Source: Bacillota bacterium (lineage in GTDB: Bacteria > Bacillota > Dehalobacteriia > UBA4068). From it: a stretch of DNA of 64,000 bases. Both the position numbers and the translations under genes were made by a program. Positions within the stretch are counted from its first letter, which is position 1. The number at the start of each line of letters is the position of its first letter. The stretch spans positions 6,357-70,356 of the forward strand of contig JAVBKT010000017.1 in NCBI GenBank assembly GCA_031553915.1. Direction: 5' to 3'. Under the pieces are notes generated by a model. That model ran no database searches. It was given only the letters and a program-made list of their open reading frames with translations, and was not told where the DNA came from. Shown piece by piece: positions 1-64,000 of this stretch.

Positions 1-84
1 CAGATAATACACTTTCCCGCTAAGAAATTCAAGTACAGAATTCATTTAATAGCCTCCTTAATTTATATATTGTTTAATGCTTAA

Positions 85-2853
85 TTATTTCTGGGCATTT
101 TTCCCGCTATCTATTTGTTGCTTATCTGCGCTAGATGGCTTTTTCTTAATTGCCTTGGCGGTTATTTTCTTTTTGTCCGCCTCATCACCCTCTGCTATTG
201 CTGTGATTGACGTTCCTTGGCGAAATTTAATGCTATCATTATCCAGATAGGCATAAATGGTATCGCCTTCCTGATAATCTCCTTTGAGTATCGCCTCAGA
301 GATCGGGTCTTCCAGTAAATTCAGAACAGCCCGGCGCAGAGGTCTGGCGCCATATACAGGGTCAAAGCCCTTATCCGCAAGGTATTTATAAACATTATCA
401 TCCATTTCCAGGCGCAGCTCTTGTGTATTAAGACGGGTTTGCAGTTCTTTCACCATCAGTTTGGCAATGGCACAGATTTCTTCTTCATTCAGCGAGCGGA
501 AGACAACAGTCTCATCCACGCGGTTCAAAAATTCCGGGCGGAAAACTTTCCTCAAAGAATCGAGTACCCGCTCTTTCATGGCCGCATAGTCTTCCTCTGC
601 CTGATCATTGTTTGCGCCAAAACCAAGAGCCTTGGCTCTGGTATTGGTAGCGCCGACATTAGATGTCATAATGATAATGGTGTTGCGGAAATCCACAGTA
701 TGCCCGGTGCTATCAGTGAGACGCCCATCTTCCAATACCTGTAACAGCAGGTTGAAAATATCCGGGTGCGCTTTTTCAATTTCATCAAGCAAAACCACAG
801 AATAGGGTCTTCTGCGTACAGCCTCAGTCAGCTGGCCGCCCTCATCATAGCCGATATATCCGGGAGGAGCGCCGATCAGGCGTGATACAGCAAATTTTTC
901 CATATATTCGCTCATATCTATTCTGATTAGGGCATCATCGCTGCCAAAGATGATATTAGCCAAGGCCTTGGCCAGCTCTGTTTTACCCACGCCGGTGGGG
1001 CCAAGAAAGATAAAACTGCCAACCGGACGTTTGGCATCCTTGAGCCCGGCACGAGAGCGGCGTACAGCCTTGGTAACGCTGACAACAGCCTCGTCCTGAC
1101 CAATGACGCGTTCATGCAGCAATGTTTCCAAATTGAGCAAACGGTCGCTTTCTTCCTGATTAAGTCTGGTAACAGGAATGCCGGTCCAGTTGGCAAGAAT
1201 CATCGCAATATGTTCAGCATCAACAACCTGTGTCTGGCTGGTGGTTTCTTTTTGCCAACCTTTGCGTCCGGCTTCTATTTTCTCGGTTAAATTTTTTTCT
1301 TGGTCGCGCAGTTCCGCTGCTTTTTCAAATTCCTGCGCATTAATAGCTGCTTCTTTTTCTTTCTGCACAGTAGCAAATCTATTTTCCAGCTCCTTTAGAT
1401 CCTGCGGGGTGGTATAAGCTTGCAGGCGAATTTTGCTGGCAGCCTCATCAATTAAATCAATTGCTTTATCCGGCAAATAGCGGTCCGGCAAATAGCGGCT
1501 AGACAGGCGGACGGCCGCTGCGAGTGCGGCATCTGTAATTTGCACCCGATGATGCGCCTCATATTTGTCGCGCAAGCCGTGGAGGATCAGCAGGGCGTCT
1601 TCTTCGGAAGGTTCTTCCACCTTTACCGGCTGAAAGCGGCGTTCCAGAGCAGCGTCTTTTTCAATATATTTGCGGTATTCGTTGATGGTGGTTGCGCCAA
1701 CGCATTGCAGCTCACCGCGGGAGAGTGCCGGTTTAAGAATATTAGCGCCGTCAATGCTGCCTTCAGCAGCGCCGGAGCCCACCAAGGTATGCAATTCATC
1801 AATGAAGAGGATGATGTTTTTGTTTTCTCTGATCTCATCTATCATCTTTTTCATTCTTTCTTCAAATTCACCGCGGAATTTGCTGCCAGCGACCATAGTG
1901 CCCATATCCATCGTGACAACACGTTTATCGGAAAGTGTTTCCGGAACGCGGCCGTCAATAATCATCTGCGCTAAGCCTTCAACAATAGCTGTTTTGCCGA
2001 CACCGGGTTCGCCGATAAGCACCGGGTTGTTTTTGGTGCGGCGGGAAAGGATTTGGATTACCCGTTCGATTTCCTTTTCTCTGCCGATAACAGGGTCCAG
2101 TTTTTCCTGGCGGGCCATTTCTGTCAAATCGCGGCCAAATTTATCCAAAGTAGGGGTTTGGCTTTTCTTGCCAGCAGCGGTTTCATTATCACCATAGGGA
2201 ACCCCCGGTTCAGCCTGGGCGCTATATTCGTTGCCGCTATCCTTGTTGCCGGCCTTCAGCAAAGAATTGATGATTTGGCGCAGTCTGCGCACATCAGCCT
2301 CAGCCATATCCAGCAGCCAATGAGAGGCTACGCCCTCGTCTTCAGCGGCGAGACCGATTAGTAAGTGTTCGGTATCGACAAAATTGACTCCGGAACGCAC
2401 TGCTTCTTCCACGGCCAGTTGCAGAGCGCGCTTGGCACGCGGGGAGAAGCCGCGGTAATTATTATCATAATTACCCTCATCATCAATGGATTCAGCAAGC
2501 ACCTCTTCGTTGAGGTGCAGCTCTTCCAAAGTTTTTGCAGCTAAGCCATCGGTAACCTTGAACAGGCCCAGCAGAATATGCTCAGTATTGATATAGCCGC
2601 TATGGCGCGCCTTAGCCTCTTGCTCGGCATAAGCTAGAGCCATCCTGGCCCGCTCAGTAAGACGTCTGCTGACGCGGCTGAGATTATCATGGGGAACCAG
2701 GTCTGGGCCAAAACTGCCAAAAAGACTGCGGGGATTGATGGCGCCTATTTCATTGGCGCAGGGCTCACACAAATACTGTGTGCTACGCTCGCCATTTTCT
2801 ACACGGGTAACTTTTACGGTTGCATTTTTATTTTGACATCTTTCACACAGCAT
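85..2853 (-). CDS. clpC: ATP-dependent Clp protease ATPase ClpC with an extra N-terminal Zn-finger
   Basis: Two Walker A motifs (GEPGVGKT, GPTGVGKT), Clp-N repeats (TEHILLGL, TEHLLIGL), UVR coiled coil, RIDMSEY; N-terminal CxxC..CxxC; lies downstream of ctsR. Confidence 0.93.
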   Translation of the reverse strand: MLCERCQNKNATVKVTRVENGERSTQYLCEPCANEIGAINPRSLFGSFGPDLVPHDNLSRVSRRLTERARMALAYAEQEAKARHSGYINTEHILLGLFKVTDGLAAKTLEELHLNEEVLAESIDDEGNYDNNYRGFSPRAKRALQLAVEEAVRSGVNFVDTEHLLIGLAAEDEGVASHWLLDMAEADVRRLRQIINSLLKAGNKDSGNEYSAQAEPGVPYGDNETAAGKKSQTPTLDKFGRDLTEMARQEKLDPVIGREKEIERVIQILSRRTKNNPVLIGEPGVGKTAIVEGLAQMIIDGRVPETLSDKRVVTMDMGTMVAGSKFRGEFEERMKKMIDEIRENKNIILFIDELHTLVGSGAAEGSIDGANILKPALSRGELQCVGATTINEYRKYIEKDAALERRFQPVKVEEPSEEDALLILHGLRDKYEAHHRVQITDAALAAAVRLSSRYLPDRYLPDKAIDLIDEAASKIRLQAYTTPQDLKELENRFATVQKEKEAAINAQEFEKAAELRDQEKNLTEKIEAGRKGWQKETTSQTQVVDAEHIAMILANWTGIPVTRLNQEESDRLLNLETLLHERVIGQDEAVVSVTKAVRRSRAGLKDAKRPVGSFIFLGPTGVGKTELAKALANIIFGSDDALIRIDMSEYMEKFAVSRLIGAPPGYIGYDEGGQLTEAVRRRPYSVVLLDEIEKAHPDIFNLLLQVLEDGRLTDSTGHTVDFRNTIIIMTSNVGATNTRAKALGFGANNDQAEEDYAAMKERVLDSLRKVFRPEFLNRVDETVVFRSLNEEEICAIAKLMVKELQTRLNTQELRLEMDDNVYKYLADKGFDPVYGARPLRRAVLNLLEDPISEAILKGDYQEGDTIYAYLDNDSIKFRQGTSITAIAEGDEADKKKITAKAIKKKPSSADKQQIDSGKNAQK

Positions 2854-2919
2854 ATTAACACCACCTTTATACTATTCTTTCATTTTGGAATATTTTTGTT
2901 ATACTTAAATATTTTGTTT

Positions 2920-3387
2920 TTAGACAAAGTCATCACGCAGTAAAAGCAAAAGCACTGCGTTTAAGAGATTGCCGCGCAGTAAATCCGCATCATCATCACT
3001 ACCGATAATCTTTTCATCGATCATTGCTTTCATAATCATGCTTTCGCGCTTGCTGAGTATATCTTCCTCACATAGGCGGTCAATCAGCTTTTCGCCCATA
3101 GCGCGGCTCACTTTTCGCTGGCCGGCTGTTTCCAGCATGGCCGTCAAATTTGGCTCATTATCCATAGAAAGACGGATAATACGCACAAAACCGCCGCCGC
3201 CGCGTCTGCTTTCTACCACATAGCCTTGATTGGATGAAAAACGGGTAGAGAGGACATAATTAATTTGCGAAGGTACGCACATGAAGATCTCAGCCAGGTC
3301 GTTGCGTTTAAGCTCTATGATGCCCGTATTAGAAGCAGAAAGCAATTTTTTGAGATAGTTTTCAATTTGATTTGCCAGAGTACTCAT
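2920..3387 (-). CDS. ctsR: Class III heat-shock repressor CtsR
   Basis: CVPSQINYV and ESRRGGGGFVRI motifs; start placed at ATG 3387 after a GAGG RBS. Confidence 0.95.
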   Translation of the reverse strand: MSTLANQIENYLKKLLSASNTGIIELKRNDLAEIFMCVPSQINYVLSTRFSSNQGYVVESRRGGGGFVRIIRLSMDNEPNLTAMLETAGQRKVSRAMGEKLIDRLCEEDILSKRESMIMKAMIDEKIIGSDDDADLLRGNLLNAVLLLLLRDDFV

Positions 3388-3438
3388 AAGCTCAACCTCT
3401 TTTATCAAATATTTCACAACAGAAGGGCTGGAAATTTT

Positions 3439-3487
3439 TTTGACCTTCTCTGATCTTATTGTACAGTAAAGGTCAGGGAAAGTCAAG
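3439..3487 (-). promoter_or_regulatory. SigA promoter of ctsR-clpC overlapped by two CtsR heptad-repeat boxes
   Basis: - strand TTGACT(3486-3481)-17bp-TACAAT(3463-3458); CtsR-like repeats AGATCAGAGAAGGTCAAA (- strand, 3439-3456) and GGTCAGG-GAA-AGTCAAG (+ strand, 3471-3487). Confidence 0.75.
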
Positions 3488-3600
3488 ACACTCTATAAAA
3501 TTTTTGTAATTATAATTGCAATATACTTTAAATAATATATAATGATAATGTTTTATAGTATAAATAGTAAATTGTGGTTTGGGCAGGGAGGAGTAAAAAC

Positions 3601-4416
3601 ATGGCAAAAAATTGTGATAATAAGTGCGGCAGTTGTGCTATAGCGTCTTGCGCAGAGAGAAAAGATACCCCGGGCGGCAATAGCCAAATTAAGCATGTAA
3701 TTGGCATTGTCAGCGGCAAAGGCGGGGTTGGCAAAAGCTCAGTAACCTCTTTGCTGGCAGCAGCTATCAATAGACGCGGCTTTAAGACCGCAATTCTTGA
3801 TGCGGATATTACCGGCCCTTCCATTCCTCAGGCTTTCGGCCTGAAAGGCAAGGCTAAAAGCAATGAGACAGGCATTATCCCTGAGCTGACCAGCGGTGGG
3901 ATTAAGGTGATATCAATCAATTTGCTGCTGGAAAACACTTCTGACGCGGTTATTTGGCGCGGTCCGATGATTGCTGGGACAGTGCGCCAGTTTTGGACCG
4001 ACGTCAACTGGGGTGATGTTGATTATATGTTTGTCGATATGCCGCCGGGTACTGGTGATGTGCCATTAACTGTCTATCAGTCATTACCATTGGACGGGGT
4101 AATTTTGGTAACATCACCACAGCAATTGGTCACCATGATTGTGGAAAAGGCTGCCAATATGGCGGAAACGATGCTTATCCCTATATTAGCTTTAGTGGAG
4201 AATATGAGCTATGCGGAATGCCCTGATTGCGGTCACAAAATAGATATTTTTGGTGAGAGCCATGCCAAGGAAATAGCTGATAAATATGCTATTTCCCATA
4301 GTGCGAGAATGCCGCTCTCTGCCGAGATTTCCGCTGCTTTTGATCAGGGTAAAATAGAGGATATTCAGGTGGAATGGCTGGATAATATTATTGATAGTTT
4401 GTTGTCAGACCAATAA
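3601..4416 (+). CDS. Mrp/NBP35 (ApbC) Fe-S cluster carrier ATPase
   Basis: SGKGGVGKS, DADITGPS, VDMPPGTGD, ENMS..CPDCG; GGAGG RBS before ATG 3601. Confidence 0.92.
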   Translation: MAKNCDNKCGSCAIASCAERKDTPGGNSQIKHVIGIVSGKGGVGKSSVTSLLAAAINRRGFKTAILDADITGPSIPQAFGLKGKAKSNETGIIPELTSGGIKVISINLLLENTSDAVIWRGPMIAGTVRQFWTDVNWGDVDYMFVDMPPGTGDVPLTVYQSLPLDGVILVTSPQQLVTMIVEKAANMAETMLIPILALVENMSYAECPDCGHKIDIFGESHAKEIADKYAISHSARMPLSAEISAAFDQGKIEDIQVEWLDNIIDSLLSDQ

Positions 4417-4450
4417 GGATTTATTTTCAATCAACTAAATTAATAATTAT

Positions 4451-4498
4451 GATAATAGAACAACCCTGTTTTTAACAAAACAGGGTTGTTCTATTATC
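4451..4498. terminator. Long perfect hairpin, probable intrinsic terminator
   Basis: GATAATAGAACAACCCTGTTTT-TAAC-AAAACAGGGTTGTTCTATTATC. Confidence 0.75.
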
Positions 4499-4658
4499 TG
4501 AAAATTGCGAATATTAACTAGAATTATGAATATATATTGACAATTTATGAATATTTATGATAAGCTGCAATAAGTTGAAACAATATTTGTAAATAATGGC
4601 GGACCATATGTCTGCGTTGAAAATTTTAAAATAAAAAACATTAACGGAGGGCTGTGTT

Positions 4659-5330
4659 ATGGCAGGAAAGGGAAGTAGCGAATGGGCAAATCCGGCGCCG
4701 GCAGGACTGGTTGCTTTGGCTGTTGCCTGTTTCACGTTTTGCGCCTTGAATTTGGGGCTGGTTGATGCAGGAGCAATCCCGTTACTTGGTATTTGGCTTT
4801 TGGGCGGTTTTATTGTCCAGTTGGTCGTGGCAATCATTGAGCTGCGTGAGAGCAACATCTTGGGCGGTAATGTCTTCACCTTTTTTTGCGCCTTTTTTAT
4901 GTTTGTCACCGGCGCAAGTTTGCTGTTTAAGTTTTGGATGTCGCAAATCGGCATTGTCCTTGACACGCGTATCGATGGCTGGGCTTGGATTGTGCTGGCA
5001 GTGACTTTGGTCACCTGGATGCCTGCTTATGTCAAGAATTCCAGTGCGCCGATGGCTTTGGTGGTAATAGTCTTGTCTTTAGTCTCTGTGCCTCTCACCA
5101 CAATTAAAGATTTGGGGCTGCTTACTAACCCCGAAACTTACGCTACTATCAGTACTATCATTGCCATCGGTTTTCTGGTTGCTGGTTGTTTGGCTATGTA
5201 TGTGGCAACCGGCACCATCTTGAACAGCACGATGGGCAAGGAAATTGTGCCAATGCCCGGACCGCTTTTTGCTAAGAAAAAGCAAGCAGTTCTTGACACC
5301 GGCGCAACAGCAATTGAAGAAACAGAATAA
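4659..5330 (+). CDS. SatP/GPR1/FUN34/YaaH family acetate uptake transporter
   Basis: N-terminal ANPAPAGL signature; about six hydrophobic segments. Confidence 0.85.
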   Translation: MAGKGSSEWANPAPAGLVALAVACFTFCALNLGLVDAGAIPLLGIWLLGGFIVQLVVAIIELRESNILGGNVFTFFCAFFMFVTGASLLFKFWMSQIGIVLDTRIDGWAWIVLAVTLVTWMPAYVKNSSAPMALVVIVLSLVSVPLTTIKDLGLLTNPETYATISTIIAIGFLVAGCLAMYVATGTILNSTMGKEIVPMPGPLFAKKKQAVLDTGATAIEETE

Positions 5331-5370
5331 TTATACATATCGGACTTGATAATTTTTAATAAATATGTAT

Positions 5371-5404
5371 AAACAACGGACTACCATGTGGTAGTCCGTT
5401 GTTT
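5371..5404. terminator. Bidirectional terminator between convergent genes
   Basis: AAACAACGGACTACCA-TG-TGGTAGTCCGTTGTTT. Confidence 0.75.
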
Positions 5405-5425
5405 GTCATCTAAGCCTAATAGCAT

Positions 5426-6082
5426 TTATAGTGGTGGTTTGAGGTCTGTATCTGCTTTATGCCTGGTGCGCCTGATATGGGCGGCAATTGTTTCGATTAG
5501 CATATCCTTTGGCACAGGATTGCGGCCTCCTTCTGGGATAATGATATCAGCATATTGCTTTGACGGCTCGACAAACTGTTTATGCATCGGCTTGACTGTT
5601 GTCAGGTATTGATTGATCACAGAATCAAGGCTGCGTTCTCTTTGATCGACATCCCGCAAAATGCGACGCAGGATACGCGTATCCGCATCGGTTTCGACAA
5701 ATATTTTTATATCCAGCAGATTACGCAGCTTAGAGTGGGCAAAAATAAGAATGCCTTCGATGATAATTACTGGCTTTGCTTTGATTTTGGTTATGTGTTT
5801 ACTGCGCGTGTGCAGGCTATAATCATAAATTGGGCAGCTGATAGTTTGTCCTGATTGCAGCTTCTTTAGGTCATCAATCAGCAGTTCCGTTTCAAAGGCG
5901 TCAGGATGATCAAAATTCAACCGGTCTCTTTGCGCCATAGTAAGATTATCATGCGCCCGGTAGTAATTATCATGATAGATGACGCTAATATCATTGGGGA
6001 AAAAATCTACTAATTGGTTGACAAGCGTTGTTTTCCCGCTTCCGGTACCCCCGGCGATACCAATGGTCAGTGGCCGCATCAT
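5426..6082 (-). CDS. udk: Uridine kinase
   Basis: GIAGGTGSGKTT, NFDHPDAF, EPSKQYADIIIP; AGGAGG RBS before ATG 6082. Confidence 0.93.
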   Translation of the reverse strand: MMRPLTIGIAGGTGSGKTTLVNQLVDFFPNDISVIYHDNYYRAHDNLTMAQRDRLNFDHPDAFETELLIDDLKKLQSGQTISCPIYDYSLHTRSKHITKIKAKPVIIIEGILIFAHSKLRNLLDIKIFVETDADTRILRRILRDVDQRERSLDSVINQYLTTVKPMHKQFVEPSKQYADIIIPEGGRNPVPKDMLIETIAAHIRRTRHKADTDLKPPL

Positions 6083-6410
6083 AACCCACCTCCTTGCTGA
6101 AATTATAACATAAAATAGTAATATCTTCCAAATATAGCATTTAACCCTTTGATTTGCTATTCCAGCGGGAGTTTTCAACAATGCCAAATCAGTTACAAAT
6201 ATGAAATTTAGCAAAAGTTTTTATAAATAGCAGTGATTTTACCATGTTATTATGTTATAATGGCTGCTAAGAACAAAATCCAAATTAGATTCTAGCCTCT
6301 ATTTTAGCCAATCGTTTTTTCGTAATAGTTTTATTTTTCCAGAAGAATTAATGACAACATGCGTATCGAAATTCAAGCAAACAACTCTCAAAAATAATCG
6401 GGGTGTGAAA

Positions 6411-7535
6411 ATGAAAAAATTTATATTAGTCTTTATGTGCCTGGCAGTTATTGTTTGTGTTGCCGCGTGTAGCGCCGAAGACCCTAATATAGCTGCTGAT
6501 CTTGCCACAGACCAGCCACTGCAAGCTACTAATAATAGCCAAACCTATGAATTAGCCTTGGTGACAGACTCGGGGACTATTGACGATCATGCTTTTAATG
6601 AAGGCGCTTGGCTGGGACTAAAAAAATATGCGGATGAAAACCAGATTACCTGCACCTATTACCAACCGGTTGAGGTTTCTGATGACTCCTATGTGCAGAC
6701 AATTACCACTGCGATTGAGAATGGCGCTAAGCTGGTGGTTTGTCCGGGCTCATATTTTGAAGTTGCTGTTTATACGGTGCAATATCAGTTTCCTGATGTC
6801 AAATTTGTGATTATTGATGGCGAGCCGCGGGCCAAGGATTTTAATACCAGCGCTGTGGAGGCCAATGTTCAGTCCATCTATTTTGCTGAACAGGAAGCAG
6901 GTTTTCTTGCCGGCTATGCCGCAGTCAAAAATGGCTTTACCAAGCTTGGCTTTATGGGGGGCTGGGCGATTCCTTCGGTAGTACGTTTTGGCTATGGCTA
7001 TATTGCCGGCGCTGACTATGCTGCTAAAGAGGACAAAGTTACCGGTGTGGAGATTAAATATCAATATACTAATACCTATTTGCCGTCAGAGCTGATCCAA
7101 ACTACGGCTTCTTCCTGGTATAATGCAGGTACGGAGATTATCTTTGGTTGCGGCGGCGCCCTTGGCCAAAGCGTTATGGCCGCGGCAGAACCAATCGGCG
7201 CTTATGTAATTGGCGTTGATATTGATCAAAGTCTGCTTTCCAGCACTGTGGTAGTATCAGCTGTCAAAAATATTCAGCAGGCAGTATACAGCAGTGTTGA
7301 GGATTTTTATAATGCCGAGTTTAAGGGTGGCGAGATAACCCGCTTAAATGTTGCTAATAACGGTGTGGGACTCTCGATGGAAAATTGCAAGCTGGAATTT
7401 TTTACCCAAGAAGATTATGATGCTATTTATGCCAAGCTGGCAGCCGGTGAAATCACTGTTCCCAATGATCAAAGCGGTTATAATGCTGCCAATGAATTGA
7501 ACACTGATAATGTGACAGTAACGGTGATCGAATAA
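6411..7535 (+). CDS. BMP family ABC transporter substrate-binding lipoprotein
   Basis: Lipobox VAAC; IDDHAFNEGAWLG, EAGFLAGYAA, IGVDIDQ. Confidence 0.88.
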   Translation: MKKFILVFMCLAVIVCVAACSAEDPNIAADLATDQPLQATNNSQTYELALVTDSGTIDDHAFNEGAWLGLKKYADENQITCTYYQPVEVSDDSYVQTITTAIENGAKLVVCPGSYFEVAVYTVQYQFPDVKFVIIDGEPRAKDFNTSAVEANVQSIYFAEQEAGFLAGYAAVKNGFTKLGFMGGWAIPSVVRFGYGYIAGADYAAKEDKVTGVEIKYQYTNTYLPSELIQTTASSWYNAGTEIIFGCGGALGQSVMAAAEPIGAYVIGVDIDQSLLSSTVVVSAVKNIQQAVYSSVEDFYNAEFKGGEITRLNVANNGVGLSMENCKLEFFTQEDYDAIYAKLAAGEITVPNDQSGYNAANELNTDNVTVTVIE

Positions 7536-7588
7536 CTTGTGTTAAAACTACAGTTAGGGTTAACCGTTATCAGATAGGGTGAATAAAT

Positions 7589-7625
7589 AAAAGCAAGCGA
7601 GGGAGTACTCCCTCGCTTGCTTTTT
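7589..7625 (+). terminator. Intrinsic terminator
   Basis: AAAAGCAAGCGAGGGA-GTAC-TCCCTCGCTTGCTTTT followed by T. Confidence 0.8.
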
Positions 7626-7751
7626 ATCTTTAGCTAAATATAACTGTCACACTAAAGCAAATAAGCGTTTGCCATATGCAAATTCTGTTTGAATATTTGT
7701 TTAAGCGATGCTATAATTGGGTTAGATTAAACTAACTTAATTATTAGTGAG

Positions 7752-8579
7752 GTGATACTATTGCAAACGAAACCTGCTTTGAATATGCAGTCCGTGCAGG
7801 CCACCATGTTGCTGCCCTTGTGGGGGCGGGCGGAATACAGCTTGCAGAACCCTGAGGTACTAAAGGACGATGAGGCTATCAATGATTGCGATTATGATTT
7901 TTCTGCGTTGGCAAAGTCCTTTGGCGAATATGCCGGTATCTGCTATATTGTCCGCGCCCGAAAGATTGATGATACTGTTCAGGCCTTCATCTCCAGGCAT
8001 CCAAACGCCACCATCGTTAATATCGGCGCTGGTTTGGATACCACCTTTTCCCGCGTGGATAACGGAAAAATCAAATGGTACAACCTCGACCTGCCTGATG
8101 CCATCGCTTTCCGTCAGACGCTGATTCCGGATTCCGAGCGCAATATATGTATAGCCAAATCATTTTTTGACATGACTTGGTTTGACGATATTGATTTCAA
8201 CAAAGATGATGGCATCTTTTTTGTTGCCGGGGGCGTGTTCCATTATTTTCGTGAGGATGAGCTGAAAGCTGTTGTTGCCGCAATGGCAACTCGCTTTCCC
8301 GCTGGAGAATTATATTTTGATACCGAATCCAAGCGGGCTCTTTCGGTTTCCAACCGTATGGTCAAAAGGACAGGAAACAAAAACGCCATGATGTATTTTT
8401 ATGTAAACGATGTAAACCTTCTGCAACAGTGGTCGCCGCAGATAGCAGAAGCTAGCTGCGAGCCATATTTCAAGGGCAGCGAAAAGAAGAAGAGCTGGTC
8501 ATTTGGCTCTCGGATGAGCATGACACTAGGAAATCTCTTTGGCATGGTGAAGTTTATCCAGATAAAATTTGCCTGCTAA
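7752..8579 (+). CDS. Class I SAM-dependent methyltransferase (leucine carboxyl methyltransferase/TcmP-like)
   Basis: TMLLPLWGRA, IVNIGAGLDT, WYNLDLPD; start uncertain. Confidence 0.8.
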   Translation: MILLQTKPALNMQSVQATMLLPLWGRAEYSLQNPEVLKDDEAINDCDYDFSALAKSFGEYAGICYIVRARKIDDTVQAFISRHPNATIVNIGAGLDTTFSRVDNGKIKWYNLDLPDAIAFRQTLIPDSERNICIAKSFFDMTWFDDIDFNKDDGIFFVAGGVFHYFREDELKAVVAAMATRFPAGELYFDTESKRALSVSNRMVKRTGNKNAMMYFYVNDVNLLQQWSPQIAEASCEPYFKGSEKKKSWSFGSRMSMTLGNLFGMVKFIQIKFAC

Positions 8580-8601
8580 TTGATTAGTCAGGGAGGGTGC
8601 A

Positions 8602-9528
8602 ATGCGCATTTTAGTTTATGGAGCGGGTGTCCTGGGCTGCTATCTGGCGCATGTTTTGCATCGCGGCAATAATGATGTCACCTTGCTGGCGAGCGGTAGC
8701 TGGAAAGCTGTTCTCGACAGCCAGGGGCTGATCATCCTGCACTATGCCCAAATGAAGACCACCTATGATCAGATCAGAACCATTGACACCCTGGCGGTGG
8801 ATGATATCTATGACATCATCTTTGTTGTCATGCAATGCACGCATTTGCAGCCGGTTTTGCCCGTGTTGAGAGAAAACAGCAGCAAGCTCATTGTTTTTGT
8901 CGGCAACAATATCCATCCTCAGGCGATCACCGAAACGGTTTCACCTGATGGCAGCAAGCAAATCCTTTTTGGCTTCCAGACTTCCGGCGGTAGGAGGGAA
9001 GACGGCAAACTTGTCTGCATTCGCCTGGGCGGACAGATGAGCGTCGGCGGGCTGAAAGCAGAGGATTGCGTAGCCTTCCCGATAATTCGGCAGGCTTTTG
9101 TGGGCTGCAAATATAAGCTGAGCTTTTACGGGAATATGGACGCTTGGCTAAGCAGTCATCTGGCGGATATTCTGCCGATCGCCTACGCTGTTTATGCCTG
9201 TGAAGGCCATCTTACCCGGATAAAAAGAGGCATGTTAGCTGAGGTAATATCCGCCATCAGCGAGGGATATGCGGCGCTGGAGGCACTTGATATCCCTATT
9301 CTGCCGGAGGGTTCGGTGAAATTGATCCGCAATAGGCGGCTCTTGTGCTCTTTAGCGCTGTGGATTGTATGCAAAACCCCTATCGGGCGGCTGGCTGCAA
9401 GCGATCATGCTATGGCCGCTATGGCGGAGATGGCAGCGCTGCATCAGGCGTTCACTGAACTGAAGGATCGCGCCGGTATTAAGACGCCCTGTTGGGATAA
9501 TTTGGCCATCTATATGCCAAAGGTGTGA
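8602..9528 (+). CDS. Ketopantoate reductase family protein
   Basis: RILVYGAGVLG Rossmann motif; MDAWLSSH. Confidence 0.75.
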   Translation: MRILVYGAGVLGCYLAHVLHRGNNDVTLLASGSWKAVLDSQGLIILHYAQMKTTYDQIRTIDTLAVDDIYDIIFVVMQCTHLQPVLPVLRENSSKLIVFVGNNIHPQAITETVSPDGSKQILFGFQTSGGRREDGKLVCIRLGGQMSVGGLKAEDCVAFPIIRQAFVGCKYKLSFYGNMDAWLSSHLADILPIAYAVYACEGHLTRIKRGMLAEVISAISEGYAALEALDIPILPEGSVKLIRNRRLLCSLALWIVCKTPIGRLAASDHAMAAMAEMAALHQAFTELKDRAGIKTPCWDNLAIYMPKV

Positions 9529-9557
9529 CAGAGTTGCAAGAGGAAATGCGTATGAGT

Positions 9558-9600
9558 AGTAATAAATAAAACCCCGCATAAGCGGGATTTTATTTATTAC
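9558..9600. terminator. Bidirectional terminator
   Basis: GTAATAAATAAAACCCCGC-ATAA-GCGGGATTTTATTTATTAC between convergent genes. Confidence 0.7.
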
Positions 9601-10145
9601 TACTCAGGAAACTCAAAGGGTATGCCAAAGTATTGTGTAATTGATAAGACCAGGTTTTGCGCGATCTGCTCGATATTTTCCATAATCCATTGCGCATCCT
9701 CAACATTGTCGTGATAGGCTAACTCTATTAATACAGCAGGGGCGCGGGTATTGTTTAGCTCATACAGCTGGGTAGATGGCACTATGCCTACCAGTTCCGG
9801 GTGGGGATAGATGATTTCCAGATTTGTGGCAAAGATCTCAGCAGCCTGGCGGCCGCGGGGACTATTCGGGTGATAATAGACATCAGACCCCTGCACCTGG
9901 CCGGAAACTGCCGGGGGAGAGGCATTGGTGTGAATAGCGACATGCAGGTCAGGATTATACTCATTGGAGAGCATAACTGAACCGCCTACCCTGAGCGCCG
10001 GGTCATTGCGGGCAAAATCAATGCCTGCTGCGCGCAGATAGGGCTCCATGGCATCAGCAATAAGATTTGTGTAATACTCTTCATTACCGCCGGTTACATA
10101 TTCATTATATTCTTGAGTTGACGGGCTTAAAAAAACTTTTGGCAT
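9600..10145 (-). CDS. N-acetylmuramoyl-L-alanine amidase (Amidase_3), possibly sporulation-related
   Basis: LHVAIHTNA, PAVLIELAYHDN; AAGGAG RBS; upstream TGATACT-14bp-CATATTAT resembles a SigE-type promoter. Confidence 0.8.
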   Translation of the reverse strand: MPKVFLSPSTQEYNEYVTGGNEEYYTNLIADAMEPYLRAAGIDFARNDPALRVGGSVMLSNEYNPDLHVAIHTNASPPAVSGQVQGSDVYYHPNSPRGRQAAEIFATNLEIIYPHPELVGIVPSTQLYELNNTRAPAVLIELAYHDNVEDAQWIMENIEQIAQNLVLSITQYFGIPFEFPE

Positions 10146-10258
10146 AGTAGGGACTCCTTTGTTTTTTTTACATAATATGCGCCTCACGCGTAAAGTATCA
10201 ATATAAGGCACAGGGAAAAGCATCAAAAATGGCGAATATTATCCAAGTTAGTTAACTA

Positions 10259-12502
10259 TTGATGAGGGATACGAAGATATTGGATAAATTAAACCAAGAA
10301 CAAAGCAGAGCAGTTAATTCTCCTGGACAACATGTTTTGGTTGTAGCAGGAGCGGGCAGCGGTAAAACCAGAGTTTTGGTTCACCGCTTAGCTTGGTTGA
10401 TTGAAGAAAGACAGATCAACCCCAATCATATCATGGCAGTTACCTTCACCAATAAAGCTGCAAATGAGATGAAAGAGCGGGTAGAGGATATGACCGGTAT
10501 TAATACCCGGTGGATGTGGATTGGTACTTTTCATTCGCTGTGCAGCCGGCTGCTGCGTATGGAAGCTGAAAATTTTGGCATTGCGCGTGATTTTGTCATC
10601 TATGATGATGCGGACAGCAAGGCCTTGATTAAACGCGGCATTGCTGATTTGGGCCTTGTCACCGAAGAAAAAGATTATCATCCCGCTGCTGTTTTGGCGC
10701 AAATATCCGACGCCAAAAACAGGCTGCAAACGCCCGGCGAATATGAGCAGGTGGCCTCAGATATCTGGACGCAAAATGTGGCGAGGATTTACCGCCGCTA
10801 TCAAAACATGCTCAAGGCAGCCAATGCCTTCGATTTTGATGATTTGCTCACCCAAACAGTATGGCTTTTAGAAAAGCACCAGGAGGTGCTCGACCGCTAC
10901 CGTGAACGTTTCTCACATATTCTGGTGGATGAATATCAGGATACCAATCATTGCCAATACCGTTTTATTCGCCTTTTAGCTGGGGATCAAGGCAGCATTT
11001 TTGCCGTTGGCGATCCTGACCAGTCTATTTATAAGTGGCGTGGTGCGGATATTTCCAATATTCTTGATTTTACCAAGCATTACCCAGATTGTGTCGAGCT
11101 GCAGCTTAACCAAAATTACCGCTCTACGCAGAATATTCTTGATGCGGCTAATGCGGTTATTGCCAATAATCTGGCCCGTAAAGAAAAAAACCTTTATACT
11201 GATGCTGGCGCAGGCGAAAAGCTGACTTATTATCATGCTAATACTGACCGTGAGGAAGCCTATTATGTCTTGCAAACCATAGCTCATTTGGTAGCGGAAG
11301 GATATTCGCTTTCTGATTGCGCGATATTGTTCCGCACTCACGGCCAAAGCCGTCTCTTTGAACATGAATGCGTTAGGTTTAATATTGATTACCGCATCTA
11401 TGGCGGCCTCAAATTTTATGAACGCAAAGAAGTTAAGGACACCCTGGCCTATTTGCGTCTGGCAGCTAATCCATATGATACCGAGGCTTTACGCAGAATT
11501 TATAATGAGCCTAAAAGAGGCATCGGCAAAAGCAGCTGGGATAACTTGGTGGCAATTGCAGAAGCTAACGATAAACCGCTATGGGACGTTTTGGCTAATA
11601 TCAAAAACGAAGACGGCTTTAACAAAGCAGCAAACAAGAAACTGTATGATCTGTATCAGCTGCTGTGCCGGCTGCATGACTTTTCGGAAACAGGCGGCAC
11701 AATTGCGGAGCTAGTTAGTGAAGTTTGGCGCAGTACTAATTATCAGGAAATGCTGGCCAATGACCCCAAAAAAGAGGAAAAACAGGAGATTCTCGAGCAG
11801 TTTTTTGATGCAGCCAGTGATTTTGACCGCTATTATCAGGAAAACTATGAAACTATCCCCGAGGAAGAGCCAGACAGCCCCTTGCTCTCCTTTTTGAACC
11901 AGGTGGCCTTGGCTACAGACATGGATTCATCGTCCGAAAATCAGGACTATTTAACCTTGATGACTCTTCATGCTGCCAAAGGTTTGGAGTTTCCCGTCAT
12001 TTTTCTGGTAGGGATGGAGGAAGGGCTTTTCCCGCATAAGAGGATAATTTTCAGCCCGAGTGATGAGGAAATGGAAGAAGAGCGCAGGCTGTGCTATGTG
12101 GGCATGACCCGCGCCAAAGAGCGGCTGTATTTGACAGCAGCTATGAGCCGCCAGCAATGGGGGCGTTATGAGAATAATAAAACCTCCCGCTTTATCGGCG
12201 AGATTCCGGAAGCCTTAATGGATAAATCCGGATCGTATCAGCAGGCGGAAAATAATAGCTATAAAAAAGCGCAGCCCAAGCCGAAAAGGGAATCATTGTT
12301 TGTGCAAAACAAGCCCCTGCTTGCGCCAGCCAAACAGGTTGAGCTGATCTCAGTGGGCGATAAGCTGCGGCATGCCAAGTTTGGCGATGGGGTAGTGGTA
12401 AAAATTACTGGCGGCGGCGAGGATATGCTGTTGGAAGTAGCCTTCCCTAATCTTGGCATCAAGAAACTGATTTGGAAATATGCTCCGGTGAAAAAAATTT
12501 AG
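10259..12502 (+). CDS. pcrA: ATP-dependent DNA helicase PcrA/UvrD
   Basis: AGAGSGKT, VDEYQDTN, QNYRST, HAAKGLEF, EEERRLCYVGMTRA; adjacent to ligA. Confidence 0.96.
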   Translation: MMRDTKILDKLNQEQSRAVNSPGQHVLVVAGAGSGKTRVLVHRLAWLIEERQINPNHIMAVTFTNKAANEMKERVEDMTGINTRWMWIGTFHSLCSRLLRMEAENFGIARDFVIYDDADSKALIKRGIADLGLVTEEKDYHPAAVLAQISDAKNRLQTPGEYEQVASDIWTQNVARIYRRYQNMLKAANAFDFDDLLTQTVWLLEKHQEVLDRYRERFSHILVDEYQDTNHCQYRFIRLLAGDQGSIFAVGDPDQSIYKWRGADISNILDFTKHYPDCVELQLNQNYRSTQNILDAANAVIANNLARKEKNLYTDAGAGEKLTYYHANTDREEAYYVLQTIAHLVAEGYSLSDCAILFRTHGQSRLFEHECVRFNIDYRIYGGLKFYERKEVKDTLAYLRLAANPYDTEALRRIYNEPKRGIGKSSWDNLVAIAEANDKPLWDVLANIKNEDGFNKAANKKLYDLYQLLCRLHDFSETGGTIAELVSEVWRSTNYQEMLANDPKKEEKQEILEQFFDAASDFDRYYQENYETIPEEEPDSPLLSFLNQVALATDMDSSSENQDYLTLMTLHAAKGLEFPVIFLVGMEEGLFPHKRIIFSPSDEEMEEERRLCYVGMTRAKERLYLTAAMSRQQWGRYENNKTSRFIGEIPEALMDKSGSYQQAENNSYKKAQPKPKRESLFVQNKPLLAPAKQVELISVGDKLRHAKFGDGVVVKITGGGEDMLLEVAFPNLGIKKLIWKYAPVKKI

Positions 12503-12505
12503 TGA

Positions 12506-14871
<2,366 letters not shown>

Positions 14872-14882
<11 letters not shown>

Positions 14883-15552
14883 GCTTAATGCCAATATTAT
14901 GGATACCAATAATGCCTATGCCGCCCAAAACAGGTCACTGTTAGCGGCCAAGAAAATTGTAACCCTAAATATAATGGGCTCTCCCGGCGCCGGTAAAACG
15001 ACGTTTTTGGAGCGGCTGATTGCCGTGCTAGCGGCCAAAACTAGAGTAGCGGTGATTGAAGGAGATTTAGCGACCGCTAAGGATGCCCAGCGTATAGCAA
15101 TAACCGGCGCGGAGGTTATTCAGATTAATACTGACGGCGGCTGTCATCTGGACGCAAAAATGATTAGCCAGGTATTGCCCGGCTTTAAACTTGACCAGAC
15201 AGAGCTGCTGATTATCGAAAATGTCGGCAATCTTGTTTGCCCGGCTGGCTTTGACCTTGGCGAAGATATCCGTGTGGTGATGCTGAGTGTTACCGAAGGA
15301 ACGGACAAGCCCAGCAAGTATCCTGCCACTTTTTTTGAGGCGGACTGGGTGATTATTAATAAAATTGATTTACTGCCTTTCACTGATTTTGATTTAGCAG
15401 CTGCCAAGGCTGATATCCTCGCGATTAAGCCGGAGGCGCAAATATATGACTGCTGCTTTCGCATTGGCTTTGAGCAGGGATTAGATGCTATAGCTGATGA
15501 CATCTTCAACAAAATAGCGGCTAAACAAAGCAGCGGACAAGCGGAGGGTTGA
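14872..15552 (+). CDS. hypB: Hydrogenase Ni-incorporation GTPase HypB
   Basis: GSPGAGKT, GGCHLDA, ENVGNLVCP, NKIDL. Confidence 0.95.
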
Positions 15553-15553
15553 G

Positions 15554-17830
15554 TTGCAATCACGTTACCGCATCACAGTTAATGGTATAGTGCAAGGGGT
15601 AGGTTTCCGGCCCTTTATGTATAAACTGGCAAAGCGATACCAATTAGCCGGTTGGGTTGCTAATGCCACAAATGGTGTTATTGTGGAAATTGAGGGCAGT
15701 GATGAAGCTTGCCAACAATTGATTGATAATATTGAGAAACAAGCTCCGGAATTAGCACGTATCGATAAAGTAACTGCACAAAAAATTATCCCACAAAACG
15801 AGAAAAATTTTACGATCAAAGAGAGTCTCCCCGGAGAAAGAAAAACCTTGATTTCTCCAGACATGGGGATTTGTGAGCAGTGCTATGCTGATATCTGCGA
15901 TCCGAACAACCGTCGTTATGGCTATGCTTTTACTAATTGCACTAGCTGCGGGCCGCGTTTTTCGATCATTAAAGATTTGCCCTATGACCGCGCTTTGACC
16001 ACGATGGCCGCCTTCCGGCAGTGCCGGAAGTGTCAGGCGGAGTTTGATAATCCGCTTGACCGCCGTTTTCATGCCCAGCCCAATGCCTGTGCGGATTGCG
16101 GGCCACAGCTCAGCTATTGGGATGCCGCCGGGAATGCTTTGCCCGGCGATGCATTGGCCCAGGCCAAAGCAGATATTGCGGCGGGGAAAATTATTGCCGT
16201 TAAGGGCATTGGCGGCTATCACCTGGTCTGCGATGCGCTTAATCAATTTGCTGTCGCTACTCTGCGCCAGCGTAAACACCGCTATGATAAGCCTTTTGCG
16301 GTGATGATGGCTGATCTCGATACTGTGCGGGAATATTGCCATTGCAGCCCGGAAGAAGAACAATTGCTGACGAGCCAGCGGCGGCCGATAGTCTTACTCA
16401 CGAAAAAAGATTCCGCGGCAAAAATAGCTGATCAGGTTGCGCCGGAAAACAGCAGACTGGGAGTAATGCTGCCCTATACGCCGCTGCATTATCTGATATG
16501 CTCTGGTTTCGATGTTTTGGTGATGACCAGCGCGAATCTCTCTGATGAACCGATTGTCTATGATGATCAGGAGATGTCGGCCAGATTATCAACAATTACC
16601 GATGCTGTTTTGACGCATAACCGGCCAATCTTCCGCCGCTGTGATGACAGTGTAATGGTTAGTAGTCGATATGGACCATTATTCTTGCGCCGTTCGCGCG
16701 GTTTTGCGCCGGAACCAATCACAATCGCTGATTGCGGTCAAAACGTTCTAGCTGTTGGCGCAGAGCAGAAGAATACCTTTTGCCTGACCCGCCAAGACGA
16801 AGCGATTATCAGCCAGCATATCGGCGAGCTTGATAATCATGGCACTTATCAAAGCTATCAGCAGGAAATAGCCTATTTTATTAAAATGTTTGACGCTAAG
16901 CCGCAAGTGATTGCCTATGATATGCACCCCAATTATTTATCCAGCCACTATGCCTTGGCGCAGGATAGCAGTTTATTGAAAATCCCGGTGCAGCATCATC
17001 ATGCGCATTTTGCCTCTGTGCTGGCCGAGCATAAGATAGAAGAGCCAGCTCTGGCCCTGATTTATGACGGCACTGGTTTTGGTCTGGATAACAGCTTGTG
17101 GGGTGGGGAAGTACTGCTTGGCGATATGTGTAGTTTTGAACGCAAGGCGCATTTATTGCCTTTGGCCCTACCAGGAGGCGAGCAGGCGATACATCAGCCG
17201 TGGCGGCAGGCGATGAGCGTCTTGGTGGCCGCCTTTGGGCCGGACAAATTGTCCGAGCATGCCCCGCCTGGGCTGCTGAAACAAGGATGGCAAACTCTGC
17301 TGCAAGCGATGCTGGCCGGGATTAACGCCCCGCTGAGCTCAGGGATGGGCCGCTTGTTTGACGCGGTCACGGCATTGCTTGGTATTGGCGAATATGTAAA
17401 TTATGAAGGGCAGGCAGCAGTAGCCCTAGAGCAAGCGATTGTCGCTGATGCGGAAGGTAAAGCCTATAGCTTTGCTATCAACAAAGAGCAAAGCGCCTAT
17501 CTGATTGATTGGCGCCATCTGATTAAGCAAGTGGTTGACGATATGGCCTCGGGGGTTGACAAGGGTATTATTGCCGGGCGCTTTCACCGGGCTGTTGTTG
17601 TGATGTCGCTGCAAATAGCTCTTCTTTTGCGCGAGGAGACGGGCATAAATATCGTCGCTTTTTCCGGCGGCTGCTGGCAAAATATCTATTTGCTGAACAA
17701 CACTTATCAAAGCTTGCAGGCTGCCGGGTTCAAAGTCTATTTTAATCAAAAAGTACCCATCAATGACGGGGGTATCGCTTATGGGCAGGCTGCGGTGGCA
17801 GCGGCAAAGATTAGCAAAGGAGAAATATAA
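15554..17830 (+). CDS. hypF: Carbamoyltransferase HypF
   Basis: GIVQGVGFRP acylphosphatase domain, Zn fingers, RRFHAQP, QHHHAH, NDGGIAYGQ. Confidence 0.96.
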   Translation: MQSRYRITVNGIVQGVGFRPFMYKLAKRYQLAGWVANATNGVIVEIEGSDEACQQLIDNIEKQAPELARIDKVTAQKIIPQNEKNFTIKESLPGERKTLISPDMGICEQCYADICDPNNRRYGYAFTNCTSCGPRFSIIKDLPYDRALTTMAAFRQCRKCQAEFDNPLDRRFHAQPNACADCGPQLSYWDAAGNALPGDALAQAKADIAAGKIIAVKGIGGYHLVCDALNQFAVATLRQRKHRYDKPFAVMMADLDTVREYCHCSPEEEQLLTSQRRPIVLLTKKDSAAKIADQVAPENSRLGVMLPYTPLHYLICSGFDVLVMTSANLSDEPIVYDDQEMSARLSTITDAVLTHNRPIFRRCDDSVMVSSRYGPLFLRRSRGFAPEPITIADCGQNVLAVGAEQKNTFCLTRQDEAIISQHIGELDNHGTYQSYQQEIAYFIKMFDAKPQVIAYDMHPNYLSSHYALAQDSSLLKIPVQHHHAHFASVLAEHKIEEPALALIYDGTGFGLDNSLWGGEVLLGDMCSFERKAHLLPLALPGGEQAIHQPWRQAMSVLVAAFGPDKLSEHAPPGLLKQGWQTLLQAMLAGINAPLSSGMGRLFDAVTALLGIGEYVNYEGQAAVALEQAIVADAEGKAYSFAINKEQSAYLIDWRHLIKQVVDDMASGVDKGIIAGRFHRAVVVMSLQIALLLREETGINIVAFSGGCWQNIYLLNNTYQSLQAAGFKVYFNQKVPINDGGIAYGQAAVAAAKISKGEI

Positions 17831-17832
17831 TT

Positions 17833-18054
17833 ATGTGTTTAGCTATTCCGGGTATAGTCAAAGCTATTGATATAGCAGAGCAAAAGGCCAGTATTGACTA
17901 TAATGGGGTGAGCAGGACCGCCTCGATTATGCTGATGCCAGAGGTTAAGCTTGAAGATTATGTGCTGGTGCATGCCGGGTTCATTATCCAGATTTTTGAG
18001 CAGAAGGATGGCGAAGAATTAAGCAAATTGACGGAGGAAATAGGCCTTGTCTAA
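17833..18054 (+). CDS. hypC: HypC
   Basis: MCLAIPG, YVLVHAG. Confidence 0.95.
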   Translation: MCLAIPGIVKAIDIAEQKASIDYNGVSRTASIMLMPEVKLEDYVLVHAGFIIQIFEQKDGEELSKLTEEIGLV

Positions 18055-19129
18055 TGTGAACCAATTCCGCGATAAAGCGGAAATTAACAAGCTATCCACC
18101 TATATCAAAAGCTTAACCACCAGACCGATCTCGATTATGGAGGTTTGCGGCACGCATACTATGAGCATTGCCCGCTGGGGTATAAGGGATTTTTTGCCGC
18201 CAAATATCCGTCTTGTTTCCGGCCCGGGCTGCCCGGTCTGTGTAACTGATACCTCTACCATGGCTGCGGCTATTGCTTTGGCCCAGAGACCGGGGCTTAT
18301 TTTTACTTGTTTTGGCGATATGCTGCGGGTGCCGGCAGGGGAGAACAGCCTGCTGCAATTGCAGGGAGAGGGATATGATATCCGGGTGGTGCTGTCGCCT
18401 TTGGAAGCGCTGGAGCTTGCGGAACAAAACCCCAAGCAAGAGGTCGTATTTTTTGCGGTGGGCTTTGAGACCACTGCGCCCCTGAGCGCGGCAGTTATTG
18501 AGCTGGCTAAGCAACGCCATATCACTAATTTTTCTATGCTGTGCGCTCATAAAACAATGCCTGCTGCCATTACTGCGCTGCTTAGCAACAGCAACATTGA
18601 CGCGCTGCTGTGCCCAGGGCATGTAGCTGCGATTACCGGCGCAGAGCAGTTCGGCTTTATCCCCAGGGTATTAAATCGTCCTGCGGCTATTGCCGGGTTC
18701 GAGCCTCTGGATATTATGCTGGCTATCGCTTATTTGGTGAGAGATCTGGCTGGCAATAATTATTCTTTGTATAATTGTTATTCGCGTATTGTCAGTGAAA
18801 AAGGGAATATTATCGCTCAGCAAAAGATGGAGCATGTCTTTGAAGCGGCAGATGTTACCTGGCGCGGCATTGGTAGTATCTGTGCCAGCGGGCTTAAGAT
18901 CAGGGAACAATTTTCCGCTTTTGATGCAGAGGGAAAATTTACTATTCATGCAGAGATTTTGCATGATAATCCAGCTTGCTCCTGCGCGGAAATATTGCAA
19001 GGAGAAATGGAACCGCAAAATTGTCCGCTTTTTGGGACAGAATGTTTGCCCAATCATCCGCTAGGTGCATGTATGGTTTCTTCAGAGGGTAGTTGCGCCG
19101 CTGCGTATAGATATTTAAGGAGAAAATAA
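18047..19129 (+). CDS. hypD: HypD
   Basis: MEVCGTHT, GPGCPVC, GFETT, CMVSSEGSCAA. Confidence 0.96.
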   Translation: MSNVNQFRDKAEINKLSTYIKSLTTRPISIMEVCGTHTMSIARWGIRDFLPPNIRLVSGPGCPVCVTDTSTMAAAIALAQRPGLIFTCFGDMLRVPAGENSLLQLQGEGYDIRVVLSPLEALELAEQNPKQEVVFFAVGFETTAPLSAAVIELAKQRHITNFSMLCAHKTMPAAITALLSNSNIDALLCPGHVAAITGAEQFGFIPRVLNRPAAIAGFEPLDIMLAIAYLVRDLAGNNYSLYNCYSRIVSEKGNIIAQQKMEHVFEAADVTWRGIGSICASGLKIREQFSAFDAEGKFTIHAEILHDNPACSCAEILQGEMEPQNCPLFGTECLPNHPLGACMVSSEGSCAAAYRYLRRK

Positions 19130-20145
19130 TGATCAAAGACAAAATTATATCACTCGAATATGGCAGTGGAGGAGAAAGCTATCACCGCTTGGTGCAAGAG
19201 GTCTTTGTGCCATATTTTGCCAATCCAGAGCTGATTGAATTGGGCGATGCGGCGATTTGCGCCTTTGATGATCAGCGCTATCTGGCCATGACCACCGATG
19301 CTTTTGTGGTTAAGCCCTTATTTTTTCCGGGCGGCGATATTGGTTCTCTTTCTGTTTGCGGCACCATCAATGATCTGGCCATGAGCGGCGCCAAGCCGCT
19401 CTATTTGACCTGTTCGATGATCATTGAGGCTGGTTTTGCCATGGAAGATCTTCAAAAAATTTGCAGCTCAATGGCGCAAACAGCCAAAAATGCCGGGGTT
19501 AAGATAGTTGCCGGAGACACTAAGGTGGTAGAAAAAAACGCTTGTGACGGCATTTTTATTACCACAACAGGGGTAGGGATATTTCCCTATGGCTATCGCA
19601 GACAAAAGCAGGTGCTCGCAACCGGGGATAAGATAATTATCTCAGGCGATATTGCCTGTCATGGCATGGCAGTGATGGCAGCCCGGCATAATCTGCATTT
19701 TGAGCCGCAAATATGCAGTGATGTTGCGCCTTTGGATACTCTTAGCGCAGCAGCAAGATCTGTAGCCGGGGGAGTGAAGCTGATGCGTGACCCCACCCGG
19801 GGCGGTATTTCCGGAACATTAAACGAGTGGGCGGATGAGCATAATTGCGCTATTATTATTAAGGAAGAAGCTGTGCCAATGAGCGCGGAGATTGCGGCAG
19901 CTTGCAATCTGCTGGGTATTGATCCCTTTCATGTGGCCAATGAGGGCAAAATGGTAGTTGTTGCCAGTCAGGATCAAGCGGACGCTGTCTTAGCGGCAAT
20001 GCAAAAGCATCCATTGGGGACAACAAGCGCCATTGTCGGTGAGATTGATATGGCTGATGATCAGGGCGTCTATGCGCTCACAGAAATAGGCAGCAAAAGA
20101 ATAGTGAGAACAATTGACGGCGAGCAATTGCCCCGGATATGTTGA
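19129..20145 (+). CDS. hypE: HypE
   Basis: FPGGDIG, RDPTRGG, C-terminal PRIC. Confidence 0.96.
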   Translation: MIKDKIISLEYGSGGESYHRLVQEVFVPYFANPELIELGDAAICAFDDQRYLAMTTDAFVVKPLFFPGGDIGSLSVCGTINDLAMSGAKPLYLTCSMIIEAGFAMEDLQKICSSMAQTAKNAGVKIVAGDTKVVEKNACDGIFITTTGVGIFPYGYRRQKQVLATGDKIIISGDIACHGMAVMAARHNLHFEPQICSDVAPLDTLSAAARSVAGGVKLMRDPTRGGISGTLNEWADEHNCAIIIKEEAVPMSAEIAAACNLLGIDPFHVANEGKMVVVASQDQADAVLAAMQKHPLGTTSAIVGEIDMADDQGVYALTEIGSKRIVRTIDGEQLPRIC

Positions 20146-20169
20146 AAACGTTCCGCGAATAGTCAGAAT

Positions 20170-20229
20170 TTTGTGCATATTATTTTTATGCATAAACTTC
20201 TTGACCAACAGACCAAATCAGTATAAAAT
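20170..20229 (+). promoter_or_regulatory. SigA-like promoter of the hydrogenase operon with an upstream imperfect inverted repeat
   Basis: TTGACC(20201)-17bp-TAAAAT(20224); TTTGTGCATA...TATGCATAAA just upstream of the -35. Confidence 0.55.
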
Positions 20230-20326
20230 AGATTCGATAGTGATCAGCTATGCTTTTTTTGTGTTAAGAGCTATTTGTATACCTGTTTTTTTGTTTGATA
20301 TCTAAAGATTTTGAAGGAGAACACGA

Positions 20327-21754
20327 ATGGGTAGTCCAGGAATTATACTTGCTTGTATTTTTGTTCCTTTGCTAGGCTCTTTTATTTTGCCTATCCTGGG
20401 GAGGATTAATACAGGACTCCGTAATATTGCGTCTTTACTTTTTGTCCTGATTGCCTTTGTTTGTGCGGCAATAGCCCTGCCCCAAGTATTAAACGGAACC
20501 CCACTACAAATTTCGGTGGCATTGCCTCTGGGACTCAGCTTTGGCTTTTTGGCTGATGGACTAGCTGTCTTTATGGCAATGACATCCTCATTAGTGGCGG
20601 CAATCATCGTCTTTTATTCATTTGGTTATATCGAGCATTATGATAACCAAAACGAGTATTATATGATGGTGCTATTGTTTATTGGCGCAATGATGGGCTT
20701 GGTCTTTTCTACCAATCTTATCCTTATTTATTTGTTCTGGGAAATCTCCGCTGTATGTTGTTGGAGATTGATTGGTTTTTATCGCCAAAAGGATGTTGTG
20801 CTTAAGGCTGATAAGGCATTTCTTATCACTGTCGGAGGCGCTCTTTTTATGCTGGCGGGATTTATTGCCATTTATATCCAGGGCGGGTCTTTCGACCTAA
20901 TGGAATTACAGGGCAAAGGCTTGGATAACTGGATAGTTATTCTGGTTCTCTTTGGCATACTCTCCAAATCAGCCACCTTGCCATTTCATTCCTGGCTGCC
21001 GGATGCCGGTGTGGCGCCATCTCCTGTTACTTCACTGCTCCATGCAGCAGTGCTGGTGAAAATCGGCGTCTATGTTTATGCGCGGCTGTTCCTGGTCAAT
21101 TTCCATCTGGATGTGGCGTGGGAGACCATCATACCCATTATCGCCGCAGTATCAGGCATTGTTGCGGCCGGAGCGGCTATCCTCGAAAACAATATCAAGC
21201 GCATTATCGCTTATTCAACAATCAGCCAGCTGGCCTTTATTTTCCTTGGCCTTTCTATTGGCAATATGATTGGCGCTGCCGGCGGCTTGCTCTATATTTT
21301 GATGCATTCTCTGGCCAAGGGCGGTTTGTTCCTTTGCGCCGGTATTGTCGAACATAGCACACATACCAAAGATATCAGAGAAATGGGCGGCTTATCCAAG
21401 AAATTGCCTGTAACTGCTGTTTCCTTTGCTTTATGCGCCTTTTCTGTTATGGGCATACCGCCCTTTGGTGGTTTTTTCTCCAAATATTTAGTGATTAATG
21501 GCGCTGTTGTGGCCAGCCAGCCGTGGATTGCTACGGTGTTTATCATTGGTGCGGTCATGACAGTTATCTATTTGCTCAGAGTGTTTGTGAAAGTGTTCTT
21601 TGGCAAGCAGACGCATCCTGATATTAAAGAGGGGTCTTGGGAAATGGTTGCCTCGGTGGGCATTTTAGGAGCTCTCTCTTTGCTTGCCGGAATATTCATC
21701 AATATTCCATCGCAGTTAACTACATTTATTGTTGAATCATTGGGGAGGTGGTAA
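20327..21754 (+). CDS. Hydrogenase antiporter-like membrane subunit (NuoL/MrpA-D family)
   Basis: HSWLPDAGVAPSPVTSLLHAA, KRIIAYSTISQL; polytopic. Confidence 0.88.
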   Translation: MGSPGIILACIFVPLLGSFILPILGRINTGLRNIASLLFVLIAFVCAAIALPQVLNGTPLQISVALPLGLSFGFLADGLAVFMAMTSSLVAAIIVFYSFGYIEHYDNQNEYYMMVLLFIGAMMGLVFSTNLILIYLFWEISAVCCWRLIGFYRQKDVVLKADKAFLITVGGALFMLAGFIAIYIQGGSFDLMELQGKGLDNWIVILVLFGILSKSATLPFHSWLPDAGVAPSPVTSLLHAAVLVKIGVYVYARLFLVNFHLDVAWETIIPIIAAVSGIVAAGAAILENNIKRIIAYSTISQLAFIFLGLSIGNMIGAAGGLLYILMHSLAKGGLFLCAGIVEHSTHTKDIREMGGLSKKLPVTAVSFALCAFSVMGIPPFGGFFSKYLVINGAVVASQPWIATVFIIGAVMTVIYLLRVFVKVFFGKQTHPDIKEGSWEMVASVGILGALSLLAGIFINIPSQLTTFIVESLGRW

Positions 21755-21757
21755 GAA

Positions 21758-23644
21758 ATGTTTAGTGCGCTTAATTCGCTTATCACTTCTGGAAGTGGTC
21801 TTAATATTCTCATGCTGATGATTGTTGTGCCGGCGGTTTTTGCTCTGGGTACTCTCTTTATTAGCAAAAAGGCGTATTGGGGACAGGCTATTACTTTTCT
21901 TGTCGCCACAGTTTTGAATTTGTTGTTTGCCATTGGCTTGTTTGTTGGGGAAGAGGCGACTTTACTCTTGCCCTGGGCTGGCTTTGGCATTAACCTTGCG
22001 CTTAGAGTATATGATTTTTCGCAGCTGATGATTTTGGCTGCTGCGGTATTTATCTTCCTGGTGGGCCTATATTCTGTCTCTTTCCTGAAAGACAAGGCCT
22101 ATAGCGGACGTTTCTTCTTTTACTATTTAGTTACTCTGGCATTGGTTAACGGCGCCTTTTTGGCCAACAACCTCGTGGTTATGCTTTTCTTCTGGGAAGG
22201 TTTGCTGGCAACTTTGTTTGGCATGTTGGTGCTTGTCAATAAAGAAAAACCAAAAGCTGCCTTAAAAGCGCTGACTCTTAATGGTGTTGCAGACCTGTTG
22301 CTGATGCTGGGTATTGCTTGTACCTGCATGAGCAGCGGCACGATGATGATGGATGTGATGAAAGATATCCCCATCGAAGGATTGGGCATCGTCGGCTTTG
22401 TCTGTATGATGCTAGGCGCGGCCGGTAAGGCGGGGTCTATGCCTTTCCATAGCTGGATACCGGATGCGGCTGATGCGGCTCCTTTGCCTTTCATGGCAAT
22501 TTTGCCGGCAGCTTTGGAAAAAATGCTTGGCATCTATTTGCTGGCCAGAATTGCTATGAATTTTTATGACTTTCAACCAGGCAGCACAGTCAGCATTGTG
22601 ATGATGTCTATCGGCGCGGTGACTATTGTCGGCGCTGTGGCCATGGCCTTGATTCAAAAGGATATGAAACGGTTACTTTCCTTCCATGCGATCAGCCAGG
22701 TTGGCTATATGACGCTGGGCATTGGTACGGCTTTGCCGGTTGGTATTATCGGCGGCCTCTTCCATATGATCAACCATGTTATCTATAAGTGCTGCTTGTT
22801 CCTGACTGCCGGCTCCGTAGAAAAACGGGTAGGTACAACTGATTTACAGCAGTTTGGCGGCTTGGGACGTTTTATGCCGGTGACAGCAATTTGTTTCCTG
22901 GTTGCAGCGTTTTCCATCTCCGGCGTTCCGCCCTTTAATGGGTTCTTTTCCAAAGAGTTGGTTTTTGACGCTGCTCTGGAAAGCGGGATGATTTTCTATA
23001 TAGCAGCAGTATTAGGAGCATTTTTGACAGCAGCCTCCTTCCTCAAATTAGGGCATTCGGCCTTCTTTGGCAAAGCTAAGCTGCCGGAAGGAATTAATGG
23101 AAATAAAGTGATGGAAGCTCCGGGGGCCATGCTCCTGCCGATGATTGCATTGGCAGCCTTGTGTGTCTTCTTTGGTGTTTGCAACAGTGTACCGTTGTCC
23201 TTTATCCAACCTTTGTTGGGCGATGCCCTGGCTGGGAATAATTTTGCCGGCTGGCCGCATTCTACCACCTTGGTGATGATTTCCGTAGCAGTCTTACTCT
23301 TGGCAGTGCTGAACCATTATATTGGCGTGAGAAGCACCGGATCAGCCCTGAAGGCGGTGGATCATATCCACTATATGCCGGTTTTGCGGCAGATTTATAA
23401 TGGCGCGGAAAAACACTATTTTGACCCATATAGCATTTTGATGATGCTGATGAAATTTGTTGCTTATGTATGCTATTGTGTTGACCAAGCCATCAACTGG
23501 ATTTATGATGTCTTGTTGGTGCGCATTACCAATGGTACATCTGCGGCAATGAAGAACTTTAGCAATGGCAGCCCGTCGCGCTATATCTCCTGGATGTTCG
23601 CAGGGATGGCGTTCTTGCTGCTAGTGTTCATAATCTTGGTTTAG
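21758..23644 (+). CDS. Hydrogenase antiporter-like membrane subunit (NuoL-like)
   Basis: HSWIPDA, KRLLSFHAISQVG, GVPPFNGFFSK. Confidence 0.88.
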   Translation: MFSALNSLITSGSGLNILMLMIVVPAVFALGTLFISKKAYWGQAITFLVATVLNLLFAIGLFVGEEATLLLPWAGFGINLALRVYDFSQLMILAAAVFIFLVGLYSVSFLKDKAYSGRFFFYYLVTLALVNGAFLANNLVVMLFFWEGLLATLFGMLVLVNKEKPKAALKALTLNGVADLLLMLGIACTCMSSGTMMMDVMKDIPIEGLGIVGFVCMMLGAAGKAGSMPFHSWIPDAADAAPLPFMAILPAALEKMLGIYLLARIAMNFYDFQPGSTVSIVMMSIGAVTIVGAVAMALIQKDMKRLLSFHAISQVGYMTLGIGTALPVGIIGGLFHMINHVIYKCCLFLTAGSVEKRVGTTDLQQFGGLGRFMPVTAICFLVAAFSISGVPPFNGFFSKELVFDAALESGMIFYIAAVLGAFLTAASFLKLGHSAFFGKAKLPEGINGNKVMEAPGAMLLPMIALAALCVFFGVCNSVPLSFIQPLLGDALAGNNFAGWPHSTTLVMISVAVLLLAVLNHYIGVRSTGSALKAVDHIHYMPVLRQIYNGAEKHYFDPYSILMMLMKFVAYVCYCVDQAINWIYDVLLVRITNGTSAAMKNFSNGSPSRYISWMFAGMAFLLLVFIILV

Positions 23645-23660
23645 AGGAGGGGTGATATAG

Positions 23661-25133
23661 ATGCCTGCTGAATTTGCTTCAATTATGTATGCTTTTATGG
23701 GTTTACCCCTTCTGGCAATATTAGTCTTTACTTTAGCAAAAGATAAGCTGGGAGATAGATTTGTCCTTACTGCCGGATATGTTGTTGGTCTGGTTCAGGT
23801 GCTCTCATCAGTTGTTGTCATGGCATTATTGCTGCAATATAATAAAGGATTTATTAATTTCTCTCAGTTTTGGAATATGACAGAAAACGCCAATGCCGCT
23901 TATTTTTCTGCGGATATCTTTTCTGTTGTTGCTCTCTTTTCTGTTGGTGTTGTTACCTTTGCCTCCTTCTTTACCGCACGCACCATGATCAAAGACAAAG
24001 CGTTCAATTTTGCTAATGTTATGATGCTGCTGGTGCTGGGCATGAACGGCATTGCCCTGGTTACAGATTTGTTCTCTTTATATGTTTTCTTGGAGATAAC
24101 CGGTATTGCCTCATATGTTCTGATTGCCATCTATCGTGATAATAATGGTCTTGAAGGCGGCTTCAAGTATCTGATGATGAGCGCTATTGCCTCTGCCTTT
24201 ATTTTGGGCGGCTTGGCACTGCTGATGTCTAATCTCGGCAGTCTTAAATTTGAGGCTGTTGCGCAAATGTTTGTTGCCTGGGATGAGGTAGCGAACCCCA
24301 TTATGGTTTTGATTTCTCTGGTGATGATGGTTATCGGCTTTGCGATCAAATCAGGCTTGGTTCCCTTCCATGCCTGGCTGCCTGATGCTTATCAGGGCGC
24401 TCCGGCGCCGGTTTCGATTATGCTGGGTGGTATCGTGACCAAAATGGCAGGGGTTTTTGCCATCATCCGTTTGCTGGGCGATATTTCTATCAACCAGCCT
24501 ATCATTAATACCTGCCTTATGGTTTTTGCGCTGATTTCGATCTTTTATGGCGCTATAGCTGCTGTAGGGCAAAACGATTTCAAACGTATTCTGGCTTATT
24601 CCAGCATCAGCCAAATTGGCTATATTATTCTTGCCATAACCACCGGCAGCGTGATTGGCTATATTGGCGCTGTGTTCCATTTTCTTAATCATGCTACCTT
24701 TAAAACAACTTTGTTCGTTGATGCCGCTGCTGTTGAGCAGACGACAGGCACAACTGATATTAATGAATTGGGCGGTTTGCAAAAACAAATGCCTTTCACT
24801 GGTGTCAGCAGTATTATTGCCTTCCTCTCTGCGGCAGGCATTCCGCCTTTGGCAGGCTTCTGGAGCAAACTATTAATTATCATTGCCGTCTGGCAGAGTT
24901 TTGGCGCAGCGATTGCTATCTTGGCTTTGGTTGCCAGCATTTTTACTGCCGCTTATTTTCTCCGCTTACAGCACAGCGTCTTTTTTGGCCCTGTCAATGA
25001 AAAGTGGGCGGAGATTAAAGAGGCTGTTAAAGGGTTCAAAGTTACAGAAATTGCTTTAACTGCACTGACTATTGGTTTTGGCATACTCTTCCCGGTAATT
25101 TTGTTGGTCTTGCAGTCTTATGGCATTATCTAG
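23661..25133 (+). CDS. Hydrogenase antiporter-like membrane subunit (NuoM/N, MrpD-like)
   Basis: LYVFLEI, HAWLPDAY, KRILAYSSISQIG. Confidence 0.88.
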   Translation: MPAEFASIMYAFMGLPLLAILVFTLAKDKLGDRFVLTAGYVVGLVQVLSSVVVMALLLQYNKGFINFSQFWNMTENANAAYFSADIFSVVALFSVGVVTFASFFTARTMIKDKAFNFANVMMLLVLGMNGIALVTDLFSLYVFLEITGIASYVLIAIYRDNNGLEGGFKYLMMSAIASAFILGGLALLMSNLGSLKFEAVAQMFVAWDEVANPIMVLISLVMMVIGFAIKSGLVPFHAWLPDAYQGAPAPVSIMLGGIVTKMAGVFAIIRLLGDISINQPIINTCLMVFALISIFYGAIAAVGQNDFKRILAYSSISQIGYIILAITTGSVIGYIGAVFHFLNHATFKTTLFVDAAAVEQTTGTTDINELGGLQKQMPFTGVSSIIAFLSAAGIPPLAGFWSKLLIIIAVWQSFGAAIAILALVASIFTAAYFLRLQHSVFFGPVNEKWAEIKEAVKGFKVTEIALTALTIGFGILFPVILLVLQSYGII

Positions 25134-25146
25134 AGAGGTGGAATAA

Positions 25147-25650
25147 ATGCAACCAATTATTCTCATTATTTGTTTTGCAGCGATGCTCATTGCAGGAGCA
25201 GCATCAGCAATGTTTCGCAGCCAGCTGAAATCAGCAATATGTTTGGCCCTGGTTAGTATTTTTCTGGCCATCGTGCTTTTTGTTATGAATTTACCCTGGG
25301 CTGCTTTTTTCGAGCTTTCCGTTTGCGCCGGCTTGGTCACAGTTATCTTTGCCAGTACCATTAGCATGACTACCAAAGATAGAAAATCCGATGCCAACGA
25401 AGCGGAATATCACCGCCGCTTTGCAACTTTGCCTTTCATCTTGATTTTTGCCGGTGTGGCTTTACTCGCGGTAGTGCTGATGACTAATTTTGATATTCAG
25501 GCGCTTACGGCAGATCCTGCTTTGGCAGCCACTAATTTTAAAGATATTCTCTGGAATACCCGCCAGGCTGATATTTTAGGCCAGATCATCATTATTCTGG
25601 CTGGCGCGTTTGCGGTTGTAATCTTATTTAAGGAGAGTGTAAAACAATGA
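25147..25650 (+). CDS. NuoJ-like membrane subunit
   Basis: Hydrophobic; ELSVCAGL; sits just before the NuoK-like gene. Confidence 0.65.
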   Translation: MQPIILIICFAAMLIAGAASAMFRSQLKSAICLALVSIFLAIVLFVMNLPWAAFFELSVCAGLVTVIFASTISMTTKDRKSDANEAEYHRRFATLPFILIFAGVALLAVVLMTNFDIQALTADPALAATNFKDILWNTRQADILGQIIIILAGAFAVVILFKESVKQ

Positions 25651-25955
25651 ACATAATCACCTTAGGACTGATTACCACAGCGCTGCTGTTGATAATTACC
25701 GGCTTATATATGCTGCTGCGTACGAATAATATGATTCGTATTATTATTGCCATCGAGGTATTGATGAAAGCAGTTACCTTGCTATTGGCCTTTTCCGGAT
25801 ATATGAGCGGCAATTATAATTTGGTGCAAACATTTATTATTACCATGATTGTTATTGAGGTTATTGTTGCTGTTGTTGCTGCCGGTATAGCGGTTAGTGT
25901 TTACCGCAATAAAGGCAATATGGATGTGCGTAACCTGAATAATCTCAAAGGATAA
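25647..25955 (+). CDS. NuoK/MrpC-like membrane subunit
   Basis: Three TM segments; IRIIIAIEVL; ends NLNNLKG. Confidence 0.8.
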   Translation: MNIITLGLITTALLLIITGLYMLLRTNNMIRIIIAIEVLMKAVTLLLAFSGYMSGNYNLVQTFIITMIVIEVIVAVVAAGIAVSVYRNKGNMDVRNLNNLKG

Positions 25956-25967
25956 GGAGGAGACTAC

Positions 25968-26288
25968 ATGGGCAGCTTTGTATTATCACCACCAATTGTT
26001 TTAATTGTCTTATTGATTGTAGGTGCATTTTTCTCCTACATGGTATCTTCTTTATCAGCCAAAGGGGAAATAAGCGCCAGAAAAGAGGAAGCTTATGCCT
26101 GTGGGCAAAGAAATGTTACCCATAGCGTTAGCCCTGAATATAGCCAGTTTTTCCCGATAGCGTTCTTTTTTACCATCATGCATGTTTTGGTGCTGGTTGT
26201 AGCTACCGCACCCAAGGGCGTTATCACTTTACCGCTTATTTATATCGCTGCCGGTGTTCTGGCTCTGATAATTATCATTCGGAGGTAG
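25968..26288 (+). CDS. NuoA-like membrane subunit
   Basis: K..AYACG loop; three TM segments. Confidence 0.7.
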   Translation: MGSFVLSPPIVLIVLLIVGAFFSYMVSSLSAKGEISARKEEAYACGQRNVTHSVSPEYSQFFPIAFFFTIMHVLVLVVATAPKGVITLPLIYIAAGVLALIIIIRR

Positions 26289-26291
26289 CAG

Positions 26292-26747
26292 ATGGCTAAG
26301 AATATTATTGAAAGAGCTGTTGATTGGGGAAGGCGCAAGTCTCCGTGGATTATCCATTTTAATGCCGGGGCCTGTAATGGTTGTGATATTGAGGTTGTTG
26401 ATGCCCTGACTCCCCGTTATGATCTTGAACGCTTTGGCATCCTGCAGCAGGGGACTCCGCGTCATTCTGATGTTTTGGTGTGTACCGGTGCGGTAACACT
26501 GCAAACCAAAGATAGACTAAAACAAATATATGAACAGATGCCTGAGCCGAAATTTGTAATTGCTGTTGGCACTTGTGCCTGCACCGGCGGAATTTTTGAC
26601 GGCTGCTATTGTATTAATGGCGGTATTGATTCCGTAATTCCTGTCAACGCTTATTTACCAGGATGCGCTGCACGGCCAGAGGCTATCATTGATGCAGTCG
26701 ATAAACTGTTGACTGCTTTGGAAACATCGCAAAAGGCGGAAGATTAA
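26292..26747 (+). CDS. [NiFe]-hydrogenase small subunit (EchC/NuoB-like)
   Basis: ACNGCDIE, VGTCACTGG, LPGCAARPE. Confidence 0.92.
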   Translation: MAKNIIERAVDWGRRKSPWIIHFNAGACNGCDIEVVDALTPRYDLERFGILQQGTPRHSDVLVCTGAVTLQTKDRLKQIYEQMPEPKFVIAVGTCACTGGIFDGCYCINGGIDSVIPVNAYLPGCAARPEAIIDAVDKLLTALETSQKAED

Positions 26748-26760
26748 AGAGGTGATATCT

Positions 26761-27297
26761 ATGGAAGCCGAAGAAAGAATTATCGCTGCAATATTAGAAA
26801 GATTTCCTTTTTTGGATGAACACATAAAAGTTCAAAGAAAAAGACGGATTGTTGCTGATCCATTAAGCAGGAAAAATTTTGAGCAGGTTCTTGATTATCT
26901 GATCAACGAAAAACTGTTTACGAAGATGCATCTGGTGATCGGCGTTGATGACGGCGAGGATCTCGGGTTCATCTATATCCTTTCCAATGCTGACAAAGTA
27001 ACCATATTGCTCAAGCAGTCTGCGCCCAAGGATGCGCCGCTGATTAAATCTGTCTGCGCGACTTTCCCCAGCATGCTTTGGTATGAGAGAGAGCTGGTTG
27101 ATTTGTTTGGCGCTATTGTTGAAGAACTGCCGCCTGGTCCGACCTATCCTTTGCCGGATGGCTGGCCGGCAGGCAATTATCCAATGCGCAAAGAGTGGCA
27201 AGTGGAGTATTTTGACAAAGAGACTATGACTTATAATCCACCAACGGAAAAGCCGGCGGAAGCTAAAATAGCAGAAGATGGAGGGCAGTTATCATGA
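26761..27297 (+). CDS. NuoC/EchD-like subunit
   Basis: WYERELVDLFG, YPMRKEW. Confidence 0.85.
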   Translation: MEAEERIIAAILERFPFLDEHIKVQRKRRIVADPLSRKNFEQVLDYLINEKLFTKMHLVIGVDDGEDLGFIYILSNADKVTILLKQSAPKDAPLIKSVCATFPSMLWYERELVDLFGAIVEELPPGPTYPLPDGWPAGNYPMRKEWQVEYFDKETMTYNPPTEKPAEAKIAEDGGQLS

Positions 27298-28520
27298 GTA
27301 AAAAAATAACTATACCAATTGGCCCCCAGCATCCTTCGCTTAAAGAGCCAGGTTGTTTTACTATTACCCTTGAGGGTGAAAAGGTTGTTAACGCAGTTGT
27401 TGGTGTTGGCTATAATCACCGCGGCTTAGAAAAAGCTTGCGAGGCCAGAACCTATTTGCAGGATATTTATATCATCGAACGCGTCTGCGGTATTTGCTCA
27501 CATACTCACAGCACTGCCTATTGCCAGGCCGTTGAAGAGTTAGCGGATATTGTTATCCCTACGCGCGCTTCTTATCTGCGCGTGCTTATGGCGGAGCTTG
27601 AACGCTTGCACAGTCATCTTTTGTGGTTGGGCATAGCCGGGCATGAAATAGGTTTTGATACGCTGTTTATGTATGCCTGGCGTGACCGGGAGCGGGTACT
27701 TGATATCCTTGCCCAGTTGGGCGGCAACAGGGTTAATTATGGAATTAACACCATTGGCGGTGTGCGGCGCGATCTGGAACAGCGCACTGTTGATGAACTG
27801 CGCGTTGTGCTTGATTATTTAGAAGAGCAGGATAAATATTATATTGAGCTGGCAATGAGTGAAACCACTTTAGCCGCACGTTTGAGTGGGGTAGGGCAGC
27901 TTTCTTACGAGGACGCAATAAAATATGGCGCGGTTGGCCCGGTGGCGCGTGCTTCCGGTGTGGAAACCGATGTCAGGACTGATGACCCATATGCCTCTTA
28001 TGAGGATATGCCAATGCAGGTTATCACCGATAATCATTGCGATGTCTTTGGCCGGACAGTAGTGCGTACTCTGGAAATGCTGGAAAGCATTAAAATGAGT
28101 CGTTTCATTCTCGATAATATCCCGGATGGTGAAATTTCGGTTAAGGTGCCCAGACGCGTTCCCGCGGGTGAGGTTTTGAGCAAAACTGAAGCTCCCCGTG
28201 GCGAGGATGTCCATTATGTGCGCTCAAATGGCACAGATAAGCCTGACCGGGTAAGGGTCCGTGCTGCAACTGAGGCTAACTGGCATGGTATGGCGCATAT
28301 GCTTGAAGGCGATTATCTGGCTGATGTGCCGATCATTGTTGCGGCAATTGACCCATGCTATTCCTGCACAGACCGTGCGATAGTTATAAATAATCCGGAT
28401 TCGGGACAGGAAAAAACATGGGATTGGCAAGCTTTGCGTAATTATAGCATTGATTACTATAAAAAACGTGGCTTTGATGCCTCGAAAATCAAACTTGCTG
28501 AACGGAAGATATTTATCTAA
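27294..28520 (+). CDS. Group 4 [NiFe]-hydrogenase large subunit
   Basis: GPQHP, L1 motif ERVCGIC, EAPRGE, L2 motif DPCYSCTDR plus a C-terminal extension. Confidence 0.95.
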   Translation: MSKKITIPIGPQHPSLKEPGCFTITLEGEKVVNAVVGVGYNHRGLEKACEARTYLQDIYIIERVCGICSHTHSTAYCQAVEELADIVIPTRASYLRVLMAELERLHSHLLWLGIAGHEIGFDTLFMYAWRDRERVLDILAQLGGNRVNYGINTIGGVRRDLEQRTVDELRVVLDYLEEQDKYYIELAMSETTLAARLSGVGQLSYEDAIKYGAVGPVARASGVETDVRTDDPYASYEDMPMQVITDNHCDVFGRTVVRTLEMLESIKMSRFILDNIPDGEISVKVPRRVPAGEVLSKTEAPRGEDVHYVRSNGTDKPDRVRVRAATEANWHGMAHMLEGDYLADVPIIVAAIDPCYSCTDRAIVINNPDSGQEKTWDWQALRNYSIDYYKKRGFDASKIKLAERKIFI

Positions 28521-28542
28521 GCAGGCGGAAGGATGGGACACT

Positions 28543-29478
28543 ATGTTAATGGCCTTTTTTAATATTTTAATATTCCCCGGTTTCCTCTTTCTTGGGGTAT
28601 ATGCTTTGATTTTGGCTTTTATTGACCGAAAAATTTATGCCAGGCTGCAAAATAGACAGGGCCCGCCATGGTTTCAGCCTTTAGCAGATTTTTTCAAGCT
28701 GATCGGCAAGGAAACTATTATCCCGGATCATGCTGATAAGAAAATCTTTGCGTTTATTCCGGTTTTGGCCTTGGCGGCTGTTACTGCGGCATATTTATAT
28801 ATACCGATTTGGAAAAATGCTTCCTTATTGCCCTTTGAGGGCGATCTGATTGTGATTATGTATTTGTTGACCATTCCAACCCTGAGCTTCTTCCTGGGCG
28901 GTTGGTATTCGACAAGCGTATATGCAACACTGGGCGCGGTTCGCGTTTTGACGCAGCTATTTGCCTATGAAGTCCCTTTGTTTATGGCTTTACTGGCCCC
29001 GGCTTTGCTGGCAGACACCTGGTCTTTGTCGGGGATAACCCAATACTATGCGGCGCACCCATTATACATTTTAATTAACATACCAGCGTTTGTTGTGGCT
29101 GTCATTGCCTGTCAGGGCAAGCTGGAACGTGTGCCCTTTGACATTCCGGAAGCTGAGACAGAAATTGTCAGCGGTACTTTTGTTGAGTATACTGGACGCT
29201 TGTTCGCCATCTTCAGAATGGCTATTGACTGTGAATTGGTTGTCGTGGCATCTCTGGTTGCCGCAGTGTTCTTGCCTTTCTTTACCGGTAACCCATGGGC
29301 GGATTTTGGCCTTTATGTTGCCAAAACTTTGGCTATCTTAGTCATCTTTGCCGTTTTCCGGGCCATTATGGCGCGTGTGAGAATTGAGCAAATGGTATCA
29401 TTTTGTTGGCGGATATTAGTGCCATTGGCTTTGGTTCAGCTGATTATTAATTTGTTGTTGAAGGGAGTGCTCGCTTAA
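28543..29478 (+). CDS. NuoH/EchB-like membrane subunit
   Basis: RLQNRQGPP, QPLADFFKL, PFDIPEAETEIVSG. Confidence 0.92.
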   Translation: MLMAFFNILIFPGFLFLGVYALILAFIDRKIYARLQNRQGPPWFQPLADFFKLIGKETIIPDHADKKIFAFIPVLALAAVTAAYLYIPIWKNASLLPFEGDLIVIMYLLTIPTLSFFLGGWYSTSVYATLGAVRVLTQLFAYEVPLFMALLAPALLADTWSLSGITQYYAAHPLYILINIPAFVVAVIACQGKLERVPFDIPEAETEIVSGTFVEYTGRLFAIFRMAIDCELVVVASLVAAVFLPFFTGNPWADFGLYVAKTLAILVIFAVFRAIMARVRIEQMVSFCWRILVPLALVQLIINLLLKGVLA

Positions 29479-29837
29479 TGAAAAATCGACCAGGCGCTGT
29501 GATTGGATATGCGGTTAAGCAGCTCTTTAAGAAGCCGGCCACAATTAAATATCCCAATGAGGATTTAGTTATTGACCGTAATTATCGCGGCAAATTAAAG
29601 TATGATCCTGATGATTGCATTGGCTGTAATTTGTGCGTCAGAGATTGTCCTACCGGTGCCATCAAAATTACCAATGTGGGTACCAAAGAAGACAAGGTTT
29701 TTGATTGTGATCTTGATCTAGGACATTGTATTTTTTGCGCGCAGTGTGTTGATAGCTGCCGCAAAGGCTGTTTAGGTTTTACGCCAAACATTGAACTGGC
29801 AACGCTTGATAAAAAGGAATTGACCATTAAATTATGA
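29478..29837 (+). CDS. NuoI/EchF-like 2x[4Fe-4S] subunit
   Basis: CIGCNLCVRDCP, CIFCAQCVDSC. Confidence 0.92.
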   Translation: MKNRPGAVIGYAVKQLFKKPATIKYPNEDLVIDRNYRGKLKYDPDDCIGCNLCVRDCPTGAIKITNVGTKEDKVFDCDLDLGHCIFCAQCVDSCRKGCLGFTPNIELATLDKKELTIKL

Positions 29838-30316
29838 TATCGTGGCAAAAAGAAATTATTGAAGAAATGCAAAAGGCGCCTAAGATTGCAGTCTTAGGCG
29901 CCGGTTCTGTTCTTTGTGGTGATGATGCGGCAGGGATGATTGTTGTAGAAAAACTAGAGCAATTAGCCGCAAACAAGCCAAATTTAATAACATTGGGCGG
30001 TAGTACCGCACCGGAGAATTTTATTGGCGTATTGCGTTCCTTTGCTCCGGATTTACTTATTTTTGTCGATGCCGCTTATATTGACGGTGAAGTCGGAGAT
30101 ATTGCTCTTATTGACGAGAATGATATTACCGGGCTTAATTTTTCTACCCATATGTTACCCTTTGGCGTGCTGCTGAGTTTTATCCGCGCAGAAATACAGT
30201 GCAAAATTAAAATTATAGGCATTAAACCGGGTAATATGGATTTTGGCACAGAGGCGTCATTAATCATTGTACGCGCTGCTGAACAAATCGTAGAGACCAT
30301 CAACGCCAATAGTTGA
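29834..30316 (+). CDS. hycI: Hydrogenase maturation endopeptidase (HycI-like)
   Basis: GDDAAG, APENF, FVDAA, STHMLP. Confidence 0.88.
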   Translation: MISWQKEIIEEMQKAPKIAVLGAGSVLCGDDAAGMIVVEKLEQLAANKPNLITLGGSTAPENFIGVLRSFAPDLLIFVDAAYIDGEVGDIALIDENDITGLNFSTHMLPFGVLLSFIRAEIQCKIKIIGIKPGNMDFGTEASLIIVRAAEQIVETINANS

Positions 30317-30340
30317 TGGTAAAATATAATTATAAGAAAT

Positions 30341-30378
30341 AATAACAGCTAATTAAAGAAATTTAATTAGCTGTTATT
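30341..30378. terminator. Bidirectional terminator between hycI and lexA
   Basis: AATAACAGCTAATTAAA-GAAA-TTTAATTAGCTGTTATT. Confidence 0.75.
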
Positions 30379-31021
30379 ATTTAAGCTTGCGGAAAAGACC
30401 AATAGGCTTACCAAGTATTTCCATATGATCAGTATAAATAGGCTGCAGGAGATGATTTTCCGGCTGCAGACGGAAACGGTTTGTTTCGCGATAAAAAGTT
30501 TTAACCGTAGCCTCATCATCAATACAGGCTACTACAACATCGCCGTTTCTGGCGCTATTAGTTTCCTCTACAATCAGCAAATCGCCATCTTCAATGCCAA
30601 CTTCAATCATGCTCTCGCCATTAACCCGCAGCATAAAAAGCTGTTTGTTAGAATTGACAAAATTAAGCGGTACCGGAAAATAATCTTCAATATTTTCTTC
30701 CGCATAGGCCGGCTGCCCGGCACTCACTTTACCAATGAGCGGGATATCGACTATTTCCTGCTTGGCAAGAGTTGAAGAGGAGGGGAGAGTGTCTTCAACA
30801 GGCCATTTGAGAACTTCCATGGCCCGTCTTTTCAAGGGGTCTTTGCGGATATAACCCTTTCTTTCCAATGCGTCAATATGAAACTGCACGCTCGAAGTGG
30901 AACTCAGGCCGACTGCCTGGCCAATTTCACGTACTGAGGGAGGATATCCCTTGGTTTTTATCTGAGATTTAATGTAGTCAAATATTTCAGCTTGTTTAGG
31001 GTTTAGATCAAAATAATCCAT
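30377..31021 (-). CDS. lexA: SOS repressor LexA
   Basis: GYPPSVREIG wHTH, AG cleavage site (VSAGQP), catalytic GESM and ATVK; GGAGG RBS before ATG 31021. Confidence 0.96.
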   Translation of the reverse strand: MDYFDLNPKQAEIFDYIKSQIKTKGYPPSVREIGQAVGLSSTSSVQFHIDALERKGYIRKDPLKRRAMEVLKWPVEDTLPSSSTLAKQEIVDIPLIGKVSAGQPAYAEENIEDYFPVPLNFVNSNKQLFMLRVNGESMIEVGIEDGDLLIVEETNSARNGDVVVACIDDEATVKTFYRETNRFRLQPENHLLQPIYTDHMEILGKPIGLFRKLK

Positions 31022-31077
31022 ATTTCCACCTCCATAGAACAATCTATACTCATTATAGCACATCTTTTGCAAAAAGC

Positions 31078-31150
31078 AAACATTTGTTCATAAATTTTTC
31101 TTGACAAGGAACAAATGTTTGGGTATAATGCAAATATGGAACAAACGTTC
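31078..31150 (+). promoter_or_regulatory. Consensus SigA promoter of yneA with three Firmicute SOS (LexA) boxes
   Basis: TTGACA(31101)-17bp-TATAAT(31124); GAAC-N4-GTTC-type boxes at 31078-31089 (AAACATTTGTTC), 31109-31120 (GAACAAATGTTT) and 31139-31150 (GAACAAACGTTC). Confidence 0.9.
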
Positions 31151-31173
31151 ACGTATTAGTGGAGGAGTATGAT

Positions 31174-31476
31174 ATGAAAAAATCAATTAAAAGGCCAAGA
31201 AAATTGCGTTGTTTAATGGCGATAATTGCCTTTAGTTTGGTTGTCGTTTTAATGGTGTCCGGTTTTTCGGCACAAGCAGATGCCAATAATTTTACTAGTG
31301 AAAGAAAATTTACACCGGTATATGTGGTTTCCGGTGATACGCTTTGGAGCCTTGTGGAAGAGTATTATGATTATCAAGGGGATATCCGTAAGGCTATTAA
31401 TGAAGTGAAGAAAATAAACAATCTTGATAACGCCTCGATTCAGCAAGGGCAAATTATTTATATACCGGAAGCATAA
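31174..31476 (+). CDS. yneA: YneA-like SOS cell-division inhibitor (TM + LysM)
   Basis: Divergent from lexA; N-terminal TM; LysM motif VVSGDTLWSL...INNL...IQQGQIIYIP. Confidence 0.85.
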   Translation: MKKSIKRPRKLRCLMAIIAFSLVVVLMVSGFSAQADANNFTSERKFTPVYVVSGDTLWSLVEEYYDYQGDIRKAINEVKKINNLDNASIQQGQIIYIPEA

Positions 31477-31492
31477 GCTGCGCAGACAGAGC

Positions 31493-32971
31493 ATGTTTGT
31501 CAATACTTATTTCTTCTTTGTTCCTAATCGCTTAGTATGGGAACATTGGCAGCAGTTTATGGGTGAAAACACTGATTCTGCTTGGATTCCTCAGGTTGAA
31601 TATGAGATTCCTCAAATTGTTTCTCCAGCTGGTGGCTGGACTGTTGGTACTATTGCTGATTATTTTGGTATTCCTACTGGTGTTGCTGGTCTCTCTGTGT
31701 CGGCTCTTCCTTTTAGAGCCTATGCTTTAATTATGAATGATTGGTTTCGTGATGAAAATCTATCTAATCCTTTGAATATACCTGTTAATGATACTACTGT
31801 TACAGGTGTTAATAGTGGTGTTTTTGTTACTGATGTAGTTAAAGGCGGTAAGCCTTATATAGCTGCTAAATATCATGATTACTTTACATCTTGTCTTCCT
31901 GGTCCCCAAAAAGGCCCTAATGTGTCTATCGGTCTTGCTGGTGATGTACCTGTCTTTGGTAATGGACAGCAGCTTGGTTTAGTATCTAAAACTTTACCCG
32001 TTGGTGGATCTACACAGTATCTTGGTCTCGCTGGTACTACTGATAGTAAAATTGGTTTATCTGGTAGTGTGAATAATGAAATTGGATCTTCTATAAATTC
32101 TGGTGCTATGTATGCAAATCGTGCATCTGGTGTACCATCAAAAGAAATGTTAGATTTCGCTGATTATCCTTATGAACAAACTGGTCTTGTCGCTGATCTT
32201 GGTCTTGCTTCTTCTATCTCTGTTAATTCTCTTCGTCTTGCTTTCCAAATTCAAAAGTTATATGAGAAAGATGCTAGAGGAGGCACTCGCTATATTGAAT
32301 TACTTAAGGCTCATTTTGGTGTTACTTCTCCTGATGCTCGTCTCCAGCGTCCTGAATATCTTGGCGGAAATCGTTTGCCTATTAATATTAATCAGGTAGT
32401 GCAAAATTCTGAAACTGCTGAAACTCCTCAAGGTAATGTTGCTGGTTATTCTGTTACTACTGATACTCATAGTGATTTTACTAAATCTTTTGTTGAACAT
32501 GGCTATATCATTGGTGTTGCTGTTGCTCGCTATACTCATACGTATCAGCAAGGTTTACAACGCTTCTGGTCGCGGAAAGATCGTTTTGATTATTATTGGC
32601 CTGTCCTTGCTAATATTGGTGAACAGCCTGTCCTTAATAAAGAGATATATGCTCAAGGTAATGCTACTGATGATGAGGTTTTTGGTTACCAAGAGGCTTG
32701 GGCTGATTATCGTTATAAACCGTCTATTGTTACTGGTGAAATGCGTTCTCAATATGATATGTCGTTGGATTCTTGGCATCTCGCGGATGATTATGCTGCG
32801 CTTCCTATGCTTTCTAGTACTTGGATAATAGAGGATAAATCGAATGTTGATAGAACTTTAGCTATACAGAGTTCTATATCTAATCAATTTTTTGGTGATT
32901 TTTTCTTCCAGTGCAAAACTACTCGGCCTATGCCTATGTATAGTATTCCTGGGCTAATTGATCACCACTAA
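31493..32971 (+). CDS. Microvirus major capsid protein VP1, 5'-truncated but open
   Basis: FFFVPNRLVWEHW..FMGEN, ALPFRAYALI.NDWFRDENL, HDYFTSCLP.PQKG, DARGGTRY.E, RLQRPEYLGG, FGYQEAWADYR, RPMPMYSIPGLIDH; the usual N-terminal segment before this motif block is absent. Confidence 0.93.
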   Translation: MFVNTYFFFVPNRLVWEHWQQFMGENTDSAWIPQVEYEIPQIVSPAGGWTVGTIADYFGIPTGVAGLSVSALPFRAYALIMNDWFRDENLSNPLNIPVNDTTVTGVNSGVFVTDVVKGGKPYIAAKYHDYFTSCLPGPQKGPNVSIGLAGDVPVFGNGQQLGLVSKTLPVGGSTQYLGLAGTTDSKIGLSGSVNNEIGSSINSGAMYANRASGVPSKEMLDFADYPYEQTGLVADLGLASSISVNSLRLAFQIQKLYEKDARGGTRYIELLKAHFGVTSPDARLQRPEYLGGNRLPININQVVQNSETAETPQGNVAGYSVTTDTHSDFTKSFVEHGYIIGVAVARYTHTYQQGLQRFWSRKDRFDYYWPVLANIGEQPVLNKEIYAQGNATDDEVFGYQEAWADYRYKPSIVTGEMRSQYDMSLDSWHLADDYAALPMLSSTWIIEDKSNVDRTLAIQSSISNQFFGDFFFQCKTTRPMPMYSIPGLIDHH

Positions 32972-32983
32972 GGAGTGATTTTA

Positions 32984-33070
32984 ATGGATACTATTAAAAA
33001 AGTTTTTAAGGTGTTTATTTGGTTTATGCTTATTATGTGTGTTTTTTATCTTCTAGGTTTGCTTTTATAA
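32984..33070 (+). CDS. 28-aa single-TM phage peptide (MDTIKKVFKVFIWFMLIMCVFYLLGLLL)
   Basis: Translated by hand; AGGAG RBS overlaps the VP1 stop; its TAA overlaps the AAGGAGG RBS of VP2. Confidence 0.7.
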   Translation: MDTIKKVFKVFIWFMLIMCVFYLLGLLL

Positions 33071-33082
33071 GGAGGTTAAATT

Positions 33083-33961
33083 ATGGCTGTTTATCAAGCC
33101 GGTTCTGATGGTAATGCGCCTTCTGGTTTAAATCCCGGTGATTATGTTAATACTAATGGCGGTATGTATATGGTAGCCTCTCCTGGTGCTTATGGTTCTA
33201 TTTATAATCCGTCTTCTGGTTATTGGTCTGTTAAGGCTGATGGTTCTAGTCAGGTTTCTAATCAATCTTATTTGCAGTCCGCTCTTAATGCTGCTTCTAC
33301 TGTTGCTGAGTCTAATACTGATAGGTCTCAAGATATGGCTCGTGAGCAAATGGGCTTTCAAAAAGAGCAAAATGCTAGAGCTATGGCTTTTAATTCTGAG
33401 GAGGCACAAAAAAATCGTTCTTGGCAGGAAATGATGTCTAATACTGCTCATCAAAGAGAGGTAAAAGACTTAATTGCTGCTGGTATTAATCCTATTCTTA
33501 CTGCTACTGGAGGCAGTGGTGCTGCTGTAACATCTGGCGCCACTGCTTCTGGTGTTACTTCTTCTGGTGCTCAAGGTCAAGTGGATACGTCTTATAATAA
33601 TCTTGTTGGTGGTCTTATTTCTACGATGCTGAATAATCAGACATCTTTGGATATAGCAAAGCTGCAGGCTGGTATTCAGCAATATGTTGCTGATTCTAAT
33701 CGTCAAGCGACGCTCGGTGCTGCTGGTACTTCTGCTGCGGCATTGCTTGGAGCTGCTAATATTAATTCTGATACTTCCAAGTATATTAACCAACAAACTT
33801 TGGATCGTCCTAATTCTGTTGGTGGTATCGCTCGCCGTGGTTTAGAGTCTCTTAGTGAACTTATTGATAGTGGAATTAATTCTGCAAAAGGTTTGTTTTC
33901 TGGTTTTAATTGGAATGCTATTGCCGGCGGTCGTGATCTTACTGCCGGTAAAAAAAAGTGA
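33083..33961 (+). CDS. Microvirus DNA pilot protein VP2 (H-like)
   Basis: AQKNRSWQEMMSNTAHQREVKDLIAAGINPIL hallmark; Ala/Gln/Ser-rich coiled-coil; AAGGAGG RBS. Confidence 0.88.
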   Translation: MAVYQAGSDGNAPSGLNPGDYVNTNGGMYMVASPGAYGSIYNPSSGYWSVKADGSSQVSNQSYLQSALNAASTVAESNTDRSQDMAREQMGFQKEQNARAMAFNSEEAQKNRSWQEMMSNTAHQREVKDLIAAGINPILTATGGSGAAVTSGATASGVTSSGAQGQVDTSYNNLVGGLISTMLNNQTSLDIAKLQAGIQQYVADSNRQATLGAAGTSAAALLGAANINSDTSKYINQQTLDRPNSVGGIARRGLESLSELIDSGINSAKGLFSGFNWNAIAGGRDLTAGKKK

Positions 33962-33971
33962 AAAAAATTTG

Positions 33972-34026
33972 ACCGGCTTTGCCGGTTATGTCATGGGGCC
34001 CCATTCTTCTCTTGATGTAATGGGGC
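33972..34026 (+). other. Putative rolling-circle origin hairpins of the microvirus
   Basis: Stem GCCCCATT/AATGGGGC around loop CTTCTCTTGATGT (CTTGAT core, as at the phiX174 nick site); a second hairpin ACCGGC-TTT-GCCGGT. Confidence 0.6.
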
Positions 34027-34074
34027 TAAGTGACACCAAATTACCTAAAACAGAGTAGAGGAGGTGAGAACCTT

Positions 34075-34902
34075 GTGTCTTGTTATCATCCTCTGAAAGG
34101 TTTTCAGATTGGTCTTACCCCTTCGGGTAAGCCTGATTATAAAATAGTTTCTTATGATACTGATCATGTTGAAATTAAATTTAATGGTAGTGCAGATGCT
34201 TGTCCGTCGGCCACGCGCTCCGCTTATGCCAGACGTATTGTGACTGACTTTATCGAGATTCCTTGTGGTAGGTGTATTGGTTGTCGTCTTGATTATTCTA
34301 GACAATGGGCAGATAGGTGTATTCTTGAAATGAAAGAACACGATTCCAGTTATTTTGTTACTATCACTTATGATGATGAACATTTGCCCTTGCGTTCTTG
34401 GGTTGATACTGAGACTGGTGAATGTGGTAATGTTTCTACTTTGTTAAAGCGAGATTTCCAATTGTTTATGAAGCGTCTCCGTAAAGCTTATTCTCTTAAA
34501 TATTCTAATCCTTTGCGCTATTTTGCAGCAGGTGAATACGGTAATACTACTTTGCGTCCTCATTATCATGCTATAATATTTGGTTTAATTCTTGATGATC
34601 TTCAATTCTATAAAACATATAATGGATTTAATTACTATAATTCTGCGTTCTTAGATTCCTGTTGGCAAAATCGAGGTTTTATTGTCGTAGCAAAGGCATG
34701 TTGGGAGACGTGTGCTTATACTGCTCGTTATATCATGAAAAAACAAAAAGGAAATTCTGCTAGTGTTTACGAATATTATAATTTAGAACCCGAGTTTTCA
34801 TTGATGTCTAGAAAACCCGGAATAGGCCGTAGTTATTTCGACAAAAACGCCGATAATATATATTATGTTGAGTTGATATGTCTAAAAGATATCGCCAGTT
34901 AA
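34075..34902 (+). CDS. Microvirus replication initiator VP4 (HUH endonuclease); C-terminus runs through dif
   Basis: SCYHPL start after AGGAGGTG; PCGRCIGCRL; motif I FVTITY; motif II RPHYHAIIF; motif III YTARYIMKK; MSRKPGIG. Confidence 0.93.
   Translation: MSCYHPLKGFQIGLTPSGKPDYKIVSYDTDHVEIKFNGSADACPSATRSAYARRIVTDFIEIPCGRCIGCRLDYSRQWADRCILEMKEHDSSYFVTITYDDEHLPLRSWVDTETGECGNVSTLLKRDFQLFMKRLRKAYSLKYSNPLRYFAAGEYGNTTLRPHYHAIIFGLILDDLQFYKTYNGFNYYNSAFLDSCWQNRGFIVVAKACWETCAYTARYIMKKQKGNSASVYEYYNLEPEFSLMSRKPGIGRSYFDKNADNIYYVELICLKDIAS
34846..34873 (+). other. dif site (XerC/XerD-type), probable chromosome dimer-resolution site and prophage attR
   Basis: AACGCCGATAA-TATATA-TTATGTTGAGT has the 11-6-11 dif layout; gene orientation converges here. 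Confidence 0.85.
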
Positions 34903-35127
34903 AAGCATATTCTTTGACCCTTCCCTTTTTTAGTATATTATTTTATTGGTAACTACTAGAATAATATATTTATATTAGACCTTATTCATACTGTAGTGGC
35001 GTATATATATTAAGGGTAATAGCTTACCCTATGTTGTGGGGGCAGTTTTCCCCCGCCAGGTTCAGGCCTACTTACTGCACAATTATTATAATTGATAATG
35101 GGATTATGTCTATATTTACCTCTATCT

Positions 35128-36456
35128 TTATTGTTCAATTAACTGGCCGTAGAGGTTCCAAGTTTTTGCCTCAGTAATTTTGATTTGCACTAAGCTGCCG
35201 GAAGACAGCTCTCCTGCACCGGCAAAGGCCACAATTTTATTGCCGCTGGTGCGCCCGCACAACATATTATTGTTGTTTTTACTGATACCATCAACCATTA
35301 CTTCTTGTATGCTGCCCACGAGAGCCTGGTTTATTTGCAAGCTGATCGGGTTTTGTATATCCATTAACTCTTGCAGCCTTTGTTTTTTCACTAGTGAACT
35401 TAAATGCCCATCCATGTTAGCGGCTGTGGTACCGCTGCGTTTTGAATATAAAAAAGTATATGCCGCATCAAACCCGGCAGCTTTGATAAAGGCAATTGTC
35501 TCAGCAAAATCAGCGTCGCTTTCACCGGGAAAACCAACAATCAGGTCAGAGGTAATTGTTGCCTTAGGCGCTGTAGAGCGAATAATGCTCAGTTTAGAGA
35601 AATACTCCGCTGTGGTGTAGCCCCTATTCATTAGTTTTAAGATACGGTCTGAGCCTGATTGTACGGGCAAATGATAATGGTCGCATACTTTGTCCAGGCT
35701 GGCAATAGTCTCGGCCAAATAACGGTCAAAATCACGCGGGTGTGATGTCATATAGCGGATGCGATGCAGACCGCTGATATCGTTAATAGCAGTGAGCAAG
35801 CGGGCAAAATTCCAGCCGAGCTCAGGTATGTCTTTTCCGTAGGAATTGACATTTTGGCCTAAAAGCTGTATCTCCTTAATGCCGCCATCTGCCAGGCGTT
35901 TAATTTCGTCAATAATTTCTTGTGGTTGACGGCTGCGTTCTTTTCCCCTCACATAAGGCACAATGCAATAGCTGCAATAATTATTACAGCCAAAATTAAT
36001 ATTGATTTGTGCTTTATAATTATGCTCAAAATTATCATAGACTGCTGATAATTCCGGCCTGTCATAGCGCTCCTCAGTATCAACAATCCTTTGGCCATCC
36101 AAGTCATATTGTTCGATATATTGCGGCAGCAAAGCACTGGCAAAGGTGCCGATAATAATGCCGATATGGCGATATTTATCCATAAAAAGCTTGGCGACGC
36201 CATCTTTTTGCACCATGCAGCCGCACACAGCTATAATCAACTGAGGATTTACTTGTTTGAGATGTTTGATGCTGCCAATGAAGCCTAGCGCCCTGTTTTC
36301 GGCACTCTCGCGAATGCAGCAGGTATTAATGATAATAATATCTGCTTTTTCTACTGAATCACAAGCAATATGCCCTGCTGAATTAAGCATTGAGGACATA
36401 ATATGGGAATCATTTTCATTCATTTGACAACCAAAGGTTTGAATAAAATATCGCAT
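35128..36456 (-). CDS. miaB: tRNA methylthiotransferase MiaB
   Basis: TFGCQMN, NTCCIRE, CNNYCSYCIVP, C-terminal TRAM domain. Confidence 0.95.
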   Translation of the reverse strand: MRYFIQTFGCQMNENDSHIMSSMLNSAGHIACDSVEKADIIIINTCCIRESAENRALGFIGSIKHLKQVNPQLIIAVCGCMVQKDGVAKLFMDKYRHIGIIIGTFASALLPQYIEQYDLDGQRIVDTEERYDRPELSAVYDNFEHNYKAQININFGCNNYCSYCIVPYVRGKERSRQPQEIIDEIKRLADGGIKEIQLLGQNVNSYGKDIPELGWNFARLLTAINDISGLHRIRYMTSHPRDFDRYLAETIASLDKVCDHYHLPVQSGSDRILKLMNRGYTTAEYFSKLSIIRSTAPKATITSDLIVGFPGESDADFAETIAFIKAAGFDAAYTFLYSKRSGTTAANMDGHLSSLVKKQRLQELMDIQNPISLQINQALVGSIQEVMVDGISKNNNNMLCGRTSGNKIVAFAGAGELSSGSLVQIKITEAKTWNLYGQLIEQ

Positions 36457-36469
36457 ATTGCCTTCTTAA

Positions 36470-38242
36470 TTATTTTGTAGCGCGGAAATCCACAACCTGT
36501 AAGCGTGGGGTTTCCTTGCCATTATAGATATTCACATGCAGTGAATAGATTATGTCTATTTTTACGGTATCTCTTCTCTGCCCTGCCAGCAATTCCTGCC
36601 AATATCTGGCGGGATAATTGTCTTCGATATATGCCTTGAGCTTGTCTTTTGCGGAGAAATCCACAAATTCAGCCAGGTGCCCGGCAGTATCTTTCATTAA
36701 TAACCGCATCACCTGCTCTTCTTTACCAAAGAGAACTATTTTCTCAATGGAAAGGTTTTTGGCAGCCAAAAGCGGCGCAGGATTACTTTTGCCATATGGA
36801 GCCAGCAGGTTTAGCTCTCTGGCCAATTGCAAAGAGGCAAAGGTTGGCTGCAGCGGACAATCAATACGGAATACCTGCTGTATATCATCATCGCTCAGCT
36901 CACATAAAGCATTGATTTTTTGCCGGAAAACATCTACTTTGGCACGTTCAATAGTCAAGCCGGCAGCCATAGGATGCCCGCCAAAAACAACTAAAAGATC
37001 CCGGCACGAGCTTAGCCCTTCAAAAATATTATAGCAATCAATGGAGCGGCAGGATCCGTGTACAATATCAGTTTTGCCTGCCAACACTATTACGGGCTTA
37101 TGATATTTTTCTTTAATCCGTCCGGCGATGATGCCGGATACGCTTTCAAAGAAATCCGGAGAATAGATAACCACTATTTTATCCTGATCCAGATGGTCCT
37201 CGGCAATGATTTCAGAAGCCAGATTAGCGCCGTCCTCTGTCAGTTGGCGGCGCTGTTTGTTCATCCCCACTAATTCTTGTGCGATATTAGCTGCTGTGTC
37301 ATCATCCTCTGTTAAAAGCAGCTCAACGGATATATCAGCTGTTTCCAGGCGCCCGGACGCATTGATGCAGGGACCAAGCACAAAGCCTATGTGAAAGACA
37401 TCCAGTTCTTTGTCTTGCAAATCAGTGGCCTGTAATAAAGCCTGCAGGCCACTGATGGGGCTGTTTTTAATCAGCGGCAGACCTTTTTGTACCAATAAGC
37501 GGTTCTCCCCTGTCAAATCTACTAAATCGCAAATGGTAGCAATAGTCACCAGGGGTAAAAAGTATTCATTGAGGCTATTCCAAGGCTGATTAAGGCGTTG
37601 ATACAGTGCCTCGGAAAAGCGGTAACAAAGCGCTGCTGCGCAATATTGTTTGTATGGATATGGGCAATCGCTTCTTTTGGCATCGACCACAGCCAAAGCC
37701 GCAGGCAATCGCTCGCCCGCTTGGCTGCCTTCATCTTCTTTGATTAGGCCGTGGTGGTCAAGGATAATAATATCCATACCAATAGACATAGCATAATTCA
37801 CTTCATCAAAAGCAGAAATACCGTTATCACAGGCAATAATTAAATCAAAACCATCATCTCTCAGCATGGCGATCGCCTCTTTATTGAGGCCGTAGCCTTC
37901 TTCCCTGCTGGGAATATAGTATTCAATCTCGCCGCCCAAATTTTGGATTGATTTATAAAGAATAACTGTGCTGGTGATCCCATCCGCATCATAATCACCA
38001 TAGATCACAATGCGCTGACCATTTTTTAGAGCGTTAATTGTGACTGATACGGCTTTGTCCATATCGGCAAAAGCAAATGGATCGGCTAAGGGAGTATCCT
38101 CCCTAGTAGTAAAAGCGGCAATTTCGGCCGGGGTTTGATAACCACGCACCGCAAGAATACGCGCCAAAACAGGAGAAACTCCTGATTGGCGCGCTAATTC
38201 TTCAACATTAGTGGTCGTTTGCCGCAGCATCCATTTTGCCAT
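36470..38242 (-). CDS. recJ: ssDNA exonuclease RecJ
   Basis: YGDYDADG, LDHH, INASGRL, GGHPMAAG. Confidence 0.95.
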   Translation of the reverse strand: MAKWMLRQTTTNVEELARQSGVSPVLARILAVRGYQTPAEIAAFTTREDTPLADPFAFADMDKAVSVTINALKNGQRIVIYGDYDADGITSTVILYKSIQNLGGEIEYYIPSREEGYGLNKEAIAMLRDDGFDLIIACDNGISAFDEVNYAMSIGMDIIILDHHGLIKEDEGSQAGERLPAALAVVDAKRSDCPYPYKQYCAAALCYRFSEALYQRLNQPWNSLNEYFLPLVTIATICDLVDLTGENRLLVQKGLPLIKNSPISGLQALLQATDLQDKELDVFHIGFVLGPCINASGRLETADISVELLLTEDDDTAANIAQELVGMNKQRRQLTEDGANLASEIIAEDHLDQDKIVVIYSPDFFESVSGIIAGRIKEKYHKPVIVLAGKTDIVHGSCRSIDCYNIFEGLSSCRDLLVVFGGHPMAAGLTIERAKVDVFRQKINALCELSDDDIQQVFRIDCPLQPTFASLQLARELNLLAPYGKSNPAPLLAAKNLSIEKIVLFGKEEQVMRLLMKDTAGHLAEFVDFSAKDKLKAYIEDNYPARYWQELLAGQRRDTVKIDIIYSLHVNIYNGKETPRLQVVDFRATK

Positions 38243-39180
38243 TATGCTTTATCCTTTGCCGGTGAACCAGTCTTGCCTTTTTGATTTTGTTTTCTTTTAT
38301 TCAAAAACCGGGTCAGATCATTAAGCAAATTACCAACAACAAATACTGAAGTGAAAAATCCTGATGTTAAGCCAATAATTATCGCCAGGATAAATGTCTT
38401 GGTTGTTTCGCCGCCGAAGATCATCAGGGCCAATAACAAGAACAATACAGCTAAAACAGTATTAATTGTCCTGGTCAGGGTTTGGTTAATACTATCGTTG
38501 ATCAGGACAGAGAACTCTTTTTTTGCATAATAATTGCTGTTTTCTCTGATGCGGTCAAAAATGATAATAGTATTATTGATCGAATAACCAATTGTGGTCA
38601 GAATTGCCGCAATAAAGGCGCTGTCAACCTCCAGGCGGAAAATAGCAAAAACGCTGACAATAACCAGTACATCCTGCAATAGAGCAAAAACTGCCGTAAA
38701 AGCATAGTTGAATTTAAAGCGGAATGTAATATAAACCAACATTAAGGCGCTGGCAATCAGCAAAGCCCACAAGGCGTTTCGCAATAATTCCTGGCCAATT
38801 GTCGGGCCGATTAAGGTGATATTGGTTTGTGTTTCATCAAGCTCACCCAGCTCGCCCAAGGCAGCAATAACTTCCTTTTGCATATCCTCACTGAGTGTCT
38901 CGGCCCTGATGGTAAAGGTGCCCTCAGTGCTTTCGTTGACAGAAGGCGTTTGTGAGAGTATCTCGGAGGCTGTCGCACGCACATCAGCAATATCAACATC
39001 ATTGGTATAGGTCAAAGCAATTCTTGTGCCGCCGGTGAACTCAATACCAGCGTTCAAACCGGATATTGCTGTTACAATTAAGCCCGGGACAATAAGAAGT
39101 ATTGCAATAATATAGAATATTTTCTTTTTACCAATAAAATCAAAATGGTATTCTCTATAGCTAAATAAGTTCTTTAACAT
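38242..39180 (-). CDS. secF: Protein translocase SecF
   Basis: GIEFTGGT, IGYSINNTIIIFDRIREN. Confidence 0.95.
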   Translation of the reverse strand: MLKNLFSYREYHFDFIGKKKIFYIIAILLIVPGLIVTAISGLNAGIEFTGGTRIALTYTNDVDIADVRATASEILSQTPSVNESTEGTFTIRAETLSEDMQKEVIAALGELGELDETQTNITLIGPTIGQELLRNALWALLIASALMLVYITFRFKFNYAFTAVFALLQDVLVIVSVFAIFRLEVDSAFIAAILTTIGYSINNTIIIFDRIRENSNYYAKKEFSVLINDSINQTLTRTINTVLAVLFLLLALMIFGGETTKTFILAIIIGLTSGFFTSVFVVGNLLNDLTRFLNKRKQNQKGKTGSPAKDKA

Positions 39181-39195
39181 TATTTCTGCCCTCCC

Positions 39196-40419
39196 CTATA
39201 TACCATAAAGTCTTTTGTTAGAGAGGAAGTCAGTATCAGACATCCATCTAAGCATTTGATGAGTGACAACAATAGCTGTAAACATAGAGGCAATAATACC
39301 TATGGAGAGCGTAAGAGCAAAGCCTTTGATGGTGCCTGAGCCAAAGAAATAGAGCACAACAGCGGCAATCAGGGTTGTCAGGTTACTATCAAAGATGGTC
39401 CAAAAGGCTCTCTTAAAGCCGGATTCGATACCCGCCTTCAAAGATTTGCCATGGAAAAGCTCTTCCCTGATCCTCTCATAGATAATAATATTAGCATCAA
39501 CCGCCACACCTATTGATAGGATGAAACCGGCAATCGAGGTCAGGGTTAATACCGCATGGATTAAATCTAATATCCATAAAAGAATAAGCGCATAAAGCAG
39601 CAAAGAAATGCAAGCCCAGATGCCGGGGACACGATAATAAATTATCATAAAGGCAAAGAGAATAATGAAACCAATCAGCGCTCCATTTAAGCTCTTGGCT
39701 AATGAGTCAGCTCCCAGGGTGGGGCCAACTGTTTGTTTGGAGAGAATTTCCAGGTTAACAGGCAAAGCGCCGCCGCGCAACAAGGATGCCAACTGCGATG
39801 CTTCTTCAAAAGTGGCAAACCCGCCGGAAATTACTGCTTCACCGCCTGAGATAGGCCCATTGACCCTTGGCGTGCTAATTGCTTGTCCATCCAAATGAAT
39901 TTCAATAATTTGCCCGACGAATTGCGAGGTAGCCTGGAAAAAAGCTTCGCTTCCCTCTGCGTTAAACTTCAGGGCAACCTGATTTTGCTCATTTTTGGGC
40001 ACGCTGTTATTTATCTGCGCAGAAGCATCAGAAAGCTGATCACCGGAAAGAATAACATTTCCATACGGGTCAACAAATTCCAGTTTAGCGGTTTTGCCGA
40101 TAACCTCTATGGCCTCTTCCGGGTCATCAACACCAGCCAGCTGCACGATAATCCGGTCATTGCCTTCGATTTGGATGATAGGCTCACTGACACCAAGCTC
40201 ATTAACGCGTTTGCTGAGAACTGATACCAGCTTGTCCATATCAGCCTTTGTTACTGTACCGCCTTCTTCATCGGGGACAGCCTGGAGAACAACTTCCGCG
40301 CCGCCCTGTAGGTCTAAGCCGAGGTTAATGTTTTCTGTTAAAGGCTTAATAGAAAACACTACTGCTAATGCGATCAAGGCAATCACGACAAACAGCTTGA
40401 TCCCACTGTTGTTTTTCAT
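39196..40419 (-). CDS. secD: Protein translocase SecD
   Basis: LGLDLQGG, GVSEPII, VGPTLG, VDANIIIYERIREE. Confidence 0.95.
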   Translation of the reverse strand: MKNNSGIKLFVVIALIALAVVFSIKPLTENINLGLDLQGGAEVVLQAVPDEEGGTVTKADMDKLVSVLSKRVNELGVSEPIIQIEGNDRIIVQLAGVDDPEEAIEVIGKTAKLEFVDPYGNVILSGDQLSDASAQINNSVPKNEQNQVALKFNAEGSEAFFQATSQFVGQIIEIHLDGQAISTPRVNGPISGGEAVISGGFATFEEASQLASLLRGGALPVNLEILSKQTVGPTLGADSLAKSLNGALIGFIILFAFMIIYYRVPGIWACISLLLYALILLWILDLIHAVLTLTSIAGFILSIGVAVDANIIIYERIREELFHGKSLKAGIESGFKRAFWTIFDSNLTTLIAAVVLYFFGSGTIKGFALTLSIGIIASMFTAIVVTHQMLRWMSDTDFLSNKRLYGI

Positions 40420-40469
40420 TCAAATTCCCTCCTAGTTACCAAAAAAATATCAATAATTCCAACCCATAT

Positions 40470-40498
40470 ATTATAAACCTAGCTATGTCCCGTGTCAA
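40470..40498 (-). promoter_or_regulatory. Consensus SigA promoter for secDF
   Basis: TTGACA-17bp-TATAAT on the - strand. Confidence 0.75.
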
Positions 40499-40549
40499 AT
40501 AGATTGTCGCTATATTTATTTTTTTACAAAAAGAATAGGCTATTATAGC

Positions 40550-40849
40550 CTATTCTTCTGTTGCATTTTTAGCGTTGATACCGCCGATTGAACTTTTTAG
40601 TAATTCAATCTCGGTTTTTTCTGAGATACGCAGCCAAATAGTGCGTTCTTTGATTCTGGTTACAGTACCGAGTATACCACCGACAGTGTAGATTTCATCA
40701 CCCACCGAGAGGGCAGTCATCATAGTATCTCTTTCTTTGCGCTGTTTTCTTTGTGGTCTGATCAGCAAAAAGTAAAAAATAGCAACCAAGGCAACTATAT
40801 AAATAATTGTCATGGTGCTGGTGCTCATTCCGCCCGGCGTTTCTGCCAT
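40550..40849 (-). CDS. yajC: Preprotein translocase subunit YajC
   Basis: FYFLLIRPQRKQ, L.VGDEI.T.GGI.G; start uncertain. Confidence 0.92.
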   Translation of the reverse strand: MAETPGGMSTSTMTIIYIVALVAIFYFLLIRPQRKQRKERDTMMTALSVGDEIYTVGGILGTVTRIKERTIWLRISEKTEIELLKSSIGGINAKNATEE

Positions 40850-40942
40850 TATGGTAAAAATGCTTCCGCCTCCGATCAAAACTTTCACCACCTTAAAATT
40901 ATTATCAAAACAACTATACACCTGATAAGTCAGGTTTGAGTT

Positions 40943-41018
40943 TGGCAGGGGCAGAAGGAATCGAACCCTCAACCAACGGATTTGGAGTCCGCTACTCTAC
41001 CAATTGAGCTATACCCCT
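40943..41018 (-). tRNA. tRNA-Trp (CCA)
   Basis: 76-nt cloverleaf AGGGGTATAGCTCAATTGGTAGAG...GCGGA-CTCCAAA-TCCGT...GGTTCGATTCC...CCA; TTGACA-18bp-TATAAT upstream. Confidence 0.96.
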
Positions 41019-41100
41019 ACAACACGAGCCATTATATCAAAAGTAAAAGGTAAATGTCAAGAGAGTATTGTGGAGAAAAGATCAAACCCTCTCTTGTAAA

Positions 41101-41907
41101 TTAGCAACAAATGTCTCTGACATAATCAATAAAATGTGGGAAAACAATACCCGGTTCAGTAAGGTTTTTATTCCAGCGTTTCACCCATTCCAAAGACACA
41201 TAACCAGTAAAATTATCGCTGATTAATTGTTTGAGTATCTGGTCATTGGGTATATCGCCGAACCCCATCATTTTATAGACAATCTGCCCATTTTCTTTGG
41301 CAGAGTCTTTCATATGCAAATGACGCAGGTATGGCTTAAGGTTATTATACGACTCCTCTACTGATTCAGCAAAGAAATGATAAGGGTGGTTGACATCCCA
41401 GAGCGCTCCGGCCTGGGGTTCATTTACTTCTGCCAATAATGCGGCAAGCTTTGCTGTATCACCAAAAATACCATTGCTCTCTAAGAGAACATAAACTTCC
41501 TTCCCTGCCGCATACTTGGCCAGGGTTTTGAGGTTTTCAGCCACAAAGGCTATATCAATATTATCAGACGGTTTAGCGTCAAGATCACCCAGAACACGAA
41601 TAGATGGCACTGCCAGTTTTTGTGCCAGGTCGATATAATCCTTGCCCATTTGCAGCATAACTGATTGATTGCTTTGATCAAAGAGATAGCAAGCAGTGGT
41701 TAGGCAGGCAATTTCTACATTTAGTTCGTGGAGATGTTTTTTTGTTTCCTCGATATTATCATCCTGGAAATACTTAATATTGGGCGCATATAACTCGCCG
41801 CGCACACCGCGTACTTCCACGCCGTCATATTTGAGATCAGCCGCGGCCGCGATAATTTCACCCCAATTCCAGGTTGGGCAGCCAAGAGTGGAAAATGAAA
41901 ATTTCAT
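41101..41907 (-). CDS. Sugar phosphate isomerase/epimerase (AP endonuclease 2 TIM barrel)
   Basis: FSTLGCP, DGVEVR, LWDVNH, HLHMKD, VSLEW. Confidence 0.8.
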   Translation of the reverse strand: MKFSFSTLGCPTWNWGEIIAAAADLKYDGVEVRGVRGELYAPNIKYFQDDNIEETKKHLHELNVEIACLTTACYLFDQSNQSVMLQMGKDYIDLAQKLAVPSIRVLGDLDAKPSDNIDIAFVAENLKTLAKYAAGKEVYVLLESNGIFGDTAKLAALLAEVNEPQAGALWDVNHPYHFFAESVEESYNNLKPYLRHLHMKDSAKENGQIVYKMMGFGDIPNDQILKQLISDNFTGYVSLEWVKRWNKNLTEPGIVFPHFIDYVRDICC

Positions 41908-41943
41908 AAATATCCTCCTTAATACGCTGTTGAAATATGGTCT

Positions 41944-43611
41944 TTATGCCGTTGGAATATTGTCTTCATCCTGTAAATTCAGTTCTTCAACAGCCATCTC
42001 TCTTAATTTGAACTTTTGAATTTTCCCGGATGCTGTCATCGGAAAAGCATCGATCGTCCTGATATGTTTGGGGCATTTGTGCCGAGCCAGGCTGGCCATG
42101 CAAAAATCTTTGAGTTCATCCTCTGAGGCTTGCTCGCCTTCTTTCAAGATGACATAGGCCATCACCTCTTCGCCGTATTTGCGGCTGGGTATGGCAATCA
42201 CCTGCACATCAGAAATTTTGGGATTGGTATAAAGGAATTCTTCAATTTCTTTGGGATAGATGTTTTCACCGCCGCGAATAATCATATCCTTGAGCCGGCC
42301 GGTGATGTGATAGTAGCCGTCTTCGTCGAGGGTGGCAATATCGCCGGAATGCAGCCATCCGTCCTCGGTGATAGCCTGTGCGGTGGCTTCCGGCATTTTA
42401 TAGTAGCCCTTCATGATATTATAGCCGCGCGCCATAAATTCGCCGGGCACGTTTTCTGGCAGGGTCTCCCCTGTTTCCGGATCAACAATTCTGCACTCCA
42501 CAAAAGGCAAAGGTTTGCCAACAGAGCTTACGCGTTTTTCCAGAGAATCATTTACTCTGGTCTGGGTACATCCGGGAGAGGACTCTGTCAGCCCGTATAC
42601 GCTGGTGATCTCTGACATGTGCATATCATCAACCACCTGCTGCATGACTTTAATCGGGCAGGGAGAGCCGGCCATAATACCGGTGCGCATCGTAGAAAAA
42701 TCAAACTCGCTAAACTGCGGATGCTCCAGCATGGCAATAAACATAGTGGGAACGCCATGTACGGCAGTGCATTTTTCTTTTTGGATAGCTTCCATAACTT
42801 TTAAGGCATTAAAGTATTCGATCGGAATCATGGCAGCGCCATGTGATACGCAGGCCGTGATCGCCAGGACCATACCAAAACAATGGAAAAACGGCACCGG
42901 AATACACAAGCGGTCCTTTTCGCTAAACTTCATGCAATCAGCAATACTTGAGCCATTGTTGGAGATATTATAATGCGTGAGCATCACACCCTTGGGGTAG
43001 CCGGTAGTGCCGGAGGTGTATTGCATATTGATGACGTCATGCGGATCAAGCGTGGCTTTGCGGGCAGCAAGCTCGTCCTCGCCAACCTCCTTGGCAAACT
43101 CATAGAGCTGATCCCAATTAAACATGCCAGCTGGCGTTTTGTTCTCGCCAAAATAAATAACATTTTTGAGATGAGGCAGTTTTTTGAAAACACTTTTACC
43201 CGGCTCACTGTTCTTCAAATCAGGGTTGAGCTGATTAATAATATCGACATAATTTATATCACGATAGCTCTCCATCATTACCAGCGTAGAGCTATCACTT
43301 TGCTTAAGCAAATATTCTACTTCAAAAATTTTATAGCTGGTGTTCACGGTGACCATGATCGCACCGATTTTGGCAGTGGCAAACATATTGATCAGCCATT
43401 GCTGATGATTGGTTGCCCAAATAGCAACCTTATCCCCTTTGTTAATGCCCAGCGCCATCAAACCACGGGCAACCAAGTCGGTTTCAGCGGCAAACTCAGC
43501 ATAAGTACGGCGATAAGGCCTGTCCGTATAAACCACTGCGTCATGATCCGGATAAAAAGATGCTGTTTTATCAAGCATATCGCCCATTGTAACATTCATT
43601 AATGAATCCAC
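41944..43611 (-). CDS. AMP-binding acyl-CoA synthetase
   Basis: YTSGTTGYPKG, YGLTESSP, GWLHSGD, SGKIQK. Confidence 0.92.
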   Translation of the reverse strand: MDSLMNVTMGDMLDKTASFYPDHDAVVYTDRPYRRTYAEFAAETDLVARGLMALGINKGDKVAIWATNHQQWLINMFATAKIGAIMVTVNTSYKIFEVEYLLKQSDSSTLVMMESYRDINYVDIINQLNPDLKNSEPGKSVFKKLPHLKNVIYFGENKTPAGMFNWDQLYEFAKEVGEDELAARKATLDPHDVINMQYTSGTTGYPKGVMLTHYNISNNGSSIADCMKFSEKDRLCIPVPFFHCFGMVLAITACVSHGAAMIPIEYFNALKVMEAIQKEKCTAVHGVPTMFIAMLEHPQFSEFDFSTMRTGIMAGSPCPIKVMQQVVDDMHMSEITSVYGLTESSPGCTQTRVNDSLEKRVSSVGKPLPFVECRIVDPETGETLPENVPGEFMARGYNIMKGYYKMPEATAQAITEDGWLHSGDIATLDEDGYYHITGRLKDMIIRGGENIYPKEIEEFLYTNPKISDVQVIAIPSRKYGEEVMAYVILKEGEQASEDELKDFCMASLARHKCPKHIRTIDAFPMTASGKIQKFKLREMAVEELNLQDEDNIPTA

Positions 43612-43761
43612 GGTTGCAATTCCTCCGGCCGTTTTTTAGATAAATACTAAATAATCATATAATAATTCTCTATTTATGTCAACAAAATGCTTAAGCTTTT
43701 TTAATAATTATATTATAAACAACTGGTATTTTAACAGCTATTTTGTAAATGTTTCCGCCAA

Positions 43762-44331
43762 TTATACCATATGCAAATGTTCCCATAAAATGTTGCTGCC
43801 CAGCAAAATGAGAATAATGCCGCCCAGGATTTCAGCTACCGCCCGGTATCTGCTGCCAAAGATGTTGCCAAGCTTGACGCCGAGCATAGAAAGCGCCAGG
43901 GTGATAATGCCAATCATTAAAGCCGCCGGGGCTATCTGCACTTGCAAAAAGGCAAAGGATACGCCCACTGCCAAGGCATCAATACTGGTAGCGACAGCTA
44001 AAGGCAACATCGTGTGAAATCGGGTGTCGGCATATTGCTCAAAGCTATCCTTTTGGCGGCTTTTGACACCTGATACTATCATTTTGCCGCCAATAAAGGC
44101 CAAAAGGAGAAAAGCTATCCAATGATCAAACATAGTAATTTTGTCAGCAAACTGTACGCCGATAAAGTAGCCAATTACCGGCATGATAGCCTGAAAGAGG
44201 CCAAAATATAAGCCAATGATCAGCATTTTTTTTAAGTTTGCCCGTGGCAGAGACAGCCCTTTGCCAATGGCTACGGCAAAAGCATCCATTGCTAAGCCGA
44301 CAGATATTAAAAATAGATCGAAAAATGCCAT
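43762..44331 (-). CDS. mntP: Manganese efflux pump MntP
   Basis: GLAMDAFAV, ATSIDALAVG. Confidence 0.92.
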   Translation of the reverse strand: MAFFDLFLISVGLAMDAFAVAIGKGLSLPRANLKKMLIIGLYFGLFQAIMPVIGYFIGVQFADKITMFDHWIAFLLLAFIGGKMIVSGVKSRQKDSFEQYADTRFHTMLPLAVATSIDALAVGVSFAFLQVQIAPAALMIGIITLALSMLGVKLGNIFGSRYRAVAEILGGIILILLGSNILWEHLHMV

Positions 44332-44394
44332 CCCTGCCCTCCTCATTCACTGTTTGATATTCTTGCCCTAAATATTCATATAAGTTTATGTATA

Positions 44395-44426
44395 AAAAAG
44401 AACCGCAATTTTAGCGGTTCTTTTTT
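44395..44426 (-). terminator. Intrinsic terminator after the P-type ATPase
   Basis: AAAAAGAACCGC-AATTTTA-GCGGTTCTTTTTT. Confidence 0.75.
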
Positions 44427-44435
44427 GTCACTATT

Positions 44436-47012
44436 TTATTTTGAAAATTTTGTACGCAGCAGCTTGACGATTTCCACAATCGGAATAATCAGCAGGGCTA
44501 AAACAAGGCTGATTGCCGCATCAGCAAAAGGCAGGGCTGTCAGGCGGAAAACAGTATTCAGTCCCGGAGTATAAATAACTACCAGAGTCAGGACAAAAGA
44601 CAGCACCATCGCGCCAAATAAATATTTGTTATGCCCGTGCATCTTGAACAATGATTTTGTGCGTGATCGCATATTAATGGCATGGAATATTTCGCACATC
44701 GAAAGCGTGAAAAAGGCCATTGTCATCCCTGTCTCCTGGCTTTGGCTATGACCGATAAAGAAAGAGGTCAGAGTTAATGCCGCAATTAATACCCCCTGCC
44801 AAATGACATCAACGCCCAAGCGGCCGGCAAAAATGCTTTCCCTGGGGTTGCGCGGCGGTTTGCTCATGGTATCCGGTTCTGCTTTTTCCATACCCAAAGC
44901 CATGGCCGGGAAGGTATCTGTAATCAAATTAATCCACAAAATATGAATCGGTGCAAACAGGGTCTTCCCTGCTATAGTAGCAATAAAAATAGCGACCACT
45001 TCCGAGAGGTTGGAAGCAAGGAGGAATTGGATGGCTTTGCGGATATTTTCGTATATGCGCCGCCCCTCTTCAACCGCGTAGACGATTGTCGCAAAGTTAT
45101 CATCAGCCAGAACCATATCAGCTACATTTTTGGTAACGTCAGTGCCGGTGATACCCATGCCCACGCCAATATCAGCGGATTTTAGGGCTGGAGCATCATT
45201 GACGCCATCGCCGGTCATAGCAGTGATTTTACCCAGCTTGCGCCACATATTGACAATGCGCACCTTGTGTTCCGGCTGTACGCGAGCATATACTACAATA
45301 TCGTTGATTCTGCGCTCAAATTCCGCGTCATCCATTTCTGACAATTCACTGCCGCTCACAGCCTGGCTGACATCGCTAAGCAGCCCCAAATCACGTGCAA
45401 TAGCAATAGCCGTGTCCTTGTGGTCACCGGTAATCATAATCGCTCTGATCCCCGCTGTTTTGCATTGAGCCACAGCGTCTTTGACCTCAGGCCGGATTGG
45501 GTCTATCATCCCTGCCAGGCCGATAAAGATTAAATCATGCTCAATAGCCTCTGGTGATACATCGTCGGGTATCGCATCTAATTCCCGATAGGCGCCAGCC
45601 AAAACACGCAGCGCTTGGTCTGCCATCTGATGATTTTCCACGATGATTTGCTCTCTTATTTCATCGGTTAATGGCTGAACCGCGCCTTGTAAATATATAT
45701 AGGAAGAATGTTTAAGAATTTCATCCGGAGCGCCTTTGGTATACTGACAATATTTCCCCTCTGCCACGCGGTTAATGGTCGACATCATTTTGCGCTCGGA
45801 ATCAAACGGCGCCTCTGCCACGCGGGCATAAATATTATTGGCCACGCCCAATTTGGCCGCATATTCAACCAGAGCTGTTTCTGTCGGATCGCCCAGCCAG
45901 CCGCCTTCACCATCGCTTTGGCTATCATTGCACAAAGCCATGGCAAGTGCCAGCTGAGCTTCATCGCCATAGGTTTTGACTACAGTCATCTTGTTTTGTG
46001 TCAAAGTGCCTGTTTTATCAGAACAAATAACCTCAGCGCAGCCCAGCGTTTCCACAGCAGTCAGGCGGCGGATAATTGCATTCTTGGAGGACATTTTGGT
46101 GACGCCAATACTGAGCATAACCGTAACAACCACTACCAATCCTTCTGGAATAGCGGCTACGGCTAAGCTGATGGCAATAAGAAAAGCGTCAAATATTTCT
46201 CCGCTGGCAAAACTGCCATCGCGCAATATAGTAAAGGCAAAAATGAAAATACAAATGCCCAGCACCGCAATGCTAAGTATTTTGCTCAGCGAAGCAAGTT
46301 TTTGTTGCAAAGGTGTTTTATCGTCTTCAGTAGCAGCCAAAATATGGGCTATTTTGCCCATTTCCGTGTTCATGCCAATGCCGGTCACCACACCTTCGCC
46401 ACGGCCATAGGTGACAGATGTCCCCATATAAGCCATGTTAACGCGGTCCCCCAACGGCATTTCCTTGCCGTCGCCAATAAGGGCGGCGCTGTCTTTGCCA
46501 ACAGGGACAGATTCACCGGTCAGGGCAGCTTCCTCTATCTTAAGGCTCGCTGTTTCGATCAGCCGCATATCTGCCGGCACAGAATCCCCTGATTCCAGGA
46601 GGACAATATCGCCGACCACAATATCCGCGGATTTGATATTGATAACTATACCATTTCTGCGTACCCGTGTTTGCGGAGCAGCCATTTTTTGCAGCGCTTC
46701 GATGGCTTGCTCAGCCTTGTTCTCCTGTACAATCCCTAAAATAGTGTTTAATACCACTACAACAAGGATAATCACCATATCCGCTATTTCATTAAACGCA
46801 CCGGAAATAAGAGCGGCGGCAATTAAAACAATAATCATCGGGTCTTTGATTTGCTCCCAAATACGCCGGCCAATGCTGGCTTTTTTGGCTTCATCTAATT
46901 GGTTTTTTCCATATTCAAGCTGTCTTTGTTCAATTTCGCTGCTAGTGAGGCCGTCTCTTCTGGTCTGTTTTAGAGCAATAACTTCTTCACTGCTTTGCCA
47001 ATATGACTCCAT
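44436..47012 (-). CDS. P-type IIA (Ca2+/Mn2+) transporting ATPase, YoaB-like
   Basis: LTGES, IPEGL, CSDKTGTLT, KGAPD, MTGDGVNDAPAL. Confidence 0.93.
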   Translation of the reverse strand: MESYWQSSEEVIALKQTRRDGLTSSEIEQRQLEYGKNQLDEAKKASIGRRIWEQIKDPMIIVLIAAALISGAFNEIADMVIILVVVVLNTILGIVQENKAEQAIEALQKMAAPQTRVRRNGIVINIKSADIVVGDIVLLESGDSVPADMRLIETASLKIEEAALTGESVPVGKDSAALIGDGKEMPLGDRVNMAYMGTSVTYGRGEGVVTGIGMNTEMGKIAHILAATEDDKTPLQQKLASLSKILSIAVLGICIFIFAFTILRDGSFASGEIFDAFLIAISLAVAAIPEGLVVVVTVMLSIGVTKMSSKNAIIRRLTAVETLGCAEVICSDKTGTLTQNKMTVVKTYGDEAQLALAMALCNDSQSDGEGGWLGDPTETALVEYAAKLGVANNIYARVAEAPFDSERKMMSTINRVAEGKYCQYTKGAPDEILKHSSYIYLQGAVQPLTDEIREQIIVENHQMADQALRVLAGAYRELDAIPDDVSPEAIEHDLIFIGLAGMIDPIRPEVKDAVAQCKTAGIRAIMITGDHKDTAIAIARDLGLLSDVSQAVSGSELSEMDDAEFERRINDIVVYARVQPEHKVRIVNMWRKLGKITAMTGDGVNDAPALKSADIGVGMGITGTDVTKNVADMVLADDNFATIVYAVEEGRRIYENIRKAIQFLLASNLSEVVAIFIATIAGKTLFAPIHILWINLITDTFPAMALGMEKAEPDTMSKPPRNPRESIFAGRLGVDVIWQGVLIAALTLTSFFIGHSQSQETGMTMAFFTLSMCEIFHAINMRSRTKSLFKMHGHNKYLFGAMVLSFVLTLVVIYTPGLNTVFRLTALPFADAAISLVLALLIIPIVEIVKLLRTKFSK

Positions 47013-47039
47013 CTTATCTTTTTTCTCCTTCGTGTTTAC

Positions 47040-47150
47040 GTTTATGAGTCTGGCTGATTAAGGGTTGCCAGGCAGATAATATTTATCTTACCGTATTGTT
47101 GACAACCCACGACGCAAAAGCTTTCTTCGTCTGCTACTCCCTCACCTTGC
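47040..47150 (-). ncRNA. yybP-ykoY Mn2+ riboswitch
   Basis: - strand GGGAGTAGC...GGGTTGTCAACAATACGG...CCTGGCAACCC...CAGACTC in the leader of a P-type ATPase followed by mntP. Confidence 0.8.
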
Positions 47151-47183
47151 TTAGTATAGCATTCTTTTTCGCTAAAGAAAAGA

Positions 47184-48575
47184 TTATACTACTTTTTCTT
47201 GTTTTGAACAATTAGCCTGACAATTATGCATATTAACGCAGGCCCACAGCTTTTCAGATGCTGGCTGCCATTGATCAGCAACCTCCCGGCATTTAGCAGT
47301 CAAATTATCAATATCTTCCGGCTGGCTCAAATCCGTAGAGGCTGCCCTGGATTTATGAACCATCTCCGCCAGCTTGCCCTGATTATCCAACAATGGGCAA
47401 GGCCTCAGCATATTATCATTGAACGGCTGGTTGTGGTGATACTGCATAAACAGCGGGCGCTGCAATGCCTCTAAAAGCGTATGCTGATAGATATTGGAAT
47501 CAGAGTAATGAATAAAAGCGCAGGGTTCAATGTCACCATTAGCATTAATATGCAGATATCTGCGTCCCCCGGCAATACAGCCTTGTGTATATTCGCCGTC
47601 ATTCCAGAAATCAATTGTAAACAGCGGCTTGCTGTGGCGAAACTCACGTATTTGATGATACATATATTCACGTTGTTCTGCTGATACCAATAAATCTGTG
47701 GGCGCCCCCACCCCGATTGGCATATAGGTGAAAAACCAGGCAAATTTGGCGCCTCTATTAATCAGGTCGTCAAAATATGCTGAGCTGCCGAGCACATCAG
47801 TGTTTTTGCTGGTATAGCAGCAAGAAGCGCCAAAAAGCAATTTCTTTTGCTTTAATATTTCCATGGCGCGGATAACCTTTTGATATGTCCCGGCTCCCCT
47901 GCGGCTGTCTGTTTCCTGTTCAAATCCTTCGATGCTGATAGCCGGCACAAAATTTTTCACCCGCAGCATTTCATTAGCAAATTCCTCATCAATCAGCGTA
48001 CCATTAGTAAAGGAGAGGAACATACAGTCATGATGCTTTTCGCAGAGGCGAATAATATCTTTTTTGCGCATCATCGGCTCGCCGCCGGAATAGATATACA
48101 TAAACATACCCAGCGCTTTTCCCTGCTCGATGATATTATCCAGAGTTTCATAAGTCATGCTGAGCTGGTTGCCGTATTCCGCAGCCCAACATCCCAGACA
48201 CCCCAAATTGCAGGCAGAGGTGGGGTCCATGAGAATGGCCCAGGGAACATTACAGGAAAATTGTTGAGCATATTTCCGCTGTCTGCTCACGCCGATAACA
48301 GCTTGACTGGCAATGAAATTCTCAAAAACAGTTGCCCGTACGCCGTCATCAATATCAGTCCACAGGCTAGTGATGAAGCGATACCAATTATTATCCGGGT
48401 TATGCAAAATTTCCGCAATCACTGCTCTTTGGCTGGCAGTAACATCATCCTTATCCAGCCTTTCTACCCATTTAAACAGCTTGGGCAGACTAGTGTCAGG
48501 ATTATCCTTAATTAATCGCAAAGCCTTTGAAATGCCAAAAGCCTTTAACTGTTCACTAAGCGTCCGGTTAGCCAT
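47184..48575 (-). CDS. Radical SAM protein with C-terminal SPASM/twitch-like region
   Basis: CNLGCLGC, SGGEP, FTNGT, GCIAGG..YLHINANGDIEPC. Confidence 0.9.
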   Translation of the reverse strand: MANRTLSEQLKAFGISKALRLIKDNPDTSLPKLFKWVERLDKDDVTASQRAVIAEILHNPDNNWYRFITSLWTDIDDGVRATVFENFIASQAVIGVSRQRKYAQQFSCNVPWAILMDPTSACNLGCLGCWAAEYGNQLSMTYETLDNIIEQGKALGMFMYIYSGGEPMMRKKDIIRLCEKHHDCMFLSFTNGTLIDEEFANEMLRVKNFVPAISIEGFEQETDSRRGAGTYQKVIRAMEILKQKKLLFGASCCYTSKNTDVLGSSAYFDDLINRGAKFAWFFTYMPIGVGAPTDLLVSAEQREYMYHQIREFRHSKPLFTIDFWNDGEYTQGCIAGGRRYLHINANGDIEPCAFIHYSDSNIYQHTLLEALQRPLFMQYHHNQPFNDNMLRPCPLLDNQGKLAEMVHKSRAASTDLSQPEDIDNLTAKCREVADQWQPASEKLWACVNMHNCQANCSKQEKVV

Positions 48576-48805
48576 AAATCATCCCTCCTTCTCTGCTAGC
48601 ACTATAGAAAAAACTGCTTTGCCTAATTGTTCTTTATATCATTATATATTTGACAAATTATATTTTCATTAGACAGAAACATTCTTTGCCTAAAAATATA
48701 GCAAATAATCGCTTTTGTCTGATTTTCATGCAAAAACGCTGCTTTGTCTATTCAAATCAGCGCCAGCAAATAATATTATATTTAAGGATAGGATGGGAGA
48801 TAATT

Positions 48806-49849
48806 ATGATGATCAATAAAACAGCTTATGTGATGATTAGAGCTGCCGTAAATAAAGGTATCGTAGATATTAAAGAAAACCCGGAGCGTGGTATACGCAA
48901 TCTTGTTGATTTAGGCGTGCAGTTCGCCAAGGGCCGCTTTCAGCAGGATTTTTTTGATATGGCGCAAAATGAGTTGCTGAATACGGACAGCGCGTACTAT
49001 CGCCTGATAGCAGATGTGATTGGTAATACGGATACGGCCTTATTAACGAATATTGGCATGAATGTTGGCTATATCAGCTGGAATGCCGGAGCCAATATGA
49101 TACGCAAAATTGAAAAGAGTGAAAAATTTAATATCCCCTGGACGATTGTCTTTGATCTGGCAAAATGGCAGCAGTTTGATATTAATATTCCCGGCAAAAT
49201 TATTAGCGAAAGCAAAGAGCTGGGGATTTTCTGTCATATCTTTTTTATTAATAGATATTTCTCCCCCGTAGATATGGATCAATTATTAAACCTGATCGCC
49301 AAAGAAAAATGTGTGACCTTCTTCTTGATGCTTGATCCCGCGCAGGTGAACGAAAAACTGATCAGAACTATTCACAAAAGCAAGAATATTTTTACCGCAG
49401 TGGATTGCGATCAGGATGTAGCTAGCTTCAATCAGGCGATTGCTCTGCTCAAAAAAAATAACTGCTTTTTTGGCAGCCTCAGCCATCAGCTGGATCCGGA
49501 GGATGAAGACGCTATTTTGGCTGCCAGCTGCCAGGCCGAAGCAAGCGGCATCCCCTTTTTGTTTATGGCCCAAAATACTAACCCTGTCTTTGACAGCGCA
49601 CATGGTAATGAGGCTGTTTATCATATTCGCAAAAATATGCGTCATGCGGTTTTGCCCATTGATTTGTATGATGATATTATTCGTCTGGATCGCATTATTT
49701 CCAGCGAGCCCTGCATTGTTCATGCCAATGAGGACGGTACTATTACCGCGTTGCGGCATGATAATAGCCATCAAAAAAGCGAACAAAGCATTCTTTCAAG
49801 TCCACTGAAAGAAATGTTTCGTTCGCTTCTGGCCAAACAAAAGGGCTAA
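48806..49849 (+). CDS. Hypothetical protein; apparent cluster-less paralog of the neighbouring radical SAM protein
   Basis: Colinear similarity by eye (IKENPE/IKDNPD, NIPWTI/NVPWAI, HANEDG/HINANG) without CxxxCxxC. Confidence 0.65.
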   Translation: MMINKTAYVMIRAAVNKGIVDIKENPERGIRNLVDLGVQFAKGRFQQDFFDMAQNELLNTDSAYYRLIADVIGNTDTALLTNIGMNVGYISWNAGANMIRKIEKSEKFNIPWTIVFDLAKWQQFDINIPGKIISESKELGIFCHIFFINRYFSPVDMDQLLNLIAKEKCVTFFLMLDPAQVNEKLIRTIHKSKNIFTAVDCDQDVASFNQAIALLKKNNCFFGSLSHQLDPEDEDAILAASCQAEASGIPFLFMAQNTNPVFDSAHGNEAVYHIRKNMRHAVLPIDLYDDIIRLDRIISSEPCIVHANEDGTITALRHDNSHQKSEQSILSSPLKEMFRSLLAKQKG

Positions 49850-49853
49850 GCTG

Positions 49854-50399
49854 CTATTCAACCTCTTCTAATATTTGCTTTGCTATTCCCGCTGCCGCTT
49901 GTTTGATTTTTTCGATAAACTCGTCGGGCGGGATTTTTGCGCCATCTTTCAACCAAATCAAAGTGGTGTTTACTAAAGCCTCCAGGAAAAAGCTTAAATA
50001 TTCATCTTCATAGTCATGCTCTGGCTCATCATCAACAGTATTATTAAAAATGGTTTTCAGCAGGCTAAGATAATATTCAGCAAAAGAATTCTGACCGCTG
50101 AAGCTTAAAGCATTGACATAAAAAACTTTATTATCATATAAATAGGCGCAGATTCTCTCTATAAATAGCCATTTAGAGCTATTTATTAGCTTATCTTCAC
50201 TGATTTTTTTAGCCAGTTCGGAATAGAAAATCCAGTTAACTAAATCAAATTTGTCTTTAAAGTGGTAGTAAAAAGTATTGCGGTTAAGTTCGCATTCCTC
50301 CACAATATCGCTGACGCTGATTTTTGCCAGGGGGTATTTAGTCATCAGTGTTTTCAATCCGTCTGCCAAAATACGTTTGGTGATTTCCGGCTTAGTCAT
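49854..50399 (-). CDS. TetR family regulator
   Basis: ISVSDIVEECELNRNTFYYHFKDK HTH. Confidence 0.9.
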   Translation of the reverse strand: MTKPEITKRILADGLKTLMTKYPLAKISVSDIVEECELNRNTFYYHFKDKFDLVNWIFYSELAKKISEDKLINSSKWLFIERICAYLYDNKVFYVNALSFSGQNSFAEYYLSLLKTIFNNTVDDEPEHDYEDEYLSFFLEALVNTTLIWLKDGAKIPPDEFIEKIKQAAAGIAKQILEEVE

Positions 50400-50567
50400 A
50401 CCAACACCTCAGTAGTATTATAAGCAATTTTTGCCAAAAAGTAAATAAAGCCAGAGTTGTGCAGGTGGGTTATGAGTAAGAATCAGCCGTAATCTTCATC
50501 TTCAGTTAATAATAGCTATATATAATTAAACTAAATATATGTTATACTCTATTTGGGGGGGATAATT

Positions 50568-51242
50568 ATGCCTAATATATTATTGGTTGAGGATAATGAA
50601 CCGCTACGGCAGCTGATGAAAATCAATTTAACACGCCGCGGTTATGTGGTGTTTGAGGCTGTAGATGGCAAGCAGGCATTGGACATGCTGGAGCAGCAGC
50701 CGATACATTTGCTGATATCCGATATTATGATGCCGAATATTGACGGCTTTGAATTGACCACAGAATTACGCAATGCTAATTATAGCCTCCCGGTGCTGCT
50801 GGTTACGGCCAAAGATGCCATGGAAGATAAACGCATTGGTTTTAAAGCAGGCGCAGATGATTATATGGTGAAGCCCATTGATATGGAAGAAATGGTTTTA
50901 CGCATTGAAGCCCTGCTGCGACGCTCCCGTATAGCCAGCGAGCATATTCTCAATATTGGCGAGGTCTCTCTTGACCAGGATTCATTGAGCGTACAAGAGG
51001 GCAATAAGATGACAGTTTTGCCACCAAAAGAGTTTTTTTTGCTCTACAAGCTCCTCTCCTACCCCAATAAGATATTTACCAGACAGGCTTTGATGGACGA
51101 GATCTGGGGATATGACAGCGAAACAGATCCCCGTACTGTTGACGTGCATATTAAACGCCTCAGAGAAAAATTTGCAGAAGAACAGGCCTTTGCCATTCAA
51201 ACTGTACGCGGGCTTGGTTATCGGGCGGTGATTAAAATATGA
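50568..51242 (+). CDS. OmpR-family response regulator (HssR-like)
   Basis: LVEDN, DIMMP, GADDYMVKP, RTVDVHIKRLR. Confidence 0.92.
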   Translation: MPNILLVEDNEPLRQLMKINLTRRGYVVFEAVDGKQALDMLEQQPIHLLISDIMMPNIDGFELTTELRNANYSLPVLLVTAKDAMEDKRIGFKAGADDYMVKPIDMEEMVLRIEALLRRSRIASEHILNIGEVSLDQDSLSVQEGNKMTVLPPKEFFLLYKLLSYPNKIFTRQALMDEIWGYDSETDPRTVDVHIKRLREKFAEEQAFAIQTVRGLGYRAVIKI

Positions 51243-52342
51243 ACCATCATCACCGCCACCATATGAAAAAAATCCATAAAAGGCTGCTCATAGCCTTTTT
51301 CATCTTCATATTTTTTGCCTCCTGTTGTTCAACTATTTTTACAGCGCTAATTCTGGAGCATGCCATCGATGTACAAACTGCGGATGCACAGCTCCTTACT
51401 TTCCTGCCATTGGCTGTGGGGCAGATTGTTTTTCCGATCCTTTTTATCCTCATCTCAATGCTTATCTTTATCACTGTAGCCAAAAAAGTGGTTCGGCCTA
51501 TCGTCAAATTAAGCGAAGCGACCAAGCAGGTTGCCTCAGGCAATTTTGATGTCCAGATTGAGGAATCTATGCGGCGAGACGAAATTGGCCAGCTGGAGAA
51601 AAACTTTAACCGCATGGTTAAAGAGCTACAGGGTAATGAATATTTACGCAAAGATTTTATTGCCAATGCCACCCATGAGTTTCGTACGCCTTTAGCAGTA
51701 ATCAATGGCTATGCCAGGCTTCTGGAAGATGATAGCCTGAGCAAAGAGGAACAAAGGCAATATATTAAGACGATCGAACAAGAAAGCGAGCGTCTTAATA
51801 CGCTTACTGAGAATATTTTACGTATCACAAAGCTGGATAACCAGCAAACACAACATTCCCCTGCTCTCTTTTCTTTGGACGAGCAAATCAGGCAGAGCGT
51901 GCTGTTGCTGGAGAAAAAATGGCTGGCCAAAGATATTGCTTTTAATATCGATCTGGCTAGCGTTGAGTATTTGGGAGAGGAAGAGCTCCTCTTTCATGTG
52001 TGGAATAATCTGCTGGATAATGCCATCAAATATTCAAACCCCGGCGGCACTATCAGCGTGATTATGCCGCCGGTGAAGGATGACATGGTTTGCGTCCAAA
52101 TCAGCGATCAAGGCATTGGCATGGCGCCGGAGACAATATCGCGTATTTTTGAGCAGTTTTATCAGGAAGAGCAATCCCATGAAAGAGAAGGCAGCGGTAT
52201 CGGGCTGGCGCTGGTGAAAAGGATTGTCGAACTGCATCAAGGGACGATTACCGTAGAAAGTATCATAAATGAAGGCAGCGCCTTCTGCATATACTTGCCC
52301 GTCACCGAGGGTGATAGTTCTAATAAAAAAGCAGCCCAATAA
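51239..52342 (+). CDS. Sensor histidine kinase (HAMP-HisKA-HATPase)
   Basis: HEFRTPL, NLLDNAIKY, DQGIG, GSGIGL. Confidence 0.92.
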   Translation: MNHHHRHHMKKIHKRLLIAFFIFIFFASCCSTIFTALILEHAIDVQTADAQLLTFLPLAVGQIVFPILFILISMLIFITVAKKVVRPIVKLSEATKQVASGNFDVQIEESMRRDEIGQLEKNFNRMVKELQGNEYLRKDFIANATHEFRTPLAVINGYARLLEDDSLSKEEQRQYIKTIEQESERLNTLTENILRITKLDNQQTQHSPALFSLDEQIRQSVLLLEKKWLAKDIAFNIDLASVEYLGEEELLFHVWNNLLDNAIKYSNPGGTISVIMPPVKDDMVCVQISDQGIGMAPETISRIFEQFYQEEQSHEREGSGIGLALVKRIVELHQGTITVESIINEGSAFCIYLPVTEGDSSNKKAAQ

Positions 52343-52359
52343 AGGGCTGCTTTTTTATT
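52322..52359 (+). terminator. Intrinsic terminator
   Basis: AATAAAAAAGCAGCCC-AATAAA-GGGCTGCTTTTTTATT. Confidence 0.8.
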
Positions 52360-52533
52360 AGAGTTGCTGTATTTGTTAAGAGTTGCTGTTTTATGCTGGT
52401 TTATCTTGTTTTGCTTAAAACCCGATAAGCATCACCTCCTATACTTGCCTTCAAAGATTTTTCTTTCAATGATTAACATCCATTTATCTCAACACCAGTC
52501 CCGCGAGAGAACGTGGTATTGTTGTCATTTATA

Positions 52534-53241
52534 CTATCTCTTTCTTGTCTTATTATAAATAGTCAATTGGGAGTTTGTTTGTTGATCCTGTGACAAATTA
52601 CTGATATCAGTAATTTGCTCATCGATAATAGCCAACTCATTGGCACATTTGGCTAGCATAGAGCGCATCAGCGTATCCGGCTTGCCGTCAGTTTTATAGC
52701 ATAATTTATGCTCAATGCTGGCCCACATATCCATGGCGACCGTTCTAAACTGTATTTCCAGCGGAAATTTTGTTTCACAGCCGGGTATAGAGAGCAAGAT
52801 CACTAAATGCAGGCTACGATAACCATTTCTTTTAGGAAATTCAATATAGTCCCGAATTTTGACCAGCTTAACATCCTTCATCTTTAATATCTGCTCAAGC
52901 AAAGGATATATATCCTGCTGATAATGGGTGACGATACGGAAGCCAATAATATCTAAGACGTTATAGCGAATATTTTCTGCGTTAATAGCTGCGTTTTTTG
53001 TTGACAATTTGTTGATAATGCTTTCCACGCTTTTTAAGCGGTATTGAAGAGAATAAATAGGCTGGTAATTTTGCTGTTCAGCAAAATTATAGGCTAATAC
53101 TGCCAAACGCAATTGCATCGTCTGCATTGCTTGCTCATATTGCTTACGCACAGCAAGAATTATACTGTTATCGTTTTTATCTAAATATCTGCTAGTCTGT
53201 TTTTCTTGTTGATGATCAAGAAATATTGCTAAATTATCCAT
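52534..53241 (-). CDS. Small alarmone synthetase (RelP/RelQ-like (p)ppGpp synthetase)
   Basis: RLKS..SI..K, DIIGFRI, GYRSLH, EIQFRT, WASIEH. Confidence 0.88.
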   Translation of the reverse strand: MDNLAIFLDHQQEKQTSRYLDKNDNSIILAVRKQYEQAMQTMQLRLAVLAYNFAEQQNYQPIYSLQYRLKSVESIINKLSTKNAAINAENIRYNVLDIIGFRIVTHYQQDIYPLLEQILKMKDVKLVKIRDYIEFPKRNGYRSLHLVILLSIPGCETKFPLEIQFRTVAMDMWASIEHKLCYKTDGKPDTLMRSMLAKCANELAIIDEQITDISNLSQDQQTNSQLTIYNKTRKR

Positions 53242-53394
53242 CGATACTCCTTTCTTTGTTGATGACTATAGTATAATAGCTACATATGAATTACGTTTGT
53301 ACTGCATATGAATTAGCGTGATTAAAAAATGAAAAATTAAAGCACCAGCGATATGCTGGTGCTTTAATTATAATATTAACAAATATAGCGGGTG

Positions 53395-54750
53395 TTAATT
53401 TTTTAAGCTTTGCAAAGGTGCAGGGATTTGCCCTCCTCTGTGAATGAATTGTGCTGGGGATGCGTTGTTTACTTTCATCACCGGGCCATGCCCCAGCAGG
53501 CCGCCAAATTCCAAGCGCTCCCCTACTTTTTTACCGATAGCAGGAATAATCCGCACAGCAGTGGTTTTGGAATTGATCATACCGATGGCAGCTTCATCCG
53601 CAATAATACCGGAGATGATCTCTGCGGGGGTATCTCCGGGAATGATAATCATATCCAAACCAACCGAGCAGACCGCTGTCATCGCCTCCAGCTTTTCGAT
53701 AGATAAGGCTCCTGAGGTAGCCGCGGCTATCATACCGGCGTCTTCGCTAACCGGAATAAACGCTCCGGAAAGACCGCCGATTTGCGAAGAGGCCATTACG
53801 CCGCCTTTTTTAACCGCATCATTTAATAAGGCCAGTGTAGCTGTGGTACCATGCGCACCGCAGCTTTCCAAGCCAATCTCTTCTAATATATAGGCGACAG
53901 AATCACCGACAGCCGGTGTCGGCGCCAGAGAAAGATCAACTATACCAAAGGGGACATTGAGCAGTTTGGCTGCTTCTGAGCCCACCAATTGACCCATGCG
54001 GGTAATTTTAAAAGCAGTACGCTTAATTAAATCGGAAATTTCCGTAATATTTAAGCCATTAGCCTTGGCAAGAGCAGCGCGTACCACACCCGGACCGGAA
54101 ACCCCGACATTAATCACACAATCCGGCTCTCCCGGACCATGAAAGGCTCCGGCCATAAAAGGGTTGTCCTCAGGCGCGTTGCAGAAAACAACCAGTTTAG
54201 CAGCTCCCAGGCAATTGTTATCAGCAGTCAGTTGCGCTGTTTGGAGAATAACCTCGCCCATAGTTTTCACCGCGTCAAGATTAATGCCGGATTTGGTGGA
54301 ACCGATATTCACCGAAGAACAAACTAGCTCAGTAGTGCTAAGCGCTTCCGGGATGGATTCTATCAGCTGCTTATCCCCGGGTGAGAAGCCTTTATGCACT
54401 AAAGCGGAATAGCCGCCGATAAAATTAACGCCAACAGTTTTGGCGGTTTTATCCAGCATACGGGCATATTGCACCGGGTCGCCGCCGGAGGCTCCGGCCA
54501 AAATAGCAATTGGCGTGACGGAAACGCGTTTGTTGATGATCGGAATACCATATTTCCTTTCAATAGCTTCTCCGCTTGCTACTAGGTTTTCCGCCATGCG
54601 GCAAATCTTTTCATATACCTTATCACAGGAACGGTTGATATCGGAATCTGCGCAATCGAGCAAAGAAATGCCCATGGTAATGGTGCGGATATCCAGGTTT
54701 TCATTTTCAATCATCCTGATAGTTTCTAATATATCACTGGCATTAAACAT
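53395..54750 (-). CDS. DUF711/UPF0210 (PFL-like) protein
   Basis: [33 protein letters not shown]; paired with an ACT protein. Confidence 0.9.
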
Positions 54751-54775
54751 AAAACGGGTATGCTCCTTTCAAAAA

Positions 54776-55045
54776 TTAAATCCGGTGCATTGAATTAAAA
54801 ATATCTTCATGCATGGTGTGTATGGTCATACCCATTTGTTCGCCAATATTGCTCAATCCCAAAGAGAACTCGGAAAACTCCACGGAAAGATTGCTGATAT
54901 CAACAAGCATAATCATCGCAAACAAGTCTTGCAAAACAGACTGTGTGACCTCCAGGATATTAGCATTATCATCAGCACATTTGCTGGAAACCTTGGCCAA
55001 AATACCAACCATATCTTTGCCAAGTACAGTTATTACAGCGCGCAT
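54776..55045 (-). CDS. ACT domain protein (UPF0237)
   Basis: AVITVLGKD..GI; ends HEDIFNSMHRI. Confidence 0.9.
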   Translation of the reverse strand: MRAVITVLGKDMVGILAKVSSKCADDNANILEVTQSVLQDLFAMIMLVDISNLSVEFSEFSLGLSNIGEQMGMTIHTMHEDIFNSMHRI

Positions 55046-55121
55046 AGGTTTACTCCTTTATCATTCTTTGCTATACAAAATAATATTATAACACGGAGCT
55101 AACAGAAAATAAAATATCCAG

Positions 55122-55553
55122 TTACTCCCCTGCTAGCGCTTCCCCGCTATCAAGCTTGGAGGTGCAAGCCGGGCAGCGGGTAGCTTCAGCATCTATTTCA
55201 CTCTTGCAATAGGGGCAGGTTTGCATTGGCTTGGCTTCTTCTTCCGGTTCAGTTTTTTTACGGCGAAAAGCGTTCATACCCTTCACCAGCAAAAAGATAA
55301 CTATGGCCATCAAGAAGAAGTTTAAGACGCTGGTGATAAAGGCGCCGTACCTAATAGAAACACCAAAAATATCAAGAACAAGATCACTAAAGTCTTTGTT
55401 CGCGATCAGACCGATCAGAGGAGATATAATATCATCGGTCAATGATTTGATGACAGATTGGAAGGCAGCGCCAATGATGACGCCAACAGCCAAATCCATG
55501 ACATTGCCTTTACTAATAAATTCCTTAAATTCGCCAATTATTTTTTTCATCAC
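55122..55553 (-). CDS. mscL: Large-conductance mechanosensitive channel with C-terminal Zn ribbon
   Basis: EFKEFISKGNVMDLAVGVIIG; CPYC..CPAC. Confidence 0.93.
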   Translation of the reverse strand: MMKKIIGEFKEFISKGNVMDLAVGVIIGAAFQSVIKSLTDDIISPLIGLIANKDFSDLVLDIFGVSIRYGAFITSVLNFFLMAIVIFLLVKGMNAFRRKKTEPEEEAKPMQTCPYCKSEIDAEATRCPACTSKLDSGEALAGE

Positions 55554-55727
55554 ATATCTCCTTTTTTATTATTTTACTTATATATTATAGCTCAGTAATT
55601 AGCCTAAAACAAGTTTCATCCGTTCTTTTACTAACATTGACATGACAGAATATTTAGACTATTATATTAAACATAGCTAGGCATATGAATTAACTAGCTA
55701 AAATAAAAGAAGAAAGGAGGAAAAAGA

Positions 55728-56282
55728 ATGAATGCTGCACTGTTAGTTATTGATATTCAAAATGACTATTTTGCCGGAGGAAAATACGAGCTGTATAAGC
55801 CCGCCACCGCAGCCAATAATGCGAAAATAGCTATCGACTTCTTTAGGGCCAAAGGCTACCCTGTCTATTATGCCCAACATATTTTTGCTAGTGATGACGC
55901 TCCGTTTTTCCAGCCCAGCGATCCTGTCGGTACCAAAATCCATGATAGTGTTGCCCCTTTGGCCAGCGAAAAGGTTTTTGTCAAGCATGCTCCTGACAGC
56001 TTCCATCTGACCGGTCTCAATGCTGAGCTGCAGGCAGCCAAAATTGACACCTTGGTCATCTGCGGCATGATGAGCCATATCTGCGTGGATACAACTGTGC
56101 GCTCTGCAACCAATTATGGCTATAATGTCATTCTGCTGCATGATGCTTGCGCCACCCTGGCTCAGGAATGGCAAGGCAAAAATTTGCCGGCGGAAACAGT
56201 TCACGATGTTTTTATGGCGGCTTTGGGCGGATTTTTTGCCCAGGCTATCCCTACCGGCCAATTGCCGGATGTCGTCAAATAA
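55728..56282 (+). CDS. Isochorismatase/cysteine hydrolase family protein
   Basis: LLVIDIQNDYF, GMMSHICVDTT, HDAC. Confidence 0.9.
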   Translation: MNAALLVIDIQNDYFAGGKYELYKPATAANNAKIAIDFFRAKGYPVYYAQHIFASDDAPFFQPSDPVGTKIHDSVAPLASEKVFVKHAPDSFHLTGLNAELQAAKIDTLVICGMMSHICVDTTVRSATNYGYNVILLHDACATLAQEWQGKNLPAETVHDVFMAALGGFFAQAIPTGQLPDVVK

Positions 56283-56441
56283 CCCTAGGATAAGTGAGAT
56301 TTTGCCATGACCCCATTAAAATAGCAGCGCACCGATGCTTAAGTGGTGCGTTGCTATTATTTATATAATTAGTATTGTTCTTTTAATCATTTGCTGATTG
56401 TGATAAACTATAATAAATTATTTGTAGAAAAGAGGATTGCC

Positions 56442-56951
56442 ATGAAAAAAATATCCTTAATGATTTTGATTGCTCTGCTTACCTTTGGCCTTTGCGCTTG
56501 CACTAACGGTGCTGATCCAATAGATACAGACAATGCGGGCACTCCGGATATTCCCAATAACGGTACTGCTGCCGAGCTGCCGGAACCATTTGCTAACCAT
56601 GATGGCGACCAGGCCTATTTTTACCCCACCAGCGAGGATTACCTCGTGGTGATGTACGATGGCGCGGATACTGATATCTCCTCTGCCAATGGCGTAATTA
56701 CCTATGAATTAATCTCTTTTAGCGATGGCGAGGTTTCAGACACCATGCATAAATGGGTTTTTGCAGATGATGCGACAGCCAAGGCCTATGTTGAAGGCAA
56801 AGGCGGCTTTGTCGCCTATAATAATATCGTCTATGAGATAGCAGGAAACGCCGCCTTTATGGACCCCAGTAAGGAAAGCGTGGTCAACTGGGCCAAGGGC
56901 AAGGGCGGTGAGATATATCTTTCTGAGCCCAGCGGTCTTGAAGATGAATAG
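56442..56951 (+). CDS. Hypothetical lipoprotein
   Basis: MKK signal peptide with LCAC lipobox; acidic mature region. Confidence 0.7.
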   Translation: MKKISLMILIALLTFGLCACTNGADPIDTDNAGTPDIPNNGTAAELPEPFANHDGDQAYFYPTSEDYLVVMYDGADTDISSANGVITYELISFSDGEVSDTMHKWVFADDATAKAYVEGKGGFVAYNNIVYEIAGNAAFMDPSKESVVNWAKGKGGEIYLSEPSGLEDE

Positions 56952-57639
56952 TCCCCAGGATATTCAGTTGCGGGAAGACGCCTTAAATGAGCTAATTACT
57001 GCTCTCCCCTTTTGGCCATATTTATCCGCCAAAGAGCAAGAACTGGTGCGTAACCGTCTCAGCCTGGTTCATTATCAAAGCGGACAGATAGTGCATAGCA
57101 ATGAAGCGGAGTGCTTAGGCTTGGTTTTGGTGGCCAGCGGTTGTCTGCGCGCTTATCTTCTCTCCCCAGACGGCAGAGAAACAGTGCTATACCACATAAA
57201 AAGCAATGATTTTTGTGTGCTTTCTGCTGATTGCGTGCTGGATGCAGTGTCTTTTGATACCCAGGTAATTGCGGAAGAAGACAGTGTTGTCCTGGTGATC
57301 CCGGTAGACGTCTTTGCAAAATTGCTGGAAAATAATATTTACGTGGAGCGCGACACCTATGCAAAAGCTACTGAACGTTTTTCCGAAGTAGTTTCCGGCT
57401 TGGAAAGGCTGGTTTTTCTTAGCTTTGAGCAAAGGCTGGTCTCCTTTTTACTGACGCAAATAGCGGAAAAAGAAGATAATACGCTTAATATGACCCATGA
57501 ACAGATTGCCATAAATATTGGCAGCGCACGCGAAACAGTCAGCAGAGCCTTAAAAATTATGTCTGCTAAAGGTTGGATTCTTTTATCGCGCGGCCAAATC
57601 ACTATCAAGGATAGAGCAGCTCTTGATCAGTTAAAATAA
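56944..57639 (+). CDS. Crp/Fnr family transcriptional regulator
   Basis: cNMP-like domain; THEQIA..IGSARETVSR HTH. Confidence 0.9.
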   Translation: MNSPQDIQLREDALNELITALPFWPYLSAKEQELVRNRLSLVHYQSGQIVHSNEAECLGLVLVASGCLRAYLLSPDGRETVLYHIKSNDFCVLSADCVLDAVSFDTQVIAEEDSVVLVIPVDVFAKLLENNIYVERDTYAKATERFSEVVSGLERLVFLSFEQRLVSFLLTQIAEKEDNTLNMTHEQIAINIGSARETVSRALKIMSAKGWILLSRGQITIKDRAALDQLK

Positions 57640-57670
57640 TAAAAGCTGGGGCTTGGCCCCAGCTTTTATT
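57640..57670. terminator. Bidirectional terminator
   Basis: TAAAAGCTGGGGC-TTG-GCCCCAGCTTTTA. Confidence 0.75.
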
Positions 57671-57679
57671 ATTTGCAGG

Positions 57680-58195
57680 CTAGTCCAGCGCCAGGCTGGG
57701 TGCGCTATAGCTCCTCGCTTTTAGCTCCTGATCCAGCGCATAAAGCCCTTTGGCATCTGTGCCAAATAGCTGATACTTTTTGATTAAATCATTGGCATTC
57801 TTTTCTTCTTCACCCTGCTCTTTAACAAACCAATTGAGAAATTCCAAAGAGCGGTAATCATTTGCGTCATGAGCAGCGGCATAAATATTATGGATTGATG
57901 CGGTTACGGTCTTTTCATGTTCCAGAGTTCTGAGCAACGGCGCGCCAAAATCAGTATAGTCATCTTCCGGAGCGTCTATTGTCAGTAGCTTAATTTTCTG
58001 ATCATTATTAAGCATAAAAGTACGCATCAGCATAGCATGGTCGCGTTCTTCCTGGGCCTGAATATAAAACCAGTTGGCAAAGCCTTCCAGCCCCTCATCG
58101 TCATAATAATTTGACATATGTAAATATAAATAGGCGGAATAAAGTTCTTTCATGATTTGTTCGTTTAAGAGTTCGGCTACTTTTTTGTCAAGCAT
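57680..58195 (-). CDS. Ferritin
   Basis: ELYSAYLY, QAQEERDHA, WFVKEQGEEE. Confidence 0.93.
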   Translation of the reverse strand: MLDKKVAELLNEQIMKELYSAYLYLHMSNYYDDEGLEGFANWFYIQAQEERDHAMLMRTFMLNNDQKIKLLTIDAPEDDYTDFGAPLLRTLEHEKTVTASIHNIYAAAHDANDYRSLEFLNWFVKEQGEEEKNANDLIKKYQLFGTDAKGLYALDQELKARSYSAPSLALD

Positions 58196-58226
58196 TTGTA
58201 TCCATCCCTTCTATGATAAAATATTT

Positions 58227-58535
58227 TTATATTGCCAGCATACTTAGTAGTTGATCCTTGCGTTGAAAGCCGGAGAGGCGATTAATAATTTCGCCGTCCT
58301 TAATGACAATTAGCGTCGGTATACTCATAACCCGAAATTTATTTGCCAGCTCTCTTTGCTCTTCAACATCTACTTTACATACCTTTATCTCATCCATTTC
58401 TTCTGCCAGCTCGTCAATCACCGGCCCTTGCATTTGACATGGGCCGCACCAATCAGCAAAAAAATCAATCAAAACCAGCTTATCAGAGCCAATAACCTCT
58501 TGCTCAAAATTATCACTTGTCAACTGTATAGTCAT
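58227..58535 (-). CDS. trxA: Thioredoxin
   Basis: WCGPC, SIPT. Confidence 0.95.
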   Translation of the reverse strand: MTIQLTSDNFEQEVIGSDKLVLIDFFADWCGPCQMQGPVIDELAEEMDEIKVCKVDVEEQRELANKFRVMSIPTLIVIKDGEIINRLSGFQRKDQLLSMLAI

Positions 58536-58672
58536 ATTAACACCTCCCTTTTTATCCTTGTTCCATTGACTAAATTATATTCATATCAGTAATTGTTTTC
58601 TGTGACAAAATCACAAAAGCTAAGTAGTTTTGCTATAATTTTATCAAAATTGTAAATAGAAAGGAAGAGTTA

Positions 58673-58927
58673 ATGTATTATATTTATATTGTTTGCTGTA
58701 GCGATGATACTTTATATACGGGAAGCACCACTGATATTAATAAGCGTATTGCCGCACACAACAGCGGTAAAGGCGCAAAATATACACGCGGCCGCTTGCC
58801 GGTACAGCTGGTATATCAGGAGCAGTTAGCAGATAAAGGCGCCGCCTTGAGCCGCGAGCGTGAAATTAAAAAAATGTCCCGCCAACAAAAGCTGCAAATG
58901 ATTGCCAACCTAAACAATAATACATGA
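58673..58927 (+). CDS. GIY-YIG nuclease family protein (UPF0213)
   Basis: YIYIV...LYTG, HNSGKGAKYTR. Confidence 0.9.
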   Translation: MYYIYIVCCSDDTLYTGSTTDINKRIAAHNSGKGAKYTRGRLPVQLVYQEQLADKGAALSREREIKKMSRQQKLQMIANLNNNT

Positions 58928-59019
58928 TAAAGATATGATATTGTCATTCCCTAATTGATGATATATAATAAAAGGTACTATTAGCACTCTTTATTAATAC
59001 GATAACGGCGGAATAACAA

Positions 59020-61263
59020 ATGACTTTTTTTATTATTTCTTTAATAGCGTCTTTGTTTCTTTTATATATTGTTGGCAAAATCTGGTTTGCCAGCACCCAA
59101 AACAGATATTTGATTGTTTTCTTTTTGATGGGAACAATGGCTTCGTTATGGACTTTGCTTAACGGCGTCACTGGTATCGCTTCTGCGCAAATCATTAGAG
59201 TTCTTGAACCGATCTGGATGGTGTTTGTTTGTTGTCTGCCCTTTTTGATGCTGATGTACATCCTGCATTTTATTAATTCACGGTTAGCCAATAGCCGCAT
59301 TTTGTCCGGAGTTCTGCTGGGCCTCATGCTTGCAGATGTAACCTTGCTGCTGACAAACCCCCTGCATATGCAATATTATACTTCGTTTACCGATAAAGGC
59401 CTGGGTGTTTATGGCCCGTTTTTTTGGGCGCACTCCTATGTATCATATCTGGTTTTGGCGGCAGCGTTTATTCTGCTGATCGTTTATGTCATAAAAAATG
59501 TCAAGAAATACCCGCATTTGATTTTGGTATTACTTGGCTCTGCCTGTCCATTTATTATCAATATCCTGCACGTTTTTGGTATATATCATGCCAGCTATGA
59601 TTTTACGCCTTTGGGATTTGTGGTTATGTTTGCCGTATACGGCATATTCTCGATACACTTTCGTCTTTTTGATCTCAAAAGCGCAGCATCGGCCAATATT
59701 TTTGATACGCTTTCCGAGGGGTTTTTGGTTGTCAACAATATCAGCCAGGTCGAAGTCGCTAATCCGGCTTTTTTGAAGGCCTTCCCTGCCCTGCATATCA
59801 AAATGAAAGTAACATCGATTGATGATGTGATGAATTACATTAAATCTGTAGCAGTAAGTTATGCGCCGGAAGATATGTTTGCCAAAATTTCTTCACAGAA
59901 ACAAGGGCTTGAGGATGGCGAATGCTCTGTCAATGATGAAAACGGCAACATCCATGATTTTGCTATATCAAAGGATTTTATTATCCGGCGCGGCCAAAGC
60001 GCCGGTTTTGTGCTTACTTTGACAAATATCAGTAATTATCGCAGAATGATTGCTGAAATTAACCAGCAAAATATTGAATTAATTGAACTCAAGGATGCGG
60101 CCGAGGCTGCATCAAGATCAAAAAGCGAGTTTCTGGCTAATATGAGCCATGAAATCAGAACACCAATGAATGCGATCATTGGCATGACTGCTATTACCAA
60201 AAAAAGCAGAGATTTAGTGCAAATTGATAGCTATTTGGACAAGCTGGATAATGCCTCGCGCCAGCTACTCAGTATTATTAACGATATTCTTGATATGTCG
60301 AAGATTGAAGCCAATAAGCTTGAATTGCATGATGAAGATTATAATTTTGCTGATATGCTCGCTGAATGCAAAGATATTGTTATTGATAGTATTAAAGAAA
60401 AGCAACAGCAAATTAGCTTTGATATTGCTAAAGACTTGCCCCTATGGCTGCGCGGCGATAAGCTGCGTTTATCACAGGTAATTATTAATCTTTTATCAAA
60501 TGCGGTGAAATTTACTCCGGAAAAAGGAGAGATAAAGCTTAGTGCCAAACTTGTTTCGCAGACAGATATCTCCGCCAAAATTAATATTGCTATCGCAGAC
60601 AGCGGCATTGGTATGTCTGAAGATCAGCTTGAGCGTTTGTTTAATGTTTTCGAACAAGCGGACAGCAGTATCTCACGCCGCTTTGGCGGCTCCGGGCTGG
60701 GGTTGGCCATATCCAAGAGCATCATTGAGATGATGGGCGGCCAGATATGGGTAAAAAGCACACCGGGACAAGGCAGTACCTTCTATTTTGATTTTATTGT
60801 GCAGGTTAATGATGCTGCCGCCATGGTCAAAGATACAATTGCAGCTGATATTGAGGAGAATGATTATGATTTCTCCGGGCATACTGTGCTTTTGGTTGAA
60901 GATGTGGAAATTAACAGAGAAATAATTTTAGCCTTAATGAAAGACAGCGGCATTAATATTGAATGCGCTGTTAATGGGCAAGAGGCATATAATATCTTTA
61001 TCAAGGAACCTGAAAAGTATGATATTATTTATATGGATTTGCAAATGCCGCTGGTAGATGGCTATACTGCCACGCAAATGATACGGGCCTATGATCATCC
61101 GTACGCTAAAGCTGTGCCTATTATTGCCATGACAGCCCATGCTTTTGAAGAAGACATTAAAAAATGTATCGAAGTGGGCATGAATGACCATATTGCCAAG
61201 CCGATTGATATCAAAATATTATTTCACAAAACTGCTGAGTATCTAAATAATAAACTGATCTAA
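59020..61263 (+). CDS. Hybrid histidine kinase (7TM sensor, HisKA, HATPase, receiver)
   Basis: Multiple TM segments, [31 protein letters not shown]. Confidence 0.92.
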
Positions 61264-61264
61264 T

Positions 61265-61714
61265 TTACAAATCCTTTAACATCTGCAGATAGCGAAATTC
61301 TTCATAGCCCAAACGCTTATATAAACGAATAGCAGATGAATTACTGCTCGTAACTTCCAGGCGTATTCTTTTAGCAATATTTTTATATTCATCCTCAACG
61401 AATTTAAATAATAAGCTGCCTAATCCTTGGCCTTGATACCGTGGAGTAATATACGCCTCATCAATAAGCAAAGAAATGCCACCTGCTTCGTTGGACCAGG
61501 TAAATGATAACAGCGCATATCCGGCAACATTTCCTTCCTGAATTAATGCCAGTCCGCGTAAATACAAATTTTTTTTCAGGCATTCATCAAATGTTTGTTG
61601 AAAATTCTCTGCTGAAATTGAATGCAAGACAGCGTCGGTTTGATAAAAATCCTCAGACATGGCAATATACTTAGTTCGGTCACTCTCGATAAAATCACGT
61701 ATTAGTTGAGTCAT
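61265..61714 (-). CDS. GNAT acetyltransferase
   Basis: YQGQGLG, AIRLYKRLGY. Confidence 0.88.
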   Translation of the reverse strand: MTQLIRDFIESDRTKYIAMSEDFYQTDAVLHSISAENFQQTFDECLKKNLYLRGLALIQEGNVAGYALLSFTWSNEAGGISLLIDEAYITPRYQGQGLGSLLFKFVEDEYKNIAKRIRLEVTSSNSSAIRLYKRLGYEEFRYLQMLKDL

Positions 61715-61898
61715 GCTAGCAGGCCTCCATAATCTTATTTTATAGCATTTGTCAAGTATTTTAAAATAAATTCTTGAAAATCAAGACAATTTTTCTTGAA
61801 AATTAAGCTAATTTTTTGTGATTTATAATAAGTTGATGCCGTAGATAAAAAGAAAGAGCATGCAATGCATGCTCTTTCTTTTTGAAGATAATAATTAC

Positions 61899-62711
61899 TT
61901 ATTTCCCGATCCACCAAGTGGCGGCCATTTTACCATCCTTTGCGCCATCACTCCAGATCAGTTCTTCTTCCATGGACACATTCAGCGGGGCGCCTTCGGC
62001 AGCAAAATCAGTGATTTCGCGATCAACAATAACAGCGCCATAGGTAAACAATAATTTCCCCTCGGCTTTTTCGGCAAGATTTATGCCGAATGAAGCGCGG
62101 TCAGTGATGTCCTGCGCCTCGCCATTATACATAGTGTAGATATGAATACCGATATCCTTCAATGCGGAAGCATCTGGCAATACCCAGCCCTCGCCAACGT
62201 CTTCCAATGTTTCACAGAGAGCCAGCAATTCAGCATAAACATTGGCGCCTAAATTGTCTTCATCAGCCGTAAAATAGAAAACAGCGCTAAAGCCAATTGC
62301 GGGGCGAATTTCATCGCTGTCTGCTGCGGTTGTGTTGAGGATAAACTCAAAACCACTGCCTTCTGCTGCGAGCTGATTGGGCATTTGTACTGCATATTTG
62401 GTATAGCTCTCTTCAATAGCAAAGAGCGATTCCGCCCAACAGAAACCATTATCCTCAGCAATTTGCAACTGCTCGGCAAATATGTCGTTTTCAGGCATAG
62501 CCAAAAAGATCATTCCTGCCTCATTTGCGTCTGGGGCGATAACCTTAGCGGTAAAATCAGCATCTTCCTCACTAAATTCAGGTTCTTCCGGGGTGACTAT
62601 GTCTTGCGGTACAACAGGATCTTGATCAATCGGATCTGTCGCGTCGTTGCATCCAGCGAGCAAAGCGCATAGCAACGCCATCGCGATTATAACTGAAAAT
62701 ATTTTTTTCAT
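61899..62711 (-). CDS. Hypothetical lipoprotein
   Basis: LAGC lipobox, GAGGAG RBS, acidic. Confidence 0.7.
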   Translation of the reverse strand: MKKIFSVIIAMALLCALLAGCNDATDPIDQDPVVPQDIVTPEEPEFSEEDADFTAKVIAPDANEAGMIFLAMPENDIFAEQLQIAEDNGFCWAESLFAIEESYTKYAVQMPNQLAAEGSGFEFILNTTAADSDEIRPAIGFSAVFYFTADEDNLGANVYAELLALCETLEDVGEGWVLPDASALKDIGIHIYTMYNGEAQDITDRASFGINLAEKAEGKLLFTYGAVIVDREITDFAAEGAPLNVSMEEELIWSDGAKDGKMAATWWIGK

Positions 62712-62924
62712 TTTTTCCTCCTCGAAATATTTTTATATGCGATACCTTGCGGTTAGTAAATACTAACTGCATATTATTTTATCATGATTAAATTTATTGT
62801 CAAGAGTTTTTAGCATAGCTTTTGCCATGAAAAGATTTTTGCACAAAACAACGGCCAAACCTGAACGCTGATGCGCAGATTCGACCGTTCTTGGACTGAA
62901 CTCACTCCTCTCTCCATAAAAAGG

Positions 62925-63470
62925 TTAAAGCAGTGATTTAATTTTATTGATTGTTTTGAGATTGCGGGCAGTTGAAGGTTGCTGAAGTTTTGCCAGTTTT
63001 GCTGCTAGCTTTGAATCGCGAATGCTCTGATGGCAAAGCAAATAAATATCATACTCTTTAATATATAGCTTATCCTCACCCTTATAATCAGCACATAATT
63101 GGTTGATTTCCTGACTATCTATCACTGTATCAGACAAATAAACGTATAGATGCTCTGCATCGGGGTTTTGCTGTTTTGTCTGTTCAATTTCTTCTGTTTT
63201 ATAAGGCACAGAGTCAGCGATATTTGCTATCTCTGCGCTGGAGCGTATAACGACTGCACTTTGGAATCCAAAATGCTCAGCAAAAGCATTTGCAATCAGA
63301 GGCGACAATGTTTGCCTATTGTTTTCAGATGAAAAAATCACATTTCCACTTTGAAGATAAGTTATTACTTCCCAAAAACCGAGATCAGAAAACAGCTTTT
63401 TCAAATCAGCCATTTTAACAATATTTTTTCCGCCAACATTTATGCCTCTAAAAAAAGCAACATATCTCAT
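62925..63470 (-). CDS. DUF1697 family protein
   Basis: YVAFFRGINVGG, TYLQSGNV, TARN. Confidence 0.85.
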   Translation of the reverse strand: MRYVAFFRGINVGGKNIVKMADLKKLFSDLGFWEVITYLQSGNVIFSSENNRQTLSPLIANAFAEHFGFQSAVVIRSSAEIANIADSVPYKTEEIEQTKQQNPDAEHLYVYLSDTVIDSQEINQLCADYKGEDKLYIKEYDIYLLCHQSIRDSKLAAKLAKLQQPSTARNLKTINKIKSLL

Positions 63471-63537
63471 TATCAATGATACTCCTTGGCTTTTTGAACG
63501 CAAATATAATGACTAAATGTAAATTTATTATAACAAA

Positions 63538-63571
63538 AAACCTGCCCTAAAAGCAATTTCAGGGCAGGTTT
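63538..63571 (-). terminator. ssrA terminator
   Basis: AAACCTGCCCT...AGGGCAGGTTT with a T-run on the - strand just past the tmRNA 3' end. Confidence 0.7.
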
Positions 63572-63582
63572 CGCTAAATAAA

Positions 63583-63929
63583 TGGTGGAGCTGGGGGGAG
63601 TTGAACCCCCGTCCGAAAGACAACCCACAAGAGCATCTCCGAGCGCAGTATGTGATTTAGTCTCGCTCCGGCAGCGGCCACATACAGCCTCTGCCTTCGC
63701 ATGCCCTTAAGAATTCCCTCACTAGGCCAGGGCGCTCATAGTAAGGTGAGCCCATATTAATGACCCATCACAAGCCCTATGGGCGAGGTTTGGTCAGGGT
63801 TAGACTGCAATTAAGCAGCTAAAGCGTAATTTGGTTTGGCAAATAAATTTGCTTTTCGCGTTTACGGGCGCAGACACCCCGGCTCGCTTCTCTTGCCAAT
63901 CAATCCCCCGTCGAAACCGGTACAGCCCC
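63583..63929 (-). ncRNA. ssrA: tmRNA
   Basis: 5' GGGGCTGTACCGGTTTCGAC; 3' GGTTCAACTCCCCCCAGCTCCACCA; tag ORF AKPNYALAA*. Confidence 0.95.
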
Positions 63930-64000
63930 ATGTATCAACAAAAAAGGAATCATAGCATAATATTTGCAGCTAATATATTGGATGAAACCAAAACATATAG

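Follow-up and report, generated by a model that had tools for sequence, protein, structure and literature searches.

Between the host genes lexA and yneA on one side and the host gene miaB on the other, the DNA analysed here (64 kb, in the following the window) carries an insert that retains about two thirds of the genome of a small single-stranded-DNA phage and abuts a dif site, where chromosome dimers are resolved. For the whole insert region, the open reading frames and their coordinates agree with those of the first-pass annotation. The features are:

30377-31021, minus strand: lexA (SOS repressor), divergent from yneA; Pfam LexA_DNA_bind and Peptidase_S24
31078-31089, 31109-31120 and 31139-31150: three LexA (Cheo-type) boxes, overlapping the yneA promoter
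31101-31106 (-35) and 31124-31129 (-10): yneA promoter, 12/12 match to TTGACA-17-TATAAT
31174-31476, plus strand: yneA-like SOS cell-division inhibitor with LysM domain; strong Shine-Dalgarno sequence GGAGGA
31477-31504, plus strand: interval of the putative host/phage deletion junction, containing ATG 31493; no Shine-Dalgarno sequence, no terminator
31493-32971, plus strand: major capsid protein VP1 without about 72 N-terminal residues; Pfam Phage_F
32975-33070, plus strand: hydrophobic ORF of 31 aa between VP1 and VP2, probably not a gene
33083-33961, plus strand: DNA pilot protein VP2, full length; Shine-Dalgarno sequence AGGAGG; PHROG pilot-protein families
34030-34902, plus strand: replication initiator Rep/VP4, ORF of 290 aa; phrog_942, PF23343
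34846-34873, plus strand: dif, AACGCCGATAA-TATATA-TTATGTTGAGT, putative right attachment site of the prophage; the Rep gene runs into it
35128-36456, minus strand: miaB, host gene beyond dif; NCBIfam TIGR01574, 468 bits

LexA scores 231 bits with NCBIfam TIGR00498, above the cut-off. The yneA-like protein matches Pfam LysM (E 5.7e-5) and reaches 57.1 bits with the NCBIfam model NF010723 (YneA) against a cut-off of 60; both the LysM domain and the context divergent from lexA are present. The perfect yneA promoter with three LexA boxes, described already in the first-pass annotation, was confirmed: its 12/12 match is the only one within 30900-35300, and three of the eight matches to GAAC-N4-GTTC (at most one mismatch) in the window, including the only perfect one, lie at 31078-31150. 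The same layout of boxes and promoter is found in the relatives G003, G004 and G009, where miaB likewise adjoins lexA-yneA-dif. In Bacillus subtilis, lexA and yneA are reportedly divergent as well (Kawai et al. 2003); the control region between them contains LexA boxes, and YneA has a LysM domain. The layout studied here is the same, except that in the present monoderm Firmicute family dif lies directly behind yneA, a position not known from B. subtilis.

The three phage proteins VP1, VP2 and Rep align to proteins of free phages without stops or frameshifts, and their ORFs are stop-free over 3.4 kb. The highest identities to free phages are 76% for VP1 (to full-length VP1 proteins on contigs of ~4.7 kb), 62% for Rep and 51% for VP2. 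In VP1, the match to Phage_F (PF02305, E 2e-155) begins at profile position 64 of 501 and the match to PHROG 514 at position 77 of 531; alignment with P0002 (576 aa), the closest homologue of full length, shows that 72 residues are absent. The deleted part overlaps the stretch that aligns to residues 23-98 of phiX174 F, and in an AlphaFold model of a full-length homologue it comprises three predicted beta-strands (residues 21-62, pLDDT about 75); this model is of low confidence overall (mean pLDDT 49.8) and only its N-terminal strands were used. In a tblastn alignment covering 93% of the protein, VP2 is 45.7% identical to VP2 of KT264769; its identity to any VP2 in the phage collection is at most 51%. 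Rep, which probably starts at GTG 34075 instead of 34030, has kept its HUH and Tyr motifs, and HYH and YTARY are invariant in the alignment. The 31-aa ORF has no Pfam or PHROG match and no significant tblastn match in about 100 loci; not being conserved, it was set aside as probably not a gene. The earlier claim of undisturbed reading frames stands for the three phage proteins.

At the left end of the insert, the yneA stop at 31476 is followed after 16 nt by ATG 31493, which opens the 492-aa N-truncated VP1 frame. As first described, no terminator is predicted between this stop and the ATG. Nor is there a Shine-Dalgarno sequence in front of it, in contrast to the strong ones of VP2 and Rep. 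The truncated VP1 has F, V and N as its residues 2-4, at positions where the homologues have Y, L and D in at least 117 of 119 cases (invariant or nearly so). This deviation from conserved residues places the true breakpoint somewhere in 31477-31504, and ATG 31493 itself may not be native VP1 sequence.

Both junctions of the insert, yneA/VP1 and Rep-dif-miaB, are real. A contig of 335 nt (record 9) from X2, an RNA library from a second sample of the same study, covers 31213-31547 across the yneA/VP1 junction, and a contig of 8238 nt from X1 (DNA), assembled independently by Logan, bridges 31580-36456 and with it Rep-dif-miaB, both with 0 mismatches. Since contigs bridge both sites, an assembly chimera is unlikely. 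That a free microvirus contig was wrongly joined to the bacterial contig, in assembly or in binning, could be suspected because the genome stems from a metagenome, because microvirus contigs are often mis-binned (PMC9239249) and because the unitigs break at 31518-31609, where the depth is doubled and 90 nt are shared with a second sequence in the sample. However, the left junction was recovered from another library with another sample code, the insert occupies precisely the position of the conserved dif and of the GC-skew switch, and the phage DNA forms an incomplete arc instead of a full circle. We therefore regard such an artefact as extremely improbable. Further X2 contigs cover 33012-33428 (5' part of VP2) and 34199-34704 (middle of Rep). 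Contigs from an RNA library prove neither RNA origin nor strand, induction or a single transcript, and the placement of the three exact X2 patches within the span from yneA to Rep is not significant (~0.2 by chance, an estimate). In X2, the parts of the stretch that hold lexA and miaB have no specific cover, and X3 contains next to no matching words; this is evidence neither way. The exact 36-nt junction pattern is absent from JGI metagenome contigs.

At the right end, the phage DNA abuts the sole full dif of the genome, which coincides with the maximum of the cumulative GC skew (34-36 kb). The relatives have the same dif core sequence at the same locus, and there it is empty: G003, G004 and G009 carry lexA-yneA-dif-miaB without a phage, and a search of 100 relatives recovered no VP1. 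Of 22 lexA loci in relatives, 19 have a dif-like site 0-350 nt downstream of the ORF adjoining lexA. Because the relatives carry this arrangement without a phage, the insert can be interpreted as a prophage of the XerCD/dif type (IMEX) that is missing its left third together with the left dif. It is located at the chromosomal dif near the terminus, its ORFs include no recombinase gene, and the host encodes XerD (336.1 bits) and XerC (336.6 bits), each above its cut-off. No second dif was found near the left end, and hence the insert is not flanked by two dif sites. Integration of gokushoviruses at dif by XerCD has been demonstrated experimentally (Kirchberger and Ochman 2020, PMC7062461).

The homology to Rep of free phages reaches dif and ends there, at about residue 279-285 of 290; some 60-75 conserved C-terminal residues are missing, and in their place the frame continues through dif as a short tail. 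Possibly the attachment site lay inside rep, so that integration would have split Rep at codon 274-283 and only the left deletion would be needed. The other option is an attachment site downstream of rep and a second, right-hand loss. The frame through the XerC arm and the spacer reads A-D-N-I-Y, where relatives have K-D-E-L-Y or K-D-I-Y, but a host-type dif (that of G003) in the same frame also encodes I-Y, and the match is therefore not discriminating. In favour of a site inside rep, dif motifs are described at the 5' or 3' ends of genes and, in some Escherichia prophages, within the VP4 N-terminus (PMC7062461). Yet none of the 82 free-phage loci contains a 28-mer that resembles dif in more than 19 of 28 positions. 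Moreover, the further Firmicute prophage loci that we found, L015 and L021 in Oscillibacter, L016 in Christensenella, and L019, are built differently: L016 and L019 have a complete Rep at the right end, a repeat pair in L016 is ~480 nt beyond Rep, and in L015 and L021 the cut falls between VP2 and Rep. On balance we put the chances of a site inside rep at a little less than even. A weak dif-like site in VP4 of KT264769, located 33 codons further along, could be a chance match and was rejected as the ancestral attachment site.

Gene content and order match those of free gokushoviruses of 4.8-5.1 kb (VP1-VP2-Rep-...-VP3), with one contiguous arc absent. The Phage_F capsid, the pilot protein VP2 and the HUH rolling-circle Rep (VP4) are of gokushovirus type; a circle of 4.5-6 kb with the complete gene set, including the scaffold protein VP3, the DNA-binding protein VP5 and untruncated VP1 and Rep, is not present. 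Searches with PF09675 and for the Rep C-terminus were at first uncontrolled (PF09675 found nothing) and were replaced by tblastn with controls. In the 1.72-Mb host genome, the Rep C-terminus, VP5, the nonstructural protein, VP3 and the VP1 N-terminus gave no match (best E at least 0.18), while in the positive control the same queries found each other in the relatives' loci. The absence of a left dif, the Rep C-terminal piece, VP3 and VP5, noted at first for the insert, thus applies to the whole genome.

The element is probably a defective remnant of a gokushovirus (Microviridae) prophage, recent, non-excisable and passively transcribed. A gokushovirus would have integrated via the host XerC/XerD at the chromosomal dif just behind the SOS gene yneA. 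A single deletion of ~1.6-1.9 kb would then have taken the left dif copy, the few host nucleotides that separated it from yneA, and the phage arc that reaches from the C-terminus of Rep via VP5 and VP3 to the VP1 N-terminus, and ~3.4 kb with truncated VP1, VP2 and truncated Rep would have remained. As proposed in the first-pass annotation, the remnant cannot excise, since its left end is deleted and one dif is left; nor can it build virions, since the scaffold, VP5 and the capsid N-terminus are absent. VP2 and Rep could be translated from their own ribosome-binding sites, whereas translation of VP1 could be weak at most. A simple recent deletion, which had been named only as the alternative to domestication, fits the data best. 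The phage genes have a GC3 of 0.20-0.25 and a T3 of 0.55-0.65 like the free phage L002, the host genes a GC3 of 0.33-0.49 and a T3 of 0.32-0.39. Beyond the junction, VP1 deviates in 4 of ~234 conserved columns (range in 39 free homologues, 0-19), and in a quick tree built from 36 of the 120 listed proteins its terminal branch is 0.55 as compared with 0.53 and 0.64 for sibling free phages. Judged by composition and conserved residues only, the deletion would be recent.

The deletion was at first thought to have brought the phage genes under the SOS promoter. The linkage itself is there: the genes are co-directional with yneA and begin 16 nt behind it with no terminator in between. However, the deletion is not its source, because the dif of the relatives already lies close behind the ORF adjoining lexA. 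As a scan of three relatives predicted no terminator in the stretch from yneA to dif, an intact prophage at dif would share the same read-through path. The arrangement of the locus makes it plausible that transcripts from the SOS promoter extend into the phage genes; with the remnant in the yneA 3' region and no terminator, passive read-through from the LexA-controlled promoter is most likely.

Alternatively, the host could retain the remnant as an SOS-inducible cassette in which VP2, and perhaps the truncated capsid as a dominant-negative form, excludes related microviruses in the damaged cell. Intact ORFs, the strong Shine-Dalgarno sequence of VP2, the position behind an SOS promoter and gene, and the RNA-library contigs over the junction, VP2 and Rep would be in line with this. 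The pilot protein is cited for superinfection exclusion in gokushoviruses (PMC9512667, citing Kirchberger et al. 2021), and VP2 from a resident element could likewise exclude incoming relatives; the exclusion was reportedly shown for complete enterobacterial prophages, and VP2 of the remnant is no more than 51% identical to any VP2 in the phage collection. Yet such a defence role, as suggested in the first-pass annotation, received no positive support and seems unlikely. There is no sign of selection, the base composition shows no drift toward the host, VP1 has altered junction codons and no ribosome-binding site, and PADLOC assigned 0 families to the 4 proteins. The truncated VP1 and the host yneA are each singletons among 5.8 billion proteins and each on one contig, a single assembly is the sole source of both host and element, and the junction did not recur in the JGI contigs. 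The SOS linkage, finally, stems from the position of dif behind yneA in the bacterial family. The remnant would probably have no adaptive role.

Some features run counter to the view of a recent remnant. Three phage ORFs are stop-free over 3.4 kb, two of them with strong ribosome-binding sites; yneA escaped the deletion by 16 nt, and an in-frame ATG remains; and RNA-library contigs lie over the 5' part of VP2 and the middle of Rep. Stop-free ORFs, a spared yneA and RNA-library cover would equally suit a selected, expressed cassette.

Among known systems, the Enterogokushovirus prophages (e.g. EC6098) are like the remnant in that they have no integrase of their own, lie beside dif, depend on XerC/XerD and carry VP1, VP2 and VP4 (PMC7062461). 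These prophages are complete and reversible, have two dif motifs and are cut between VP2 and VP4 or in the VP4 N-terminus (PMC7062461), whereas the remnant, in a monoderm Firmicute host, has lost one dif along with a third of its genome, and in it VP2 and Rep are contiguous and Rep runs out within dif. The Bacteroidetes proviruses BMV1-7 are also Microviridae with dif-like flanks and no integrase gene (PMC3091885); they belong to another subfamily and another host phylum, with no SOS gene described beside the site. In Firmicutes, microviral prophages are described in Erysipelatoclostridium and Mammaliicoccus sciuri (PMC9239249). They share with the remnant the presence of microvirus DNA inside Gram-positive chromosomes. 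Of our own Firmicute loci, L015, L016 and L019 have VP3, a full-length VP1 (565-575 aa) and a complete Rep (335-356 aa), and L021 has a complete Rep, VP3 and the VP1 N-terminus, with the contig end cutting inside VP1. Unlike L015, L016 and L019, the remnant is truncated at both ends.

Microvirus prophages have been described at dif before and defective ones occur widely among prophages, which makes the remnant as such unremarkable. Krupovic and Forterre (2011, PMC3091885) regard a provirus, even if defective, as the trace of an earlier infection. The remnant documents a microvirus infection in a monoderm Firmicute of an invertebrate gut. Microvirus hosts of this type are rarely documented, and the supplementary tables of microvirus papers might hold similar Firmicute cases.

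The architecture lexA-yneA-dif is conserved in the relatives (19 of 22 loci), and any integrant on the yneA side of dif would therefore sit in the path of an SOS-controlled transcript. On a reading that we consider unlikely, a microvirus that has neither repressor nor integrase would, with dif in the yneA 3' region, no terminator in between and the orientation dictated by dif, be SOS-inducible by position, through read-through from the LexA-controlled yneA promoter; the remnant would then still respond to DNA damage and could confer VP2-based exclusion of related phages. The position of dif behind yneA nevertheless suggests a simple route by which repressor-less phages may sense DNA damage.

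In the window, the stretch between yneA and miaB carries phage genes that read directly into the chromosomal dif site. Together with phage-free relatives that have the same dif, this position suggests that the insert is a XerCD/dif-type prophage from which the left dif, a short spacer of host DNA and one third of the phage genome have been lost. The features of the region are as follows.

30377-31021, minus strand: lexA, divergent from yneA
31101-31129: promoter TTGACA-17-TATAAT between lexA and yneA, the sole perfect copy in the region
31174-31476, plus strand: yneA-like LysM gene, divergent from lexA
33083-33961: pilot protein VP2, full-length, 3' of a 31-aa ORF
34030-34902: rolling-circle Rep, likely start GTG 34075, 3' of VP2
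34846-34873: dif, 28 nt, Firmicute type (AACGCCGATAA-TATATA-TTATGTTGAGT), into which Rep reads
35128-36456, minus strand: miaB, beyond Rep and dif

The VP1 ORF (492 aa) opens with an ATG at 31493, 16 nt past the yneA stop, and its product is the major capsid protein of a microvirus (Pfam Phage_F, E 2e-155). The alignment begins at profile position 64 of 501, the match to PHROG 514 at position 77 of 531. Compared with free phages, the first ~72 residues are gone; the loss of the N-terminal segment had been noticed in the first-pass annotation. Residues 2-4 are F, V and N, where the 119 homologues have Y, L and D, invariant or nearly so; the breakpoint thus lies somewhere within 31477-31504, and the ATG may be there by chance. 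VP2 and Rep are preceded by Shine-Dalgarno signals (AGGAGG and GGAGGTG, respectively). None was found before the VP1 ATG, so that VP1 could be translated only via re-initiation after yneA. In a structure model whose overall confidence is low, the deleted segment contains three predicted beta-strands (residues 21-62, pLDDT ~75); it also overlaps a part that is alignable even to phiX174 F. With these lost, a functional capsid protein is unlikely to arise from the truncated VP1. The 31-aa ORF that follows VP1 is not conserved. Between VP2 and Rep lies a GC-rich hairpin (ACCGGC-TTT-GCCGGT, 33972-33986) with a terminator score on the minus strand only; it may serve the phage in regulation or as part of its origin.

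The closest free phages form circles of 4.8-5.1 kb with ~70% DNA identity and the gene order VP1-VP2-Rep-(hypothetical, VP5, nonstructural)-VP3. The gene set of the insert is incomplete by comparison with a complete microvirus. The whole 1.72-Mb genome (98.6% complete) was searched by tblastn with the relatives' Rep C-termini, VP5, nonstructural protein, five VP3, two VP1 N-termini and the hypothetical protein of the free phage L002. No match to these missing parts was better than E 0.18, whereas, run against eight loci of relatives, the same queries matched one another in 5-8 of them; the exception was the hypothetical protein of L002, which matched its own locus alone. VP1 is single-copy in the genome. 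One contiguous arc of ~1.5-1.7 kb is thus missing from the phage circle, which bears out the earlier statement that the Rep C-terminal piece, VP3 and VP5 are absent.

The dif at 34846-34873 is the sole full dif in the genome, so the insert is not flanked by two dif sites; the left copy is missing, as stated earlier. The site coincides with the cumulative GC-skew maximum (34-36 kb). XerC and XerD are each encoded once in the genome, both scoring above their family cut-offs. Two genomes of the same genus (G003, G004) and one family member (G009) have lexA, yneA, dif and miaB in this order, phage-free and with an identical dif core. VP1 was absent from all 100 relatives searched. Of 22 lexA loci from relatives, 19 have a dif-like 28-mer (at most 2 mismatches over 13 core positions) at a distance of -2 to 346 nt behind the first lexA-adjacent ORF, which was assigned by position rather than by homology to YneA. 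In two of the three remaining loci the flank is shorter than 600 nt. This indicates that the lexA-yneA SOS module and the chromosome dimer-resolution site are neighbours throughout the family.

LpxC gave no match in the genome (98.6% complete), which makes a monoderm Firmicute the probable host. At 63583-63929 ARAGORN predicts a tmRNA with the tag peptide AKSKFICQTKLRFSCLIAV, whose end does not resemble that of typical tags; the prediction of the tag may be wrong. Gram-positive hosts of microviruses are seldom documented (PMC9239249). Prophages of the XerCD/dif type have been described for gokushoviruses of Enterobacteria (PMC7062461) and for microviruses of Bacteroidetes (PMC3091885). Gokushovirus prophages integrated at dif are thus a known class, to which the insert adds a new, defective member from an unusual host.

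Rep terminates exactly within dif. Its homology to free phages stops at about residue 279-285, and the conserved C-terminus (60-75 residues) is absent. Possibly, integration itself splits Rep because the attachment site of this lineage lies inside rep. We give this about an even chance: it is favoured by PMC7062461, which describes dif motifs at the ends of genes as well as in the N-terminus of VP4, but related prophages keep a complete Rep and are cut elsewhere, and a host-type dif would, in the same frame, also encode the I-Y that Rep shows there. Trimming of the right end of Rep by a second loss has similarly balanced odds. The related prophage L016 (Christensenella bin) has the order VP3-VP1-VP2-complete Rep and is flanked by a 31-nt repeat (6330-6360 and 11527-11557, spacing 5197 bp). 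The right repeat is an 11-6-11 palindrome (TATTCGTAAAA TACAGG TTTTACGAATA), apparently a dif-like attachment site of another kind, downstream of Rep. Two Oscillibacter prophages (L015:5549-10380, L021:4526-8450) read Rep-...-VP3-VP1-VP2, which places the cut between VP2 and Rep. The one in L021 is directly adjoined by a gene for a tyrosine recombinase of 335 aa.

The stretch is contained in one DNA run (X1), probably the source run, and 30% of its words occur in one RNA-library run (X2) with another sample code from the same study. Without mismatches, a 335-nt X2 Logan contig (31213-31547) spans the end of yneA and the beginning of VP1, and an 8238-nt X1 contig, matching 31580-36456, spans Rep, dif and miaB. 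Further mismatch-free X2 contigs cover 33012-33428 and 34199-34704; the X2 contigs give neither strand nor level and prove neither an RNA template nor a single transcript. Thus both junctions are real outside the submitted assembly, within one study, and an assembly artefact is very improbable. In both runs the unitigs break at 31518-31609, where a 90-nt piece has about twice the flank depth (20.5 vs 10.8; 10.8 vs 6.5). Hence these 90 nt, from the best-conserved part of VP1, also occur in another sequence in the samples, which we tentatively read as a related microvirus. A 120-nt X2 contig runs through 31518-31607 and then 31518-31547 again. One X1 and one X2 contig match until 32910 and continue into the same unrelated sequence, probably another community microvirus sharing the VP1 C-terminal region.

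The first-pass annotation had proposed a domesticated defence cassette. Such exaptation now seems rather improbable: intact ORFs, kept ribosome-binding sites, RNA-library cover and a tidy breakpoint would fit it, but are equally explained by recency. The three phage genes have the GC3 (0.20-0.25) and T3 (0.55-0.65) of free phage L002, far from the host genes (0.33-0.49 and 0.32-0.39). Away from the junction, VP1 deviates in 4 of ~234 conserved columns (0-19 in 39 free homologues), and its terminal branch is 0.55 vs 0.53 and 0.64 for sibling free phages in a rapid, incomplete tree built from 36 of the 120 proteins listed. PADLOC gave no match on the insert. We therefore consider the insert to be probably a passive recent remnant. 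Among 5.8 billion clustered proteins the truncated VP1 occurs in one contig only, as does the host yneA, and the yneA/VP1 junction was not found in JGI metagenome contigs.

As annotated initially, the phage genes lie behind the perfect promoter and three GAAC-N4-GTTC boxes (31078-31150). These include the window's only perfect box and are three of all eight matches with at most one mismatch in 64 kb. The absence of a clear terminator also held: the 16-nt gap from yneA to VP1 is too short for one, and none is predicted there. The view that the deletion created the SOS linkage does not hold, as it merely shortened the distance. The three relatives scanned likewise lack a predicted terminator in the yneA-dif interval, and G003 has one with a 14-bp stem just beyond dif. 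The yneA transcript would thus normally cross dif, and anything inserted on the yneA side in the same orientation would be exposed to read-through. In the boldest reading, the mere location of dif behind yneA would couple any such phage to the SOS response; the conserved lexA-yneA-dif architecture favours such wiring, but the one case observed is a crippled prophage.

Follow-up and report, generated by a model that had tools for sequence, protein, structure and literature searches.

Integration of gokushoviruses by the Xer/dif route has been shown experimentally for the Escherichia enterogokushovirus prophages, with dependence on XerC and XerD established by knock-outs (Kirchberger and Ochman 2020, eLife; PMC7062461). 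As described in that paper, these prophages are complete (4.3-4.7 kb), carry bacterial and phage dif motifs, can be excised and revived, and reside in Gram-negative hosts; the motifs are sometimes situated at gene ends or overlap the N-terminus of VP4 (PMC7062461). Complete microviral prophages were also described in isolates of Erysipelatoclostridium and Mammaliicoccus sciuri (Kirchberger, Martinez and Ochman 2022, mBio; PMC9239249), in a paper whose main text does not contain the word 'Xer' and does not state the integration site. The closest GenBank relative of the element described here, Gokushovirus WZ-2015a (KT264769), is a free, complete, circular genome of 4821 nt from fox faeces without known host, which NCBI files under Gokushovirinae. 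Along the entire retained portion its VP1 shares 67.4% identity with that of the element, and its gene order, VP1-VP2-VP4-VP3, is consistent with that of the present locus.

The window, by which is meant the whole 64,000-nt stretch of DNA that was analysed, contains at 31490-34873 a gokushovirus-like microvirus remnant with VP1, VP2 and VP4 (Table 1). A gokushovirus-type gene set, the absence of an integrase and a chromosomal dif position are common to this element and the enterogokushovirus prophages described in PMC7062461, whereas the element is a 3.39-kb fragment with one dif, joined via the 3' third of VP4, and its host is a monoderm-type Bacillota. With the prophages described in PMC9239249 it shares the location of a microvirus in a Firmicutes chromosome; those are reported to be complete and were found in isolates, while this one is truncated, comes from a metagenome-assembled genome (MAG) and lies at dif.

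Table 1. Features of the lexA-miaB region of the window.
Feature	Position	Strand	Evidence and remarks
lexA	30377..31072	-	Peptidase_S24 E 1.1e-35, LexA_DNA_bind E 2.8e-24; syntenic with relatives
yneA promoter-like site	31101..31150	+	TTGACA-17-TATAAT, 12/12, promoter scan
yneA-like LysM gene (host)	31159..31476	+	Pfam LysM E 6.4e-05; intact through stop codon
Left junction	31477..31492	.	16 nt, GCTGCGCAGACAGAGC, from yneA stop to first VP1-homologous codon; without dif-like sequence
VP1 major capsid gene	31490..32971	+	First 61-71 codons missing; remaining frame open
VP2 DNA pilot protein	33083..33961	+	Full length, 292 aa; PHROG matches
VP4 replication initiator	34030..34902	+	Last 75-85 codons missing; frame crosses dif
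dif, read as hybrid attR	34846..34873	+	28 bp, 11-6-11: AACGCCGATAA-TATATA-TTATGTTGAGT
miaB	35128..36456	-	Pfam Radical_SAM, UPF0004, TRAM; syntenic in relatives

The viral genes were identified by profile searches. ORF 31424-32971 matched phrog_514 (major head protein, E 6.6e-196) and Pfam Phage_F (PF02305, E 8.9e-156), the latter alignment entering the 501-position profile at position 62. The best PHROG match of VP2 was phrog_21483 (E 1.6e-79), several PHROGs for 'pilot protein for DNA ejection' also matched, and residues 1-287 of the 312 of KT264769 VP2 align to it. The VP4 ORF matched PF23343 (REP_ORF2-G2P, E 1.2e-16) and phrog_942 (replication initiation protein, E 6.9e-99); its product is a HUH-type replication initiator with the motifs PHYHAIIF and YTARY, both unchanged in all 17 aligned sequences. 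A single jelly-roll VP1 of the Phage_F type, a HUH-type VP4 and a pilot VP2 place the element among the gokushovirus-like Microviridae (Family 3 in the sense of PMC9239249). In a quick VP1 tree of 24 rows the window paired with Gokushovirus WZ-2015a (SH-aLRT 98), within a group also containing Chp2 and phiMH2K, and the F protein of phiX174 fell far outside. Third codon positions are T in 63% (VP1), 65% (VP2) and 55% (VP4) of cases, compared with 33-39% in all seven flanking host genes, and the AT skew along the element is -0.11 to -0.30. The three viral frames are the only long ones between yneA and miaB, and no recombinase or integrase gene was found in the element or beside it in Pfam and PHROG searches of the long frames. 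The first-pass annotation, which had read the locus as an integrase-less microvirus with VP1, VP2 and VP4 in gokushovirus order, a T-rich codon bias unlike the flanks, and lexA-yneA and miaB as neighbours, is borne out on all of these points, as is the Microviridae grouping that it had left to a VP1 phylogeny.

The closest complete genomes are circular, measure 4.8-5.2 kb and have the order VP1-VP2-VP4-VP5-VP3, with which the order in the window agrees and in which both VP3 and VP5 are present. Based on this gene order, the window retains a single uninterrupted arc of the circle and lacks the arc complementary to it, which holds the C-terminal part of VP4, VP5, VP3 and the N-terminal part of VP1. 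Window positions 31490-32968 align with VP1 residues 72-566 of the IMG/VR relatives or 62-574 of KT264769, and the VP4 relatives (337-349 aa) align only up to their residue 259-274; past dif, the VP4 frame closes with about 10 host-encoded codons. Approximately 1.3-1.4 kb has been lost out of an estimated 4.7-4.8 kb, about 70% of the phage genome being retained, and the element is a single linear chromosomal arc of 3.39 kb rather than a complete circular genome (about 4.3-6.3 kb). By tblastn, VP3 (the internal scaffolding protein) had no match in the window or in the whole genome, which is 98.6% complete, and VP5 (a small protein) had none in the window and only one of E 0.47 in the whole genome. 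The whole-genome queries were proteins of IMG/VR relatives, VP1 being taken from locus L018 and the other four from L017. No circle or excision joint was present among the contigs matched to the locus, and no dif-like word that could be attL, the left dif copy, occurs at or near 31477-31500.

The element is a dead, non-excisable remnant, not a working prophage: with its truncations and without attL, it has neither the full gene complement nor the excisable ends of an inducible prophage. The earlier description of a prophage, if taken to mean a complete genome able to excise, is contradicted by the truncated VP1 and VP4, the absence of VP3 and VP5 and the single dif. The two truncations, the two absent genes and the missing left dif are features beyond that description.

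The right joint falls in the dif site. With a weight matrix built from five empty sites of relatives, this site scored 36.0, compared with 18.9 for the second-best place in the genome, which lies on another contig. With up to three mismatches allowed, a 21-mer of it has a single occurrence in the 1.72-Mb genome (backwards control, 0), and the site is located at the turning point (maximum) of the genome GC skew. The 25-mer of dif is 100% identical at the same locus in family genomes G019 and G022 and has 1-3 mismatches in G003, G005, G015 and G016. The lexA-yneA-dif-miaB locus is phage-free in six further family genomes (G003, of the same genus, and five more), and a VP1 search of the 30 other family genomes found no match (0/30). 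A right edge at an 11-6-11 dif between lexA-yneA and miaB had been proposed from the letters, as had a Firmicute chromosome and an empty locus to be sought in relatives; the site proved to be a unique 28-mer at the skew maximum of a Bacillota genome, and the empty locus was present in six family genomes.

The left arm of dif overlaps VP4 codons 273-276, and homology to the VP4 of the closest relative reaches into both the left arm and the spacer: P0002 VP4 (344 aa, 76% identical) reads ...YFDKNIDKIFDSDF... where the window reads ...YFDKNADNIYYVEL.... Since the sequence after YFDKN varies among VP4 relatives, the window's ADNIY is assigned to the phage on just three identities (N, D, I) and conservative changes. 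The outer left arm is AACG in the window, ACTT in four of six empty sites, TTGG in G003 and TATT in G015; it varies among host genomes and could therefore be host sequence. Judged from these alignments, the left arm is probably phage-derived and the right arm host.

At the left joint the word GCTGCGCAGACAGAGC was found in two of 201 loci, both copies of the window, and is absent from phage relatives. G003 carries the same yneA-like gene beside lexA and has about 76 nt plus dif where the window has the left junction. Two LexA-box-like words accompany the yneA promoter, GAACAAATGTTT (31109-31120) and GAACAAACGTTC (31139-31150), the consensus of the LexA box being GAACNNNNGTTC.

The available evidence supports, at the level of phylum, a Bacillota host of monoderm type, represented by a MAG from the gut of an invertebrate. 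The first-pass annotation had called the host Clostridia-like; the support reaches the phylum Bacillota only. The genome carries Spo0A, is without LpxC and Omp85, and encodes XerC (TIGR02224, 336.6 bits against an NCBIfam cut-off of 335.15; C12:84040-84915) and XerD (TIGR02225, 336.1 bits against 329.6; C5:320219-321073).

The absence of an own recombinase, the position at the host dif and the host-encoded XerC and XerD are all traits of integrative mobile elements exploiting Xer (IMEX), the integrase-less ssDNA phages, such as the Vibrio CTX phage, that enter dif through host XerC/XerD; two flanking dif-like sites (attL and attR) were not found. Defective, locked-in copies are known in this class. 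IMEX such as CTX are filamentous proteobacterial phages and have no known sequence kinship to the element.

The remnant probably arose by Xer-mediated recombination between dif and a dif-like sequence inside VP4, followed by deletion of the attL arc. A gokushovirus-like microvirus genome would have entered a monoderm-type Bacillota cell, where host XerC/XerD would have recombined its double-stranded replicative form with the chromosomal dif, the phage partner being a putative dif-like sequence within the 3' third of the rep gene VP4, at codons 273-282 or thereabouts. The predicted product is attL - VP4 C-terminus - VP5 - VP3 - VP1 - VP2 - VP4 N-terminus - attR. A later non-Xer deletion, starting in the yneA-dif spacer and reaching VP1 codon 62-72 or so, would have taken out attL together with 1.3-1.4 kb of phage DNA next to it and locked in the remnant, leaving a single hybrid dif that would now be the sole dimer-resolution site of the chromosome. 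We infer Xer as the joining agent from the position of the joint, and the order of events is likewise a probable one. The insertion appears to be recent, because the T-rich composition is unameliorated and three frames are still open.

Published work already covers both microvirus prophages of Firmicutes and integration at dif in enterobacteria. Links of gokushovirus-like viruses to hosts outside the Gram-negatives are scarce, the first Firmicutes cases being those described in 2022 (PMC9239249); the novelty of a Gram-positive host link had been overstated in the first-pass annotation, given these complete prophages of Firmicutes isolates. The present locus is a chromosome-anchored link between a gokushovirus-like virus and an uncultured, Spo0A-bearing Bacillota of the invertebrate gut. 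Because the joint lies inside the only dif of the host, it suggests that the Xer route of enterobacterial gokushoviruses operates in a monoderm host too, and a search of literature listings and of passages in the papers cited found no paper stating such a route there. The locus gives no revivable phage; it illustrates how such insertions may decay, one dif copy being lost, the remnant locked in and the resolution site kept.

Integrated relatives were examined for the attachment point. Clostridia-labelled MAG loci (L099, L101-L105 and L108) and the metagenome contigs L171 and L160 have VP1 sequences 44-62% identical to that of the window and bacterial flanks, and, unlike the window, they retain VP5, VP3 and a full VP4. 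L171 and L160 hold a complete relative with dif-like 28-mers on both sides; the direct repeats that bound L101, L102 and L112 do not resemble dif, and in L105 a tyrosine recombinase gene adjoins VP4. VP4 is full length in six Clostridia-labelled MAG loci and five metagenome loci flanked on either side by host DNA; their attachment point therefore lies outside VP4. A putative attP within VP4 would thus depart from the usual pattern, and rep would be broken by integration there. The 3' part of KT264769 VP4 holds a dif-like word, GGTTTTGATAATGTATATTATGCTGTAT, whose score was reached by one of 200 shuffles; it lies on the opposite strand, some 36 codons downstream of where the window has its joint.

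It is unlikely that this phage lineage is genuinely temperate in monoderm Bacillota, with a natural attP embedded in the VP4 frame. If it were, Xer insertion at dif would split rep, so that replication would be silenced in the lysogen and rep restored upon excision; the window would be a decayed lysogen copy, now transcribed together with the SOS gene yneA, and would be the first evidence that a microvirus can hijack Xer in a Gram-positive-type host and that an attachment site can double as a replication switch.

Two directly repeated dif-like sites are substrates for XerCD/FtsK deletion. An unlikely alternative is Xer entry at dif via a non-coding attP, with VP4 cut later when Xer deleted the DNA separating attR from a dif-like word that lay by chance in VP4. 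The full-length VP4 of the flanked integrated relatives favours a non-coding attP, as does their linearisation between VP4 and VP5 (L101, L102, L104, L105, L108) or between VP2 and VP4 (L112, L115, L118, L147, L171, L173), and a later Xer deletion would regenerate a perfect dif, as seen at the right joint. However, with the left deletion as a third event, three events are needed instead of two, there is no trace of non-coding phage DNA between VP4 and dif, and the outcome on present data is the same as that of recombination directly into VP4.

Retention of the remnant for host benefit, for example through a truncated Rep or capsid interfering with superinfecting microviruses under SOS-linked read-through from yneA, is quite unlikely. 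Such a role would fit the three frames open across 3.4 kb, the conserved motifs kept in VP4, the start of the remnant 16 nt past yneA with no convincing terminator in between, the 12/12 yneA promoter with its LexA-box-like words, and RNA-library contigs with no differences at 31213-31547, 33012-33428 and 34199-34704. However, open frames are expected of a recent insertion anyway, with composition unameliorated, and the occurrence of the remnant in one family genome only gives no sign of retention over time. The RNA-library contigs may stem from contaminating DNA and carry no strand or level information.

An intact, inducible gokushovirus prophage with flanking dif sites, which the hallmark genes in the right order, the open frames, the phage-like composition and the dif position might suggest, is highly improbable, as VP1 begins at residue 62-72 of its relatives, VP4 ends at 259-274 of 337-349, VP3 and VP5 were found neither in the window nor in the genome, the left joint is without a dif-like word, and 3.39 kb compares with 4.8-5.2 kb in complete relatives.

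A misjoin of a free microvirus contig into a bacterial one by assembly or binning, which the metagenomic origin of the genome and a stretch of double depth could suggest, is hardly credible: host genes in conserved synteny flank both sides on one 76-kb contig, the right joint falls within the host's own dif, and a misjoin would not delete exactly the yneA-dif spacer yet keep one perfect dif. A separate Logan assembly of the DNA run spans both junctions at flank depth (contigs 30300-31547 and 31580-36500, both 10.8) and contains no joint skipping the element, and the RNA-library contig 31213-31547, derived from a different sample in the same study, crosses the left joint, the right one being uncovered. 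As far as the contigs show, the chimera that the first-pass annotation had named as a risk is not indicated. The DNA run is possibly the source of the assembly and is then not independent evidence. The 92-nt stretch 31518-31609 has a depth of 20.5 compared with 10.8, and another sequence in the sample therefore shares it.

A real, recent and defective piece of a gokushovirus-like microvirus is located at the chromosomal dif site of this Bacillota genome, between the host genes yneA and miaB. An ORF scan of the region revealed three long frames, all in the same orientation, which were assigned to VP1, VP2 and VP4 based on family matches (see table). Third-codon T amounted to 63, 65 and 55% in the three viral frames versus 33-39% in seven flanking host genes, and AT skew was strongly negative along the remnant. 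No recombinase gene was identified inside or adjoining the remnant, based on frames and family matches. The family matches, codon T and AT skew thus bore out the first-pass annotation, which had reported microvirus genes with T-rich codons and no integrase.

Positions of the remnant, its neighbors and comparable features in other loci
Feature	Sequence	Position	Strand	Description
yneA promoter-like site	window	31101-31150		perfect TTGACA-17-TATAAT, 12-of-12
yneA	window	31159-31476	+	host, left of remnant
VP1 frame	window	31424-32971	+	Phage_F E 8.9e-156; phrog_514 E 6.6e-196
VP2 frame	window	33083-33961	+	microvirus pilot-protein PHROGs, best E 1.6e-79
VP4 frame	window	34030-34902	+	replication-initiator families PF23343 E 1.2e-16, phrog_942 E 6.9e-99
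dif 28-mer	window	34846-34873		AACGCCGATAA-TATATA-TTATGTTGAGT
miaB	window	35128-36456	-	host, right of remnant
dif-like 28-mers	L171	6778-6805, 12206-12233
dif-like 28-mers	L160	316-343, 5757-5784
dif-like 28-mer	L095 (KT264769)	3823-3850	-	GGTTTTGATAATGTATATTATGCTGTAT
25-nt direct repeat	L101	6247-6271, 11254-11278		ATCTCTTCGCAAAACCTGTCTTTTG
tyrosine recombinase	L105 (JAFQKB010000047.1)	12275-13303		342 aa; Phage_integrase E 4e-33
223-aa ORF	G000:C20:58637-59306	= L201:8635-9306	-	host, no Pfam family

VP1 matched 3625 of 50,697 phage records, the best being Gokushovirus WZ-2015a (KT264769; circular, 4821 nt, gene order VP1-VP2-VP4-VP3) with 67.4% identity across all 493 retained residues. 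The IMG/VR relatives are circular genomes of 4.8-5.2 kb with the order VP1-VP2-VP4-VP5-VP3. When IMG/VR was searched with the window VP4, 597 of the 599 matched stretches were relatives, and the best 80 of these, which were kept, had VP4 identities of up to 55-59%; a search with alignment A4 gave 3 of 23 stretches with a top identity of 53%. Metagenome contigs reached 62% (L109), and closer VP4 proteins were present in a large protein collection (P0002, 76% identical). A quick maximum-likelihood tree was constructed from 24 VP1 rows, with SpV4 translated using table 11 and its 9 stops set to X. The window VP1 paired with KT264769 (SH-aLRT 98) inside an 11-row clade (96) which included the Clostridia-labelled MAG locus L099 and the dif-flanked prophage of metagenome contig L171. 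The gokushovirus-type group also held Chp2 and phiMH2K, in other positions, and phiX174 F branched far outside it. Gokushovirus-like identity, proposed initially from hallmark motifs, is therefore supported by the Phage_F (PF02305) match and by the grouping with gokushovirus-type VP1s, away from phiX174 F.

Both outer genes of the remnant are truncated. In VP1, the Pfam capsid profile (501 positions) is matched from position 62 onwards. The stretch 31490-32968 aligns with residues 72-566 of IMG/VR VP1s and with 62-574 of the KT264769 VP1, and no alignment to the VP1 of relatives was found upstream of 31490. Related VP4s (337-349 residues) can be aligned only as far as their residue 259-274, the alignment ending at 34878-34884. 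Compared with P0002 (344 aa) and fifteen other VP4s (341-359 aa), the part of the protein that follows ...YFDKNADNIY, approximately a quarter, is missing from the window. The possibility that VP4 goes on past dif in another frame was considered, since SKRYRQLKAY looked like GGRKFRPPKYY of the relatives, and was dropped when tblastn of six relatives' proteins gave nothing right of 34884 at E <1. The VP3 and VP5 proteins of relatives had no match in the window; across the full 1.72-Mb host genome (98.6% complete) VP3 had no match, and the lone VP5 match had an E value of 0.47. Placed on circular relatives, the retained 3.39 kb forms one contiguous arc; the rest of the circle, 1.3-1.4 kb with the VP4 C-terminus, VP5, VP3 and the VP1 N-terminus, is missing.

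The placement at dif, also part of the first-pass annotation, was confirmed: the 28-mer is unique, it lies at the skew peak and relatives carry dif at the same locus. A 21-mer of dif occurs a single time in the host genome at up to 3 mismatches (control, 0). Scored with a weight matrix derived solely from five empty sites in relatives, dif reached 36.0 versus 18.9 for the second-best genome position. GC skew is positive to the left of dif and negative to its right, and cumulative skew along contig C7 reaches its maximum at 40-44 kb, with dif at 41.2 kb. A search for the 25-mer CCGATAATATATATTATGTTGAGTT allowing up to 3 mismatches gave a single hit in each of 6 genomes among the 30 others of the host family (backwards control, 0), and in all six the site adjoins the lexA locus. 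An empty yneA-dif-miaB locus, which had been suggested as something to look for, is present in G003, a genome of the same genus, where lexA and yneA are followed by a spacer of about 76 nt, dif, a further stretch of about 70 nt and miaB, with no phage. VP1 was found in none of the 30 other family genomes, 15 of which are at least 90% complete. In G015, another family member, dif and miaB are 3 kb apart; the intervening DNA was considered as a mobile element and proved to be a P-type ATPase gene. The host encodes XerC (336.6 bits, cut-off 335.15) and XerD (336.1 bits, cut-off 329.6).

Spo0A was identified in the host (153.8 bits), searches of its 98.6%-complete genome gave neither LpxC nor Omp85, with controls positive in the expected diderm genomes, and the nearest Atlas clusters of RecJ were those of Bacillota. 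Judging from this gene content, the host is a monoderm-type Bacillota. For the "Clostridia-like" host described earlier, the support reaches phylum level only.

At the right joint, VP4 codons 273-282 constitute the dif 28-mer, and homology to the closest VP4 passes through the left arm of dif into the spacer (window FDKNADNIYYVEL, P0002 FDKNIDKIFDSDF). The outer left arm reads AACG, which differs from ACTT in four of the six empty sites, TTGG in G003 and TATT in G015; the inner arm, spacer and right arm match the family site. This pattern is as expected from a crossover within dif which joins a left arm from the phage to a right arm from the host, and the left arm is probably phage-derived. 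At the left joint, yneA is complete up to its stop codon and is followed by 16 nt and then by VP1 from codons MFVNTYFFF, the aligned counterpart of (I/M)YLDTYFFF in relatives. The 16-nt word occurs in no phage relative, and the yneA-dif spacer known from G003 is mostly gone. With VP1 and VP4 truncated, VP3 and VP5 absent from the genome and no dif-like word at the left joint, the remnant is not a working prophage; the first-pass annotation had called it a prophage.

The simplest history would comprise two events: one Xer-mediated insertion via a dif-like word inside VP4, and then an ordinary deletion, reaching from the spacer into VP1, which would have taken attL along. Two dif sites in direct repeat are expected to be unstable via XerCD/FtsK, so that a copy with one site lost is the kind that persists. 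Continuous excision has been reported for an E. coli gokushovirus (PMC7062461). Three events, with a non-coding attP and a later Xer deletion using a chance word in VP4, would agree with the flanked relatives, which keep a full VP4 and have attP outside it; set beside the simpler insertion and ordinary deletion, this course appears improbable. A dif half-site at the left joint, or a deletion made by Xer via the VP1 "MDNIY" codons (weakly dif-like in relatives), was rejected as the window keeps no CCGATAA at that place. Microhomology between host spacer and VP1 (G003 ATGTTTTAAATACTAAT, window ATGTTTGTCAATACTTAT) was attributed to chance, as 70 of 2000 shuffles scored as well.

The host genome is metagenome-assembled (a MAG) and comes from an invertebrate gut. 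In the DNA run, Logan contigs match the window without a single difference over 30300-31547 and 31580-36500, each at a depth of 10.8. Between them, the 92-nt VP1 stretch 31518-31609 forms a separate contig (depth 20.5) also common to another sequence in the sample, possibly a free or second microvirus. No joint skipping the remnant was found, the only one listed (35865 to 36418) being inside miaB and outside the remnant. Contigs of X2, an RNA library from another sample of the same study, match with 0 differences at 31213-31547 (across the left joint), 33012-33428, 34199-34704 and lexA; those of X2 leave the VP1 interior, right joint and miaB uncovered and those of the run X3 cover next to nothing, which is no evidence of absence. 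A chimera, raised earlier as one possible refutation, is unlikely given contigs across both joints at flank depth and synteny on both sides; these are contigs, and the DNA run may be the assembly's own source and hence perhaps not independent.

When the VP1 alignment was run against one genome of each prokaryote species, 10 loci were recovered; by title, seven come from Clostridia, Clostridiales or Lachnospiraceae MAGs, one from Bacteroides sp. CAG:545 and two from unclassified genomes. The flanked loci among them are complete, with the order VP5-VP3-VP1-VP2-VP4, and the direct repeats at the borders of L101 and L102 do not resemble dif. The complete locus L101 (Lachnospiraceae MAG) lies between exact repeats, the right copy being half of a perfect hairpin with a 12-nt repeat (TTGCATAATACC) close by, which suggests an integration route other than dif. 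In L105, on a 153-kb contig of a Clostridia MAG, a recombinase gene follows the VP4 of a complete microvirus locus by approximately 190 nt.

Among 171 fetched microvirus loci (991,017 nt), convincing dif-like words were identified only in L171, L160 and KT264769; hits in L016, L138 and L051 were discarded for want of ATAA/TTAT inner arms. The metagenome contigs L171 and L160 (68.8 and 8.6 kb) carry a complete gokushovirus-like prophage between ACTTCGCATAATGTATATTATGTAAATA and CGTTCGCGTAATAGATATTATGTAAATT, in the order VP4-VP5-VP3-VP1-VP2, with an Xer-like recombinase gene 1.6 kb away. For the L171 host, Atlas clusters of Bacillota and Bacteroidota scored equally. The KT264769 word lies within the 3' part of VP4 (codons ~310-319 of 349), on the opposite strand, and its score was reached by 1 of 200 shuffles, suggesting that this free phage may use Xer too.

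Integration of gokushoviruses by Xer at dif has been shown in E. coli, the dif motifs being mostly non-coding and sometimes at gene ends or the VP4 N-terminus (PMC7062461). The complete microviral prophages described from Erysipelatoclostridium and Mammaliicoccus sciuri were presented as the first for Gram-positive bacteria, in a main text where the word "Xer" is absent (PMC9239249), and predicted microvirus prophage hosts listed in 2022 were Bacteroidales, Hyphomicrobiales and Enterobacteriaceae (PMC9753089). Supplements aside, the literature search found no published report of dif integration of a microvirus in Firmicutes. The remnant provides a sound host link for a gokushovirus-like microvirus and, from the position of its joint, a good sign that Xer is used in a monoderm host.

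Two LexA-box-like words overlap and trail the yneA promoter-like site, an arrangement also seen in G003, and no convincing terminator was found between yneA and the remnant. The X2 contig across the left joint fits read-through from yneA as a hint only; contigs from an RNA library do not prove transcription. Elsewhere in the host genome, the first 39 residues of the 223-aa ORF (MATYKVNSDGKAPSGLSLGDVVVTGGGTY...) are common to the N-terminus of the window VP2 and match phrog_21483 positions 1-39 (E 2.7e-06). This ORF, which adjoins barnase-like ribonuclease and barstar genes, could be a second microvirus scrap or contain a module common to phage and host proteins.

What the first reader, a model, noticed from the sequence alone, without database searches (positions are those of the whole stretch)
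34846..34902. dif/att site lies inside the Rep (VP4) reading frame, so integration would swap the Rep C-terminus
Seen: the site AACGCCGATAA-TATATA-TTATGTTGAGT is read in frame as N-A-D-N-I-Y-Y-V-E. Rep stops 9 codons after the site (LICLKDIAS*), shortly after SRKPGIG, where related Reps usually continue. Inference: attP is dual-coded within rep. Integration would replace the native C-terminus with a host-encoded tail and could switch replication off without a repressor; excision would restore it.
Basis: partly seen in the sequence, partly recalled or inferred. Interest (0 to 1): 0.82.

Follow-up and report, generated by a model that had tools for sequence, protein, structure and literature searches.

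The report
Dead microvirus fragment fused to dif
The site is the bacterium's own chromosome-resolution site (dif), and a broken, non-excisable piece of a small single-stranded-DNA phage is fused to it inside the phage's replication gene, so this is a scar of phage integration and not a working on/off switch.

Summary
The 28-bp dif-type site is at 34846-34873, it is read in frame by the phage Rep (VP4) ORF, and Rep stops 9 codons later, about 65-70 residues short of its relatives.

The site is the host's own dif:
- It is the only full match in the 1.72-Mb assembly.
- It sits at the GC-skew switch.
- It lies where two same-genus genomes without the phage have their dif, between yneA and miaB.

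The phage DNA is a 3.4-kb dead arc: VP1 lacking about 75 N-terminal residues, VP2, and Rep lacking its C-terminus. There is no second att site. The missing arc (Rep C-terminus, small ORFs, VP5, VP3, VP1 start) was not found in the assembly. Two dif-flanked relatives keep attP in non-coding DNA and have full-length Rep.

Rep similarity runs into the dif core. In 108 relatives, the same rep codons form a weak dif look-alike.

Best reading: XerCD, or microhomology, recombined this cryptic rep site with dif, and a later deletion removed attL. A reversible Rep switch is not supported at this locus.

One lead remains open. Two other Reps (P0032, P0121) end within a codon of the same position, and their DNA could not be fetched.

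The parts
30377..31072 (-). Host lexA.
   Evidence: Pfam Peptidase_S24 (E 1.1e-35) and LexA_DNA_bind (E 2.8e-24). The same gene lies on the same side of dif in G012 and G010.
31159..31476 (+). Host yneA-like LysM gene (SOS cell-division suppressor type). Its stop codon at 31474-31476 directly abuts phage DNA.
   Evidence: Pfam LysM. NCBIfam YneA NF010723 scores 56.9 bits, just under the cut-off of 60. The C-terminus aligns with the G012 and G010 homologues, which are followed by 73 and about 138 nt of spacer before dif.
31477..31486 (.). Left junction between host and phage. No dif-like site is here, and the host spacer and attL are missing.
   Evidence: VP1 similarity starts at about 31486-31490. 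The best other dif match in the window is 13 of 18 and lies far away.
31487..32971 (+). Gokushovirus major capsid gene VP1, lacking about 60-75 N-terminal residues.
   Evidence: Pfam Phage_F E 8.9e-156, matching profile positions 62-501 of 501. PHROG 514 matches positions 76-519 of 531. Aligned with five full-length VP1s.
33083..33961 (+). VP2 DNA pilot protein, an intact ORF.
   Evidence: PHROG pilot-protein families with E down to 3e-21. tblastn matches to the VP2 of relatives. Same position as the annotated pilot gene in OM869699.1 and MZ089776.1.
34030..34902 (+). Rep (VP4) ORF; the ATG form starts at 34075 and gives 275 aa. The HUH motifs are present and the last 65-70 residues of the family are missing. 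The ORF is fused in frame to dif.
   Evidence: Pfam PF23343 E 1.2e-16. PHROG 942 E 6.9e-99, matched through residue 279 of the ORF. Alignments A1 and A2. The nearly invariant C-terminal positions Y282, E329, L339 and R341 (P0002 numbering) are absent.
34846..34856 (+). XerC-side arm of dif. The outer 3-4 bases are rep codons (K-N, as in P0002). The inner CCGATAA is identical to the genus dif.
34857..34862 (+). Central 6-nt spacer, the expected crossover region.
   Evidence: It differs from the G012 spacer at 1 of 6 positions.
34863..34873 (+). XerD-side arm of dif, identical in all 11 positions to G012 and G010.
34874..34902 (+). Host-derived flank that supplies the last 9 codons and the stop of the fusion ORF.
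   Evidence: The 30 nt right of dif match G010's right flank at 15 of 30 positions in ungapped register (shuffle p 0.004). G012 matches at 13 of 30 (p 0.11). Both.
35128..36456 (-). Host miaB, the gene right of dif as in G012 and G010.
   Evidence: NCBIfam TIGR01574 scores 468 bits against a cut-off of 355. Synteny.

Best explanation
The 28-bp site is the chromosome's functional dif at the replication terminus. A gokushovirus once integrated there through the host XerC/XerD recombinases, as known dif-integrating microviruses do.

What remains is a dead 3.4-kb arc of its circle: VP1 without its N-terminus, VP2, and Rep without its C-terminus. The right end of this arc was made by recombination between dif and a cryptic dif-like stretch inside rep. 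That stretch is encoded by the conserved motif D-x-I-Y/F-x-x-D/E.

This could have happened in either of two ways. The integration crossover itself may have used the cryptic site, or a later Xer-mediated partial excision may have joined the cryptic site to attR. Either route removes the Rep C-terminus, small ORFs, VP5 and VP3 as one piece. Either route leaves a hybrid site made of the rep-derived outer XerC arm and the host XerD arm, which still serves as dif.

A separate ordinary deletion of a few hundred bases then removed the host spacer, attL and the start of VP1. That locked the fragment in place. The truncated Rep with its 9-codon host tail is a by-product, not a regulatory device.

Shown: the identity of the site, the anatomy of the fragment, the absence of the missing arc from the assembly, and the cryptic resemblance. 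Inferred: Xer catalysis and the order of events.
For: The site is the host dif:
- GC skew is positive from about 3 kb to 35 kb and negative after that, with the cumulative maximum in the window 34001-36000.
- It is the only 18-of-18 match to the genus dif in 1.72 Mb.
- In G012 and G010, lexA, yneA, dif and miaB lie in the same order without phage. Their dif sites differ from this one at 4 and 6 of 28 positions and have an identical XerD arm.
- XerD and XerC genes are present.

The phage DNA is a dead fragment:
- VP1 matches only profile positions 62-501 of 501 and 76-519 of 531.
- Rep lacks 65-70 residues.
- The genome has only one Phage_F match.
- tblastn with the C-terminal parts of P0002, P0003 and P0020 gave nothing better than E 0.03.
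- The missing genes form one contiguous arc in the closest annotated circular genomes.

The join lies in the dif core:
- Rep residues K-N just left of the core match P0002.
- The right flank resembles G010's host flank.
- The 12 residues across the join resemble the aligned Rep residues of 10 relatives. Only 0.04% of random window translations score as high.

The cryptic site exists in relatives: in 108 distinct relatives the aligned 28 nt match 7.5 of 16 dif positions on average, against 4.3 for the background. 53% reach 8 or more, against 5% of background.

The canonical pattern is seen in relatives: L102 has a weak-XerD-arm site at 155 and a full dif at 5192. L168 has a full dif at 2788 and a weak-XerC-arm site at 7898. 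Both flank VP1-VP2-Rep-VP5-VP3.

XerCD dependence of gokushovirus integration and its reversibility are shown experimentally in PMC7062461 (passages read).
Against: - No direct evidence of Xer catalysis exists. A microhomology-mediated deletion at the same look-alike stretch would give the same sequence.
- The best cryptic sites in relatives reach only 11 of 16 positions. It is untested whether Xer would act on them.
- The nearest relatives (66-76% identical Reps, P0002-P0012) are known only as proteins, so the ancestral rep sequence at the join is unknown.
- The four residues beyond the XerD arm (L-I-C-L) also resemble Rep weakly (p 0.023). A crossover in the spacer does not predict this; I treat it as chance.
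- Both junctions sit flush against functional host elements, the yneA stop codon and the dif core. My two-step model does not specifically predict this.
- All three phage ORFs are free of stops, so the events are recent or the ORFs are kept for some reason.
- The assembly is 98.6% complete and in 20 contigs, so the absence of the missing arc is not absolute.
Confidence: 0.55

Rival explanations
1. In this phage lineage the regular attP lies inside rep, dual-coded with Rep residues. Every integration then splits rep and swaps its C-terminus for a host tail, which silences replication, and excision restores it. Under this model the window holds such a prophage that later lost its left part.
For: - The join is in frame, and Rep-like residues run across the whole dif core.
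- One integration at the rep site plus one left-hand deletion explains the anatomy with the fewest events, because the missing genes form one arc.
- Phage att sites of dif-integrating microviruses can have one weak arm (L102 attL; PMC7062461 passages), so a modest rep-internal site might suffice.
- PMC7062461 reports dif motifs at gene ends and in the VP4 N-terminus.
- P0032 and P0121 are 72% identical and both end one codon from the same position.
Against: - No attL is present, and no Rep C-terminus was found in the assembly, so no switch can operate here.
- Of the 161 loci fetched with the window's Rep or its alignment from viral contigs, genomes other than L103 and metagenomes, none stops Rep within 5 codons of this position.
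- None of 108 distinct relatives has more than 11 of 16 dif positions there.
- The two relatives with both att sites mapped have a non-coding attP and an intact Rep.
- No other protein among 5.8 billion shares enough words with residues 240-290 to be a second copy of this fusion.
- The tail of P0032 and P0121 (L-L-R) is not what this dif encodes in that frame.
Confidence: 0.12
2. No Xer step was involved at the rep end. A canonical prophage decayed by ordinary RecA-independent deletions, or a linear phage fragment was captured at a break. The right-hand deletion ended at dif through the short identity between rep (GATAA plus an AT-rich run) and the dif core. Deletions that went further were lost because cells need dif.
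For: - The left junction is clearly not site-specific: there is no dif-like sequence, and it sits flush with the yneA stop codon. Illegitimate deletion therefore did occur in this locus.
- The cryptic rep stretch offers only 5-10 nt of identity, which suits microhomology joining.
- Other microvirus scars and broken Reps exist in Bacillota genomes: L103 is an orphan Rep C-terminal half, and L092 has a frameshifted Rep.
Against: - The join falls inside a 25-nt core and leaves a perfect dif in all 18 genus-conserved positions. That is what a Xer crossover produces by design, and it is only one of many outcomes for a random deletion.
- The lost stretch corresponds to what lies between the cryptic site and the attP position seen in L102 and L168.
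Confidence: 0.22
3. The arrangement is an assembly chimera: a free phage and the host chromosome were joined wrongly at a shared AT-rich dif-like word.
For: - The genome is a metagenome assembly.
- The only run that holds the stretch may be its source.
- A related microvirus is present in the same run. A 92-nt piece at 31518-31609 has double depth, and a 5393-nt contig matches parts of VP1.
Against: - In Logan's separate assembly of that run, one contig crosses the left junction (30900-31547) and another crosses the right junction (31580-35500).
- Both contigs have 0 differences and the same depth of 10.8.
- A chimera would not explain a VP1 cut at its N-terminus and joined to the yneA stop codon.
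- Both assemblies draw on the same reads, so this is not independent proof.
Confidence: 0.03

Closest known systems
Enterogokushovirus prophages of Escherichia (EC6098 and relatives; Kirchberger and Ochman 2020, PMC7062461; passages read)
   Same: Both are gokushoviruses without an integrase, integrated at the chromosomal dif through host XerC/XerD. One flanking site is close to the bacterial dif and the other is more degenerate. The paper notes dif motifs that overlap gene ends, including the VP4 N-terminus.
   Different: Those prophages are complete (4.3-4.7 kb), flanked by two dif motifs, excise continuously, and have the gene order VP4-VP5-VP3-VP1-VP2-VP8. Here the host is a Bacillota MAG and only a 3.4-kb arc is left. 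There is a single site, and the break is about 65-70 residues from the C-terminus of VP4.
Complete dif-flanked gokushovirus prophages found here in other bacterial contigs (L102, L168)
   Same: They share the gene order VP1-VP2-Rep, the orientation relative to dif, and, in L102, a full dif at the right end.
   Different: Their Reps are only 35-42% identical to the window's and are full length (335 and 312 aa). VP5 and VP3 are present. Both att sites are present and lie in non-coding DNA between VP3 and VP1.
Alpavirinae proviruses of Bacteroidetes (BMV1-7; Krupovic and Forterre 2011, PMC3091885; passages read)
   Same: They are Microviridae proviruses without an integrase, flanked by dif-like repeats and proposed to use XerC/D. 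One (BMV7) is partial and lacks part of rep.
   Different: They belong to a different subfamily and host phylum. BMV7 is partial because it lies at a contig end, not because of a join to dif.
Xer-exploiting filamentous phages of Vibrio (CTX, VGJ, TLC), as cited in PMC7062461 and PMC3091885; the details are recalled
   Same: They are mobile elements that borrow XerCD and dif. Their hybrid att sites can be functional or dead for further recombination, so integration can be irreversible.
   Different: They are unrelated viruses (Inoviridae). Irreversibility there comes from the structure of attP, not from loss of attL and half the genome.

Membership tests
Bacterial chromosomal dif site (XerC/XerD target) | 28 bp, with two 11-nt arms around a 6-nt spacer and partly palindromic inner arms. 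| tested here: met
   The inner arms ATAA / TTAT are mirrored. The 16-nt core also matches on the minus strand with 2 mismatches.
Bacterial chromosomal dif site (XerC/XerD target) | A single copy per chromosome. | tested here: met
   It is the only 18-of-18 match in the 20-contig, 98.6%-complete assembly. The next best is 15 of 18.
Bacterial chromosomal dif site (XerC/XerD target) | Located at the GC-skew switch, that is, the replication terminus. | tested here: met
   The cumulative GC skew peaks at 34001-36000. The sign changes there, as does the prevailing gene strand.
Bacterial chromosomal dif site (XerC/XerD target) | Conserved in sequence and position in related genomes. | tested here: met
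   G012 and G010 have sites that differ at 4 and 6 of 28 positions, lying between yneA and miaB. The fetched pieces of G009 and G011 gave no site; those genomes are 73% and 83% complete.
Bacterial chromosomal dif site (XerC/XerD target) | The host encodes XerC and XerD. | tested here: met
   XerD (TIGR02225) scores 335.7 bits against a cut-off of 329.6. XerC (TIGR02224) scores 334.8 against 335.15 on a slightly cut ORF.
Bacterial chromosomal dif site (XerC/XerD target) | Bound and recombined by XerCD. | not testable with these tools
   This needs EMSA or an in vivo recombination assay.
dif-integrated microvirus prophage (an element that exploits Xer) | Microvirus genes, with no integrase of its own, adjacent to dif. 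| tested here: met
   VP1, VP2 and Rep are the only phage genes between yneA and dif.
dif-integrated microvirus prophage (an element that exploits Xer) | Flanked by two dif-like sites (attL and attR). | tested here: not met
   There is only one site. The best other match in the 64-kb window is 13 of 18 and lies kilobases away.
dif-integrated microvirus prophage (an element that exploits Xer) | A complete genome able to excise and replicate. | tested here: not met
   VP1 lacks its N-terminus and Rep lacks its C-terminus. VP5 and VP3 are absent from the locus, and the Rep C-terminus was not found in the assembly.
Gokushovirus VP4 / HUH rolling-circle Rep (PF23343, PHROG 942) | Family profile match, with the conserved HUH and tyrosine motifs. 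| tested here: met
   PF23343 E 1.2e-16 and PHROG 942 E 6.9e-99. The invariant H-Y-H and Y-x-x-R-Y-x-x-K-K columns are kept.
Gokushovirus VP4 / HUH rolling-circle Rep (PF23343, PHROG 942) | Full length, with the conserved C-terminal part (P-P-R/K-Y-Y motif and basic end). | tested here: not met
   The protein is 275-290 aa against 325-375 aa in 117 of the 120 best hits. The nearly invariant positions Y282, E329, L339 and R341 are missing.
   There is no attL, and no Rep C-terminal coding sequence was found in the assembly.
   None of 161 relatives with DNA stops Rep within 5 codons of this position. P0032 and P0121 do end there, but their DNA context could not be fetched.

The most novel reading that the evidence does not exclude
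A lineage of gokushoviruses (the window's phage, and perhaps the P0032/P0121 group) may carry its working attP inside rep, at the boundary between the catalytic part and the C-terminal part. Lysogeny would then split rep by design and shut off rolling-circle replication without a repressor, and XerCD excision would rebuild it. The window would be a decayed example of this design.
Probability: 0.12. Interest if true: 0.7.

Novelty: new member of a known kind. Interest (0 to 1): 0.35.

Why it matters
The locus shows that dif-integrating gokushoviruses, demonstrated experimentally only in enterobacteria, have also left integrations at dif in Bacillota. This window does, as do the complete prophages in L102 and L168.

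It also shows how such an element can end as a locked scar: a cryptic dif look-alike inside rep offers a second crossover point that destroys the phage while preserving the host's dif. This bears on why microvirus prophages are rare and often partial.

If the bolder reading were true, it would be a repressor-free lysogeny control for a phage with five or six genes. As it stands, the locus is an informative but ordinary decay product.

Tried and rejected
**Looking for the same phage in free or empty-site form.** One run holds the stretch and it may be the source. Its contigs show only the integrated form. No conclusion about absence is drawn from this.

**Looking for a second copy of the fusion.**
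- A word search with residues 240-290 returned only the window's own protein.
- Among the 150 best of 19566 representatives, three are short at the C-terminus: P0121, P0151 and P0256.
- P0121 and P0032 share the same end.

**dif-like sites in free relatives.**
- The best scores in the 80 viral contigs equal those of shuffled sequence.
- The two closest annotated circular genomes have no site matching all 10 specified positions.

**Other ideas considered and dropped.**
- The phage replication origin might lie at this rep codon, as the origin lies inside gene A in the phiX174 group (recalled). I dropped this because the nucleotides there vary freely among relatives.
- The whole dif plus 11 nt beyond it might be phage DNA. 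I rejected this because the right flank resembles G010's host flank and the XerD arm is identical to the genus dif.
- The left junction might be a second Xer site. I rejected this because there is no XerD-arm match.

**Negative searches.**
- Rfam found nothing in 30000-36500.
- No solved structure matches the Rep profile by sequence.
- Rep was not found in the 30 other genomes of the host family.

**Limits on the literature.** They may hold cases of dif inside VP4 that bear on the rival model. I did not search the literature for a dif motif in the 3' part of VP4, so I make no claim that it is absent from print.
Full report
**1. Observation**

ORF 34030-34902, whose ATG form starts at 34075 and gives 275 aa, reads it as N-A-D-N-I-Y-Y-V-E. 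The ORF runs on for nine codons and stops at 34900-34902.

The ORF is a microvirus replication initiator:
- Pfam PF23343, E 1.2e-16.
- PHROG 942, E 6.9e-99, matched through residue 279.

It is short for its family. Of the 120 best database hits, 117 are 325-375 aa. The exceptions are the window's own protein P0001 (275 aa), P0032 (282 aa) and P0075 (303 aa).

**2. The site is the host's own dif**

Four lines of evidence agree.
- **GC skew.** It is positive from about 3 kb to 35 kb and negative beyond, and the cumulative curve peaks in the window 34001-36000. The prevailing gene strand flips there too.
- **Uniqueness.** Scored on the 18 positions conserved in the genus, the site is the only 18-of-18 match in the 1.72-Mb, 20-contig assembly. 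The runner-up scores 15.
- **Synteny.** Two same-genus genomes, G012 and G010, carry lexA, a yneA-like LysM gene, a spacer of 73 or about 138 nt, a dif site and then miaB, in the same order and orientation. Neither has phage genes. Their sites differ from the window's at 4 and 6 of 28 positions. They share the inner XerC-arm motif CCGATAA and all 11 bases of the XerD arm. The fetched pieces of the other two same-genus genomes (73% and 83% complete) gave no site.
- **Recombinases.** The genome encodes XerD (335.7 bits, cut-off 329.6) and a XerC-type protein (334.8 bits, cut-off 335.15, on a slightly trimmed ORF).

**3. The phage DNA is a dead arc**

The order from left to right is as follows.
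- Host lexA at 30377-31072 on the minus strand, and host yneA-like at 31159-31476.
- Directly after the yneA stop codon comes the major capsid gene. It starts at about profile position 62 of 501 (Pfam) or 76 of 531 (PHROG 514). Alignment with five full-length VP1s puts the start of similarity at about 31486.
- An intact pilot-protein gene, VP2.
- The truncated Rep, then dif, then host miaB.

No second dif-like site lies near: the best other match in the window is 13 of 18. The host spacer seen in the relatives is gone.

The assembly holds only one capsid match. tblastn with the C-terminal 80 residues of three relatives found nothing better than E 0.03.

In the two closest annotated circular genomes, OM869699.1 and MZ089776.1 (about 60% Rep identity), the order is capsid, pilot, Rep, small ORFs, non-structural protein, scaffold. 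Everything the window lacks is therefore one contiguous arc of the circle, about 1.7 kb of about 5.1 kb.

The element cannot excise and could not replicate or build a capsid if it did.

**4. Where the join lies**

- The two codons just left of the conserved dif core (K-N) match the closest relative, P0002, so they are phage.
- The 30 nt right of the XerD arm match G010's right flank at 15 of 30 positions in register (shuffle p 0.004). G012 matches at 13 of 30 (p 0.11). That flank is therefore host.
- The join thus lies within the roughly 25-nt core.

The 12 residues read across the core and just beyond (A-D-N-I-Y-Y-V-E-L-I-C-L) resemble the aligned residues of 10 relatives. Only 0.04% of random translations of the window score as high.

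Much of this follows from what dif itself encodes in that frame. A relative's dif in L102 reads H-N-I-Y-Y-V-K. So the real finding is that the conserved Rep motif D-x-I-Y/F-x-x-D/E and dif look alike at the DNA level.

I tested this directly. In 108 distinct relatives, the 28 nt aligned to the site match 7.5 of 16 scored dif positions on average, against 4.3 for all positions of the same genomes. 53% reach 8 or more, against 5% of background. None exceeds 11. So rep carries a cryptic, weak dif look-alike at exactly this codon, but none of the relatives I could read carries a real one.

**5. What integrated relatives look like**

Scans with the Rep or its alignment returned 80 viral contigs, 12 genome contigs and 80 metagenome contigs.

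Two loci are complete prophages with both att sites mapped.
- **L102:** a site with a good XerC arm and a weak XerD arm at 155, then VP1, VP2, Rep (335 aa), VP5 and VP3, then a full dif at 5192.
- **L168:** lexA-like gene, a full dif at 2788, the same five genes (Rep 312 aa), then a site with a weak XerC arm at 7898.

In both, attP is non-coding and lies between VP3 and VP1, and Rep is whole. Other contigs with host flanks also have full-length Reps: L093, L094, L105, L118 and L121.

None of the 161 loci examined stops Rep within five codons of the window's break. L092 has a Rep that is frameshifted further downstream, at the P-P | K-Y motif. L103 is an orphan C-terminal half of a Rep. Microvirus scars therefore do occur in Bacillota genomes.

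**6. Mechanism**

Published work shows the following (passages of PMC7062461):
- Gokushovirus prophages integrate at dif through XerC and XerD.
- Both arms of the phage motif are needed.
- The prophages keep excising.
- dif motifs in phage genomes are mostly non-coding. Some lie at gene ends, and some lie in the VP4 N-terminus.

Bacteroidetes proviruses were proposed to integrate the same way (passages of PMC3091885).

Against this background, the simplest account of the window is a Xer-type crossover between dif and the cryptic site in rep. This could have been the integration event itself, or a partial excision between the cryptic site and attR of a canonical prophage. If the canonical attP lay between VP3 and VP1, as in L102 and L168, both routes converge on attL, VP1, VP2, truncated Rep and a hybrid but fully functional dif.

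One further ordinary deletion of a few hundred bases (host spacer, attL, leader and about 75 VP1 codons) then gives the present state and makes it stable.

The identity of the site and the anatomy are shown. The catalysis and the order of events are inferred. I put this at 0.55.

**7. Rivals**

- **Microhomology deletion without Xer (0.22).** It gives the same sequence. The plainly illegitimate left junction favours it. The perfect preservation of dif counts against it.
It needs the fewest events and fits the in-frame join. It has no support from any relative with known DNA, and no switch can work at this locus.
- **Assembly chimera (0.03).** It is unlikely because contigs of a separate assembly of the run cross both junctions at the same depth of 10.8. 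That assembly uses the same reads, however.

**8. Open lead**

P0032 (282 aa, from a 4930-nt contig) and P0121 (268 aa) are 72% identical (192 of 268). Both end ...I-L-L-R, one codon from the window's break. Two diverged proteins with the same end are not random contig breaks.

This lineage may have a naturally short or split Rep, a shared frameshift, or the same kind of join. I could not reach their DNA.

At the least, this suggests the break sits at a boundary within Rep. The missing part does carry nearly invariant residues: Y282, E329, L339 and R341 in P0002 numbering. I therefore expect the truncated protein to be impaired, but this is untested.

**9. Verdict**

The reversible switch is not supported.

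The locus is a new, decayed member of a known kind, the dif-integrated microvirus. Its modest added interest is the cryptic dif look-alike in rep and the evidence for such integrations in Bacillota.

Noticed in passing
window 31060-31160 and 31476-31700: The yneA promoter matches the consensus at 12 of 12 positions and is surrounded by three GAAC-N4-GTTC-type palindromes that look like LexA boxes (the motif is recalled). The phage ORFs now follow yneA directly, without the spacer seen in the relatives. They may therefore be transcribed after DNA damage. Only weak terminator-like hairpins lie at 31685-31720.
   Followed up: partly
P0032 and P0121 (protein ids; no DNA): These two Reps are 72% identical and both end ...I-L-L-R, one codon from the position where the window's Rep leaves the family. 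They may represent a naturally short or split Rep lineage, or the same kind of join.
   Followed up: partly
L092:8760-9070: The Rep of a prophage in a Peptostreptococcaceae MAG stops after ...F-K-P-P and continues in another frame with K-Y-F-D-K... to a normal end, so it carries a frameshift within the conserved P-P-K-Y-Y motif. Representative P0256 also ends at ...R-P-P.
   Followed up: partly
L092:7686-7726 and 12745-12822; L227:3938-4084: The L092 prophage is flanked by 35-40-nt repeats of the type ACTATTCC...TTTAGGAATAGT. Similar inverted motifs fill the non-coding stretch after rep in the free relative OM869699.1. This may be a second kind of attachment or origin region that is not dif-like.
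   Followed up: no
L103:7393-7845: An orphan C-terminal half of a microvirus Rep (about residue 213 to the normal end) lies between host-looking ORFs in a Bacillota MAG. None of the other phage genes I searched with (VP1, VP2) matched in the 15.6-kb locus.
   Followed up: partly
L168:1865-2815; L093:6393-8089; L094:11679-12725: In other Bacillota contigs with gokushovirus prophages, a LexA-like gene and/or a Xer-like tyrosine recombinase gene lies within a few kb of the prophage, as lexA does in the window. I judged the gene identities by eye from the N-terminal sequences and did not search them.
   Followed up: no
window 31518-31609 and 32330-32695 (run X1): A 92-nt unitig inside VP1 has twice the depth of its neighbours. 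A 5393-nt contig of depth 13.2 matches two short parts of VP1 at 80-90%. A related, probably free, microvirus is therefore present in the same sample.
   Followed up: no
L101:514-8642: One 10.5-kb contig carries two successive VP1-VP2-Rep sets. This may be a tandem prophage or a concatemer.
   Followed up: no
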